A DNA stretch of 64,000 nt from Escherichia coli (lineage in GTDB: Bacteria > Pseudomonadota > Gammaproteobacteria > Enterobacterales > Enterobacteriaceae), in the NCBI RefSeq assembly GCF_009931435.1, contig NZ_CP043414.1. One strand, written 5' to 3'. Made by a program: the position numbers and the translations under genes. A model generated the notes under the pieces. The model did not search any database. It was not told where the DNA came from and saw nothing but the letters and a program-made list of their open reading frames with translations. Shown in pieces: positions 1 to 64,000 of the stretch; position 1 is the first letter of the stretch, and the number at the start of each line of letters is the position of its first letter.

Positions 1-386
1 TACAGAAAACGGGAGGTGTCGCGCTGGCGGTGAAAGGGCTGATGGACATTGGCGGCGGTTACGGGCCACATATGATGCTGGGTTGTTTGTTTGTCTTGTC
101 GGCGGTTATTGGGCTATTTATCTCTAATACCGCAACGGCAGTGTTGATGGCTCCGATTGCGCTGGCTGCTGCCAAAACGATGGGTGTGTCGCCTTATCCA
201 TTTGCGATGGTCGTGGCGATGGCAGCATCCGCCGCCTTTATGACACCGGTTTCTTCACCTGTTAACACACTGGTTTTAGGCCCGGGAAATTACAGCTTCA
301 GTGACTTTGTGAAGTTGGGGGTACCGTTCACCATTATCGTGATGGCGGTTTGTGTGGTGATGATCCCGATGCTGTTTCCGTTTTGA
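1..386 (+). CDS. yfbS: YfbS-like membrane transporter, C-terminal part (5' end lies upstream of the window)
   Basis: Frame is open from the window edge to the stop at 384-386; translation is hydrophobic and TM-rich; convergent with yfbR as in K-12 synteny. Confidence 0.8.
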
Positions 387-444
387 CAAGAGCCTGATGT
401 CGCATCCGGCGCTTATTGCCTGATGCGACGCAGACTCCGGCTGC

Positions 445-1044
445 TTACAGCGGTGAATCCTGGCTAATCTCATCGAGCGAAAGATGGAAGCTGGGAACAA
501 AGACTTCCATGAAGTAGTCCATCTCCTGGCTGCGGCGCGCTTCAAGCGTCGCTTCCAGTCGCGTTTTTGCCAGCAAGAATTCATTATTTCCCGCCGCGAG
601 TTCTTCCAGACATTTCAGATATGCACACAGTGCATCTGCCTGTTTCACCAGAGATTTCTCTTCATCGCTGTATGCATGCTCGTCAATTAACGGCGCAAAA
701 ATATCCTGCAGCTCTTCCGGAACCATATCGACCAGTTTTTGCTGAGCGATTTTTTCAATAGCCTTGTATTCCTGAGCGATTTGCGAATTGAAGTATTTCA
801 CCGGGGTAGGGAGATCGCCGGTAAGCACTTCTGAGGCATCGTGGTACATCGCCAGTAAAGCGATACGTTCGGCGTTGACATTACCGCCAAATTTACGATT
901 TTTGATAGCTGCCAGCGCATGGGCGACCATCGCTACCTGCAAACTGTGTTCGGACACATTTTCCGTCCGCACGTTGCGCATTAGCGGCCAGCGGTTAATG
1001 AGTTTCAGGCGGGAGAGATGGGCAAAAAAATGGCTCTGTTTCAT
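445..1044 (-). CDS. yfbR: HD-domain 5'-deoxynucleotidase YfbR
   Basis: 199 aa ORF with ATG start; H...HD metal-binding motif ([13 protein letters not shown] ... YHDASEV); position upstream of alaA. Confidence 0.9.
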
Positions 1045-1127
1045 AGTGACCTTACGTATGATGACATCATCAGGTCATTGTGGCGGGATAACACTGCCGG
1101 ATGCAATCTCCGGCAGTGAAATTAAGA

Positions 1128-2345
1128 TTACAGCTGATGATAACCAGAAAGGAAACGCGCGAACTTACTCAAAGACAGCTCGATATCATCAACACGTGGT
1201 AGTGTGACAATGCGGAAGTGATCCGGCCACGGCCAGTTGAATGCTGTCCCTTGAACCAGCAGGACTTTTTCCTGCAACAGGAAATCCAGCACCATTTTCT
1301 GGTCGTCGTGAATGTTAAAGCGTTTAGCGTCGATTTTCGGGAACATATACAGCGCACCGCGCGGTTTCACGCAGGAAACGCCCGGAATGTCGTTGATCAA
1401 TTCCCACGCGCGGTTACGCTGCTCATAAAGACGCCCGCCGGGAGTAATAAATTCACTGATGCTCTGATAACCGCCTAGTGCTGTCTGAATGGCGTGTTGC
1501 GCAGGAACGTTAGCACACAGGCGCATTGAAGCCAGCATTTCCAGACCTTCGATGTAACCTTTGGCGTGTTTTTTCGGCCCGTTCAACACCATCCACCCCT
1601 GACGGAAGCCTGCAACGCGGTACGTTTTCGACAATCCGTTAAAGGTAATGGTCAGCAGATCAGGTGCCAGCGGCGCAATTGAGTGATGCTCAGCGTCGTC
1701 GTAGAGAATTTTGTCATAAATTTCATCGGCGAAGATAATGAGATTATGCTGACGTGCAATCTCCACTATCTCCATTAAAAGCTCTTTGGAATATACCGCG
1801 CCGGTTGGGTTATTTGGGTTGATAATAACGATCCCACGCGTACGAGGCGTAATTTTAGCGCGAATATCATCAAGGTCCGGGAACCAGTCAGAGGATTCAT
1901 CGCAAAGATAATGCACCGCTTTACCGCTGGAGAGCGAAACCGCTGCGGTCCATAGTGGGTAATCAGGTGCAGGAACCAACATTTCGTCCCCGCTGTTCAG
2001 CAATGCCTGCATTGCCTGAACGATAAGCTCCGATACACCATTGCCGATGTAAATATCTTCCACGGTAACATCACGCATGCCACGAGCCTGGTAGTGCTGC
2101 ATGATGGCTTTACGCGCGGAGTAAAGCCCTTTGGAATCGCAATACCCTTGAGCGGTAGGCAGGTTGCGAATCACGTCAACGAGGATTTCATCTGGCGCGT
2201 CAAAACCGAACGGGGCAGGGTTGCCGATGTTCAGTTTCAGTACCTTGTTACCTTCTTCTTCCAGGCGTTTTGCTTCTTTCAGCACCGGACCACGGATGTC
2301 GTAACAGACATTCTCTAATTTGCTGGATTTTTCAATGGGGGACAT
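1128..2345 (-). CDS. alaA: Glutamate-pyruvate aminotransferase AlaA (PLP-dependent class I aminotransferase)
   Basis: 405 aa ORF, fold-type I aminotransferase with SKTYRVAGFRQGW lysine region; synteny yfbR-alaA-lrhA. Confidence 0.9.
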   Translation of the reverse strand: MSPIEKSSKLENVCYDIRGPVLKEAKRLEEEGNKVLKLNIGNPAPFGFDAPDEILVDVIRNLPTAQGYCDSKGLYSARKAIMQHYQARGMRDVTVEDIYIGNGVSELIVQAMQALLNSGDEMLVPAPDYPLWTAAVSLSSGKAVHYLCDESSDWFPDLDDIRAKITPRTRGIVIINPNNPTGAVYSKELLMEIVEIARQHNLIIFADEIYDKILYDDAEHHSIAPLAPDLLTITFNGLSKTYRVAGFRQGWMVLNGPKKHAKGYIEGLEMLASMRLCANVPAQHAIQTALGGYQSISEFITPGGRLYEQRNRAWELINDIPGVSCVKPRGALYMFPKIDAKRFNIHDDQKMVLDFLLQEKVLLVQGTAFNWPWPDHFRIVTLPRVDDIELSLSKFARFLSGYHQL

Positions 2346-3261
2346 GAATCTTGACCTTTTTTGCTGTTATCGCCACTCCCTGCCGTGGAAGTCAGCTTAG
2401 AACAATGTACTCCCCCAGGACGGCGTTTTGAAGGTCTGCAGAATAAGATTTTGCCAGAGGGGAAGACTCGATTGTGCTGTTAATAACTTAATAATGGCAA
2501 AATAATGAGGTGTATATGCTTAGTAATTAATGTTATGTAGTGAATTGTTCTGATTCTTAATTGTGAGTGTGGTTTTTTTATCTGTAAGATAATTGTTTGA
2601 AAATGCCTCGTTTAAGAATTCACTAATGAATCGTGATGATGATATTTCCGCATTACGGAGAGTTTAACAGCGTGATGATTTCCGAGGTGTCGTAATGGGT
2701 GCAAGGTGTGAAACTATTGTTAAGCGGGATTAATGAATGAGGATGATGCTAATTAATTATTATTTAATATTCAAAAAGGTTTTGTTGTGCTTATTAATAA
2801 TAGAAGATTACTTTGCCTAACATAACATAACTTTGCATCAGATAATTCGCAATGACCCTTATAAATAAAAGGTTTTTGGGGTAAAATGCTCGCATAAATG
2901 ACGGATCCCTGCTCTTGATGCCGCCTCACCATTGCTGTTTGTACGTGTTCGCGTATGACCAGCGATGCTGCACGAGAGTGGAACAAGGACTCACATTTAC
3001 ATTTATACAAACACGCGCATGTCATAAATACAAAAGAGTGAGTAACTTAATAGATATGCGATTCCTGAAGATATATTCTGTGATCTACTTCAGGCATTAT
3101 AACGGAACAATGTGAGTCGCTTTTTTAGTGCAACTCATATGCATTTTTACTTTCGTCCGGGTTCCGGATGAAACTGCCAGGGAGGCACATTACAAATGGA
3201 ATTGCTTGTTTGTGTGTGCACAGCATTAACCAGCTCAGTACGAGCCGCCAGTAAGTGATAA

Positions 3262-4203
<942 letters not shown>

Positions 4204-4247
4204 TCGACGGACCATAGATAATTTCTAAGACAATAGTGTAAAAACGA

Positions 4248-4286
4248 GCCGCTGGGGGTGTTTTAAACCCCAGCGGCTTTTTTTTA
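4248..4286 (+). terminator. Rho-independent terminator downstream of lrhA
   Basis: GC-rich inverted repeat gccgctgggg / ccccagcggc followed by a run of 9 T. Confidence 0.7.
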
Positions 4287-4832
4287 GTAAAAAGCCTTCC
4301 TCGTATCGTGCAGAACGCACAAAACTGTTCATTTTTCAATCACCAGAGATTCACGTCCCGAACGCACAAATAATCGCCTGAAAAAAATCACCTGCTACAA
4401 TGATGTTAAAAAATACGTAAATTTGTTGCTGCGTTTTTGTTATGGAATGACAAAAGCGTGTCACAGATCAAGAAAATACTCTCTTTTGGGGGGAGGAATC
4501 GACACAAATTCCTGTCAAAATAGACCCGTATTTTTTCCATTGCTTCACAACGGACACGATTCAACAACATCTAATTATCCTGGAGTCGTCAAGGATCTGG
4601 GGTGAAAGGGCATTAAATGCTAATAGTGTTGATATTATGTAAACTAATGTGAAGAAACTTTTGTTAAAGTTGACAAAAGGTTATAGAAAGGAGTAAAAGA
4701 CCACATCAATTAGCTGTATAAAAGAGTTTCTACAGTGATTGTAAGGTTTTTTTTATTCCTCCCCATGAATCGATGTGGCGTCCATCTGCCGTGAAGAGCA
4801 GTGAATCTGGCGCTACTTTTGATGAGTAAGCA

Positions 4833-5276
4833 ATGAGTATGTCAACATCCACTGAAGTCATCGCTCATCACTGGGCATTCGCTATCTTTCTTATCGTTGC
4901 CATTGGCCTGTGTTGCCTGATGCTGGTAGGCGGTTGGTTTTTAGGCGGTCGCGCACGCGCGAGGTCGAAAAACGTTCCGTTTGAATCCGGTATCGACTCG
5001 GTCGGCTCCGCCCGCTTACGCCTGTCCGCCAAGTTTTATCTGGTGGCCATGTTCTTCGTTATCTTCGACGTTGAAGCGCTGTATCTGTTCGCATGGTCAA
5101 CCTCTATCCGCGAAAGCGGCTGGGTAGGCTTTGTGGAAGCTGCAATTTTTATTTTTGTGTTACTGGCTGGTCTGGTTTATCTGGTGCGTATTGGCGCGCT
5201 GGACTGGACGCCCGCGCGTTCACGCCGCGAGCGTATGAACCCGGAAACGAACAGTATCGCTAATCGTCAACGCTAA
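4833..5276 (+). CDS. nuoA: NADH:quinone oxidoreductase subunit A
   Basis: 147 aa membrane protein, first gene of a 13-gene cluster with complex I order. Confidence 0.93.
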
Positions 5277-5291
5277 CCGCGAGGCATTAAG

Positions 5292-5954
5292 ATGGATTAT
5301 ACGCTCACCCGCATAGATCCCAACGGTGAGAACGACCGTTACCCCCTGCAAAAGCAGGAGATCGTAACCGACCCTCTGGAGCAAGAAGTTAACAAAAACG
5401 TGTTTATGGGCAAGCTCAATGACATGGTTAACTGGGGTCGTAAAAACTCAATTTGGCCGTATAACTTCGGTCTTTCCTGCTGTTACGTTGAGATGGTGAC
5501 TTCGTTTACCGCGGTGCATGACGTGGCACGTTTTGGCGCAGAAGTATTGCGTGCTTCGCCGCGTCAGGCTGACCTGATGGTGGTTGCAGGAACCTGCTTT
5601 ACCAAAATGGCACCGGTTATTCAGCGTCTGTATGACCAGATGCTGGAACCAAAATGGGTTATCTCAATGGGGGCCTGTGCCAACTCTGGCGGTATGTACG
5701 ATATTTATTCCGTTGTGCAGGGCGTTGATAAATTCATCCCGGTTGATGTGTATATCCCGGGCTGCCCGCCACGTCCTGAAGCGTACATGCAGGCACTGAT
5801 GCTGTTGCAGGAATCTATCGGTAAAGAACGTCGTCCGCTCTCCTGGGTGGTTGGCGATCAGGGCGTTTATCGCGCCAATATGCAATCAGAGCGCGAACGC
5901 AAGCGCGGTGAACGCATTGCCGTTACCAACCTGCGTACACCTGACGAGATTTAA
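5292..5954 (+). CDS. nuoB: NADH:quinone oxidoreductase subunit B (N2 Fe-S cluster subunit)
   Basis: 220 aa; conserved CCxxE ... GxCxxxGG ... GCPP cysteine motifs. Confidence 0.93.
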
Positions 5955-6047
5955 TTTGCGCCTGTCGGCAAAGGGATTTTTCTTCGCTTATTCCTAAATC
6001 TATTTCGCGAAGCTTACTGCGCCGACAGTCACCACGGACCATTTGCA

Positions 6048-7850
6048 ATGGTGAACAATATGACCGACTTAACCGCGCAAGAACCCGCCTGGCAGACCCG
6101 CGATCATCTTGATGATCCGGTGATTGGCGAACTGCGCAACCGTTTTGGGCCGGATGCCTTTACTGTTCAGGCGACTCGCACCGGGGTTCCCGTTGTGTGG
6201 ATCAAGCGTGAACAATTACTGGAAGTGGGTGATTTCTTAAAGAAACTGCCGAAACCTTACGTCATGCTGTTTGACTTACACGGCATGGACGAACGTCTGC
6301 GCACACACCGCGAAGGGTTACCTGCCGCGGATTTTTCCGTTTTCTACCATCTGATTTCTATCGATCGTAACCGCGACATCATGCTGAAGGTGGCGCTGGC
6401 AGAAAACGACCTGCACGTACCGACCTTCACCAAGCTGTTCCCGAACGCTAACTGGTATGAGCGTGAAACCTGGGATCTGTTTGGCATTACTTTCGATGGT
6501 CACCCCAATTTGCGCCGCATCATGATGCCGCAAACCTGGAAAGGTCACCCGCTGCGTAAAGATTACCCGGCGCGCGCTACCGAATTCTCGCCGTTTGAGC
6601 TGACCAAAGCCAAACAGGATCTGGAGATGGAAGCCCTGACCTTCAAACCGGAAGAGTGGGGGATGAAGCGTGGCACCGAAAATGAAGACTTCATGTTCCT
6701 CAACCTCGGTCCGAACCACCCGTCGGCGCACGGTGCTTTCCGTATCGTTTTGCAACTCGATGGCGAAGAGATTGTCGACTGCGTACCAGACATCGGTTAC
6801 CACCATCGTGGTGCGGAGAAAATGGGCGAGCGCCAGTCATGGCACAGCTACATTCCGTATACCGACCGTATCGAATATCTCGGTGGCTGTGTTAACGAGA
6901 TGCCGTATGTACTGGCGGTAGAGAAACTGGCCGGGATCACCGTGCCGGATCGCGTTAACGTCATTCGCGTAATGCTTTCTGAGCTGTTCCGCATCAACAG
7001 CCACCTGCTGTATATCTCGACCTTTATTCAGGACGTCGGCGCGATGACGCCAGTGTTCTTCGCCTTTACCGATCGTCAGAAAATTTACGATCTGGTGGAA
7101 GCAATCACTGGTTTCCGTATGCACCCGGCGTGGTTCCGTATTGGCGGCGTAGCGCACGACCTGCCGCGCGGCTGGGATCGCCTGCTGCGTGAGTTCCTCG
7201 ACTGGATGCCGAAACGTCTGGCGTCTTATGAGAAAGCGGCGCTGCAAAACACCATTTTGAAAGGCCGTTCCCAGGGCGTAGCCGCCTACGGCGCGAAAGA
7301 GGCGCTGGAGTGGGGCACCACTGGTGCTGGTTTGCGTGCTACCGGGATCGACTTCGATGTGCGTAAGGCGCGCCCTTATTCTGGCTATGAAAACTTCGAC
7401 TTTGAAATCCCGGTTGGTGGTGGTGTTTCTGACTGCTACACCCGCGTAATGCTGAAAGTGGAAGAACTGCGTCAGAGTCTGCGCATTCTTGAGCAGTGCC
7501 TCAACAACATGCCGGAAGGCCCGTTCAAAGCGGATCACCCGCTGACCACGCCGCCGCCGAAAGAGCGCACGCTGCAACATATCGAAACCCTGATCACCCA
7601 CTTCCTGCAAGTGTCGTGGGGGCCGGTGATGCCTGCCAATGAATCTTTCCAGATGATTGAGGCGACCAAAGGGATCAACAGTTACTACCTGACCAGCGAC
7701 GGCAGCACTATGAGTTATCGCACCCGTATCCGTACGCCGAGTTATGCGCATTTGCAGCAAATTCCGGCGGCGATCCGCGGCAGCCTGGTGTCTGACCTGA
7801 TTGTTTATCTGGGCAGTATCGATTTTGTTATGTCAGATGTGGACCGCTAA
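6048..7850 (+). CDS. nuoC: NADH:quinone oxidoreductase fused subunit C/D
   Basis: 600 aa ORF, typical fused NuoCD of enterobacteria; stop overlaps the nuoE RBS region. Confidence 0.93.
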
Positions 7851-7852
7851 TT

Positions 7853-8353
7853 ATGCACGAGAATCAACAACCACAAACCGAGGCTTTTGAGCTGAGTGCG
7901 GCTGAGCGTGAAGCGATTGAGCACGAGATGCACCACTACGAAGACCCGCGTGCGGCGTCCATTGAAGCGCTGAAAATCGTTCAGAAACAGCGTGGATGGG
8001 TGCCAGACGGCGCGATCCACGCGATCGCTGACGTTCTGGGTATTCCCGCAAGTGATGTCGAAGGCGTGGCTACTTTCTACAGCCAGATCTTCCGCCAGCC
8101 GGTTGGTCGCCATGTGATCCGTTATTGCGACAGCGTGGTCTGTCACATTAACGGTTACCAGGGCATTCAGGCGGCACTGGAGAAAAAACTGAACATCAAA
8201 CCAGGGCAAACGACGTTTGACGGTCGCTTTACGCTGCTGCCAACTTGCTGCCTGGGGAACTGTGATAAAGGGCCAAACATGATGATCGATGAGGACACTC
8301 ACGCGCATCTGACCCCGGAAGCGATTCCTGAACTGCTGGAGCGGTATAAATGA
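7853..8353 (+). CDS. nuoE: NADH:quinone oxidoreductase subunit E (2Fe-2S)
   Basis: 166 aa, thioredoxin-like 2Fe-2S ferredoxin cysteines (CDSVVC ... [10 protein letters not shown]). Confidence 0.93.
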
Positions 8354-9687
8354 AAAACATTATCCGTACTCCCGAAACGCATCCGCTGACCTGGCGTCTG
8401 CGTGATGACAAACAGCCAGTGTGGCTGGACGAATATCGCAGCAAAAACGGTTACGAAGGAGCGCGTAAGGCGCTGACCGGACTGTCTCCGGACGAGATCG
8501 TCAATCAGGTTAAAGACGCTGGCCTGAAAGGGCGCGGCGGTGCGGGCTTTTCGACTGGTCTGAAGTGGAGCCTGATGCCGAAAGACGAATCCATGAACAT
8601 CCGTTACCTGCTGTGTAACGCCGATGAAATGGAGCCGGGCACCTATAAAGACCGCCTGCTGATGGAGCAACTGCCGCACCTGCTGGTGGAAGGTATGCTC
8701 ATTTCCGCATTTGCGCTGAAAGCTTATCGTGGCTACATCTTCCTGCGTGGCGAATATATTGAAGCGGCAGTGAATCTGCGCCGCGCCATTGCCGAAGCGA
8801 CCGAAGCGGGTCTGCTTGGCAAAAACATTATGGGAACAGGGTTCGATTTCGAACTGTTCGTCCATACCGGGGCAGGGCGCTACATCTGCGGGGAAGAAAC
8901 AGCGTTAATCAACTCCCTGGAAGGGCGTCGTGCTAACCCACGCTCGAAACCCCCCTTCCCGGCAACCTCCGGCGTATGGGGCAAACCGACCTGTGTCAAC
9001 AACGTCGAAACCCTGTGTAACGTTCCGGCGATCCTCGCTAACGGCGTGGAGTGGTATCAGAACATCTCGAAAAGTAAAGATGCTGGCACCAAGCTGATGG
9101 GCTTCTCCGGTCGGGTGAAAAATCCGGGCCTGTGGGAACTGCCGTTCGGCACTACCGCACGCGAGATCCTCGAAGATTACGCCGGTGGTATGCGTGACGG
9201 CCTGAAATTCAAAGCCTGGCAGCCAGGCGGTGCGGGCACTGACTTCCTGACCGAAGCGCACCTTGACCTGCCGATGGAATTCGAAAGTATCGGTAAAGCG
9301 GGCAGCCGTCTGGGTACGGCGCTGGCGATGGCGGTTGATCACGAGATCAACATGGTGTCGCTGGTACGAAACCTGGAAGAATTTTTCGCCCGTGAGTCCT
9401 GCGGCTGGTGTACGCCGTGCCGCGACGGTTTGCCGTGGAGCGTGAAAATTCTGCGCGCGCTGGAGCGTGGCGAAGGTCAGCCGGGCGATATCGAAACACT
9501 TGAGCAACTGTGTCGATTCTTGGGGCCGGGTAAAACTTTCTGTGCCCACGCACCTGGTGCAGTGGAGCCGTTACAGAGCGCCATCAAATATTTCCGCGAA
9601 GAATTTGAGGCGGGAATCAAACAGCCGTTCAGCAATACCCATTTGATTAATGGGATTCAGCCGAACCTGCTGAAAGAGCGCTGGTAA
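8350..9687 (+). CDS. nuoF: NADH:quinone oxidoreductase subunit F (NADH/FMN-binding, 4Fe-4S)
   Basis: 445 aa; GRGGAGF glycine-rich FMN/NADH motif; 4-nt overlap with nuoE. Confidence 0.93.
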
Positions 9688-9739
9688 CCGAATTTCGATT
9701 AACGCTCAGTCTCTGACTGAGAAAACTGGAAGCATGCTA

Positions 9740-12466
9740 ATGGCTACAATTCATGTAGACGGCAAAGAATACGAGGTCAACGGAGCGGACAACCTGCTGG
9801 AAGCTTGTCTGTCTCTGGGCCTTGATATTCCTTACTTTTGCTGGCATCCGGCGCTGGGAAGCGTCGGTGCTTGCCGCCAGTGTGCGGTGAAGCAATACCA
9901 AAACGCGGAAGACACGCGTGGTCGCCTGGTGATGTCCTGTATGACACCGGCTTCCGATGGCACCTTTATTTCCATTGACGACGAAGAAGCGAAACAGTTC
10001 CGTGAAAGCGTGGTCGAGTGGTTGATGACCAACCACCCGCACGATTGTCCGGTATGTGAAGAGGGCGGTAACTGCCATCTTCAGGATATGACCGTGATGA
10101 CCGGACACAGCTTCCGTCGCTACCGTTTCACCAAACGTACCCACCGCAATCAGGATCTGGGGCCGTTCATCTCTCACGAAATGAACCGTTGCATCGCCTG
10201 CTACCGCTGCGTGCGTTACTACAAAGATTACGCTGACGGTACAGATCTGGGCGTTTACGGTGCACATGACAACGTCTACTTCGGTCGCCCGGAAGACGGC
10301 ACCCTGGAAAGCGAATTCTCCGGTAACCTGGTCGAAATTTGCCCGACCGGCGTATTCACCGACAAAACGCACTCCGAGCGTTATAACCGTAAATGGGATA
10401 TGCAGTTTGCGCCGAGCATCTGCCAGCAATGTTCCATCGGCTGTAACATCAGCCCCGGCGAGCGTTATGGCGAACTGCGTCGTATCGAAAACCGTTACAA
10501 CGGTACGGTAAACCACTACTTCCTCTGCGACCGAGGTCGTTTCGGTTACGGCTACGTCAACCTGAAAGATCGTCCGCGTCAGCCAGTACAGCGTCGTGGC
10601 GATGATTTCATTACCCTCAACGCCGAGCAGGCAATGCAGGGCGCGGCAGATATTCTGCGTCAGTCGAAGAAAGTCATCGGCATCGGTTCTCCGCGTGCCA
10701 GCGTGGAAAGCAACTTTGCGCTGCGTGAGCTGGTGGGCGAAGAAAACTTCTATACCGGTATCGCTCACGGTGAGCAGGAACGTCTGCAACTGGCACTAAA
10801 AGTGCTGCGTGAAGGCGGCATTTATACTCCGGCTCTGCGCGAAATCGAATCTTATGATGCGGTACTGGTGCTGGGCGAAGACGTTACCCAGACCGGCGCG
10901 CGCGTTGCGCTGGCAGTGCGTCAGGCGGTGAAAGGTAAAGCACGCGAAATGGCGGCAGCACAGAAAGTGGCTGACTGGCAGATTGCGGCAATCCTCAACA
11001 TTGGCCAACGTGCGAAGCATCCGCTGTTTGTGACTAACGTTGATGACACCCGTCTGGATGATATCGCGGCGTGGACTTACCGCGCACCGGTTGAAGATCA
11101 GGCGCGTTTAGGTTTTGCCATTGCCCATGCTCTGGATAACTCCGCGCCAGCGGTTGACGGTATCGAGCCTGAACTGCAAAGCAAAATCGACGTCATCGTG
11201 CAGGCACTGGCAGGTGCGAAGAAACCGTTAATTATCTCCGGGACGAACGCTGGTAGCGCTGAAGTGATTCAGGCAGCGGCTAACGTGGCGAAAGCCCTGA
11301 AAGGTCGCGGCGCTGACGTCGGTATCACCATGATTGCCCGTTCCGTCAACAGCATGGGGCTGGGCATTATGGGCGGTGGATCGCTTGAAGAAGCGTTAAC
11401 CGAACTGGAAACCGGACGCGCCGACGCGGTGGTGGTGCTGGAAAACGATCTGCATCGTCACGCTTCCGCTACCCGCGTGAATGCTGCGCTGGCGAAAGCG
11501 CCGCTGGTGATGGTGGTTGACCATCAACGCACGGCGATCATGGAAAACGCCCATCTGGTGCTTTCTGCCGCCAGCTTTGCTGAAAGCGACGGTACGGTGA
11601 TCAACAATGAAGGCCGTGCCCAACGTTTCTTCCAGGTTTACGATCCGGCTTATTACGACAGCAAAACTGTGATGCTGGAAAGCTGGCGCTGGCTGCACTC
11701 GCTGCACAGCACCCTACTGAGCCGTGAAGTGGACTGGACGCAGCTCGACCATGTGATTGACGCTGTTGTGGCGAAAATCCCGGAACTGGCAGGTATCAAA
11801 GATGCTGCGCCGGATGCGACATTCCGTATTCGTGGTCAGAAACTGGCCCGTGAGCCGCACCGTTACAGTGGTCGTACCGCCATGCGCGCCAACATCAGCG
11901 TTCATGAGCCGCGTCAGCCGCAGGATATTGACACCATGTTCACCTTCTCGATGGAGGGTAACAACCAGCCGACCGCGCACCGTTCGCAAGTGCCGTTTGC
12001 CTGGGCGCCGGGCTGGAACTCCCCGCAGGCGTGGAACAAATTCCAGGACGAAGTGGGCGGCAAACTGCGCTTTGGCGATCCGGGCGTGCGTCTGTTTGAA
12101 ACCAGCGAAAACGGTCTGGATTACTTCACCAGCGTACCGGCACGCTTCCAGCCGCAGGAAGGGAAATGGCGTATCGCGCCGTACTACCACCTGTTTGGCA
12201 GCGATGAATTGTCACAGCGTGCCCCGGTCTTCCATAGCCGTATGCCGCAACCGTACATCAAACTCAACCCAGCGGATGCCGCGAAGTTGGGAGTGAACGC
12301 GGGTACACGCGTCTCCTTTAGTTACGATGGCAACACGGTCACGCTGCCGGTTGAAATCGCCGAAGGACTGACGGCAGGGCAGGTGGGCTTGCCGATGGGC
12401 ATGTCCGGTATTGCTCCGGTGCTGGCTGGCGCGCATCTTGAGGATCTCAAGGAGGCACAACAATGA
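9740..12466 (+). CDS. nuoG: NADH:quinone oxidoreductase subunit G (molybdopterin-like Fe-S subunit)
   Basis: about 908 aa; N-terminal 2Fe-2S and 4Fe-4S cysteine clusters; an ATG two codons upstream (9734) is an alternative start. Confidence 0.9.
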
Positions 12467-13440
12467 GTTGGATATCACCGGAACTGATTGAGATCCTGCT
12501 GACCATCCTCAAAGCGGTGGTGATCCTGCTGGTAGTTGTCACCTGCGGGGCATTCATGAGCTTTGGCGAACGTCGCCTGCTGGGTCTGTTCCAGAACCGT
12601 TACGGACCTAACCGTGTTGGCTGGGGCGGTTCGCTCCAGCTGGTCGCGGACATGATCAAAATGTTCTTTAAAGAAGACTGGATCCCGAAATTCTCGGATC
12701 GCGTCATCTTTACCCTGGCACCGATGATTGCCTTTACCTCGCTGCTGCTGGCCTTTGCGATTGTGCCAGTCAGTCCGGGTTGGGTAGTTGCCGACCTGAA
12801 CATCGGGATTTTGTTCTTCCTGATGATGGCAGGTCTGGCGGTTTACGCGGTGCTGTTTGCGGGCTGGTCAAGTAACAACAAATACTCGCTGCTGGGTGCG
12901 ATGCGTGCTTCTGCGCAGACCCTGAGCTACGAAGTGTTCCTCGGGCTTTCCCTGATGGGCGTGGTGGCGCAGGCCGGTTCATTCAACATGACCGACATCG
13001 TTAACAGCCAGGCGCACGTGTGGAACGTCATCCCGCAATTCTTTGGTTTTATTACCTTTGCCATCGCGGGCGTGGCGGTGTGTCACCGTCACCCGTTTGA
13101 CCAGCCGGAAGCCGAGCAGGAACTGGCGGATGGTTACCACATTGAATATTCCGGCATGAAGTTCGGTCTGTTCTTCGTGGGCGAATACATCGGGATTGTG
13201 ACCATCTCCGCATTGATGGTGACGCTGTTCTTCGGTGGCTGGCAAGGCCCGTTCTTACCGCCATTCATCTGGTTCGCGCTGAAAACCGCGTTCTTTATGA
13301 TGATGTTCATTTTGATTCGTGCGTCGTTACCGCGTCCGCGTTATGACCAGGTAATGTCCTTCGGCTGGAAAATCTGCCTGCCGCTGACGCTGATCAACTT
13401 GCTGGTAACGGCGGCTGTCATTCTCTGGCAGGCGCAATAA
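12463..13440 (+). CDS. nuoH: NADH:quinone oxidoreductase subunit H (membrane)
   Basis: 325 aa polytopic membrane protein; 4-nt overlap with the nuoG stop. Confidence 0.93.
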
Positions 13441-13454
13441 GGGGCACTAAGACC

Positions 13455-13997
13455 ATGACCTTAAAAGAATTGTTAGTAGGTTTCGGCACCCAGGTTCGTA
13501 GTATCTGGATGATCGGCCTGCACGCGTTCGCCAAACGCGAAACGCGAATGTACCCGGAAGAGCCGGTCTATCTGCCGCCCCGTTATCGTGGTCGCATCGT
13601 TCTGACCCGCGACCCGGATGGCGAAGAGCGTTGCGTAGCCTGTAACCTCTGCGCGGTCGCCTGCCCGGTCGGCTGTATCTCGCTGCAAAAAGCAGAAACC
13701 AAAGACGGTCGCTGGTATCCGGAATTTTTCCGCATCAACTTCTCACGCTGCATTTTCTGTGGTCTGTGCGAAGAAGCCTGTCCGACCACGGCGATTCAGT
13801 TAACCCCGGATTTCGAAATGGGGGAATACAAGCGCCAGGATCTGGTTTATGAGAAAGAGGATCTGCTGATCTCCGGTCCGGGCAAATACCCGGAATATAA
13901 CTTCTACCGGATGGCAGGTATGGCAATCGACGGCAAAGATAAGGGCGAAGCAGAGAACGAAGCCAAGCCTATCGACGTCAAGAGCCTGTTACCGTAA
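13455..13997 (+). CDS. nuoI: NADH:quinone oxidoreductase subunit I (2x 4Fe-4S ferredoxin)
   Basis: 180 aa; two CxxCxxCxxxCP motifs. Confidence 0.93.
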
Positions 13998-14008
13998 GGA
14001 GAGGGGCA

Positions 14009-14563
14009 ATGGAGTTCGCTTTTTATATCTGTGGCCTGATAGCCATACTTGCGACCTTGCGAGTGATCACCCATACCAATCCGGTACACGCATTGCTGTA
14101 CCTGATTATTTCGCTGCTGGCGATTTCCGGGGTGTTCTTCTCACTGGGCGCTTACTTCGCCGGTGCGCTGGAAATTATCGTCTACGCGGGTGCCATTATG
14201 GTGCTGTTCGTGTTCGTGGTGATGATGCTCAACCTGGGCGGTTCGGAAATCGAACAGGAACGCCAGTGGCTGAAACCGCAGGTGTGGATTGGTCCGGCAA
14301 TTTTGTCAGCCATCATGCTGGTGGTGATTGTTTACGCCATTCTCGGTGTTAACGATCAGGGTATCGACGGTACGCCAATCAGTGCTAAAGCAGTGGGTAT
14401 TACGCTGTTCGGGCCTTACGTACTGGCGGTGGAACTGGCTTCTATGCTGCTGCTGGCTGGTCTGGTTGTGGCCTTCCACGTCGGTCGTGAAGAGCGTGCG
14501 GGTGAAGTGCTGAGCAATCGTAAAGACGACAGCGCGAAAAGAAAAACGGAGGAGCACGCATGA
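14009..14563 (+). CDS. nuoJ: NADH:quinone oxidoreductase subunit J (membrane)
   Basis: 184 aa hydrophobic protein in conserved operon position. Confidence 0.92.
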
Positions 14564-14862
14564 TCCCCTTACAACATGGACTGATCCTCGCGGCAATCTT
14601 ATTCGTTCTTGGCTTAACCGGTCTGGTTATCCGTCGCAATCTGCTCTTTATGCTGATTGGTCTGGAAATCATGATTAACGCCTCTGCGCTGGCCTTTGTG
14701 GTCGCCGGAAGCTACTGGGGTCAGACCGACGGTCAGGTGATGTACATTCTCGCCATCAGCCTCGCGGCGGCGGAAGCGAGTATCGGCCTTGCGCTGCTGC
14801 TGCAACTTCACCGTCGTCGCCAGAACCTGAACATCGATTCAGTAAGTGAGATGCGCGGATGA
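14560..14862 (+). CDS. nuoK: NADH:quinone oxidoreductase subunit K (membrane)
   Basis: 100 aa hydrophobic protein; overlaps nuoJ stop and nuoL start. Confidence 0.92.
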
Positions 14863-16700
14863 ACATGCTTGCCTTAACCATTATTTTGCCATTGATTGGC
14901 TTCGTCTTGCTGGCGTTCTCCCGTGGGCGCTGGTCTGAAAATGTCTCGGCGATCGTGGGCGTAGGCTCTGTGGGCCTGGCGGCGCTGGTAACCGCCTTTA
15001 TCGGCGTTGACTTCTTCGCTAACGGCGAGCAGGCATACAGCCAGCCGCTGTGGACATGGATGTCGGTAGGCGACTTTAACATCGGTTTCAATCTGGTGCT
15101 GGACGGCCTGTCGCTGACCATGCTCTCGGTGGTCACCGGTGTCGGTTTCCTTATTCACATGTACGCCTCCTGGTATATGCGTGGTGAAGAGGGCTACTCT
15201 CGCTTCTTCGCCTACACCAACCTGTTCATCGCCAGCATGGTGGTTCTGGTTCTTGCCGACAACCTGCTGCTGATGTACCTCGGCTGGGAAGGCGTGGGCC
15301 TGTGCTCCTATCTGTTGATCGGTTTCTATTACACCGATCCGAAGAATGGCGCAGCGGCAATGAAAGCGTTTGTCGTGACCCGTGTGGGTGACGTGTTCCT
15401 CGCTTTCGCGCTGTTCATTCTCTACAACGAACTGGGCACCCTGAACTTCCGTGAAATGGTGGAACTGGCACCCGCGCACTTTGCTGACGGCAATAACATG
15501 CTGATGTGGGCGACGCTGATGCTGCTGGGCGGTGCGGTTGGTAAATCTGCGCAGCTACCGTTGCAGACATGGCTTGCCGACGCGATGGCTGGCCCGACAC
15601 CTGTCTCCGCGCTGATCCACGCCGCAACGATGGTAACCGCGGGTGTCTACCTGATCGCCCGTACCCACGGCCTGTTCCTGATGACACCAGAAGTTCTGCA
15701 TCTGGTGGGTATTGTCGGGGCAGTTACGCTGCTGCTGGCCGGTTTTGCCGCGCTGGTACAGACCGACATCAAACGTGTTCTCGCTTACTCCACCATGAGC
15801 CAGATTGGCTACATGTTCCTTGCGCTTGGCGTACAGGCATGGGATGCGGCGATTTTCCACTTGATGACCCACGCGTTCTTTAAAGCGCTGCTGTTCCTGG
15901 CATCCGGTTCCGTCATTCTGGCCTGCCATCACGAACAGAACATCTTCAAGATGGGCGGTCTGCGTAAATCTATTCCGCTGGTTTATCTCTGCTTCCTGGT
16001 GGGTGGTGCAGCACTGTCGGCACTGCCGCTGGTTACTGCGGGCTTCTTCAGTAAGGATGAGATCCTCGCTGGTGCGATGGCGAATGGTCATATCAATCTG
16101 ATGGTGGCAGGTCTGGTCGGTGCGTTTATGACCTCTCTCTACACCTTCCGTATGATTTTCATCGTCTTCCACGGGAAAGAACAAATTCACGCTCACGCCG
16201 TGAAAGGGATTACTCACAGCCTGCCGCTGATTGTGCTGCTGATCCTTTCCACCTTCGTTGGCGCACTGATTGTACCGCCGCTGCAGGGCGTGCTTCCGCA
16301 AACTACGGAACTGGCGCACGGCAGCATGTTGACCCTGGAAATTACCTCTGGCGTGGTCGCGGTGGTTGGTATTCTGCTGGCAGCCTGGCTGTGGCTGGGT
16401 AAACGTACTCTGGTGACCTCCATCGCCAACAGTGCGCCGGGCCGTCTGCTGGGTACCTGGTGGTACAACGCCTGGGGCTTTGACTGGCTGTACGACAAAG
16501 TGTTCGTCAAGCCGTTCCTGGGTATTGCCTGGTTGCTGAAACGCGATCCGCTGAACTCAATGATGAACATCCCGGCTGTCCTTTCCCGCTTTGCAGGTAA
16601 AGGTCTGCTGTTAAGCGAGAACGGTTATCTGCGCTGGTATGTGGCATCCATGAGCATCGGTGCGGTCGTGGTGCTGGCACTGTTGATGGTACTGCGTTGA
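14859..16700 (+). CDS. nuoL: NADH:quinone oxidoreductase subunit L (antiporter-like)
   Basis: 613 aa Mrp-antiporter-like membrane subunit. Confidence 0.93.
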
Positions 16701-16738
16701 GTTAAGGATTGTGGGCTTGCCCCTGGGCATATAAGAAC

Positions 16739-16776
16739 GTAGGTCGGATAAGCCGCCTTCGCGGCGCATCCGACAC
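16739..16776. repeat. REP (repetitive extragenic palindrome) element in the nuoL-nuoM spacer
   Basis: gtaggtcggataagccgccttcgcggcgcatccgacac matches the enterobacterial REP consensus (imperfect palindrome). Confidence 0.6.
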
Positions 16777-16865
16777 TACAACCACAATCCGAAGAGAATT
16801 TTCTGTCGTGAGAATTCGTTGAAAATCCGGTCCTGACGGGACTTTTACAAGGAATAAAGATCGCC

Positions 16866-18395
16866 ATGTTACTACCCTGGCTAATATTAATTCCCTTTAT
16901 CGGCGGCTTCCTGTGCTGGCAGACCGAACGCTTTGGCGTCAAGGTGCCGCGCTGGATCGCGCTGATCACCATGGGATTGACGCTGGCGCTGTCGCTGCAA
17001 CTGTGGTTGCAGGGCGGTTATTCACTGACGCAATCCGCCGGAATTCCGCAGTGGCAGTCTGAATTCGACATGCCGTGGATCCCGCGTTTTGGTATCTCTA
17101 TCCATCTCGCCATTGACGGGCTATCGCTGCTGATGGTCGTGCTGACCGGTCTGCTCGGTGTGCTGGCGGTACTCTGTTCGTGGAAAGAGATCGAAAAATA
17201 TCAGGGCTTCTTCCACCTCAACCTGATGTGGATCCTGGGCGGCGTTATCGGCGTGTTCCTTGCCATCGACATGTTCCTGTTCTTCTTCTTCTGGGAAATG
17301 ATGCTGGTGCCGATGTACTTCCTGATCGCACTGTGGGGGCATAAAGCCTCTGACGGTAAAACGCGTATCACGGCGGCAACCAAGTTCTTCATTTACACCC
17401 AGGCGAGTGGTCTGGTGATGCTGATCGCCATCCTGGCGCTGGTTTTTGTTCACTACAATGCGACTGGCGTCTGGACCTTCAACTATGAAGAGCTGCTGAA
17501 TACGCCAATGTCTAACGGCGTGGAATATTTGCTGATGCTGGGCTTCTTCATCGCATTTGCGGTGAAAATGCCGGTGGTTCCGCTGCATGGCTGGCTGCCG
17601 GATGCGCACTCCCAGGCTCCGACCGCCGGTTCCGTTGACCTCGCGGGGATCTTGCTGAAAACTGCCGCTTACGGTTTGCTGCGTTTCTCCCTGCCGCTGT
17701 TCCCGAACGCGTCGGCAGAGTTTGCACCAATCGCTATGTGGCTGGGTGTTATCGGCATCTTCTACGGTGCGTGGATGGCCTTCGCCCAGACCGATATCAA
17801 ACGTCTGATCGCCTACACCTCGGTTTCCCACATGGGCTTCGTGCTGATTGCTATCTACACCGGCAGCCAGTTAGCCTACCAGGGCGCGGTCATTCAGATG
17901 ATTGCTCACGGCTTGTCGGCGGCGGGTCTGTTTATTCTCTGCGGTCAGCTTTATGAGCGTATCCATACCCGCGATATGCGCATGATGGGCGGTCTGTGGA
18001 GCAAAATGAAATGGCTGCCAGCACTGTCACTGTTCTTTGCGGTGGCAACGCTTGGGATGCCGGGCACCGGTAACTTCGTCGGCGAATTTATGATTCTGTT
18101 CGGCAGCTTCCAGGTTGTCCCGGTGATTACCGTTATCTCTACCTTTGGGCTGGTCTTTGCATCTGTTTATTCGCTGGCGATGTTGCATCGCGCTTACTTC
18201 GGTAAAGCGAAAAGCCAGATTGCCAGCCAGGAACTGCCAGGGATGTCGCTGCGTGAGCTGTTTATGATCCTGTTGCTGGTGGTGCTGCTGGTACTGCTGG
18301 GCTTCTATCCGCAGCCGATTCTGGATACCTCGCACTCCGCGATTGGCAATATCCAGCAGTGGTTTGTTAATTCCGTTACTACTACAAGGCCGTAA
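16866..18395 (+). CDS. nuoM: NADH:quinone oxidoreductase subunit M (antiporter-like)
   Basis: 509 aa membrane protein. Confidence 0.93.
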   Translation: MLLPWLILIPFIGGFLCWQTERFGVKVPRWIALITMGLTLALSLQLWLQGGYSLTQSAGIPQWQSEFDMPWIPRFGISIHLAIDGLSLLMVVLTGLLGVLAVLCSWKEIEKYQGFFHLNLMWILGGVIGVFLAIDMFLFFFFWEMMLVPMYFLIALWGHKASDGKTRITAATKFFIYTQASGLVMLIAILALVFVHYNATGVWTFNYEELLNTPMSNGVEYLLMLGFFIAFAVKMPVVPLHGWLPDAHSQAPTAGSVDLAGILLKTAAYGLLRFSLPLFPNASAEFAPIAMWLGVIGIFYGAWMAFAQTDIKRLIAYTSVSHMGFVLIAIYTGSQLAYQGAVIQMIAHGLSAAGLFILCGQLYERIHTRDMRMMGGLWSKMKWLPALSLFFAVATLGMPGTGNFVGEFMILFGSFQVVPVITVISTFGLVFASVYSLAMLHRAYFGKAKSQIASQELPGMSLRELFMILLLVVLLVLLGFYPQPILDTSHSAIGNIQQWFVNSVTTTRP

Positions 18396-18401
18396 ATCGC
18401 C

Positions 18402-19859
18402 ATGACAATAACTCCACAAAACCTGATCGCACTGCTACCGTTGCTGATCGTCGGCTTGACGGTGGTGGTTGTGATGCTCTCCATTGCGTGGCGACGCAAT
18501 CATTTCCTCAACGCTACGATCTCGGTTATTGGGCTTAACGCGGCGCTGGTTTCGCTCTGGTTTGTCGGCCAGGCGGGCGCTATGGACGTTACGCCGCTGA
18601 TGCGCGTTGATGGTTTCGCCATGCTTTACACCGGGCTGGTATTGTTGGCGAGCCTCGCCACCTGTACTTTCGCCTACCCGTGGCTTGAAGGCTATAACGA
18701 CAACAAGGACGAGTTCTACCTGTTGGTGTTAATTGCCGCGCTGGGCGGGATCCTGCTGGCGAATGCCAACCATCTGGCGTCTCTGTTCCTCGGTATTGAA
18801 CTGATCTCTTTGCCGCTGTTTGGCCTGGTCGGTTACGCTTTCCGCCAGAAACGTTCGCTGGAAGCCAGTATCAAATACACTATCCTTTCTGCCGCAGCGT
18901 CTTCTTTCCTGCTGTTCGGTATGGCGCTGGTGTATGCGCAGTCTGGCGACCTGTCGTTTGTCGCGCTGGGTAAAAACCTCGGCGACGGTATGCTCAACGA
19001 GCCGCTGTTGCTGGCAGGTTTCGGCCTGATGATTGTTGGCCTTGGCTTCAAACTCTCTCTGGTGCCGTTCCACCTGTGGACGCCAGACGTATACCAGGGC
19101 GCGCCTGCGCCGGTTTCCACTTTCCTGGCGACGGCGAGCAAAATCGCTATCTTCGGCGTGGTGATGCGTCTGTTCCTTTACGCACCAGTGGGCGACAGCG
19201 AAGCGATTCGCGTGGTGCTGGCGATTATCGCCTTTGCCTCTATCATCTTCGGTAACCTGATGGCGCTGAGCCAGACCAATATCAAACGTCTGCTCGGTTA
19301 CTCATCTATCTCTCACCTCGGCTATCTGCTGGTGGCGCTGATTGCGCTGCAAACTGGCGAGATGTCGATGGAAGCGGTAGGGGTTTACCTGGCCGGTTAT
19401 CTGTTCAGCAGCCTCGGCGCGTTCGGCGTGGTCAGCCTGATGTCCAGCCCGTATCGTGGCCCGGATGCTGATTCCCTGTTCTCTTACCGCGGTCTGTTCT
19501 GGCATCGTCCGATCCTCGCGGCAGTGATGACGGTGATGATGCTGTCACTGGCGGGTATCCCAATGACGCTGGGCTTTATCGGTAAGTTCTATGTGCTGGC
19601 GGTCGGTGTCCAGGCACACTTGTGGTGGCTGGTGGGTGCGGTGGTTGTCGGTTCGGCAATCGGCCTCTACTACTACCTGCGCGTAGCGGTGAGCTTATAC
19701 CTGCACGCCCCGGAGCAACCGGGTCGCGACGCACCGTCAAACTGGCAGTACAGCGCGGGTGGTATCGTGGTGCTGATCTCTGCACTGTTGGTACTGGTGC
19801 TGGGTGTATGGCCGCAACCGCTGATTAGCATTGTGCGGTTAGCAATGCCGCTGATGTAA
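18402..19859 (+). CDS. nuoN: NADH:quinone oxidoreductase subunit N (antiporter-like)
   Basis: 485 aa membrane protein, last gene of the operon. Confidence 0.93.
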
Positions 19860-19882
19860 GCTGTCAGTTCGTAAGTCAGAAA

Positions 19883-19910
19883 GCCGCCGACAAGTTCGGC
19901 GGTTTTTTTT
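19883..19910 (+). terminator. Rho-independent terminator of the nuo operon
   Basis: Stem ccgccga / tcggcgg with a 5-nt loop followed by 8 T, 24 nt after the nuoN stop. Confidence 0.75.
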
Positions 19911-19926
19911 GGTGCCCTGACCCCCA

Positions 19927-20430
19927 TCACCCAACAATAACCGTCAGCGCATGATTCCCTTGCCGCAGCATACGTCGATACGCGCTAATCAGCTTTTCCA
20001 TATCGAGCATGATCGAAGCAAAGAGTTGCCCCTCTAACTCTTCTGAAAAGGTTACTCCCGGATAAATCTCCATTTCATTGAGTCGTTTAATGGAAAACTG
20101 TTTACGCAGCACATTTCGGTCAAGAGCTTCCAGTCGGTCGATTGTCGCGGCTAACTCCTGATTCCAGGTCAATCCCAGGAATCCATCTATGCCATCTTCG
20201 AGGCTGTGTTCACCAAGCACGGCACGACTCAGCGGATCATTCTTCGCGGGATCAAAAGCAGAGGTGCCTGTCAGCCCAAAGTGTAAAAAATCCCAGCGTT
20301 TATCAATATCCAGTCGGCGTAATCCTGAAAGCGTGTCATGTATATTATCCATCAAAGGTTTTTGAGTAGACTCAAGAAGTTGGTTAATCTTTTCTGAGTC
20401 AATTTCTGCAAAATAGCCAATCATTCCCAT
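19927..20430 (-). CDS. yfbM: DUF1877-family protein YfbM
   Basis: 167 aa ORF with ATG start; recognised as YfbM; convergent with nuoN. Confidence 0.85.
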   Translation of the reverse strand: MGMIGYFAEIDSEKINQLLESTQKPLMDNIHDTLSGLRRLDIDKRWDFLHFGLTGTSAFDPAKNDPLSRAVLGEHSLEDGIDGFLGLTWNQELAATIDRLEALDRNVLRKQFSIKRLNEMEIYPGVTFSEELEGQLFASIMLDMEKLISAYRRMLRQGNHALTVIVG

Positions 20431-20532
20431 TTTATTTTCCTCCGTTGAATTTCATGTTTCGCATCTTAAAACAGACGAGGGAAAATAAAATGTACATGTC
20501 GCTTTTTCTGGACCCGCCTCGAGAAATTTTTA

Positions 20533-21504
20533 TTATTTACTGTTGTATAACAAAGTTATAACCCCATCCACTACCTGAGCCATTTTCTGATAATTCAATC
20601 TGTCTGCGGTATCACCGGGCAAGTGGTATTGTTTATTACGATAAAAAGCGGTGTCGGTAATCATTACGGCGGGAATATCGTGTTGCCAATAATTAAGGTG
20701 ATCAGAGAAATCAATACCGGGAATAAACCCTGGGGCATTCATAGAATAAACAGATAAATCCTGAGATGACAACAATGCCGCTTTTAGCTGACGAACGGCG
20801 TTGATATCCTGCATTCTGCCGACCACGGCAATAAAGTCTCCCCGATCGGGATAAAGCCAGGACATTGCCGGGTAAGGGTAATCCTGACTACCAGGCGCAG
20901 AGTCGTAATAGCCAATCATCTCCAGCGCTATCATTAATCTAACTGGACGCTCAAGCGAAGCTGCATGTACCGCGCTCCCCATTTCATCGCTACGAAAGAA
21001 GGGCGGTTCTTCCGACGCATAGGCGACCAGCTGCACGCCAGTTTTCGGTGCTTGCTGCTGTAACAAACGTGCCAGTTCGAGTAATCCTGCCACGCCGCTG
21101 GCGTTATCATCCGCGCCCGGCGTATAGGTCAATTGATCGTTTTCATAACTGCTGACAGAATCATAGTGCGCACCAATAATAATCAGCGGTCCATCGGCAG
21201 GACCATAATCAGCAACAATGTTTTTGTAGGGACCTCCCGTAATGGGGACGTCCTGCGCGGTAACGCTGGCACCGCTACTGATAAAGACCTCTTTTATATA
21301 TTCTGCGGACCTTTTCAGATTATCAATATTGTCGGCACTACGGGGATGCACAGTTTGTGTAAGATAACGAACTGTTTTTTCTAATTGCTCAGGACTTGTG
21401 TGTCGGGGCGTTGGCGGTAATGCATTGACCCAGGGTTGGTAAAAAATAATCAGAGGGAGTGAAAACAGAATTAATATAATAAAAGCAAAGTTTATTTTTT
21501 TCAT
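20533..21504 (-). CDS. yfbL: M28-family aminopeptidase-like protein YfbL, signal peptide present
   Basis: 323 aa from the ATG at 21504 (the ORF-track start at 21510 is a TTG); N-terminal hydrophobic signal; metallopeptidase M28 hallmarks (HYDS ... DDNASG ... EE). Confidence 0.85.
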   Translation of the reverse strand: MKKINFAFIILILFSLPLIIFYQPWVNALPPTPRHTSPEQLEKTVRYLTQTVHPRSADNIDNLKRSAEYIKEVFISSGASVTAQDVPITGGPYKNIVADYGPADGPLIIIGAHYDSVSSYENDQLTYTPGADDNASGVAGLLELARLLQQQAPKTGVQLVAYASEEPPFFRSDEMGSAVHAASLERPVRLMIALEMIGYYDSAPGSQDYPYPAMSWLYPDRGDFIAVVGRMQDINAVRQLKAALLSSQDLSVYSMNAPGFIPGIDFSDHLNYWQHDIPAVMITDTAFYRNKQYHLPGDTADRLNYQKMAQVVDGVITLLYNSK

Positions 21505-21641
21505 ATGCAAATTATTAATGGGTTGCGTTATTGAATCATTATTTGTTATAGGTTTCGATATTGTATTTTATTAAGATTAGCAGGATTATACAAAGAGTAT
21601 ATTTTATGTCTGGTGCCTGAGTTTATTTAAAAGGATTTTAT

Positions 21642-23369
21642 ATGCGAAATAAAAATATAATCATGTTGCTTATGAGTAGTTTGATTTTGTCAGGATGTGG
21701 GCCGGAACCTGAGAATAAGGAAAGTCAGCAACAACAACCCAGTACTCCAACAGAGCAGCAAGTGCTTGCCGCGCAGCAAGCTGCAATAAAAGAGGCTGAG
21801 CAAAGCGCCGCCGCCGCGAAAGTCTTGGCCCAGCAAGAAGTGCAACAATATTCAGACAAACAGGCTTTACAGGGGCGATTGCAGGAAGCGCCAACATTTG
21901 CAAGAGCGGCTAAAGCAAAAGCTACACATGTCGCAAATCCAGGAACCGCTCGCTATCAGCAGTTCGATGATAATCCGGTTAAGCAGGTAGCGCAAAATCC
22001 GTTGGCGACGTTTAGTCTTGACGTTGACACTGGCAGTTATGCGAATGTACGGCGTTTCCTCAATCAAGGGCTGTTACCTCCGCCAGACGCTGTGCGGGTG
22101 GAGGAGATAGTCAATTATTTCCCGTCTGATTGGGATATCAAAGACAAACAATCTATTCCGGCCTCTAAGCCAATACCTTTCGCTATGCGCTACGAATTGG
22201 CACCTGCGCCATGGAATGAACAGCGAACATTGCTGAAAGTTGATATCCTGGCGAAAGATCGCAAAAGTGAAGAGTTACCAGCTTCTAATCTGGTCTTTCT
22301 TATCGACACTTCTGGTTCAATGATTTCTGATGAACGTTTGCCACTTATCCAGTCTTCGTTGAAATTATTGGTCAAAGAACTTCGTGAGCAGGATAACATT
22401 GCTATCGTGACCTACGCTGGCGACTCCCGTATTGCATTGCCTTCTATCTCCGGGAGTCATAAGGCGGAAATTAATGCCGCAATTGATTCGCTGGATGCCG
22501 AAGGCAGTACCAATGGCGGTGCCGGGCTGGAACTGGCTTATCAGCAGGCGGCGAAGGGGTTTATTAAGGGCGGTATCAATCGCATTTTATTGGCCACTGA
22601 CGGTGACTTTAACGTTGGTATTGACGATCCAAAATCGATTGAATCAATGGTCAAAAAACAGCGGGAGTCCGGTGTTACTCTGTCGACGTTTGGCGTGGGG
22701 GATGACAATTACAACGAGGCAATGATGGTGCGAATTGCCGATGTTGGCAACGGTAACTACAGCTACATTGATACCCTCTCTGAAGCGCAGAAAGTATTGA
22801 ACAGTGAAATGCGGCAGACGTTGATTACCGTAGCAAAAGATGTCAAAGCGCAAATTGAGTTTAACCCCGCGTGGGTAACGGAATACCGTCAGATTGGTTA
22901 TGAAAAGCGCCAACTTCGGGCGGAAGATTTTAATAACGACAACGTTGATGCGGGGGATATTGGCGCAGGCAAACATATAACGTTGTTATTTGAATTAACG
23001 CTGAACGGGCAAAAAGCATCAATTGATAAGTTACGCTATGCCCCGGATAACAAATCAGCGAAATCGGACAAAACGAAAGAACTGGCCTGGTTAAAAATTC
23101 GCTGGAAATACCCGCAGGGAAAAGAAAGTCAGTTAGTTGAATTCCCGCTGGGGCCAATAATAAACGCGCCCTCTGAAGATATGCGTTTTCGCGCAGCAGT
23201 AGCTGCATATGGGCAAAAGTTACGCGGTTCTGAATACCTGGACGAAATCTCATGGCAGCAGATAAAACAGTGGGCTCAGCAGGCAAAAGGGGAAGATCCA
23301 CAGGGTTACAGGGCGGAATTTATTCGCCTGGTTGAACTGGCGGATGGGGTGACTGGCATCAGTCCGTGA
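21642..23369 (+). CDS. yfbK: von Willebrand factor type A (vWA) domain lipoprotein YfbK
   Basis: 575 aa; lipobox LILSGC at the N-terminus; vWA MIDAS motif DTSGSM; AAGGA RBS upstream. Confidence 0.85.
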   Translation: MRNKNIIMLLMSSLILSGCGPEPENKESQQQQPSTPTEQQVLAAQQAAIKEAEQSAAAAKVLAQQEVQQYSDKQALQGRLQEAPTFARAAKAKATHVANPGTARYQQFDDNPVKQVAQNPLATFSLDVDTGSYANVRRFLNQGLLPPPDAVRVEEIVNYFPSDWDIKDKQSIPASKPIPFAMRYELAPAPWNEQRTLLKVDILAKDRKSEELPASNLVFLIDTSGSMISDERLPLIQSSLKLLVKELREQDNIAIVTYAGDSRIALPSISGSHKAEINAAIDSLDAEGSTNGGAGLELAYQQAAKGFIKGGINRILLATDGDFNVGIDDPKSIESMVKKQRESGVTLSTFGVGDDNYNEAMMVRIADVGNGNYSYIDTLSEAQKVLNSEMRQTLITVAKDVKAQIEFNPAWVTEYRQIGYEKRQLRAEDFNNDNVDAGDIGAGKHITLLFELTLNGQKASIDKLRYAPDNKSAKSDKTKELAWLKIRWKYPQGKESQLVEFPLGPIINAPSEDMRFRAAVAAYGQKLRGSEYLDEISWQQIKQWAQQAKGEDPQGYRAEFIRLVELADGVTGISP

Positions 23370-23395
23370 TGACTTTTTAGCAAACTATGTTCGAT

Positions 23396-23417
23396 CAGTC
23401 AGCATATTTGCTGACTG
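23396..23417. terminator. Hairpin between convergent yfbK and elaD (possible bidirectional terminator)
   Basis: Inverted repeat cagtcagca / tgctgactg with a 4-nt loop. Confidence 0.45.
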
Positions 23418-23439
23418 GTCGAATTGACTAACAATGATG

Positions 23440-24654
23440 TTAACTTACTCTTTTGCCTGATGCTCTATTTTGGGGTTGTGAGTGTTTTATTTCTAAGTCT
23501 CTATAATAATCATTGATATTTGCATCGCCATATTTATCTAAATAACAATTTCTGTTTACCTGTCGATGTTGAAAATCAATTTCGTACTGCTCTTCTGCTG
23601 AATATTTTTTAAATCTGTCAGCATAGTTTTTTAATAACGTATAGGGAGCGCTGTCAGAATTGCTTTCCCTTTGTTCAATTACTTCTTTGGCTGCCATGCA
23701 CACAAATGCACCGCAACTTTGGCTTAAGTATTGCTGAAGATCGGCATGTAAAAATGTTATCTCTTGTTCAGTTAAATGATCTGTTATATTCTTATTATTC
23801 GGCATTTCCCCCATGAATTTAGAATTGAAACTATTAATGACACGCTTAAGTGAATTTTCTTTATCATGGCCTAGTGCACGTAATGAGTTGAATATGACGC
23901 ATTTTATTTGTTGTGTGTTATTTTTTTCATTAACTATTTTTTGTAGCGAAACTAATATCCAGTGTCCGCCAGTATTTATGGGGAATAACTGGACTTCTTT
24001 CGGCCATGATGGATCGCTCTTAATATTATCATTGAGAGCGATTTCCAGGTAAGTGCTGTTGGAATCGGGGAGGTAGAGACCAGTAGGATAATTGACTTGA
24101 GTATTTTTTGCATTAGCGGCGATCTTCTGAAGATAGCAATCTATTTCATCCGTGGTTAATTGACGATTTTTATCCCAGAAGTTTGTACCATCGCTCAGTT
24201 CATTATTCTTATCATTTAAAAGTACCTTTGAAAGCGACTGTTTTTCTGATATGAGAGGAATGTCCTCACCGATAATTGTCATTAATTTCGAAGGGGAGAA
24301 TAGTTTTTTGAACAGGAGATTATCTGAATTATGTGATTTGAGGGGGTGTTTGGTTGCGGTATGTGCCAAATTATATAATTTTAAACAGGCATTTTTTATA
24401 AGCTTGATAATCGATAGGGTATCATTTGTTGGGTTTCTAACAATATGGTAAAGAATATCTTCAGCTTTTTTTCCAAATTCATCATAACCTAACGCAATAT
24501 TATGCAGTAACTCAATGCTTTCTTCATCTCCGGATAACGCTGTTTTTTTTAAAGACTGCAGTAATTCCTCGGTCACAGTAAATTTTTCTGCAAATGTCTG
24601 ACAGAGTTGGGTTTGAGATAATTGACAATAATTGCTGACAACTGTAACCATCAT
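23440..24654 (-). CDS. elaD: ElaD, CE-clan cysteine protease with deubiquitinase activity
   Basis: 404 aa ORF in a markedly AT-rich stretch; recognised as E. coli ElaD (..[16 protein letters not shown].. catalytic His region). Confidence 0.85.
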
Positions 24655-24840
24655 AGGCTCCTTTTAGTTGCAAAGATTGTGCTGAATGAAGATAAAAAGA
24701 GGCAACTTATTGCTCTGAATATAGTGCGTGCGGAGATGAATAAATATCAAAAATCGCTCAATATGCCCGTGTGGGTGGATATATGTGGCGCGGGTTGCGA
24801 TAACAGGGCAAGTTTCGCCCTGTTTTAGTAGGAAGCAGAG

Positions 24841-25758
24841 TTAAACGTTAAACACGGTGAAATCATGCGCCAGTTCAGTCGCCGGGAAAATTGACCTGCA
24901 TTCACGTAACAGGTGCTGACAACCTTTGTCATCATAGCGCGAGCTGACGTGGGTAATGATTAGCTTACCGACTCCAGCCTCACGGGCCAGTGTCGCAGCC
25001 TGGCGTGTAGAGCTATGACCGCGACTATTGGCTTTGGCTTCCATGGTTATATCCAGCGTCGCTTCGTGCACCATGACATCGACACCTTTAGCCAGGTCAA
25101 GTGCGGCATCGCAGGGGCCGGTATCGCCGAAAATAGCGAGCGCTTTACCTGGCACTGGAGCAGCTAAGTAATCTGCGCCGTTAATCTGCCTTCCATCTTC
25201 CAGCGTGATTGTTTTGCCCGCTTTTAATTCCTGAAACAGTGGGCCAGGCGGCACGCCAGCAGCTTTTAATGCCTGGGCATTTAATGCACCCGGTTTATCA
25301 TGTTCTTCAATACGATAGCCATAACATTCCAGTGGGTGTACCAGCGGATAAGCGGTTACTTTGCGCAGGCCATCATCGAAAATTTCGCCAGCGCCAATTT
25401 CGACAATTTCCAGCGGATAATCGGTCCATGAGCCGCTAATCCGCAGCGCAGTCTCCACAAATTCACGGAGACCTTGCGGACCATAAATCGTTAAGGGTTG
25501 GACAATACCAGACATAGAACGACTGCACAGCAAGCCGGGTAAACCAAAGAGATGATCGCCATGAAGATGGCTGATAAAAATCTTGTCCAGTTTTCCAGGG
25601 TTAAAGGCGGTATGCAGTAGCTGATGCTGGGTGCCTTCACCGCAGTCAAACAACCAAAGCCCGCTCTGGGTCGGATGTTGCAGGTTAAGCAATATTGCCG
25701 TGACATTGCGCGTACGGGTTGGCACACCGGCTGAAGTACCTAAAAAAATTAATTCCAT
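24841..25758 (-). CDS. rbn: RNase BN / RNase Z (metallo-beta-lactamase fold)
   Basis: 305 aa from [13 protein letters not shown]; HxHxDH motif (HLHGDHLFG); the ORF-track start lies 6 codons upstream. Confidence 0.88.
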
Positions 25759-25822
25759 GAGTTCATCACGTTTCAAAAAATATTCCGGCTAGTATAAGGC
25801 ATACATCTAAAAGGAGAGCATT

Positions 25823-26284
25823 ATGATTGAATGGCAAGATCTGCATCACTCTGAATTATCGGTTTCCCAGCTTTATGCCTTATTACAACTGCGTTGCGCG
25901 GTTTTTGTTGTTGAGCAGAATTGCCCTTATCAGGATATCGATGGTGATGATTTGACGGGGGATAATCGCCATATTCTCGGTTGGAAAAATGATGAACTGG
26001 TGGCGTATGCGAGGATTCTGAAAAGTGATGATGATCTTGAGCCGGTCGTTATAGGTCGGGTGATTGTCAGTGAAGCGTTGCGTGGCGAAAAAGTGGGGCA
26101 GCAGCTGATGAGTAAAACACTCGAAACATGTACGCGTCACTGGCCTGATAAACCTGTTTACCTCGGGGCGCAGGCGCATCTGCAAAACTTCTACCAAAGT
26201 TTTGGCTTTATCCCTGTGACGGAGGTCTATGAAGAAGATGGTATCCCACACATTGGGATGGCACGCGAGGTAATTCAGGCGTAA
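25823..26284 (+). CDS. elaA: GNAT-family acetyltransferase ElaA
   Basis: 153 aa; AAGGAG RBS; divergent from rbn. Confidence 0.88.
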   Translation: MIEWQDLHHSELSVSQLYALLQLRCAVFVVEQNCPYQDIDGDDLTGDNRHILGWKNDELVAYARILKSDDDLEPVVIGRVIVSEALRGEKVGQQLMSKTLETCTRHWPDKPVYLGAQAHLQNFYQSFGFIPVTEVYEEDGIPHIGMAREVIQA

Positions 26285-26338
26285 TCAATAACCATTGTCT
26301 ATAGTTAGTGACAGGTTTTACGCAAATGGAGAACGAGA

Positions 26339-26644
26339 ATGTCTAATCAGTTTGGTGATACACGTATCGATGACGACCTGACGCTGCTTAGTGAAACACT
26401 GGAAGAGGTGCTCCGCTCCTCTGGCGATCCCGCCGATCAGAAATATGTTGAGCTGAAAGCGCGTGCAGAAAAAGCGCTGGATGATGTGAAAAAACGGGTT
26501 AGCCAGGCTTCAGACAGTTATTACTATCGGGCGAAGCAGGCTGTTTATCGTGCTGATGACTACGTCCACGAAAAACCCTGGCAAGGAATTGGGGTGGGCG
26601 CGGCCGTTGGGCTGGTATTAGGACTGTTGCTGGCACGCCGTTAA
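26339..26644 (+). CDS. elaB: Ribosome/membrane-associated DUF883 protein ElaB
   Basis: 101 aa with C-terminal hydrophobic tail (GVGAAVGLVLGLLLARR). Confidence 0.88.
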   Translation: MSNQFGDTRIDDDLTLLSETLEEVLRSSGDPADQKYVELKARAEKALDDVKKRVSQASDSYYYRAKQAVYRADDYVHEKPWQGIGVGAAVGLVLGLLLARR

Positions 26645-26657
26645 AACCTCCCTACAC

Positions 26658-26688
26658 CGGGGTACTGCATTTTTTTTGTAGTACCCCG
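26658..26688 (+). terminator. Hairpin downstream of elaB with a T-run in the loop
   Basis: cggggtact ... agtaccccg inverted repeat; overlaps a candidate menF -10 (tataat at 26689-26694). Confidence 0.4.
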
Positions 26689-26722
26689 TATAATGTGAGG
26701 CTTTTAACAGGGAGAGGTCCGC

Positions 26723-28021
26723 GTGCAATCACTCACTACGGCGCTGGAAAATCTACTGCGCCTTTTGTCGCAAGAGATTCCAGCGACACCCGGCATTCGG
26801 GTTATTGATACTCCTTTCCCTCTCAAAGATGCTTTTGATGCCTTGAGCTGGCTGGCCAGTCAGCAAACGTATCCGCAATTCTACTGGCAACAACGTAATG
26901 GTGATGAAGAAGCTGCCGTCCTGGGCGCGATTACCCATTTTACCTCGTTGGACCAGGCGCAACGTTTTCTTCACCAGCACCCGGAACATGCCGACTTACG
27001 CATCTGGGGGCTGAATGCGTTTGACCCGTCGCAGGGCAATTTACTTTTACCCCGCCTGGAATGGCGACGCTGTGGCGGTAAAGCCACGCTGCGGCTGACG
27101 CTATTCAGCGAAAGCTCCCTTCAGCACGATGCGATAAAGGCAAAAGAATTTATCGCCACACTGGTGAGTATCAAGTCCCTGCCAGGGTTACATTTAACCA
27201 CCACGCGAGAACAACACTGGCCGGACAAAACGGGCTGGACGCGATTAATCGAACTGGCAACGCAAACTATCGCCGAAGGTGAACTCGACAAAGTCGTTCT
27301 TGCACGGGCGACCGATCTGCATTTTGCAAGCCCGGTTAACGCAGCGGCGATGATGGCAGCCAGCCGTCGGCTCAATCTGAACTGCTATCATTTCTTTATG
27401 GCCTTTGATGGCGAGACCGCGTTTCTGGGTTCGTCTCCTGAGCGGCTATGGCGGCGGCGTGCCAAAGCGCTGCGTACTGAAGCGCTGGCGGGAACGGTAG
27501 CAAATCATCCTGATGATAAGCAGGCGCAGCAGTTGGGCGAGTGGCTGATGGCGGATGATAAAAACCAGCGCGAGAACATGCTGGTGGTGGAAGATATTTG
27601 CCAACGATTGCAGGCCGATACCCAGACGCTGGATGTTTTACCGCCGCAGGTACTGCGTCTGCGTAAAGTGCAGCATCTGCGCCGCTGTATCTGGACTTCA
27701 CTCAACAAAGCGGATGATGTGATCTGTTTACATCAGTTGCAGCCAACGGCCGCGGTTGCGGGCTTACCGCGTGACCTGGCGCGGCAGTTTATCGCCCGTC
27801 ACGAACCGTTCACCCGTGAATGGTATGCCGGTTCCGCGGGCTATCTTTCGTTACAACAAAGCGAATTCTGCGTTTCCCTGCGCTCAGCAAAAATTAGCGG
27901 CAATGTCGTGCGGTTATATGCTGGCGCGGGCATTGTCCGTGGCTCCGACCCCGAGCAAGAGTGGCAGGAAATCGACAACAAAGCGGCAGGGCTGCGTACT
28001 TTATTACAAATGGAAGAGTAA
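26723..28021 (+). CDS. menF: Isochorismate synthase MenF
   Basis: 431 aa; GTG start; chorismate-binding fold; first gene of the menaquinone cluster. Confidence 0.88.
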
Positions 28022-28106
28022 TGAGTCGCATCATTACCGATTCATATCAATAATCTATTTTTGTAGCTCCTTATACTTAGCCGCAATATTGATACCGGAC
28101 AAACTC

Positions 28107-29777
28107 ATGTCAGTAAGCGCATTTAACCGACGCTGGGCGGCGGTCATTCTGGAAGCATTAACGCGTCACGGCGTCAGACACATCTGTATCGCCCCTGGCT
28201 CGCGTTCTACACCGTTAACGTTAGCGGCAGCGGAGAATTCCGCATTCATTCACCACACCCATTTTGATGAGCGTGGACTGGGGCATCTGGCGCTGGGGCT
28301 GGCGAAAGTCAGCAAGCAGCCGGTGGCGGTGATAGTGACCTCCGGCACGGCGGTAGCAAATCTCTATCCGGCACTAATAGAAGCTGGGTTAACCGGAGAA
28401 AAACTGATCCTGTTAACCGCCGATCGCCCGCCGGAGCTCATTGACTGCGGCGCGAATCAGGCGATTCGTCAGCCGGGAATGTTCGCCTCTCATCCTACGC
28501 ATAGCATTTCACTGCCGCGCCCGACGCAGGATATTTCTGCCCGTTGGCTGGTCTCTACTATCGACCACGCCCTTGGTACGCTTCATGCTGGAGGAGTTCA
28601 TATCAACTGCCCGTTTGCTGAACCGCTATATGGCGAGATGGACGACACCGGGCTTAGTTGGCAACAGCGTCTTGGCGACTGGTGGCAGGACGATAAACCG
28701 TGGCTGCGTGAAGCGCCTCGTCTGGAAAGTGAAAAACAGCGTGACTGGTTCTTCTGGCGACAAAAGCGCGGCGTGGTAGTTGCTGGTCGCATGAGTGCGG
28801 AAGAGGGCAAAAAAGTTGCTCTGTGGGCGCAAACTCTTGGCTGGCCGCTGATTGGCGACGTCCTGTCGCAAACCGGACAGCCGCTGCCGTGTGCCGATCT
28901 CTGGTTAGGCAATGCCAAAGCGACAAGCGAACTGCAACAGGCGCAGATTGTGGTGCAACTGGGCAGCAGCCTGACGGGCAAACGGCTCCTGCAATGGCAG
29001 GCAAGCTGTGAACCAGAAGAGTACTGGATTGTTGATGACATTGAAGGGCGACTTGATCCGGCACACCATCGCGGACGCCGCTTAATTGCCAATATTGCCG
29101 ACTGGCTGGAGCTGCATCCGGCAGAAAAACGCCAGCCCTGGTGCGTTGAAATCCCGCGCCTGGCGGAACAGGCAATGCAGGCGGTTATTGCCCGTCGCGA
29201 TGCGTTTGGCGAAGCGCAACTGGCGCATCGCATCAGCGACTATTTGCCGGAACAGGGGCAACTGTTTGTTGGCAACAGCCTGGTGGTACGTCTGATTGAT
29301 GCGCTTTCGCAACTTCCGGCGGGTTACCCGGTGTATAGCAACCGTGGGGCCAGCGGTATTGACGGGCTGCTATCTACTGCCGCAGGCGTTCAGCGGGCCA
29401 GTGGCAAACCGACGCTGGCGATTGTGGGCGATCTCTCAGCACTTTACGATCTCAACGCGCTGGCGCTATTGCGCCAGGTTTCCGCGCCGCTGGTATTAAT
29501 TGTGGTGAACAACAACGGCGGGCAAATTTTCTCGCTGCTGCCGACACCGAAAAGCGAGCGTGAGCGTTTCTATCTGATGCCGCAAAACGTCCATTTTGAG
29601 CACGCCGCCGCGATGTTCGAGCTGAAATATCATCGTCCGCAAAACTGGCAGGAACTTGAAACGGCACTTGCCGACGCCTGGCGCACGCCGACCACCACGG
29701 TAATTGAAATGGTGGTTAATGACACCGATGGTGCGCAAACCCTCCAGCAACTGCTGGCGCAGGTAAGCCATTTATGA
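28107..29777 (+). CDS. menD: SEPHCHC synthase MenD (ThDP-dependent)
   Basis: 556 aa from [13 protein letters not shown]; the longer ORF in the track (from 27756) would overlap menF in another frame. Confidence 0.88.
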
Positions 29778-30532
29778 TCCTGCACGCGCAGGCAAAACAC
29801 GGCAAACCAGGTTTACCCTGGCTGGTGTTTTTGCACGGTTTTTCCGGCGATTGCCAGGAATGGCAAGAAGTGGGCGAGGCGTTTGCCGACTACTCGCGGT
29901 TGTATGTTGATCTCCCTGGTCACGGTGGTTCGGCAGCAATTAGCGTCGATGGATTTGATGATGTCACCGGCTTACTGCGTAAAACTCTGGTTAGTTACAA
30001 CATCCTTAACTTCTGGCTGGTGGGGTACTCGCTCGGCGGACGGGTGGCGATGATGGCGGCTTGCCAGGGGATGGCGGGGCTTTGTGGCGTGATTGTCGAA
30101 GGTGGGCATCCCGGGCTGCAAAGTGCTGAACAACGCACGGAACGTCTGCTTTCCGATCGCCAATGGGCGCAGCGTTTTCGCACAGAACCATTAACGGCGG
30201 TATTTGCCGACTGGTATCAACAGCCTGTCTTTGCCTCGCTCAATGACGATCAACGCCGGGAGCTGGTGGCGCTGCGTAGCCACAATAACGGTGTAACGCT
30301 TGCTACTATGCTGGAGGCCACTTCTCTCGCCGTCCAGCCTGATTTACGTGCTAACCTTAGCGCCCGCACATTTGCGTTTTATTATTTATGTGGTGAACGT
30401 GACAGCAAATTCCGCGCTCTGGCGGCGGAACTGGCTGCCGACTGCCATGTCATTCCTCGCGCCGGACATAACGCGCACCGGGAAAATCCCGCTGGCGTAA
30501 TCGCAAGTCTGGCGCAGATCTTGCGTTTCTGA
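29774..30532 (+). CDS. menH: SHCHC synthase MenH (alpha/beta hydrolase)
   Basis: 252 aa; GYSLGG nucleophile elbow; ATGA overlap with menD. Confidence 0.88.
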
Positions 30533-30546
30533 CTAAAGGACACAAT

Positions 30547-31404
30547 ATGATTTATCCTGATGAAGCAATGCTTTACGCACCGGTTGAATGGCACGACTGC
30601 TCCGAAGGTTTCGAGGACATTCGTTATGAAAAATCCACCGACGGTATCGCAAAAATCACCATTAATCGTCCGCAGGTGCGCAATGCCTTCCGTCCACTGA
30701 CGGTCAAAGAGATGATCCAGGCACTGGCAGATGCGCGTTATGACGACAACATCGGCGTGATCATTCTGACTGGTGCAGGCGATAAAGCGTTCTGCTCTGG
30801 TGGCGACCAGAAAGTGCGTGGCGATTACGGCGGCTATAAAGATGATTCCGGCGTACATCATCTGAATGTGCTGGACTTCCAGCGTCAGATCCGTACCTGT
30901 CCGAAACCGGTTGTCGCGATGGTAGCGGGTTACTCCATCGGCGGCGGTCACGTTCTGCACATGATGTGCGACCTGACCATCGCGGCGGAAAACGCCATCT
31001 TCGGTCAGACTGGCCCGAAAGTCGGTTCCTTCGATGGCGGCTGGGGCGCTTCCTATATGGCGCGCATTGTTGGGCAGAAAAAAGCGCGTGAAATCTGGTT
31101 CCTGTGCCGTCAGTACGACGCGAAACAAGCGCTGGATATGGGCCTTGTGAACACCGTGGTGCCGCTGGCAGATCTGGAAAAAGAAACCGTGCGTTGGTGC
31201 CGCGAAATGCTGCAAAACAGCCCGATGGCGCTGCGTTGCCTGAAAGCTGCGCTGAACGCTGACTGTGACGGTCAGGCGGGTCTGCAGGAACTGGCGGGCA
31301 ACGCCACCATGCTGTTCTACATGACGGAAGAAGGTCAGGAAGGTCGCAACGCCTTCAACCAGAAACGTCAGCCTGACTTCAGCAAATTTAAACGGAATCC
31401 GTAA
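30547..31404 (+). CDS. menB: 1,4-dihydroxy-2-naphthoyl-CoA synthase MenB (crotonase fold)
   Basis: 285 aa, enoyl-CoA hydratase/isomerase family. Confidence 0.9.
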
Positions 31405-32366
31405 TGCGTAGCGCGCAGGTATACCGCTGGCAGATCCCCATGGACGCGGGGGTGGTTCTGCGCGACAGGCGGTTAAAAACCCGCGACGGGCTATACGTTT
31501 GCCTGCGCGAGGGCGAGCGCGAAGGGTGGGGAGAGATCTCCCCACTGCCGGGCTTCAGTCAGGAAACCTGGGAAGAGGCGCAAAGTGCGCTGCTTGCCTG
31601 GGTAAATAACTGGCTGGCAGGCGATTGCGAATTACCGCAAATGCCTTCCGTCGCCTTTGGCGTAAGCTGTGCATTGGCTGAGCTGGCAGACACGTTACCA
31701 CAGGCGGCAAATTTCCGTGCTGCACCGTTGTGTAATGGTGATCCTGACGATCTGATCCTCAAACTTGCCGATATGCCAGGCGAGAAAGTGGCGAAGGTCA
31801 AAGTGGGATTGTACGAAGCGGTGCGCGACGGCATGGTGGTGAATCTGTTGCTGGAGGCCATTCCGGATCTGCATTTGCGTCTTGACGCGAATCGCGCCTG
31901 GACACCGCTGAAAGGCCAGCAGTTTGCCAAATACGTTAACCCGGATTATCGCCACCGCATCGCGTTTCTCGAAGAACCGTGCAAAACCCGCGAGGATTCC
32001 CGCGCCTTTGCCCGTGAAACGGGTATTGCCATTGCCTGGGATGAAAGCCTGCGTGAGCCGGATTTTGCCTTTGTGGCGGAAGAAGGCGTGCGAGCGGTGG
32101 TGATCAAACCCACGCTCACGGGCAGCCTGGAGAAAGTGCGCGAGCAGGTGCAGGCGGCGCACGTGCTGGGGCTGACGGCGGTGATCAGTTCATCTATTGA
32201 GTCGAGCTTAGGCTTAACGCAACTGGCGCGGATTGCCGCCTGGTTAACGCCAGACACTATCCCGGGGCTGGACACGCTGGATCTGATGCAGGCGCAGCAG
32301 GTTCGTCGCTGGCCGGGTAGCACGCTGCCTTTTGTCGACGTTGATGCACTGGAGCGGTTGTTATGA
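31404..32366 (+). CDS. menC: o-succinylbenzoate synthase MenC (enolase superfamily)
   Basis: 320 aa; start overlaps the menB stop by 1 nt. Confidence 0.9.
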
Positions 32367-33718
32367 TCTTCTCTGACTGGCCGTGGCGTCACTGGCGGCA
32401 AGTGCGGGGAGAAGCCATCGCCTTACGTCTCAATGATGAGCAACTCAACTGGCGCGAGCTTTGTGTTCACGTCGATGAATTAGCCTTAGGCTTTGCGGCG
32501 CAGGGCGTGGTTGAGGGCAGCGGCGTGATGTTGCGGGCGTGGAATACGCCGCAAACGCTGCTCTCCTGGCTGGCGCTACTGCAATGCGGGGCGCGGGTGT
32601 TGCCCGTGAACCCTCAGCTGCCGCAACCGTTGCTTGAAGAATTGCTGCCCAATCTAACGCTGCAATTTGCGCTGGTGCCGGAAGGGGAAAACACATTTTC
32701 GGCGTTAACGTCGCTGCACATTCAGCTGGTTGAAGGCGTACATGCTGCGGCGTGGCAGCCAACTCGTCTGTGCTCAATGACGTTGACCTCGGGTTCTACC
32801 GGGTTGCCGAAAGCCGCTGTCCATACTTATCAGGCCCATCTTGCCAGCGCCGAAGGGGTGTTATCGCTGATTCCGTTTGGCGATCACGATGACTGGTTGC
32901 TCTCTTTGCCGCTGTTTCACGTCTCCGGTCAGGGAATTATGTGGCGCTGGTTATACGCTGGTGCGCGGATGACGGTACGTGATAAACAGCCGTTGGATCA
33001 CATGCTGGCAGGCTGTACTCACGCATCGCTGGTGCCGACGCAGCTCTGGCGTTTGCTGGTTAACCGCAGTTCCGTTTCCCTGAAAGCAGTGTTGCTTGGC
33101 GGCGCGGCGATCCCGGTCGAGTTGACGGAACAGGCGCGCGAGCAGGGTATTCGTTGCTTTTGTGGCTATGGTCTGACCGAGTTTGCTTCCACGGTGTGTG
33201 CGAAAGAAGCCGACGGTCTGGCGGACGTCGGTTCGCCGCTGCCCGGTCGGGAAGTGAAAATCGTTAACGATGAAGTGTGGCTGCGGGCTGCCAGCATGGC
33301 AGAAGGTTACTGGCGTAACGGACAACTGGTGCCGCTGCTCAATGACGAAGGCTGGTACGCTACGCGCGATCGCGGCGAGATGCATAACGGTAAACTGACC
33401 ATTGTCGGGCGCTTAGATAATCTGTTCTTCAGTGGTGGCGAGGGTATTCAGCCGGAAGAGGTGGAGCGTGTAATTGCTGCACATCCTGCGGTTTTGCAGG
33501 TGTTTATCGTCCCCGTTGCGGACAAGGAGTTTGGTCATCGACCGGTAGCGGTGGTGGAGTATGACCATCAAAGCGTTGATCTCAGCGAATGGGTGAAAGA
33601 TAAGCTGGCCCGTTTTCAACAACCGGTGCGCTGGCTGACGCTTCCACCTGAACTGAAAAACGGTGGTATTAAAATTTCACGTCAGGCGCTAAAAGAGTGG
33701 GTGCAACGCCAGCAATAA
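32363..33718 (+). CDS. menE: o-succinylbenzoate-CoA ligase MenE (adenylate-forming)
   Basis: 451 aa; AMP-binding motif TSGSTGLPK. Confidence 0.9.
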
Positions 33719-33827
33719 TTAACCATCCGTTGCACTTCTCATTTCTGCCATTCCATTGCCGTTGATAAAGAGTTTATCTGTTAATCTGTAAATTGATGTG
33801 AAAACTCTTAGCAAACAGGATAATGCA

Positions 33828-34094
33828 ATGGAATGGCTGGTCAAAAAATCGTGCTGCGATAAACAAGATAACAGACATGTACTTATGCTCTGCGATGCTG
33901 GCGGCGCGATAAAAATGATCGCCGAAGTGAAGAGTGACTTCGCCGTGAAAGTGGGCGATTTACTCTCCCCTTTGCAGAATGCGCTTTACTGCATTAATCG
34001 TGAAAAGCTACATACGGTGAAAGTTCTCTCGGCATGCAGCTACAGCCCCGATGAGTGGGAACGGCAGTGTCAATCGGCTGAGAAAACTCAGTAA
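33828..34094 (+). CDS. pmrD: Signal transduction connector protein PmrD
   Basis: 88 aa from MEWLVKKS with AGGA RBS; the track ORF begins 10 codons upstream at a GTG. Confidence 0.8.
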
Positions 34095-34474
34095 CGTTGT
34101 TTTGTCGTGGGCAGGAAAATCAGCATCAACCCGCTCATAATACAGGCTACTCCCAGTAGTGCTTTCAGCGAAAAAGTCCCTTCCCAGCCGGGAAGTACCA
34201 TTGAAGCAATCCATACCAGCACATAACTCATACTGAGCAAGGCATAGGCTTTGCTTAGTGCAAGTTTATGTAGTGTTTTATACCAACAAAAAACGGAAAG
34301 CAGATAACCCAGCAGCCCGAGTAACAGTATCCGGGCATCCAGGCCAAAAGCTAACAGCGCCGCGATAAAATCCCATAAGTGCGTCATCGGCGGTAGATGA
34401 CTCGCCGCATAACCCAGGCTTAATTGCGCAGCTGAGGCAATAATGACGCTGAATAATCCCCACATCAGGCCCAT
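34088..34474 (-). CDS. arnF: Undecaprenyl-phosphate-aminoarabinose flippase subunit ArnF
   Basis: 128 aa small multi-TM protein from MGLMWGLFS; start overlaps the arnE stop. Confidence 0.85.
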
Positions 34475-34809
34475 TACACCGTACTCCCGAGGATCACAAT
34501 GCCGCCAATAATGAACGCCACCCCACACCAGTGACGCAGTGATACCGGCTCGTGCCACAGTTTTACTGCAGCCAGCGTCACCCAGACAAAATTCAGACTT
34601 AACATCGGGTAGGCAATGCCTACCGGTACGTTCTGCAAGACCAGCAGCCAGAGCACCATGGCAAGGCCAAGACAAGCCAGCGCCAGTCCCAGCCACAGCA
34701 CGATATGTCTGCGCCGTTTGTTTATCGCCACAAAGCAGGTTGCTTGTTTCTGACACAACTGCCCGGCAACGCTAAGCAAGCTGGCAAAGACTAATGTTAG
34801 CCAGATCAT
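34474..34809 (-). CDS. arnE: Undecaprenyl-phosphate-aminoarabinose flippase subunit ArnE
   Basis: 111 aa SMR/EamA-like small membrane protein. Confidence 0.88.
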
Positions 34810-36458
34810 TTGGGCCGATACTGAATCAGCACCAGACGCTCCTGACGATCGATGGCATCTGCGGGCGGAATGGCGAGACTGTTGATATCTTCATCGCGGT
34901 CAACCGAAAGCACGAGTGTAATAACCCCCTCCTGACGATGTTGATTAAGCCAGTTTGCGAACTCATCACCGCTGACAAATCTCCCTTTCGCATCCGGATA
35001 ATTTAGGCCGTATTTCAATTCCCCTGTCTGGCGATACATGATGATGTCATCACGTCTCAGGCTCCATGCCAGACCAGCAGCAACGCCGACGCTATCGGTA
35101 AGAATATAGCGGCTTGGCTGCAGTGATTCTTGTGTCGTCTCGACAAAAAATTGCGGATGTTTTCCTTCCATGACTCTGTCAGGAATTGAAAATCCTACCA
35201 GCAACGCCAGCCCAAGCGGGCAAAGTGCGGCAAAAGGCCAGTTTTTTTCGACGTTTGTTAAGGTATACCAGCCGAAAAATGCCCATAGCGAAAAAATCGA
35301 CCATGCACAGAAGACTTTATAGCTCTCGAAGGTTTGCCACACCGGCGTGCTCATAGGTCCCCAGGGGGAGACCACAAACGTAGCAATAATGCCAGTGACG
35401 CCAAAAGCGATGTTAATCCAGCCATTAATCCGCAACGCCAGAGGATTATTTTTTGCTGCCAGCAAAGCGTAATGCGCCATCAGCATTGCCAGAGGTGCAA
35501 AGCAGGAAAGAATATAGGTGGGCAATTTGCCTTTGGCAACGGAGAAAAACAGCAGCGGCATTACCGCCCAGCTCAATAAATAGACGGTTGCGGAATGCTT
35601 GCGGTTTTTCCAGCCTGTGTACAGTGCTCCGGGGAGTAATCCCAGCCACGGCAGGCTACCGGCAATGATGACCGGCAAGTAGTACCAGAACGGAGCTCTA
35701 TGCTGGGCATCATCCAGTGCAAAGCGTTGAATATGCTCAACCCAGAAAAAATAGTGCCAGAAGTCAGGCTCCCGCTGCGCTATCGCCAGTCCCCAGGGGA
35801 GAACCGTCAGTACGCAACTGATAACCGCCAGCCAGCCGTAAATAAAGAGATCTTTCCAGCGTTTTTGCGTTGCAACCCATGGCAGCACGCTTAATACCGG
35901 CACGGCAAGGGCGAGAAAACCTTTGGTCATCACCCCCATGCCGCAGGTGATTCCCAGCAGTAAAAATCCCGCGCTTTTGCCTTTCCACGTCTGTGCCTGC
36001 ATTGCCAGCCAGAAGCTGCACATTCCCGCCACCAGCCAGAATGCAATAAACGGATCGAGCACGGCATAAGTGCCAATGGCATAGACAATAAACAGTGAGA
36101 GATAAATCACTGCGGCGAGTAGAGCCAGACGTTTATCGCGCCATAAGCGCAGGGTAAACCAGGTCACCAGCGCGGCAGTTAACAGGGTCGCAAAGATAAC
36201 GCCTGCCCGCACACCAAAGTTATTTGCGCCAAATAGCCATTGCCCAATACTGTTAATCCAGTATCCGGCAATGGGTTTTTCGAAATAACGTAGCCCTAAC
36301 ATATGGGGCACAATCCAGTCGCCGGATGCCAGCATTTCCCGACTGATTTCCGCATAACGCGTTTCATCTGGTTGCCAGAGCAGACGCGTGCTGATCGGTA
36401 ACAGGTAATAGCAGGCAATAAACGCGAAGAGGCCGATAAGGTAACGTACCGATTTCAT
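34806..36458 (-). CDS. arnT: Lipid A 4-amino-4-deoxy-L-arabinose transferase ArnT
   Basis: 550 aa polytopic glycosyltransferase family 83 protein. Confidence 0.9.
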
Positions 36459-37348
36459 CAGCGACTACCCGCAATTTGTTGGCAACCCAGCCAGCCTTCA
36501 CGTCCGGCAATATTTCCGCGAACAACTTGTCCGAGCGGCAACGTCCCTGATAACAGTTCGCTTAAAGGGCAAAATGTCACGCCTTCCTGGGCTGCGCGTT
36601 TCAGGAGATCCACAAAATTATGCTGATAAGCGCAGCCTTCAACTTCTGCATGAATGGTATAAACCGGCGTGCCTTTATCTCGCAGGATGCGGTTGAGTAA
36701 CCAACCGTTAAAATCTTCAGCTTTCACATCCCGACCAATCACTTCATCCCAGGTGGGTAAGGTCACCGGAATTTGCGCCGTGCCGGGTTTTCCTGTTTCG
36801 AGCAATGGACGAAACGGCATAGCCCCACGACAATCGCTGTTGTAGCGCAAATGGAACGCTTCTTTTGCTTCGATCACCTGCTGGTCGGCACGCCAGCCAG
36901 CGGCTGCGGAGCAGGTTACCGGTTGGCCGATAATTTCTTCCAGGGTGCGAAGGCCGCGTGCGATATCGTCGACCATTGTTTGCCGATCCCAGTTACTGCT
37001 ATGGGCTTGCCAGGCATGGTGATCCCAGGCGTGCAGGCCGACTTCGTGATGTTTAGCCGCTTCACGAATGATATCGGCATTGGCATGACCAATCTCTTTA
37101 CCTGGCCAGGCCGTACCTGCCAGTAAAATATCCCAGCCATAAAGCGATGCCGCGTTTGAGCGCAGCATCTTCCACAAAAACTGTGGCTTCACCAGTCGCC
37201 AGAGATGGCGGCCCATATTGTCCGGGCCGACGCTGAAAAAAATGCTGGCCTGAATATTATGCTTACTCAAGATTTCCAGCAGACGCGGCACGCCTTCACG
37301 GGTGCCACGAAAGGTATCGACATCAATGCGTAAGCCTACTTTTGTCAT
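36458..37348 (-). CDS. arnD: Undecaprenyl-phosphate 4-deoxy-4-formamido-L-arabinose deformylase ArnD
   Basis: 296 aa polysaccharide-deacetylase-like protein. Confidence 0.9.
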
Positions 37349-39326
37349 GATGGTTTATCCGTAAGCTCGACGGTGCGCAAGAAGAAATCCAGCGTTTCGT
37401 CGATGGTTTCCTGCATATCAATTTTGGGTTCCCAGTCCAGGCAGCGGCGGGCATTACGGATGCTTGGTTTACGATGCTCTACGTCCTGATATCCCTTGCC
37501 GTAGTAGCTGCTACTTTCGACAACGCGAAAGCCCGCAAACGGTGGGAAGTGATGGCGCAGCGGATGTTTTTCGAAGCTCGCCAGCAGCATCTCGCCCAGT
37601 TCCTCAATGCTCGCTTCGTTATCAGGATTGCCAATGTTGATAATTTCGCCGTCGCAGCGATTGCCTGCATTTTCGATAATGCGATACAACGCTTCAATGC
37701 CATCCCGGATATCAGTAAAGCAGCGTTTTTGTTTTCCGCCATCAATCAGCTTAATCGGTGAACCTTCCACCAGGTTGAGAATGAGTTGCGTAATAGCGCG
37801 GGAGCTGCCAATTCGCGCTGCATTAAGGTTATCCAGTCGTGGCCCCATCCAGTTAAACGGGCGGAAGAGGGTAAACTGTAAACCCTCTTTTTCGCCATAG
37901 GCCCAGATCACTCGATCAAGTAATTGTTTAGACACCGAATAGATCCAGCGTGGTTTATTCACCGGGCCGACGATTAAATTAGAATGGTCTTCATCGAAGT
38001 ATTTATCGCTACACATCCCATAAACTTCTGAAGTCGACGGGAAGATGATTCGCTTACGGTACTTCACGCAGTAGCGGATAATGCGCAGATTCTCTTCAAA
38101 ATCGAGTTCAAATACGCGCAGCGGGTTGCGGGTATATTCAATCGGCGTGGCTATCGCCACCAAAGGCAAGACGACATCACATTTTTTGACGTGATACTCA
38201 ATCCATTCGGAATGAATACTGATATCGCCTTCGACAAAGTGAAAATGCGGATGATTCAGAAAACGGCTTATCGCATCGCTGCCGATATCCAGACCGTAGA
38301 CTTCATAGTGATCTTCGCGCAGCAGGCGTTCTGTCAGATGGTTGCCAATAAAGCCATTCACCCCGAGGATGAGTACCCGTGTACGGCGTCGGGCGGCGCA
38401 GGCAGGCTGGCTATTCAAGCGTGAACCTTGCACCAGCCCCAGTGTCTGCGCCAATTGCGAGCCTTGCATAGTAATGCCGTCGCCCGCCTGTCCGGTGACG
38501 ATTTCCAGCGCGCCATCGCCACAGGCAATCAGCAACGGCGCAACAGAAATCACGCTTCCCGGCTGCGCTGCGGATGTATGAGGATGTACGCGTGACGACC
38601 AGACGGTAAATTTTTGATTACCAACATAGCTGAAGGCTCCCGGCCACGGATCGGCGACGGCACGCACCATGTTATGCAATACTGCTGCCGGTTTATGCCA
38701 CTCGAGGAAGCTGTCTTCTGGCGTTCTGCGACCAAAACAGGTGGCTTCGTTTTCGCGCTGGACGATTTCCAGAATATTACCGTCTTTAATGGCGGGTAAT
38801 GTCTGCTCCAGTAGCTGGCGCGCGGCATGGCATAACTTGTGATGAAGCGTAATGGCGATATCGTCTGGCGCAATGGCAATGCGCAATTGGGCCACAATGG
38901 CCCCAGCATCGGCACGTTTCACCATTCGGTGCAATGTCACGCCAGTTTCCGTTTCACCGTTCACCAGCACCCAGTTCAGCGGCGCGCGACCACGATATTT
39001 TGGTAACAGCGAACCATGCAGATTAAATGCGCCTGCAGGGGCGAGCTGCAAAATCTCGTCGTGAATAAGATGGCGATAATAAAACGAGAAAATCACCTCC
39101 GGCGACATTTGGGCAATGCGCTCCACCCATAGTGGATGATTAACGTTATCCGGCGCGTAAACCGGAATGCCTCTTTCCGCTGCAAGTCGGGCAACCGAAC
39201 CATAAAAGGCTTTTTCACCGGGATTATCAGTATGAGTAAAAATAGCGCTAATTTCGTAACCGGCAGCCAGCAGGGCTTCAATACCGAGGCATCCCATATC
39301 GTGGTAGGCAAAAACGACGGTTTTCA

Positions 39327-39327
<1 letters not shown>
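37345..39327 (-). CDS. arnA: Bifunctional UDP-glucuronate decarboxylase / UDP-Ara4N formyltransferase ArnA
   Basis: 660 aa; N-terminal formyltransferase and C-terminal NAD-dependent epimerase/dehydratase ([10 protein letters not shown] Rossmann motif). Confidence 0.92.
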
Positions 39328-40298
<971 letters not shown>

Positions 40299-41456
40299 TT
40301 ATTGTCCTGCGAGTTGCTGAAGGGCTGTGATGACGCGGTCGGCATCGGCGGTGGTCATATCCGGGAACAGCGGCAACGAACAGATGCGTTCGCTATTCCA
40401 TTCGGTATTCGGTAACGACAGCTCGGGAAAACGCTCGCGATAATATTTTTGTGTGTGAGCGGCGCGGAAATGTAACCCGGTACCAATGCCTCTTTCTTTT
40501 AACGCTTCCATCAACGCATCGCGACTGATACCACAACGTTGTTCATCGACACGAATAATAAACAGATGCCAGGCGTGAACGTGCGGCCAGGCGGGAAGGC
40601 TTAATGGCTCAAAGGGGAGAGCTGCCAGAGCTTGCTGATATTGCAGAGCAATTTCGCACCGACGGGTGTTGAGGTGCTCTAATTTGGCTAACTGGGTCAG
40701 GGCAATCGCGGCGTTAATATCGGTCAGATTATACTTATAGCCCGGCGTTAAGACTTCAGCTTGCGGTGCACGGCCCCAGGTTTGTCTGTCATATGCATCG
40801 ACACCCAGACCGTGAAATTTCAGCATCCGTAGCTGGCGGGCAAGGTTTTCATTATCAGTAACAATCAGGCCACCTTCCGCACAGGTAATATTTTTGATGG
40901 CGTGAAACGAAAAAATAGCGGTACCTTTTGCGCCAATATGTCGGCCTTTGTAATACGTACCGACGGCATGGGCAGCATCTTCGATAACTGCGATGCCGTA
41001 ACGTTCGCCAATGGCGCGAATGGCGTCAATATCTGCTGGCGCACCGGCATAATGCACCGGAATGATGGCTTTAGTGCGTGGCGTAATGGCTGCTTCGATC
41101 GTTTCAGGCGTGACCATCAGCGTATCGCGGTCGACATCCACCATTACCGGCGTTGCACCCAACAAGGAGATCATATTGAGGGTTGAAACCCAGGTCAGGG
41201 AAGGCGTAATCACTTCATCGCCCTTGCCAATTTCCAACGCCATTAGCGTGATATGCATTCCGGCGGTGGCTGAACTGACCGCGATGGCATGCTGATTTCC
41301 CGTCAACTGGCAAAAGGCTTGTTCAATCGCCTGATTCTTCGGACCGGTTGTGATCCAACCGGATTCGAGAACCTCTTTAACTGCTGCGAGTTCCTCCACG
41401 CCCATTGCTGGTCGCGAAAAAGGCAAAAATTCTGACATTGCTTTTCCTTCCGCCAT
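40299..41456 (-). CDS. arnB: UDP-4-amino-4-deoxy-L-arabinose aminotransferase ArnB (PLP-dependent)
   Basis: DegT/ArnB aminotransferase; start ambiguous between ATG 41456 ([10 protein letters not shown]), ATG 41438 (MSEF, preceded by GGAAGGA) and GTG 41471. Confidence 0.88.
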
Positions 41457-41536
41457 TGAATACCTGTCCACTTATATTTGCTATAAAGAGTGTTGTGTAT
41501 ATTTTGCCATTTGGAGCGAAATTCTAAGGATAGAAT

Positions 41537-41553
41537 ATTAACTTAACCTTAAG
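41537..41553 (-). promoter_or_regulatory. Candidate PmrA (BasR) box in the arnB/ais divergent region
   Basis: On the arn strand reads cttaag-gttaa-gttaat, a direct hexamer repeat with 5-nt spacer resembling YTTAAK-N5-YTTAAK; about 85-100 nt upstream of the arnB start. Confidence 0.4.
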
Positions 41554-41745
41554 AAATTAATATTAGACGTAAATATTGAAATTTTTATATTTTTTCTTAT
41601 TTAGGCTTTGCATTTGGCAAAATTTTGAGGCATTTTGCCGGCATCGTAGGATTTTTAATATTACACCAACTGCTAATTATCGCCAGAAATGTCGCTCAAT
41701 TTCACGGTAATTGTCTGGTTGCGCTTGTCTATAGGTGGAGTTTAC

Positions 41746-42348
41746 GTGTTAGCTTTTTGCCGCTCTTCGTTGAAGTCAAAAAAATATTTCATCATTTTAC
41801 TGGCGCTCGCTGCAATTGCCGGACTGGGTACTCATGCCGCCTGGAGTAGCAATGGTTTGCCACGTATCGACAATAAAACACTGGCCAGACTGGCACAGCA
41901 GCACCCGGTTGTCGTTTTGTTTCGCCATGCTGAACGTTGCGATCGTTCAACCAATCAATGCTTGTCAGATAAAACAGGTATTACGGTCAAAGGTACCCAG
42001 GATGCCCGTGAACTGGGCAACGCTTTTAGCGCTGACATCCCTGATTTCGATCTTTATTCCAGTAATACCGTCCGGACCATTCAGTCGGCGACCTGGTTTT
42101 CAGCGGGGAAAAAGCTGACGGTAGATAAACGACTTCTTCAATGCGGTAATGAGATTTATAGTGCAATTAAGGACTTACAAAGCAAAGCACCTGATAAAAA
42201 TATCGTTATTTTTACCCATAATCATTGCCTGACATATATTGCTAAAGATAAGCGTGATGCGACATTTAAACCTGATTATCTGGATGGTTTAGTCATGCAT
42301 GTAGAAAAAGGCAAAGTTTATCTGGATGGGGAATTCGTTAACCACTAA
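41746..42348 (+). CDS. ais: Lipopolysaccharide core heptose(II)-phosphate phosphatase Ais (histidine phosphatase fold)
   Basis: 200 aa from a GTG ([15 protein letters not shown]); signal peptide; RHAER histidine-phosphatase motif; divergent from arnB. Confidence 0.85.
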
Positions 42349-42386
42349 ATTTTCAATCTGACAGCCAGTAATGGCTGCCATCACTG

Positions 42387-42812
42387 TTACAGAAGACCTT
42401 TCAAACGTAACGTTTTTCGGGTGGCGACATTCAAATCATAATGCACCAGATCTTCAGGTTTTACCCACGCGTAGTCCTGAAACTCTTCGTTTATTTTCAC
42501 TTCTCGGTTGGCAGAAACGCAGTCAAAAATCAGGTAAATCATATAAATCTCTTCCTTGCGGCCATCTGCATACGTCTTGGTGCGAATATCATCGCTGAAG
42601 GTCCACGGCGTGATTTCTGTCAAAAGCAGCTGTTCTCCCAGTTCTTCGCGAATTTCGCGGCGTAGTGCCTCTTCAATTCGTTCACCAGGCTCCACGCCGC
42701 CACCCGAAAGCGCCCATTGACCGGGGAAAACGCCGCGATCGTCGGCCATTTTACACAGCAAATAAGCACCATCATTTTCAATCAAAGGGCATACAATAGT
42801 CCGTTGTCGCAC
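42387..42812 (-). CDS. nudI: Nudix nucleoside triphosphatase NudI
   Basis: 141 aa from GTG preceded by AGGAG; Nudix box [24 protein letters not shown]. Confidence 0.88.
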
Positions 42813-43090
42813 AGGAGTATTCCTTATAAATAAAAAGAAACCATGAGAATACGGCAACTTAGAAATATGTGAAAGTGACAGTAATCTCTTTTGCGATGAT
42901 AACTGTACTTATTATTATTTTTGTGTGTATCGGTAAAGTGTGTTTATTTTTTCGGCGTTTAATTATTTAAGAAGTATTTAGTTACAATAAGTGACTAGAT
43001 CCCTTTTTTCGCTCATTGAATCCTCTGTGCCAGGCAGTACAATCCCGCAGCTTTGGGAATTTTGATTTATTGCTTGTGGGAGAGGGGAAA

Positions 43091-43633
43091 ATGAAAAAAA
43101 TTGCGCTAGCAGGTCTGGCCGGAATGCTGTTGGTTTCTGCATCGGTCAATGCAATGAGTATCAGCGGTCAGGCGGGTAAAGAATACACCAATATTGGTGT
43201 CGGTTTTGGTACGGAATCGACGGGCCTGGCGTTAAGCGGTAACTGGACACATAACGACGACGACGGTGACGTCGCGGGTGTGGGGCTGGGGTTGAATCTG
43301 CCTCTTGGTCCGTTAATGGCGACCGTTGGCGGTAAAGGTATTTATACCAATCCGAATGATGGTGATGAAGGCTATGCCGCTGCTGTTGGTGGTGGTTTGC
43401 AGTGGAAAATTGGCAACAGCTTCCGTTTGTTTGGCGAGTATTACTACTCTCCAGATTCGCTCTCCAGCGGTATTCAAAGTTATGAGGAAGCGAATGCGGG
43501 TGCGCGTTACACCATTATGCGTCCAGTCAGTATTGAGGCAGGTTATCGCTATCTGAATCTGTCGGGTAAAGATGGTAACCGCGACAACGCCGTGGCTGAC
43601 GGTCCATATGTTGGGGTTAACGCCAGTTTCTGA
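43091..43633 (+). CDS. yfaZ: Outer-membrane protein YfaZ
   Basis: 180 aa from MKKIALAGLAGMLLVSASVNA (signal peptide); Gly/aromatic-rich beta-barrel-like sequence ending in F. Confidence 0.85.
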   Translation: MKKIALAGLAGMLLVSASVNAMSISGQAGKEYTNIGVGFGTESTGLALSGNWTHNDDDGDVAGVGLGLNLPLGPLMATVGGKGIYTNPNDGDEGYAAAVGGGLQWKIGNSFRLFGEYYYSPDSLSSGIQSYEEANAGARYTIMRPVSIEAGYRYLNLSGKDGNRDNAVADGPYVGVNASF

Positions 43634-43732
43634 TGCCTTCCGGCGCGGCATTCTGTCGCGCCATTCAGTTTCTTACTACGCCTTATCTCCCTTTGCGTTA
43701 TAGTGATTCGATAACAAAAGCAGGAGATAACC

Positions 43733-44935
43733 ATGTTAACAGTGGAAATGTTATCCACCGGGGATGAAGTGTTACACGGGCAAATCGTTGACACTAACGC
43801 TGCCTGGCTGGCCGATTTTTTCTTTCATCAGGGGTTGCCATTATCTCGCCGTAATACGGTGGGGGATAACCTCGATGACTTAGTGACCATTCTTCGTGAA
43901 CGTAGTCAGCACGCCGATGTGCTGATTGTGAACGGCGGGCTGGGGCCGACCAGTGATGATTTAAGCACACTCGCCGCTGCGACTGCAAAAGGAGAAGGCC
44001 TGGTGCTGCATGAGGCCTGGCTCAAAGAGATGGAACGCTATTTCCGCGAACGTGGACGGGTGATGGCACCGAGCAACCGTAAACAAGCGGAGCTGCCAGC
44101 CAGTGCAGAATTTATCAATAACCCGGTAGGCACCGCTTGTGGTTTTGCCGTGCAGCTTAATCGTTGTCTGATGTTCTTTACCCCCGGCGTACCGTCGGAA
44201 TTTAAGGTGATGGTCGAGCACGAAATCCTGCCGCGCCTGCGCGAACGTTTTTCTTTACCGCAGCCGCCGATTTGTCTGCGTTTGACTACCTTCGGTCGTT
44301 CGGAAAGCGATCTGGCGCAAAGCCTGGACTCCCTGCAACTGCCGCCGGGCGTAACAATGGGCTATCGCTCTTCTATGCCGATAATTGAACTTAAGCTGAC
44401 CGGACCGGCAAGCGAGCAACAGGCGATGGAAAAACTGTGGCTGGACGTTAAACGTGTTGCCGGACAGAGTGTGATTTTCGAAGGTACTGAAGGACTGCCC
44501 GCGCAGATCAGCCGCGAATTGCAAAGCCGTCAGTTCAGCCTGACATTGAGTGAGCAATTCACCGGTGGTTTAATGGCTTTGCAACTTTCTCGCGCAGGTG
44601 CTCCATTGCTGGCGTGTGAAGTAGTTCCTTCACAGGAAGAAACCCTGGCGCAAACTGCGCACTGGATTACAGAACGGCGTGCCAACCATTTTGCCGGGCT
44701 GGCACTGGCTGTTTCGGGTTTCGAGAACGAACATCTCAACTTTGCGCTAGCCACGCCAGACGGCACTTTCGCTTTGCGTGTGCGTTTTAGCACTACGCGC
44801 TACAGTCTGGCTATTCGCCAGGAAGTCTGCGCAATGATGGCACTGAATATGCTGCGCCGTTGGTTAAACGGTCAGGACATCGCCAGTGAGCATGGCTGGA
44901 TTGAGGTTGTTGAGTCCATGACTTTATCTGTCTGA
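43733..44935 (+). CDS. yfaY: CinA-like protein YfaY (MoCF-binding domain)
   Basis: 400 aa; AGGAG RBS; N-terminal molybdopterin-binding-like fold typical of CinA. Confidence 0.85.
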   Translation: MLTVEMLSTGDEVLHGQIVDTNAAWLADFFFHQGLPLSRRNTVGDNLDDLVTILRERSQHADVLIVNGGLGPTSDDLSTLAAATAKGEGLVLHEAWLKEMERYFRERGRVMAPSNRKQAELPASAEFINNPVGTACGFAVQLNRCLMFFTPGVPSEFKVMVEHEILPRLRERFSLPQPPICLRLTTFGRSESDLAQSLDSLQLPPGVTMGYRSSMPIIELKLTGPASEQQAMEKLWLDVKRVAGQSVIFEGTEGLPAQISRELQSRQFSLTLSEQFTGGLMALQLSRAGAPLLACEVVPSQEETLAQTAHWITERRANHFAGLALAVSGFENEHLNFALATPDGTFALRVRFSTTRYSLAIRQEVCAMMALNMLRRWLNGQDIASEHGWIEVVESMTLSV

Positions 44936-45154
44936 TTCCGCCACTCCGTGCCGGTTTACTGCACCGGCACATTCCCCCTCCGGCAAAATTTGTCCAACCT
45001 GTTGTACTCAATAAGAAAAAATCCGTGCGCTGATTCACAAATTTGTGCGTAATTTCTCCAGTCCGCTGGACGAGGTGCGGGATTTGATGCGCTTCACAAT
45101 TTTACTCCCCCTGAGCAACGAGACTGATTCCAGTATCTAAGACTGGAGTCCAGT

Positions 45155-45937
45155 ATGTTGGAATCAAGCAAAGTTCCCGCCCTGACACGGGCTATTGATA
45201 TTCTCAATTTGATTGCCCGCATTGGCCCCTGTAGTGCTGCGACGATCATTGACACATTGGGGATCCCTAAAAGCACGGCCTATTTGCTGCTTAATGAACT
45301 CAGGCGTCAGCGTTTTCTTAGCCTTGATCACCAGGAAAATTTTTGTTTGTGGACCAAGCTGGTGGAGCTTTCCGGTCATGCGTTAAGCAAGATGGATCTC
45401 CGGGAACTGGCTCGACCGCGTTTGACGCAACTGATGGATACCACCGGGCTGTTATGTCACCTGGGGATTATTGATAACGGCAGCGCTTATTACATTTTGA
45501 AAGTGGAGTCATCAGCCACTATCAGCGTGCGTTCCCATGAAGGAAAAAGCCTTTCGCTTTATCGCTCCGGAATAGGTAAATGCCTGCTAGCCTGGCAACC
45601 TGCATCTGTACAGCAAAGTATTATCGAAGGGCTGGTCTGGGAGCAGGTGACACCCACAACGATTACTCATCCACAGCAACTTCACGAAGAACTGGCGCGT
45701 ATTCGCCGTCAGGGCTGGAGCTATGACAATGGCGAAGATTACGCCGATGTCCGTTGTGTTGCTGCGCCGGTGTTTAACGCCAATAACGAGCTTACCGCTG
45801 CGATCTCGGTGGTCGGTACCCGCTTACAAATCAATGAAGAATACCGTGATTATCTGGCGGGCAAGGCCATTGCCTGCGCCAGGGATATTTCACGTCTGTT
45901 GGGATGGAAAAGTCCCTTTGACTTACAGGCCTCATAA
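45155..45937 (+). CDS. rhmR: IclR-family transcriptional regulator RhmR
   Basis: 260 aa; N-terminal HTH, C-terminal IclR effector domain; precedes the rhamnonate genes. Confidence 0.85.
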
Positions 45938-45951
45938 CAATGGAGAACAGC

Positions 45952-47157
45952 ATGACCCTACCAAAAATCAAACAGGTTCGCGCCTGGTTTACTGGCGGTG
46001 CGACAGCAGAAAAAGGCGCTGGCGGCGGTGATTATCACGACCAGGGGGCGAATCACTGGATTGACGATCATATTGCCACCCCGATGAGTAAATACCGCGA
46101 TTACGAGCAGTCACGCCAGTCATTTGGCATTAACGTTCTTGGCACGTTGATTATTGAAGTCGAAGCAGAAAACGGCCAGACCGGATTCGCCGTTTCGACA
46201 GCCGGTGAAATGGGCTGTTTTATTGTCGAAAAACACCTTAACCGTTTCATTGAGGGTAAATGTGTCAGTGATATCAAACTGATCCACGATCAAATGCTCA
46301 ATGCCACCCTGTATTACTCCGGCTCTGGTGGCCTGGTGATGAATACGATTTCCTGTGTCGATCTGGCTCTGTGGGATCTGTTCGGCAAAGTGGTCGGGCT
46401 TCCGGTTTATAAACTTTTAGGCGGCGCAGTTCGTGATGAGATTCAGTTCTACGCCACAGGTGCGCGTCCGGATCTGGCAAAAGAGATGGGCTTTATCGGT
46501 GGCAAAATGCCGACGCACTGGGGGCCACATGATGGCGATGCGGGGATCCGCAAAGATGCCGCTATGGTCGCGGATATGCGTGAAAAATGCGGTGAGGATT
46601 TCTGGTTAATGCTCGACTGCTGGATGAGTCAGGACGTGAACTATGCCACCAAACTGGCCCACGCTTGCGCGCCCTATAACCTGAAATGGATCGAAGAGTG
46701 CCTGCCGCCACAGCAGTATGAAGGTTATCGTGAACTGAAACGCAACGCGCCAGTCGGAATGATGGTCACCAGCGGTGAGCATCACGGCACACTGCAATCT
46801 TTCCGTACGCTTTCAGAAACCGGTATCGACATTATGCAGCCGGATGTTGGCTGGTGCGGTGGCTTAACCACGCTGGTGGAAATTGCCGCAATCGCCAAAT
46901 CCAGAGGGCAACTGGTGGTGCCGCACGGTTCGTCTGTTTACTCTCACCATGCGGTGATCACCTTCACCAATACGCCATTCAGCGAATTCCTGATGACCAG
47001 CCCGGATTGTTCAACGATGCGTCCGCAATTTGATCCGATTCTGCTTAATGAGCCAGTGCCAGTGAATGGTCGTATTCATAAATCAGTGCTTGATAAACCC
47101 GGTTTCGGCGTCGAGCTCAATCGTGACTGCAATTTGAAACGCCCCTACAGCCACTAA
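45952..47157 (+). CDS. rhmD: L-rhamnonate dehydratase RhmD (enolase superfamily)
   Basis: 401 aa from [13 protein letters not shown] with GGAGA RBS; an in-frame ATG at 45940 is an alternative start. Confidence 0.88.
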
Positions 47158-47213
47158 TCATTCCGGGCGTTGCTGTGACAACGGTAACGCCCACATATTT
47201 TAAGGAGCTTTTT

Positions 47214-48503
47214 ATGAGCACCGCTTTGCTTGACGCCGTGGTGAAGAAAAACCGTGCGCGTTTAATTCCGTTTATGTTGGCGCTGTATGTGCTGGCGTTT
47301 CTCGACCGTTCGAATATCGGTTTTGCCAAACAGACCTACCAGATTGATACCGGGCTGAGTAATGAAGCTTATGCGCTGGGAGCAGGCATTTTTTTTGTGG
47401 TATATGCGTTTCTGGGTGTTCCGGCGAATCTTTTGATGCGCAAACTGGGGGCAAGAACCTGGATTGGTACGACAACACTGCTGTGGGGATTTCTTTCGGC
47501 AGCCATGGCATGGGCCGATACTGAAGCGAAATTTCTGATCGTTCGCACTCTGCTTGGTGCTGCGGAGGCCGGGTTCTTCCCTGGTATGATTTATCTCACC
47601 TCGCAATGGTTTCCGCAGCGTAATCGCGCCAGCATTATGGGGCTGTTCTATATGGGCGCACCGTTGGCGTTAACACTGGGATCACCGCTTTCCGGCGCGC
47701 TGCTGGAGATGCATGGATTTATGGGGCATCCCGGCTGGTTCTGGATGTTTGTGATTGAAGGATTGCTGGCAGTCGGCGCTGGTGTATTCACATTCTTTTG
47801 GCTTGATGACACGCCAGAGCAGGCTCGTTTTCTGAGTAAAGAAGAAAAAACGTTGCTTATCAACCAACTGGCAAGTGAAGAACAACAGAAAGTGACTTCT
47901 CGACTGAGCGATGCGCTGCGTAATGGGCGAGTCTGGCAACTGGCGATTATCTACCTGACCATTCAGGTGGCGGTTTACGGATTAATTTTCTTCCTGCCGA
48001 CGCAGGTTGCTGCATTGTTGGGGACAAAAGTGGGCTTTACGGCGTCGGTGGTCACCGCCATTCCGTGGGTCGCGGCCTTGTTTGGGACCTGGCTTATTCC
48101 GCGCTATTCCGATAAAACCGGCGAACGGCGTAATGTCGCGGCGCTGACATTACTGGCGGCGGGCATTGGTATTGGTCTCTCCGGGCTGCTTTCTCCAGTA
48201 CTGGCGATCGTAGCGCTGTGTGTTGCAGCCATCGGGTTTATTGCCGTGCAGCCGGTGTTCTGGACGATGCCGACACAACTGCTTTCCGGTACGGCGCTGG
48301 CGGCGGGGATTGGTTTTGTAAACCTGTTTGGTGCAGTGGGCGGGTTTATTGCCCCGATCCTGCGCGTGAAAGCAGAAACGTTGTTTGCCAGCGATGCGGC
48401 TGGATTACTGACGCTGGCAGCGGTGGCGGTCATCGGTTCGCTGATTATTTTCACTCTGCGTGTAAATCGCACTGTTGCGCAGACCGACGTGGCACATCAT
48501 TAA
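47214..48503 (+). CDS. rhmT: MFS transporter RhmT (putative L-rhamnonate transporter)
   Basis: 429 aa from [10 protein letters not shown] with AAGGAG RBS; multi-TM major facilitator protein. Confidence 0.88.
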
Positions 48504-48519
48504 TAGGTTAAGGAACACC

Positions 48520-49323
48520 ATGAACGCATTATTAACCAATCCCTTTAAAGAACGTTTACGCAAGGGCGAAGTGCAAATTGGTCTGTGGTTAAGCTCGACT
48601 ACTTCTTATATGGCAGAAATTGCCGCCACCTCCGGTTATGACTGGTTGCTGATTGACGGGGAGCACGCGCCAAACACCATTCAGGATCTTTATCACCAGC
48701 TACAGGCGGTAGCGCCCTATGCCAGCCAACCCGTGATCCGTCCGGTGGAAGCCAGTAAGTCGCTGATTAAACAAGTCCTGGATATTGGCGCGCAAACTCT
48801 ACTGATCCCGATGGTCGATACTGCCGATCAGGCACGTCAGGTGGTGTCTGCCACGCGCTATCCTCCCTACGGTGAGCGTGGTGTCGGGGCCAGTGTGGCA
48901 CGGGCTGCGCGCTGGGGACGCATTGAGAATTACATGGCGCAAGTCAACGATTCGCTTTGTCTGTTGGTGCAGGTGGAAAGTAAAACAGCACTGGATAACC
49001 TGGACGAAATCCTCGACGTCGAAGGGATTGACGGCGTGTTTATTGGACCTGCGGATCTTTCTGCCTCGTTGGGCTACCCGGATAACGCCGGGCACCCGGA
49101 AGTGCAGCGAATTATTGAAACCAGTATTCGGCGGATCCGTGCTGCGGGTAAAGCGGCTGGTTTTCTGGCTGTGGCTCCTGATATGGCGCAGCAATGCCTG
49201 GCATGGGGAGCGAACTTTGTCGCTGTTGGCGTTGACACGATGCTCTACAGCGATGCCCTGGATCAACGACTGGCGATGTTTAAATCAGGCAAAAATGAGC
49301 CACGCATAAAAGGTAGTTATTGA
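48520..49323 (+). CDS. rhmA: 2-keto-3-deoxy-L-rhamnonate aldolase RhmA (HpcH/HpaI aldolase family)
   Basis: 267 aa from [13 protein letters not shown]; class II aldolase fold. Confidence 0.88.
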
Positions 49324-49329
49324 TATCAA

Positions 49330-49358
49330 AGGCCCACGGGGAATTGCATGTGGGCCTG
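49330..49358 (+). terminator. Hairpin between convergent rhmA and rpnB
   Basis: aggcccac ... gtgggcct stem followed by a T-rich tract. Confidence 0.45.
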
Positions 49359-49364
49359 TGTTTA

Positions 49365-50267
49365 TTAGTGGTTATTGGCTGCAAGATCGGCTTCGCTTAG
49401 CTGGATGGCTGCGAGCACCTGGTCACGATCAATGCCCTGTTCCAGCATGCGCAAGGCAATTTTAATGGCTTGTTCATGCATGCCTTCCTGCCAGCCAATT
49501 TGATGCCCTTCCTGCCGTAGCCGTTCAGCAATAGTCATCAATCTCTCCTTTTGTAGTGGTGAACGTTCGGCAATCTCCTCAATAAAACGGGTGAAACGGG
49601 AGGTATCGCCGCATTGCAGCAGATAATTAAACAGCGTTTGTAGCTGGCTGTCATTAGTGAAGCCTCTAACCAAAAGCGTGGTGATCCTGTCGACCATACC
49701 GATTAAATCGCGGTCGCGAATATGCTTTTGAATCAGTTCCAGCAGAGCTATACGCCGATGTTGCATGATCTCATCGTCAGGCACGATGGTGATATCCACC
49801 AACGGAAAAGCTTCGGTGTACAACTGCCGGGCAAGTTGCGGATCATCAAACTCATCCAGCCAGTTAAGTGAGTATGGGTAGGGCGAGGTTTCGCCGTGAT
49901 AAAACAGCAACGGCACCACCAGAGGGACTCTGTCATAGCCTTTGTCCAGGTGACGCTGCATGGCGGCGGTGGCATAGCGCATTAGCCGAAAAGCCATATT
50001 CTTTTCTGCGGAACTTTGATGTTCAATCACGCAGTAGATATAGCCGTCACCATCGCTGGTTTCCACCGACCACAAAACATCCGAGTAGTAAGCGCGTAAA
50101 CTTTTTTCAATAAAGCTGGTGGGTTCCAGGCGTAAGGTTTGCAGGTTGCAAAGTTTACGCAGTGGCTCCGGTAGATGTATTTCGAGAAAATCCCGCGCGG
50201 TTTCGGGCGAGAACATAAAGGTTTTAAACACCGCATCATGCGGGGAGGAGGTTGTTGATTCGGTCAT
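49365..50267 (-). CDS. rpnB: Rpn-family recombination-promoting nuclease (YhgA-like, transposase_31 / PD-(D/E)XK)
   Basis: 300 aa; recognised as YfaD/RpnB ([33 protein letters not shown]...). Confidence 0.8.
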
Positions 50268-50412
50268 GGTTGTCCGTCACCTGATATTTATGATGACGCG
50301 ACATTACGGGGATCTCGAAACAATGACATCTGCCAGTTTCTGCCTTTGCGAGACGTTTTCAGAAGAATTTTCAAAGCGATGCAACGCATACATTGAGCGA
50401 GGAATCGCGCCC

Positions 50413-50447
50413 GCAAAAATGCCCGATAAGCAATGCGCTTACCGGGC
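50413..50447 (-). terminator. Rho-independent terminator downstream of glpC
   Basis: On the minus strand gcccggtaagc ... gcttatcgggc stem (one mismatch) followed by ATTTTT. Confidence 0.6.
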
Positions 50448-50460
50448 ATCACAAGGAAGA

Positions 50461-54525
<4,065 letters not shown>

Positions 54526-54672
54526 TGTTATCCCTCTGAAGTTCGTTTTTTTACCATTTAGCCATAGTAAAAACATGAATTGTTTGATTTCGCGCATATT
54601 CGCTCATAATTCGAAAGTGAAACGTGATTTCATGCGTCATTTTGAACATTCTGTAAATCTTATTTAATAATG

Positions 54673-54688
54673 TGTGCGGCAATTCACA
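54673..54688. promoter_or_regulatory. CRP binding site in the glpA/glpT divergent control region
   Basis: tgtgc-ggcaat-tcaca matches the CRP consensus TGTGA-N6-TCACA in both half-sites. Confidence 0.6.
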
Positions 54689-54798
54689 TTTAATTTCTGA
54701 ATGTTTTCTTAACATCGCGGCAACTCAAGAAACGGCAGGTTCTCCCACTGAATCAGGCTGTTAATCATAAATAAGACCACGGGCCACGGAGGCTTTCA

Positions 54799-56157
54799 AT
54801 GTTGAGTATTTTTAAACCGGCGCCACACAAAGCGCGCTTACCTGCCGCGGAGATCGATCCGACTTATCGTCGATTGCGCTGGCAAATTTTCCTGGGGATA
54901 TTCTTTGGCTATGCTGCTTACTATTTGGTTCGTAAGAACTTTGCGCTCGCTATGCCTTACCTGGTGGAGCAGGGATTCTCACGCGGTGATTTAGGTTTCG
55001 CGCTTTCTGGGATCTCGATCGCCTATGGATTTTCGAAATTCATCATGGGTTCGGTGTCGGATCGCTCGAATCCGCGCGTTTTCCTCCCCGCAGGTTTGAT
55101 TCTGGCGGCGGCAGTGATGCTGTTTATGGGCTTTGTGCCATGGGCGACATCGAGCATTGCGGTAATGTTTGTACTGTTGTTCCTCTGCGGCTGGTTCCAG
55201 GGGATGGGGTGGCCGCCGTGTGGTCGTACTATGGTGCACTGGTGGTCGCAGAAAGAACGTGGCGGCATTGTGTCGGTGTGGAACTGTGCGCACAACGTCG
55301 GTGGTGGTATTCCGCCGCTGCTGTTCCTGCTGGGGATGGCCTGGTTCAATGACTGGCACGCGGCCCTCTATATGCCCGCTTTCTGCGCCATTCTGGTGGC
55401 ACTATTCGCCTTTGCGATGATGCGCGATACCCCACAATCCTGTGGCTTGCCGCCGATCGAAGAGTACAAAAACGATTATCCGGACGACTATAACGAAAAA
55501 GCGGAACAGGAGCTGACCGCAAAGCAAATTTTCATGCAGTACGTGCTGCCGAACAAACTGCTGTGGTACATCGCCATCGCCAACGTGTTCGTTTATCTGC
55601 TGCGTTACGGCATCCTCGACTGGTCACCGACCTACCTGAAAGAAGTTAAGCATTTCGCGCTGGATAAATCCTCCTGGGCCTACTTCCTTTATGAATATGC
55701 GGGCATTCCGGGCACCCTGTTATGCGGCTGGATGTCGGATAAAGTCTTCCGCGGTAACCGTGGGGCAACCGGCGTCTTCTTTATGACACTGGTGACCATC
55801 GCAACTATCGTTTACTGGATGAACCCGGCGGGCAATCCCAACGTCGATATGATTTGTATGATTGTCATCGGCTTCTTGATCTACGGTCCTGTGATGTTGA
55901 TCGGTCTGCATGCGCTGGAACTGGCACCGAAAAAAGCGGCAGGTACGGCAGCGGGCTTTACCGGTCTGTTTGGTTACCTGGGCGGTTCGGTGGCGGCGAG
56001 CGCGATTGTTGGTTACACCGTGGACTTCTTCGGCTGGGATGGCGGTTTTATGGTAATGATTGGCGGCAGCATCCTGGCGGTTATCCTGTTGATAGTTGTG
56101 ATGATTGGCGAAAAACGTCGCCATCAGGAATTACTGCAAAAACGCAATGGAGGCTAA
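54799..56157 (+). CDS. glpT: Glycerol-3-phosphate:phosphate antiporter GlpT (MFS)
   Basis: 452 aa; GGAGG RBS; 12-TM organophosphate:Pi antiporter. Confidence 0.92.
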
Positions 56158-56161
56158 TGGC

Positions 56162-57238
56162 ATGAAATTGACGCTGAAAAACCTTAGCATGGCGATCATG
56201 ATGAGTGGAATGATCATGGGAAGCAGTGCAATGGCGGCGGATAGCAACGAAAAAATAGTCATCGCCCATCGCGGTGCCAGTGGATATTTACCGGAGCATA
56301 CGCTGCCAGCAAAAGCGATGGCGTATGCGCAGGGGGCAGATTATCTGGAACAGGATTTGGTGATGACCAAAGACGACCATCTGGTTGTTCTGCATGACCA
56401 TTATCTCGATCGTGTTACTGATGTCGCCGATCGTTTCCCGGACAGGGCGCGTAAAGATGGCCGTTACTACGCGATAGATTTTACGCTGGATGAAATTAAG
56501 TCGCTGAAATTTACCGAAGGTTTCGATATTGAAAACGGTAAAAAAGTGCAGACTTATCCGGGGCGTTTCCCGATGGGTAAGTCTGACTTCCGGGTGCACA
56601 CCTTTGAAGAAGAGATTGAATTTGTTCAGGGGTTAAATCACTCTACCGGGAAAAATATCGGTATCTATCCAGAAATTAAAGCGCCGTGGTTCCATCATCA
56701 GGAAGGGAAGGATATTGCGGCAAAAACGCTGGAAGTGCTGAAGAAATATGGTTACACCGGCAAGGACGACAAAGTTTATTTGCAATGTTTTGATGTTGAT
56801 GAACTGAAGCGCATTAAAAATGAGCTGGAACCCAAAATGGGCATGGACCTCAATCTGGTACAGTTGATTGCCTATACCGACTGGAATGAAACGCAGCAGA
56901 AACAGCCGGACGGAAGCTGGGTTAATTACAGCTATGACTGGATGTTCAAGCCGGGCGCTATGAAACAGGTAGCGGAATATGCTGATGGCATTGGTCCGGA
57001 TTACCATATGGTGATTGAGGAGACATCGCAGCCGGGTAATATCAAGCTTACCGGAATGGTAAAAGATGCACAGCAGAATAAGCTGGTGGTGCATCCTTAT
57101 ACCGTGCGGGTCGACAAGCTGCCGGAATATGCCACCGATGTGAATCAGTTGTATGATGCTCTGTATAACAAAGCGGGTGTAAATGGGCTGTTTACTGATT
57201 TCCCTGATAAGGCAGTAAAATTCCTTAATAAAGAGTAA
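56162..57238 (+). CDS. glpQ: Periplasmic glycerophosphodiester phosphodiesterase GlpQ
   Basis: 358 aa from MKLTLKNLSMAIMMSGMIMGSSAMA (signal peptide); HRGASGYLPEHT catalytic motif. Confidence 0.92.
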   Translation: MKLTLKNLSMAIMMSGMIMGSSAMAADSNEKIVIAHRGASGYLPEHTLPAKAMAYAQGADYLEQDLVMTKDDHLVVLHDHYLDRVTDVADRFPDRARKDGRYYAIDFTLDEIKSLKFTEGFDIENGKKVQTYPGRFPMGKSDFRVHTFEEEIEFVQGLNHSTGKNIGIYPEIKAPWFHHQEGKDIAAKTLEVLKKYGYTGKDDKVYLQCFDVDELKRIKNELEPKMGMDLNLVQLIAYTDWNETQQKQPDGSWVNYSYDWMFKPGAMKQVAEYADGIGPDYHMVIEETSQPGNIKLTGMVKDAQQNKLVVHPYTVRVDKLPEYATDVNQLYDALYNKAGVNGLFTDFPDKAVKFLNKE

Positions 57239-57245
57239 TGCTACT

Positions 57246-57274
57246 GCAGGATGGCGTTTATGCGCCATCCTCTG
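57246..57274 (+). terminator. Hairpin just downstream of glpQ
   Basis: ggatggcg / cgccatcc stem with a 6-nt loop, 8 nt after the glpQ stop; no strong T-run. Confidence 0.45.
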
Positions 57275-57457
57275 CTAAAGCGAAATAATGCTACTACCGG
57301 TTATTCTTTTCATTAACGGGTGCATCCTGTAAAAAGATGCCAACATAATTTTCGTAAAACTCATTCGTTAAAAAAGCTAACACTGTGCATTGTTATTCTT
57401 TAAACAGTATGAATAGGTCTCAATAATAAATTGTAATGCAGTTTATACTGTAAAGTA

Positions 57458-58528
57458 TTATTCGAATTTCGGAAAGGTAAAGAAAATATTAATGTATCTT
57501 ATTAATTTATCATATTGTTCTTGGGTGAATGCTGTTTGCACACCTTCAGGGCAATATTTACCAGTAATAACCAGTTGCCCATTGCTGTGTTGTACCATTA
57601 AACCTTCTTTTTCCTTTGGATCTACAAAATTAGAATTATCAAATGTGAAGATATTTTTTTCCTGTTTTGAGTAAGTAAAGAAATCTCGTGTATAGCTGAA
57701 ACTATCATTTATTAATGGTGCTAACTTTTTGTCGGCGATATCGATAAGCTCACCACTTAATTTATTGATGTATTTAATTTGCTTCAATTTTTTCTGCGCT
57801 TGCACAATTTGCTTGTAGGTGTTTTCAATTTTTTTAGAAGAATTCTTAAATACATCATAGCGTTCCTCGGAGGATGTGTATTTGTACCATTCTGTATTTT
57901 TCTCAGAATGTTGTAGCAGGTCTGTATATTTTTTTTGATCGCTGTAAAGTTGACTTTTAATACTTTCCTCACTGCTGATCTTATAATGTTTATCAGAGTT
58001 GTTTGTTTTTGAAATGTCCTTTTCTGTCAGTGTCTGGTCCGTGTTGTGGGTATTTTCTTTTGCAACATGCTCATTGATGATGTTAATTGCAGTTTCATAT
58101 TCATTTAAATTTATTGTTCTTTGTGAAAGAAACCCTTCTTTGCTTTCGATACTCAAAACACCTTCGTTGTTTTCACCTCTGGTAAAGGTAAGGATATAGG
58201 GTTCATAATCTTCTGCAAATTCATTTTTATACGTTATGACATGCTCGACAAAATGTCTTATTGGTACGAAACCATAACTGTGAACGTCAATTTTTTTGGT
58301 CTTGACACTATCAATTTCATCTGAGGCTTTCGTGAAAAAAGCCAATAAATTAGCTATGTTGTCTGCTGAGGTTGATAACCCGAATCTACTTTGAGATATT
58401 TTTAGAAACTCATTGCAAAAAATCTCAAGTTTCGCGGTTTGTTGTGATTCTTTGTAAATTTCTGCTGTTTGCAATTTATTATTTTGTAAAATATTACAGC
58501 GAGATAAGTGAATAGATGTATTTGGCAT
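57458..58528 (-). CDS. Orphan hypothetical protein of about 356 aa, no family recognised; AT-rich, foreign-looking
   Basis: Long uninterrupted ORF in a very AT-rich block; ATG at 58528 preceded by AAGGA at good spacing (the track start at 58564 is a TTG); Lys/Glu/Ser/Asn-rich, no TM segment, no motif I can place. Confidence 0.6.
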   Translation of the reverse strand: MPNTSIHLSRCNILQNNKLQTAEIYKESQQTAKLEIFCNEFLKISQSRFGLSTSADNIANLLAFFTKASDEIDSVKTKKIDVHSYGFVPIRHFVEHVITYKNEFAEDYEPYILTFTRGENNEGVLSIESKEGFLSQRTINLNEYETAINIINEHVAKENTHNTDQTLTEKDISKTNNSDKHYKISSEESIKSQLYSDQKKYTDLLQHSEKNTEWYKYTSSEERYDVFKNSSKKIENTYKQIVQAQKKLKQIKYINKLSGELIDIADKKLAPLINDSFSYTRDFFTYSKQEKNIFTFDNSNFVDPKEKEGLMVQHSNGQLVITGKYCPEGVQTAFTQEQYDKLIRYINIFFTFPKFE

Positions 58529-58993
58529 AAATGATTCCTTGTAGTGTGAGTTAACAAGATACAATTTAATCTTTGCAGAATATATTCACTATCAAATTTA
58601 GCTCATTTTATTACGAAGACCTTTACGCATGTTAGAAAGTATCATTATTGTTAATAAATACGGTAATAAGTAACAAACAGATATTGATAACTTCCCTGAC
58701 AAGTTATTAGGTATCCCACTTGAAGATTGAGAATGGCTCCAGAGTAGACTGTGTACTGTTCGCCGGAGTGTCATTACTCTCAACAATCGGTTTTGACAGT
58801 GAGTCGGGCGCTTCATACCGGTTTCTACCTGGAGTCATTGTCACTTCCCTAATCTGGATAAATATTTATCGCTAATTCACAAAGTGGACCAAAATCAGGT
58901 GAAAACGAATTATTACGCATGGTAAAGACTACAGGCCAACTAAGTGTGGCGAATCAGACAATCTTACATTTGTCATCAATCTCATGTCTCACA

Positions 58994-59212
58994 TCAAATT
59001 TTTCCACTCACCACGAGTTGTTCCGTACACGTTTGTAGTAAAAACAGTGGACTGCCTTCTACCGGCTTTTCTTTAGCCAACAACGAAATCTGTCGATAGA
59101 AGGTTGGTTCGTGAGGAACGGAACACAATTCACCTGCAATGGTTTTCAGCGTTAACTCTGGTAATAAGGCGATGCCTAATCCCTGTCGAATAAAATTCAT
59201 CGCTGTATCCAT
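58994..59212 (-). pseudogene. yfaH: C-terminal fragment of a LysR-type regulator (yfaH-like remnant)
   Basis: 72 aa ORF resembling only the C-terminal effector-domain end of LysR proteins (GLGIALLPELTLK...); no HTH-encoding region upstream. Confidence 0.5.
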
Positions 59213-59415
59213 CTGATTAAATTCACATTTTATTTGCTGGGCGCACTATTAGTGGTAGTGGCTGGTGGAGTCTATGCGCTGCAAATGAAGGGTAAAAGCG
59301 GTGTCGCGCTAGTAGTGGCAAAAGAAATTCATTAATACGACACGTTTCATTAAGATTTTTCGCAGGTAACCACCTATAGTCATTGTCGTTAATAAAAAAT
59401 GACAGGCGATAGGGT

Positions 59416-60066
59416 ATGGCAGTTTCAGCAAAGCACGATGAATTTAATCACTGGTGGGCAACAGAGGGCGACTGGGTTGAAGAGCCTAACTATCGCCGTA
59501 ATGGTATGAGCGGGGTGCAATGCGTCGAGCGCAACGGCAAAAAGCTGTATGTGAAGCGCATGACGCATCATCTGTTTCATTCCGTACGTTATCCGTTCGG
59601 TCGACCGACGATTGTCCGTGAGGTTGCGGTAATTAAAGAGCTGGAACGGGCTGGTGTCATTGTGCCGAAAATCGTTTTTGGTGAAGCGGTGAAAATTGAG
59701 GGTGAATGGCGCGCGTTGCTGGTGACGGAAGATATGGCGGGGTTCATAAGTATTGCTGACTGGTATGCCCAGCATGCAGTAACACCTTATTCTGACGATG
59801 TTCGGCAAGCCATGTTGAAAGCTGTGGCGATGGCGTTTAAGAAAATGCATAGCGTTAATCGTCAGCATGGCTGTTGTTACGTTCGCCACATCTATGTGAA
59901 AACAGAAGGTATGGTAGAAGCTGGTTTTCTTGATCTGGAGAAAAGTCGTCGCCGCTTACGTCGGCATAAAGCGATTAATCATGATTTCCGCCAGCTGGAA
60001 AAATATCTGGAGCCGATCCCTAAAGCGGACTGGGAGCAGGTTAAAGCGTATTACTACGCCATGTAA
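59416..60066 (+). CDS. inaA: Acid-inducible Kdo/WaaP-family kinase-like protein InaA
   Basis: 216 aa ORF with ATG start; recognised as InaA. Confidence 0.88.
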   Translation: MAVSAKHDEFNHWWATEGDWVEEPNYRRNGMSGVQCVERNGKKLYVKRMTHHLFHSVRYPFGRPTIVREVAVIKELERAGVIVPKIVFGEAVKIEGEWRALLVTEDMAGFISIADWYAQHAVTPYSDDVRQAMLKAVAMAFKKMHSVNRQHGCCYVRHIYVKTEGMVEAGFLDLEKSRRRLRRHKAINHDFRQLEKYLEPIPKADWEQVKAYYYAM

Positions 60067-60070
60067 TCAC

Positions 60071-60108
60071 GTAGGCCAGATAAGACGCGTAAGCGTCGCA
60101 TCTGGCAC
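60071..60108. repeat. REP element between convergent inaA and yfaE
   Basis: gtaggccagataagacgcgtaagcgtcgcatctggcac, a REP-consensus-like imperfect palindrome. Confidence 0.6.
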
Positions 60109-60118
60109 AAGTACCCGA

Positions 60119-60373
60119 TCACAACTCGATTTCAATATCGCCTTTTGCCCGGCAACAACAGGGCAAAATTTCCCCCGGCTGAATAAAGGCTAACGGTTCG
60201 GCAATCCAGTCCACCTGGCCTGCAACAAGGCGTGTGCGACAGGAACCGCAGTAACCTTCGCGGCACTGGTACTCAACCGCCACATTGTGGGATTCCAGCG
60301 CCGCCAGAAGGGAAGGGTGTTCATCCTGGCACAGCAGTTGTGTGCCAGTGATGCGCAGGGTAACGCGAGCCAT
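60119..60373 (-). CDS. yfaE: 2Fe-2S ferredoxin YfaE (NrdB diferric-tyrosyl cofactor maintenance)
   Basis: 84 aa; plant-type ferredoxin cysteines (CREGYCGSC ... C); start abuts the nrdB stop. Confidence 0.9.
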   Translation of the reverse strand: MARVTLRITGTQLLCQDEHPSLLAALESHNVAVEYQCREGYCGSCRTRLVAGQVDWIAEPLAFIQPGEILPCCCRAKGDIEIEL

Positions 60374-61503
60374 CAGAGCTGGAAGTTACTTAAATCGTCG
60401 GTGTCCACTTCCGAGTCAATCTGCCCGACCAGATAAGAACTCACTTCCACTTCCTGCGGAGCAACCTGTACGTTATCAGACACCAGCCAGGTGTTGATCC
60501 ACGGGATCGGGTTGGAGCGTGTCTGGAACGGCAGATCCAAACCGACCGCCTGCATACGGATATTGGTGATGTATTCAACGTACTGGCAGAGAATGTCTTT
60601 ATTCAGACCAATCATCGAACCGTCACGGAACAGATAATCCGCCCAGTCTTTCTCTTGCTGTGCCGCCTGGACAAACAGGTCATAGCACTCCTGCTTACAC
60701 TCTTCGGCAATTTCTGCCATTTCCGGATCATCCGCACCGCTGCGCAGCAGATTCAGCATATGCTGCGTACCGGTCAGGTGCAGGGCTTCATCGCGGGCAA
60801 TCAGGCGAATAATCTTGGCGTTACCTTCCATCAGTTCGCGTTCTGCAAAGGCAAAGGAACAAGCAAAGCTGACGTAGAAGCGAATGGCTTCCAGTGCGTT
60901 AACGCTCATCAGGCAGAGATACAGTTTTTTCTTCAGCTCACGTAGGCTAACGGTCACGGTTTTACCGTTGACGGTGTGGGTGCCTTCGCCCAGCAGGTGC
61001 CAGTAGCTGGTCATTTCGATCAGTTCATCGTAATAGCTGGAGATCCCTTCCGCACGTTTCTGGATCTGCTCGTTGGTGACGATATCGTCAAACACAACAG
61101 ACGGATCGTTAACGATATTACGAATGATATGAGTATAGGAACGGGAATGAATTGTTTCTGAGAATGCCCAGGTTTCTACCCAGGTTTCCAGTTCCGGGAT
61201 CGAGATCAGCGGCAGCAGTGCCACGTTCGGGCTGCGACCCTGAATGGAGTCCAGCAACGTCTGATATTTCAGGTTGCTGATAAATATGTGTTTTTCGTGT
61301 TCAGGCAGTGCCTGGTAATCGATACGGTCACGAGAAACGTCAACTTCTTCCGGACGCCAGAAGAAAGAGAGCTGCTTTTCGATCAGCTTTTCGAAGATGT
61401 CATATTTTTGCTGATCGTAGCGAGCCACGTTGACCGGCTGACCAAAGAACATCGGTTCTTTGAGCTGATCATTTTTCGTCTGAGAAAAGGTGGTATATGC
61501 CAT
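60373..61503 (-). CDS. nrdB: Class Ia ribonucleotide reductase beta subunit NrdB
   Basis: 376 aa from [17 protein letters not shown]; the track ORF extends 48 codons upstream into the REP region. Confidence 0.93.
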
Positions 61504-61528
61504 GAATGTGTCCTGTTGGGAGTTTAAT

Positions 61529-61640
61529 GCCGGATAAGGCATTTTACGCCGCATCCTGTGCCTGATGCGACGCTGGCGCGTCTTATCAGGCCTACAAATT
61601 CGAGCCGTAGGCCGGATAAGGCATTTACGCCGCATCCGGC
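61529..61640. repeat. BIME: cluster of three REP elements in the nrdA-nrdB spacer
   Basis: Three REP-consensus copies in alternating orientation (gccggataaggcattttacgccgcatcc; gcctgatgcgacgctggcgcgtcttatcaggcctac; gtaggccggataaggcatttacgccgcatccggc). Confidence 0.7.
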
Positions 61641-61649
61641 ATCTCAATA

Positions 61650-63935
61650 TCAGATTTTACATGCGCCGCTTTCGCAGCCATCGTCCTGGATTGACGGCAC
61701 CAGATCGTCTTGTGCGTCTTCAGCACCGTCACGGGTGTTCTGATAATACAGCGTTTTGACCCCGAATTTGTAGGCGGTGAGCAGGTCTTTCAGCAACTGC
61801 TGCATCGGCACTTTTCCTGACGGGAAGCGTGATGGATCGTAGTTGGTGTTAGCAGAGATCGACTGATCGATAAATTTCTGCATGATACCCACCAGTTGCA
61901 GGTAGCCATCGTTACCCGGCATTTCCCACAGCAGCTCATAGGCGTCGTGCAGATGCTCGTAGTCCGGCACCACCTGGCGCAGAATACCGTCTTTCGACGC
62001 TTTGATGCTGACGTAACCACGCGGCGGTTCAATACCGTTAGTAGCGTTAGAGATCTGCGAAGAAGTCTCTGACGGCATCAGAGCAGAAAGCGTGGAGTTA
62101 CGCAGGCCGTGCGTTTTGATTGACTCACGCAGTGCTTCCCAGTCGTAATGCAGCGGCTCATTAGCGATGGCATCCAGATCTTTCTTATAGGTATCGATCG
62201 GCAGGATCCCTTTCGCGTAAGTGGTTTCGTTAAACCACGGGCACGCGCCTTGCTCTTTCGCCAGCTCATTAGAGGCTTTCAGCAGGTAATACTGAATAGC
62301 TTCGAAGGTTTTATGCGTCAGGTTGTTGGCGCTGCCGTCGGAGTAGCGTTTACCGTGCTTCGCCAGGTAGTAAGCGAAGTTGATCACACCAATACCCAGC
62401 GTACGACGACCCATCGCTCCACGTTTGGCGGCCGGGATCGGGTAATCCTGATAATCCAGCAGCGCGTCGAGTGCGCGTACTGCCAGAATCGCCAGCTCTT
62501 CCAGTTCATCCAGGCTATTAATTGCGCCCAGGTTGAAAGCAGACAGCGTACACAGCGCGATTTCACCGTTCTCGTCGTTGACATCATTCAGCGGTTTGGT
62601 CGGCAGGGCGATTTCCAGGCACAGGTTAGACTGGCGCACTGGCGCGATGGCCGGATCAAACGGGCTATGGGTATTGCAGTGGTCAACGTTCTGAATATAG
62701 ATACGACCGGTAGACGCACGTTCCTGCATCATCAGCGAGAACAGCTCAACGGCTTTCACACGCTGCTTGCGGATGCTGTCGTCTTTCTCATATTTGGTGT
62801 ACAGGCGTTCAAACTCTTCCTGATCGGCGAAGAACGCGTCGTACAGCCCCGGTACGTCGGACGGGCTGAACAGGGTGATATCTTCACCTTTCAGCAGACG
62901 GGTATACATCAGTTTGTTGATTTGTACCCCGTAGTCCATATGACGCACGCGGTTGCCTTCAACCCCACGGTTGTTTTTCAACACCAGCAGGCTTTCCACT
63001 TCCAGATGCCACATAGGGTAGAACAGTGTTGCCGCACCGCCGCGCACACCGCCCTGAGAGCAGGATTTCACTGCCGTCTGGAAATGTTTGTAGAACGGAA
63101 TACAACCGGTGTGGAATGCTTCGCCACCGCGAATCGGGCTACCCAGCGCACGAATACGCCCGGCGTTAATGCCGATCCCGGCACGCTGGGAAACGTATTT
63201 AACAATCGCGCTGGAGGTGGCGTTGATGGAATCCAGGCTGTCGCCGCACTCGATCAGTACGCAGGAGCTGAACTGACGAGTCGGGGTACGCACGCCGGAC
63301 ATGATTGGCGTCGGCAGCGAAATTTTAAATGTGGAAACCGCGTCGTAAAAACGCTTCACGTATTGCAGGCGCGTTTCACGCGGGTAGTTCGAGAACAGGC
63401 ACGCAGCAACCAGAATATAGAGGAACTGGGCGCTCTCATAGATTTCGCCGGTCACGCGGTTCTGTACCAGATATTTGCCTTCCAGCTGCTTAACGGCAGC
63501 ATAAGAGAAGGTCATATCACGGTCGTGATCGATAAACGTGTCCATCTGCTTGAACTCTTCTTCCGTGTAGTCTTCCAGCAGATGATTATCGTATTTGCCC
63601 ATCTCGACCATTTTCACCACGTGGTCGTACAGCGCAGGCGGCTCAAACTGGCCATAGGCTTTTTTACGCAGGTGGAAAATTGCCAGGCGCGCGGCGAGAT
63701 ACTGATAATCCGGCGCATCACGGGAGATCAGGTCTGCGGCAGCCTTGATAATGGTTTCGTGGATGTCAGAGGTCTTGATACCGTCATAAAACTGAATGTG
63801 GGAGCGCAGCTCGACCTGGGAAATCGAAACGTTATGCAGTCCTTCTGCCGCCCAATCCAGAACGCGATGGATTTTGTCGAGATTGATGCGCTCTGTGCTA
63901 CCGTCGCGCTTTGTCACCAGCAGATTCTGATTCAT
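61650..63935 (-). CDS. nrdA: Class Ia ribonucleotide reductase alpha subunit NrdA
   Basis: 761 aa from [26 protein letters not shown] (ATP-cone), C-terminal redox-active cysteine pair. Confidence 0.93.
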
Positions 63936-64000
63936 GTATGTCGTACCTGTTTTTGGAATTCTTTCCGCAATAGTTTCATGCAGACTACCTGTAGTGAGGG

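Follow-up and report, generated by a model that had tools for sequence, protein, structure and literature searches.

What is the truncated LysR-type regulator gene that lies between glpQ and inaA in Escherichia coli, and was it ever the partner of the orphan gene beside it? The locus was analysed in a 64,000-nucleotide stretch of E. coli chromosome, referred to here as the window, and positions are those of the window unless another locus is named. From left to right, the window carries glpT (54799-56157, plus strand), glpQ (ending at 57238, plus strand), an AT-rich orphan ORF of 368 aa (57458-58564, minus strand), the LysR fragment, and inaA (59416-60066, plus strand), whose product matches the Pfam Kdo/WaaP kinase family; beyond inaA are yfaE, nrdB and nrdA, in that order, on the minus strand. 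The original prediction described the fragment as a decayed regulator encoding only the C-terminal part of a LysR effector domain, and proposed either an ancestral regulator-cargo pair with the orphan gene or an ancient deletion hotspot. Our analysis makes it very probable that what remains here is yfaH, a known E. coli pseudogene that consists of the non-functional 3' part of a LysR gene, was left by a 1,879-bp deletion and is unrelated to the orphan gene.

Identity of the remnant

The remnant was found to occupy 58994-59236 on the minus strand, where it encodes the last 80 codons and the stop codon (residues 213-292) of a 292-aa LysR-type regulator. When the intact regulator of the O55:H7 strain DEC5D (locus L002, 7797-8675) was used as a tblastn query, residues 213-292 aligned to 59236..58997 of the window with 90% identity (E=3e-41) and residues 1-212 had no counterpart in the 64-kb window. 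An ATG-to-stop ORF of 72 aa is present at 58994-59212(-), and the homologous remnant of 243 nt exceeds this ORF by 24 nt. The 72-aa ORF by itself gave a weak match to the Pfam LysR_substrate family (E=7e-4; 19.4 bits, where the gathering score is 28) at profile positions 140-188 of 209. Extending the ORF to the end of the homology (58994-59242) gave 28.9 bits at profile positions 131-188 of 209. The NCBIfam model for YfaH (NF007272/PRK09729), which has 68 positions and a curated cut-off of 139 bits, assigned 158.1 bits to the window ORF, with residues 5-72 aligned to profile positions 1-68.

The effector domain (PF03466, 209 profile positions) is incomplete in the remnant, with about 58 positions covered, and the Pfam profile search gave no match to HTH_1 (PF00126) on the fragment. 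No HTH sequence is encoded upstream, since from 59237 onward the minus strand runs into the 3' end of another gene, which is carried on the opposite strand. Both the partial effector domain and the lack of an upstream HTH-coding sequence were therefore as originally described. We also considered whether the missing N-terminus had moved elsewhere in the window. The only tblastn match was a LysR-type gene at 3295-3714 (+), distant from yfaH, whose N-terminal 143 residues are 24% identical to the intact regulator; this is an unrelated paralogue and the candidate was rejected.

At the syntenic position in K-12 MG1655, inaA (b2237) and glpQ (b2239) flank yfaH (b2238), which is annotated as a pseudogene, and the gene order around the window remnant agrees with this arrangement. 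RefSeq labels the same stretch in R32_14_1F and other strains as 'LysR family transcriptional regulator, incomplete, missing N-terminus'. The remnant is an already known and ordinary annotated pseudogene, and the earlier description of a decayed regulator is supported. The window and K-12 share the locus, the deletion junction and the 243-nt remnant, which is also present at this length in MG1655. The K-12-type allele of strain 127, whose 80-codon translation is identical to that of MG1655, differs from the window at 16 of the 243 nt. The alleles also differ at the junction octamer (TTTATTTG in the window and TTTATCTG in K-12-type alleles) and in the presence of an upstream in-frame ATG in the window allele, which gives 72 codons as compared with 68 in K-12. 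Furthermore, a 1.71-kb island carrying the orphan ORF flanks the remnant in the window whereas K-12 is without the island.

A deletion between two direct repeats

Alignment to the DEC5D locus placed window positions 57001-59241 on 5802-8043 (94.7% identity) and 59229-60098 on 9911-10781 (95.9% identity). Two copies of the octamer TTTATCTG are present in this locus, one at 8032 and the other at 9911, with a spacing of exactly 1,879 bp. The window retains a single copy of the repeat at 59229-59236, and its sequence follows the left flank up to the octamer and the right flank from the octamer onward. The presence of two octamers 1,879 bp apart in DEC5D and of one in the window thus defines a deletion of exactly 1,879 bp between 8-bp direct repeats. 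The form TTTATCTG was observed in both copies of the intact alleles as well as in the K-12-type alleles. The reconstruction of the deletion by alignment, which had been proposed as a check, could in this way be carried out to the base pair. A rescue of the LysR ORF by a single frameshift correction was ruled out, as the window nowhere contains the deleted 1,879 bp, and the similarity of the fragment to LysR proteins is real.

The opposite-strand gene at the junction was identified as a transporter of the MFS family. A tblastn search with the intact 396-aa protein located its last 34 codons (residues 363-396) and stop codon at 59231-59335 on the plus strand, with 100% identity at the protein level. 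This second remnant corresponds to a small plus-strand ORF at 59234-59335 and is labelled in RefSeq as a partial 'hypothetical protein, missing N-terminus'.

Both remnants are best accounted for by a single 1,879-bp deletion between the TTTATCTG direct repeats, one of which lies in each gene. The repeat itself points to replication slippage or to microhomology-mediated illegitimate recombination as the likely mechanism. This deletion took away codons 1-212 of the LysR gene, which specify the HTH, the linker and the greater part of the effector domain, together with the shared intergenic region and both promoters, and MFS codons 1-362. It left two tail-end stubs lying back to back, without the original promoter, start codon or any complete domain, and these stubs have presumably been drifting neutrally since the deletion.

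The ancestral LysR-MFS pair

Intact LysR genes were found in other genomes at the position of the remnant, which in E. coli is between glpQ and inaA, as the earlier proposal had suggested checking. In DEC5D, the 292-aa LysR gene at 7797-8675(-) faces an MFS gene at 8827-10017(+), which directly precedes inaA. In E. coli strains C325 (L003) and 500111 (L008), both genes are annotated as intact CDSs, and 1 nt is missing from the last 243 nt of the 500111 LysR gene, whose annotation extends 7 codons further. Pfam searches of the intact proteins gave 65 bits for HTH_1 and 125 bits for LysR_substrate in the regulator, and 202 bits for MFS_1 in the 396-aa transporter. The intact orthologue is therefore like other LysR-type regulators in having both domains (PF00126 and PF03466) and in facing an MFS gene, whereas the window keeps residues 213-292 only, with no HTH, no linker and no complete effector domain.

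The two genes are divergent and are separated by about 150 bp. This head-to-head arrangement was seen in every intact relative, comprising three haplotypes of E. coli, three further Escherichia lineages, two Kluyvera and one Pseudocitrobacter. The order glpT-glpQ-LysR-MFS-inaA-yfaE-nrdB is that of E. whittamii and Escherichia sp. E1V33, where about 50 bp separate glpQ from the stop codon of the LysR gene. The order is LysR-MFS-inaA-yfaE-nrdB in Escherichia sp. MOD1-EC7003 and in a Pseudocitrobacter MAG, and LysR-MFS-yfaE-nrdB in the two Kluyvera. As the intact divergent pair is found in the outgroups, the intact state is therefore ancestral and the state of the window is derived. The ancestral glpQ-inaA interval held a 292-aa regulator with HTH_1 and LysR_substrate domains, divergently arranged with a 396-aa MFS_1 transporter across about 150 bp. 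A divergent layout is the usual one where a LysR protein controls a neighbouring gene and its own gene, and the arrangement of the two genes suggests that the regulator controlled the MFS gene.

Curated models did not name the two intact proteins, each of which scored below the cut-off of every NCBIfam model that carries a named function. The regulator scored below the cut-off of every named LysR equivalog (the best being GltC, CidR, AlsR and CynR with 119-129 bits, where 277-430 are required), and the sole NCBIfam model it passed was that of the YfaH stub. The co-deleted transporter resembles other MFS_1 (PF07690) proteins, and its nearest NCBIfam models were PRK05122 and PRK12382, the latter described as an arabinose transporter. 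With 112 and 87 bits against cut-offs of 374 and 364, the transporter therefore falls outside these subfamilies.

Two further observations were made on the intact sequences. The 3' end of the C325 LysR gene (L003 5874-6113) has only about 75-78% DNA identity to other E. coli alleles (pS about 0.7), as compared with about 96% for the neighbouring MFS-inaA side. These values suggest that C325 carries a strongly diverged allele, possibly of imported origin, and that a recombination breakpoint lies within the gene. In addition, a 3.5-kb contig labelled as a Collinsella sp. MAG (L010, JAIJJM010000334.1) is 99% identical to the E. coli glpQ-orphan-LysR-MFS region and is probably a binning contaminant.

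Haplotypes across E. coli

The haplotypes were counted among 5,426 complete E. coli genomes, in all but one of which (5,425) some part of the interval was matched. At least 80% of the 2.2-kb LysR-MFS module was present in 1,216 genomes, about 3,150 had remnants only and about 1,060 had no match to the module, so that the module or its remnant occurs in about 4,366 genomes. The orphan ORF was present in 1,045-1,052 genomes. It was contiguous with the deletion junction, as in the window, in 334 of these and, by subtraction, accompanied an undeleted LysR gene in about 710. About 2,800 genomes carry the remnant and no orphan.

Several independent lesions have removed or damaged the module, and this part of the hotspot proposal holds. 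Besides the 1,879-bp deletion, ATCC 11775 (L006 1539-1742; B2-type), the sole genome examined from those with no match, has a different, larger and independent deletion, and IS1 insertions and an IS1-associated rearrangement are also found at the locus. ATCC 11775 keeps approximately the last 19 nt of the MFS gene, preceded by about 70 nt of filler that matches no intact allele or outgroup. In DEC5D, the LysR gene is intact and its MFS partner (L002 8827-10017) carries an internal stop codon, which represents a third, independent inactivation of the module.

The other part of the proposal, in which the TTTATCTG repeats would be a recurrent deletion hotspot that produced the fragment many times independently, was considered in the light of the junction itself. 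Microhomology-mediated deletions can recur, and the other lesions at the same locus are in keeping with recurrence. However, all the deleted alleles examined share at least four derived substitutions by the junction, at coding positions 11, 24, 39 and 41, and these changes were observed in no intact allele, including those of the outgroups. The same junction is present in the window, R32_14_1F, DH5alpha and strain 127, and among the matches listed all 27 remnant-only entries span 341-342 bp, which is the span predicted by this junction. Recurrent deletion at the repeats is therefore very unlikely. Judged from the derived sites shared by the junction, the window allele is one inherited deletion event, which appears to have been passed on by descent and spread by recombination.

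Constraint and expression of the stub

The 80 codons shared by the remnant and the intact genes were compared by pN/pS. Comparisons between intact alleles gave 0.08-0.15 in all but one case, the exception being a near-identical pair with only 5 differences. Deleted alleles compared with the closest intact allele gave 0.8-1.2, and comparisons among deleted alleles gave about 0.5-0.6, although the counts are small (3-16 substitutions) and mild constraint would be compatible with the value of about 0.5 among deleted alleles. Despite these small counts the direction is clear, and the remnant, with an overall pN/pS of about 0.9 where intact alleles have about 0.1, appears to evolve as if unconstrained. 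As an example, the motif QIKYEFNHP.TA.SF is found near the junction in every intact sequence from E. coli to Pseudocitrobacter, and in the deleted alleles it reads QIKCEFNQ(A/M)DTAMNF.

A functional role for the stub was weighed against these signals. In such a reading, the 68-72-aa YfaH ORF made by the deletion would be both transcribed, possibly with Cpx as the controlling system, and translated, giving a small protein that was kept after the deletion and that interferes with LysR oligomerisation or has taken on a new role. Several observations are in its favour. The 80-codon frame is open in the window, R32_14_1F, strain 127 and MG1655, in alleles up to about 6.6% apart, although a frame of this length would stay open without selection with an estimated chance of roughly 40-50%, which makes it weak evidence either way. 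A curated NCBIfam equivalog model for YfaH exists, and in the window allele two base changes have turned a CCG codon at 59212 into an in-frame ATG. A yfaH transcript is also measurable in K-12 by qRT-PCR (1.08-fold with pnlpE and 7.71-fold in delta-cpxR with pnlpE; PMC9600279). This table row indicates that the RNA is detectable, nothing more, and the stub may be transcribed, possibly by read-through.

Against this role, the pN/pS of about 0.8-1.2 relative to the closest intact allele is accompanied by a variable start, as the codon that supplies the window ATG is CCG, GCG, ATG or TAA in different alleles. No Shine-Dalgarno-like motif was found before the ATG at 59212, where the preceding bases are ...AATGTGAATTTAATCAG, and a crude consensus search of 58400-59450 found no minus-strand promoter-like site upstream of the stub. 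The same scan gave one weak plus-strand promoter-like site, located inside the island, and fewer such sites than in shuffled sequences. The region 57200-59450 had no match to Rfam families at E up to 1. Furthermore, the DH5alpha assembly has a stop codon and a frameshift in the remnant, though these could be assembly errors, and about 1,060 of the 5,426 genomes are entirely without the stub, which in any case spans only about 58 of the 209 effector-domain profile positions. A tetracycline-resistance cassette has also been put in place of the gene, where it served as a gyrA-linked selectable marker for the transduction of gyrA alleles (PMC2714960). In the literature, 'yfaH' was found to receive incidental mentions only, namely as this linked marker and in the one qRT-PCR table row. 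We therefore regard an active stub as highly improbable, even more so than recurrence of the deletion. If it were true, the five junction-side amino-acid changes common to the deleted alleles would represent adaptation and not drift. The interpretation that we favour is that yfaH is a pseudogene which has most likely lost its function.

The orphan gene and its AT-rich island

The remnant does lie directly upstream of the orphan ORF on the same strand, as had been noted, with 429 nt between them. The alignment of the K-12-type sequence (L004) with the window breaks off after 57271 and resumes at 58982, 12 nt short of the LysR stop codon. The orphan is therefore located inside an insertion of 1,710 bp (57272-58981). 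The GC content of this island is 33% as compared with 51% for the window. Its left boundary adjoins a hairpin just past the glpQ stop codon (57247-57271; GCAGGATGGCG-TTTAT-GCGCCATCCT, as read from the sequence), which probably serves as the glpQ terminator, and its right boundary is near the LysR stop codon. The hairpin is kept in L004, L005 and L008, and it lies between the convergent glpQ and LysR genes where the island is absent.

About 19% of the complete E. coli genomes have the island, in some cases with an IS1 disruption or a frameshift. Among the outgroups, two loci extend as far as glpQ, those of E. whittamii and Escherichia sp. E1V33, and both lack the island between glpQ and LysR. 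The orphan ORF had no match in Pfam, NCBIfam or PADLOC and a single, insignificant match in PHROG (E=0.046). A search of 5.8 billion proteins gave 22 relatives with 80-91% identity, and every one of these with a named source is from E. coli.

A search for terminal repeats or a target-site duplication at the island gave nothing convincing, and only a 15-nt imperfect duplicate of the glpQ stop region was observed. This direct duplicate is at the left edge of the island (57236-57250, TAATGCTACTGCAGG, and 57286-57300, TAATGCTACTACCGG), and its second copy is similar to what the B2-type strain ATCC 11775 has at the equivalent place. This similarity hints that the island was brought in through recombination with a donor whose sequence included a glpQ-like 3' end.

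The window remnant itself has a mixed pattern of derived sites. Those on the junction side are as in K-12-type alleles, and those on the stop side (coding positions 210, 212 and 220) are as in the island-bearing O157-type allele. Although this is an inference from a handful of sites, its most fitting explanation is homologous recombination at some point between coding positions 41 and 210 (window 59196-59027). The island was acquired separately, and homologous recombination in or near the remnant appears to have placed it beside the deletion in the lineage of the window.

These observations bear on the proposal that the LysR gene and the downstream orphan were an ancestral regulator-cargo pair of which the regulator decayed and the cargo was left. 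The shared strand, the short distance of 429 nt and the position of the intact LysR gene of O55:H7 DEC5D directly upstream of the orphan would agree with such a pair, but the orphan is absent from E. whittamii and Escherichia sp. E1V33, where glpQ is next to the LysR gene, and from E. coli C325 and 500111, where the LysR-MFS pair is intact; it sits in a discrete insertion of low GC content, it occurs in about 1,045 genomes as against about 4,366 for the LysR module, whole or as a remnant, both the presence and the absence of the orphan are found with intact LysR genes and with deleted ones, and the conserved partner of the regulator is the divergent MFS gene, all of which makes this the least credible of the explanations considered. 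An ancestral regulator-cargo pair with the orphan is therefore not supported, and the adjacency of regulator and orphan seems to be an accident of insertion and recombination.

Implications

Beyond its annotation, the yfaH remnant itself matters little. The present analysis adds the exact extent of the 1,879-bp deletion at the microhomology, the MFS partner that was lost with the regulator and its 34-codon stub, the ancestral state as given by the outgroups, the haplotype frequencies and the likely mosaic origin of the arrangement in the window. The results also correct the idea of the orphan gene as the cargo of a LysR regulator. The locus offers a clean example of gene loss in which a deletion, probably mediated by microhomology, removed a regulator and its probable target together, and the glpQ-inaA interval can be regarded as a mosaic spot that has been repeatedly eroded in E. 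coli. The breakpoints and haplotype frequencies may be used as a lineage marker, and the haplotypes point to O157/O55-type and C325-type strains as those in which the intact LysR-MFS pair could be studied.

Follow-up and report, generated by a model that had tools for sequence, protein, structure and literature searches.

The last 4 kb of the window (the whole stretch of DNA that was analysed, 64,000 nt of Escherichia coli, GCF_009931435.1, NZ_CP043414.1) carry nrdA, nrdB and yfaE on the minus strand. Positions 61504–61649 are exactly the 146-nt spacer that runs from the nrdA stop codon to the nrdB ATG. On the mRNA, this spacer reads TATTGAGAT, REP-a, the linker GGCTCGAATTT, the inverted REP-b, REP-c, the nrdB Shine-Dalgarno sequence and then the nrdB start (Table 1). 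The original prediction described the spacer as almost entirely REP sequence, and indeed 106 of its 146 nt are REP sequence, to which an 11-nt linker is added. The 9-nt gap ahead of REP-a, in the form TATTG[A/T]GAT, is kept in all of the REP-bearing E. coli and E. albertii alleles that were compared.

For positions 56000–64000, none of 5,426 complete E. coli genomes came closer than 98.3% identity over 8 kb, which indicates an E. coli-like lineage that is not closely represented among the complete RefSeq genomes. (Identity is about 93.7% for two divergent Escherichia loci, one from E. albertii and one from a species-representative contig labelled 'E. coli'.)

Table 1. Features in and around the nrdA–nrdB spacer, in the order of the mRNA (positions in the window)
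Feature	Position	Strand	Remarks
nrdA	61650..63935	-	761 aa; gene name as in RefSeq annotation of homologous E. coli loci
nrdA stop codon (TGA)	61650..61652	-	NrdA translation ends ...GCESGACKI, then stop
9-nt gap TATTGAGAT	61641..61649	-	from nrdA stop to first paired base of REP-a hairpin
REP-a, Y-type, GCCGGATGCGGCGTAAATGCCTTATCCGGCCTAC	61607-61640	-	first hairpin on nrdAB mRNA; intact CTAC/GTAG tail
Linker GGCTCGAATTT, 11 nt, S-type	61596..61606	-	tail-to-tail, between REP-a and REP-b
REP-b, Z2-type, GCCTGATGCGACGCTGGCGCGTCTTATCAGGCCTAC	61560-61595	+	inverted relative to REP-a and REP-c; GTAGGCCTGATAAGACGCGCCAGCGTCGCATCAGGC in mRNA direction
REP-c, degenerate Y-type, ACAGGATGCGGCGTAAAATGCCTTATCCGGCATTAA	61524-61559	-	head ACAGG; tail GGCATTAA, no GTAG/CTAC; core intact
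nrdB Shine-Dalgarno AGGA	61511..61514	-	14 nt downstream of REP-c stem; then 7 nt, then ATG
nrdB start codon (ATG)	61501..61503	-	start of RefSeq nrdB
nrdB	60373..61503	-	376 aa; gene name as in RefSeq annotation of homologous E. coli loci
yoaM homologue, 11 aa	61502-61537	+	start antisense to and overlapping nrdB ATG; stop TAA inside REP-c

Identity and class of the repeats

A REP was taken to be an imperfect palindrome of 30–40 nt that matches GCCGGATGCGGCGTGAACGCCTTATCCGGCCTAC, and all three units answer to this description. REP-a agrees at 32 of 34 positions with the published consensus (GCCGGATGCGGCGTGAACGCCTTATCCGGCCTACGA, as quoted in PMC12306157). In global alignments to that consensus, REP-a, REP-b and REP-c score 30, 18 and 18, corresponding to z values of 16, 8.8 and 8.6 against random 36-mers from the window (mean about 3, sd 1.7). 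These alignments, along with those to the naRNA4 model described below, are the evidence of identity that was relied upon. Among the pattern searches, a 27-nt Y-core pattern with up to three mismatches had no match in 100 shuffles, and a loose REP pattern gave about 1.3 matches per shuffled window and several false matches inside genes. A stricter Y pattern missed REP-c because of an extra loop base in that unit. A mismatch with the REP consensus on formal alignment, which the original prediction had named as grounds for giving it up, was not found: all three units align, and the claim of three REPs in alternating orientation (−, +, −) between nrdA and nrdB stands on both the consensus and the naRNA4 model.

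The units are also REP-like in their distribution. They are extragenic, lying entirely in the interval from the nrdA stop to the nrdB start, and they are dispersed in many copies, with medians of 12 to 34 places per E. coli genome for the REP sequences of the spacer (at least 34 when the K-12 spacer is the query). The CTAC tetranucleotide and the internal stem mismatch are present in REP-a and REP-b. REP-c has ATTAA where CCTAC is expected and so is missing the GTAG/CTAC feature, which, together with the stem mismatch, is needed for TnpA-REP binding (Ton-Hoang et al., PMC3333891). On this ground REP-c is regarded as a decayed copy. Its sequence is identical in K-12, O157(:H7) and E. albertii.

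In the scheme of Ton-Hoang et al. (PMC3333891), BIME-1 elements combine Y and Z1 units with a long L linker, often with an IHF site, and occur singly; BIME-2 elements combine Y and Z2 units with a short S linker and flanking motifs of the s, l or r kind, and occur in tandem in a copy number that varies between strains. In the spacer, the order Y(−), Z2(+), Y′(−) has the composition and the alternating orientation of BIME-2, the tail-to-tail linker GGCTCGAATTT is of the short S kind at 11 nt, and the tandem copy number is variable, with alleles of 146, 233 and 320 nt. REP-b and REP-c meet head to head at a junction of about 3 nt (ACA), without the 13-nt l motif that naRNA4 has there; the other head-to-head junction in K-12 reads TCCGGGT. 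No match to the IHF consensus WATCARNNNNTTR was found on either strand of the spacer. On its sequence the nrdA–nrdB cluster is a BIME-2 and not a BIME-1, because of its Y and Z2 units, its 11-nt linker and the missing IHF consensus. Like an IHF-binding element of the BIME-1 type (RIP/RIB), it has two inverted REPs joined by a linker, as BIMEs generally do, but its inverted unit is Z2 rather than Z1, its linker is only 11 nt and free of WATCARNNNNTTR, and its tandem number varies. That the cluster is such an element is exceedingly improbable, and the candidate was rejected on these sequence features.

Rfam has no REP family. Its naRNA4 entry (RF02564) is the Y-l-Z2 unit of REP325, a six-fold Y-l-Z2 BIME-2 between yjdM and yjdN. 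The spacer has naRNA4 matches of 53.7, 36.2 and 34.7 bits, all below the gathering score of 59.5, and membership in this family was consequently rejected. The best match (E = 3e-9) is to the REP-c/REP-b pair on the plus strand. The Y and Z2 palindromes are common to both elements, and the Z2 half, REP-b, is nearly identical to the model consensus, but the head-to-head junction at nrdA–nrdB has the 13-nt l linker deleted. The setting is different as well, in that the nrdA–nrdB cluster lies inside the mRNA of an essential operon, whereas REP325 lies after a gene. We know of no HU-binding or nucleoid role for the nrdA–nrdB cluster. Could a Y–Z2 pair nevertheless be cut from the mRNA to become a nucleoid-associated, HU-binding small RNA, like naRNA4 from REP325? 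The sub-threshold matches are in its favor, and so is a cited study in which many annotated REP elements are reported as transcribed, almost 80% according to the abstract and 152 of 355 in minimal medium. However, the model mainly recognises generic Y and Z2 sequence, no match reaches the gathering score, the best one is antisense to nrdAB, and the l linker is missing, all of which makes such an RNA very unlikely. (Weak matches to MIR814 were dismissed as noise.)

The K-12 allele and its reported activities

The BIME-2 between nrdA and nrdB has already been described in K-12, and the window harbors a short allele of this known element. The K-12 cluster occupies the same site and is built of the same Y and Z2 units, again with the degenerate REP-c as its last Y. 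The two alleles share an identical 9-nt gap behind the nrdA stop and differ at one base from REP-c through the nrdB ATG. The K-12 MG1655 spacer is 233 nt long and has five REPs, as opposed to three REPs in 146 nt in the window, which amounts to one 87-nt Y+S+Z2+l unit fewer. Smaller differences are found in REP-a, where the loop-closing C of K-12 is a T in the window, giving a G·U pair and a predicted −18.7 compared to −20.5 kcal/mol in K-12, and in the linker, which is GGCTCGAATTT compared to GGCTCGGTTT and GGCTCGGATTT in the aligned K-12 linkers. All of the functional data pertain to the K-12 allele with five REPs and not to the three-REP allele of the window.

At the DNA level, Table DS3 of the gyrase Topo-seq study of Sutormin et al. 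2019 (PMC6379681) lists 'BIMEs2 nrdA>-nrdB>' (202 bp) with 2 gyrase cleavage sites under ciprofloxacin (Cfx), 3 under rifampicin and ciprofloxacin (RifCfx), 0 under microcin (Micro) and 3 under oxolinic acid (Oxo). The same entry notes 2 cuts in vivo from Espeli & Boccard 1997. Over the genome, gyrase sites are over-represented in BIME-2, mostly in Y REPs, and more so when transcription is blocked, according to that paper (PMC6379681). At the RNA level, REPs less than 16 nt from a stop codon are reported to cause ribosome stalling and to reduce translation, and nrdAB is cited as a reported transcript with a REP within 15 nt of the stop codon (PMC12306157, citing Liang, Rudd & Deutscher 2015). 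REP-type stem-loops also shield transcripts from 3′ exonucleases (PMC6061677).

In the window, the REP-a stem begins 9 nt past the TGA, a distance that puts REP-a within the 15-nt limit for stop-codon proximity. The work of Liang, Rudd and Deutscher reportedly used nrdAB as its model; the stalled ribosome is said to lead to cleavage of the mRNA and to trans-translation, and both overexpression of RNA helicase and UV stress reportedly lift the regulation of nrdAB. The suggestion that the BIME could affect mRNA stability or serve as a gyrase or IHF site has therefore fared unevenly: mRNA fate and gyrase are plausible from the data on the K-12 allele, while IHF falls away with the Y and Z2 units, the 11-nt linker and the lack of WATCARNNNNTTR.

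Variation among E. coli strains

A comparison of REP copy number at this site across strains, which had been proposed as a check, was made in 5,426 complete E. coli genomes, and the spacer was found to have 0, 3, 4, 5 or 7 REPs (Table 2). The counts for the REP-less and the REP-bearing spacers are exact. Frequencies of the individual length classes are estimates from evenly spaced rows of the match ranking, in which the three-REP form made up 10 of 60 and 9 of 40 sampled rows; estimates were needed because BLAST joins overlapping pieces, so that genomes with three and with five REPs both have 100% query coverage.

Table 2. Spacer alleles between nrdA and nrdB in complete E. coli genomes
Spacer length	Content	Frequency	Basis
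88 nt	no REP; different GC-rich hairpin repeat CCCCTCTCCCCTTGCGGGAGAGGGTTAGGGTGAGGGG	1,684 genomes (31%)	exact count
any length	REP-bearing spacer	3,726 genomes	exact count
233 nt	5 REPs, K-12 form	about 37%	estimate
146 nt	3 REPs, window form	about 17-22%	estimate
226 nt	5 REPs, O157 form	about 7%	estimate
189 nt	4 REPs of other subtypes	about 5%	estimate
241 nt and 320 nt	rare forms; 320 nt = 7 REPs	rare	

The three-REP form is thus a common short allele. The series of 146, 233 and 320 nt advances in steps of exactly 87 nt, or one Y+S+Z2+l unit, and among the spacers compared the window has the minimal REP-bearing allele. The 320-nt, seven-REP allele was found in E. coli O157:H7 strain TR01 (L127 293-612); the spacer is 226 nt in the other O157:H7 strains that were sampled, which shows a recent expansion by 87-nt units within the clone.

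The 88-nt spacer, of which E. coli SFE8 (L005 352-439) and CUVET16-394 (L006 347-434) are examples, contains a repeat whose median number of places per genome is 14. It is probably BoxC, an assignment made by its copy number and size, which fit those reported (PMC2267715), and not by consensus alignment. The first strong hairpin of this allele begins 19 nt past the stop codon of nrdA, beyond the 15 nt reported as the limit. With 31% of strains lacking any REP, and with the hairpin at 19 nt, any function that the BIME has must be either dispensable or replaceable for this essential operon. To our knowledge, no phenotype has been associated with the variation from 0 to 7 copies.

The corresponding site in other species

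Loci from other species were collected by a scan for the conserved NrdA C-terminus (…CESGACKI and the stop codon) in one genome per species, a sample that leaves Salmonella and many others outside. The scan found at least 120 loci, and nrdB is directly next to nrdA in 116 of those listed. Within the genus, E. albertii has five REPs in a 240-nt spacer, and three REPs in 145 nt are found in a divergent Escherichia. REP pairs of their own genus type are present in Citrobacter, Klebsiella oxytoca, Kluyvera, Superficieibacter and others, and Pseudocitrobacter faecalis (L045) has two BoxC-like elements at the site.

Many related genera have instead a spacer of ~50-60 nt, with a terminator-like hairpin and a T-run 1–5 nt after the nrdA stop, such as GGGGCGGGGAAACCCGCCCTTTTTTT. 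These include Enterobacter sp., Kosakonia, Atlantibacter, Cedecea, Buttiauxella and two metagenome-assembled genomes labelled Proteobacteria (loci L007, L078, L104, L046, L026, L115, L055 and L095). Such hairpins imply a terminator or attenuator between the subunit genes at the place where E. coli has REPs. Other Enterobacterales are like E. coli in having a stable stem-loop that starts no more than about 10 nt past the nrdA stop, with the nrdB ribosome-binding site free behind it, but their hairpin sequences are unrelated to the E. coli REPs, and the terminator-like ones have a T-run, which the E. coli REPs do not.

A hairpin of −8 kcal/mol or lower that starts within 15 nt of the nrdA stop was found in 73 of 100 species among the matches listed. 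When the spacers were shuffled, 20 rounds gave a mean of 33 and a maximum of 43 of 100. Since the species are related, the figure of 73 of 100 overstates the independent evidence. The stop-proximal hairpins stem from unrelated sequences, including genus-specific REPs, terminator-like hairpins and BoxC-like repeats, which suggests, as a lead from related species with shuffled spacers as the control, that the recurring feature is a hairpin close to the stop codon rather than the REP itself. One could speculate, and this is a long shot, that selection keeps a stable hairpin no farther than ~10-15 nt from the nrdA stop, whatever its sequence, and that the natural E. coli alleles (without REPs and with the hairpin at 19 nt, or with 3, 5 or 7 REPs) confer different NrdA:NrdB ratios or a different release under stress. 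If so, there would be heritable variation in dNTP supply from strain to strain.

RNA folding and a proposed mode of action

The predicted energies of the individual hairpins are −19.5 kcal/mol for REP-a, −21.9 for REP-b (on either strand) and −13.3 for REP-c, and the whole spacer has a predicted fold of −65.2 kcal/mol (z = −5.1). The minimum-energy fold (61524-61645, minus strand) does not consist of three local hairpins. Rather, it joins the 5′ half of REP-a to the 3′ half of REP-c and pairs the tails of REP-a and REP-b around the linker. Because this fold is long-range, the two Y units can, as modelled, compete between a local and a nested arrangement. In both predicted folds the nrdB Shine-Dalgarno sequence is unpaired.

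None of the three hairpins is followed by a T-run, and no terminator-like site on the minus strand and no promoter-like site for nrdB were found in the 600 bases scanned around the spacer. This implies that nrdB is read from the same transcript as nrdA and that the cluster, having no intrinsic terminator between the genes, is transcribed inside the nrdAB mRNA. An intrinsic terminator and an internal promoter in or next to the spacer, which were considered as candidates, were thus both rejected for the relevant strand.

Taken together, it is highly probable that the window harbors the shortest REP-bearing allele of a known BIME-2, carried in the nrdAB mRNA, with roles as RNA hairpins and as a gyrase site like those indicated by the K-12 homologue. 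Judging by homology with K-12 and by the anatomy of the units, each REP would fold into a stable RNA hairpin. The REP-a hairpin would then hinder the ribosome that terminates on nrdA and thereby lower translation of nrdA, the gene upstream, and the hairpins should also block 3′-to-5′ exonucleases, so that the nrdA segment would be protected. At the same time, nrdB could initiate independently, since its ribosome-binding site is predicted to stay unpaired. At the DNA level, the Y/Z2 pair would be a preferred DNA gyrase cleavage site. As to its origin, the cluster is presumably a dispersed repeat of the kind that is processed by a REP-associated tyrosine transposase, the copy number of which would drift in whole units.

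Alternative explanations

Why is there a REP cluster between the two subunit genes at all? One answer, possible although on the whole we doubt it, is that it is essentially neutral or selfish repeat DNA, there because transcribed spacers collect REPs directly behind stop codons, and that any effects on nrdAB or on gyrase are incidental and not selected. The polymorphism within one species fits this well: presence and copy number both vary (0, 3, 4, 5 or 7 REPs, with none in 31% of strains), the changes are by whole 87-nt units, as expected from recombination or processing of the TnpA(REP) type, and REP-c is a decayed copy without GTAG. On the other hand, the REP-less allele is not empty, but has another dispersed repeat that forms a hairpin, and a hairpin near the nrdA stop is found in 73 of 100 species listed, made of unrelated sequences, as opposed to about 33 in shuffles. 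Effects on translation and gyrase cleavage have also been reported for the K-12 allele.

The main role of the cluster might be at the DNA level, with the BIME-2 serving as a strong, transcription-independent gyrase site that relieves or sets supercoiling in the highly expressed nrdAB operon. The gyrase data are in keeping with this, since the K-12 element is cleaved under three of four conditions, had 2 cuts in the older in vivo study, and belongs to a class that is enriched in sites, with a preference for Y REPs, and that gains more of them under a block of transcription (PMC6379681). However, most BIME-2 rows in the Table DS3 excerpts have zero cleavage sites, so that being a BIME-2 is, by those excerpts, no guarantee of cleavage. 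Furthermore, the three-REP allele offers fewer targets, the element is missing in 31% of strains, and in other genera the spot is taken by a plain RNA terminator-like hairpin, an indication of a constraint at the RNA level. We consider such a primary role in supercoiling unlikely. Still somewhat less credible is that the cluster acts as a transcriptional attenuator or partial terminator that lowers transcription of nrdB (and yfaE) relative to nrdA. BIMEs have been described as transcriptional attenuators, sometimes with a direct part in Rho-dependent termination (Espeli et al. 2001, as represented in citing papers), and a hairpin with a T-run 1–5 nt after the nrdA stop, such as GGGGCGGGGAAACCCGCCCTTTTTTT, is found in many related genera. 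Against this, the three REPs have no T-run behind them and the minus strand no terminator-like site, and nrdB is the essential partner subunit, for which no promoter-like site was seen in the 600 bases scanned. No published RNA 3′ ends for the spacer were found, and the main text of the Term-seq paper does not mention nrdA.

Open reading frames across the repeats

The original prediction also held that the ORFs running through the cluster are spurious, and this has to be qualified. The 424-aa extension of nrdB (starting with TTG at 61647) does cross the REPs and is an artefact of ORF calling. However, the plus strand has an intact homologue of yoaM, which is annotated in K-12 (b4779) and for which a yoaM-lacZ fusion supports translation (Weaver et al., bioRxiv 10.1101/511675). 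Because its TAA lies inside REP-c, this ORF ends within a REP hairpin. K-12 YoaM has S at position 2. No sigma-70-like promoter for yoaM was found in 61150-61520, although for K-12 a start of transcription has been reported at 174 nt upstream.

Implications and other REPs in the window

The first reading of the locus was mostly correct: the BIME, the link to mRNA fate and gyrase hold, while IHF and the dismissal of all ORFs do not. For annotation, the spacer should be entered as a BIME-2 repeat region, the nrdB start placed at the ATG at 61503, and the 11-codon yoaM kept. The natural alleles with 0 to 7 REPs are ready material with which to test effects on the balance of the reductase subunits. 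The view of what REPs are is unchanged by the nrdA–nrdB data; what is new, and only mildly so, is the spectrum of alleles in the population, with a third of strains having a different repeat in place of the REPs, and the finding that hairpins close to the stop recur across genera.

REPs also occur elsewhere in the window. A single Z2-like REP, GCCAGATGCGACGCTTACGCGTCTTATCTGGCCTA, at 60072-60106 on the minus strand, begins 12 nt past the stop codon of yfaE, where the nrdAB-yfaE operon ends and faces inaA; it has a sub-threshold naRNA4 match of 36.7 bits. In addition, a REP-like palindrome, GGATGCGCCGCGAAGGCGGCTTATCCGA, is found at about 16744-16771 (minus strand), with a match to a CTAC-type tail nearby.
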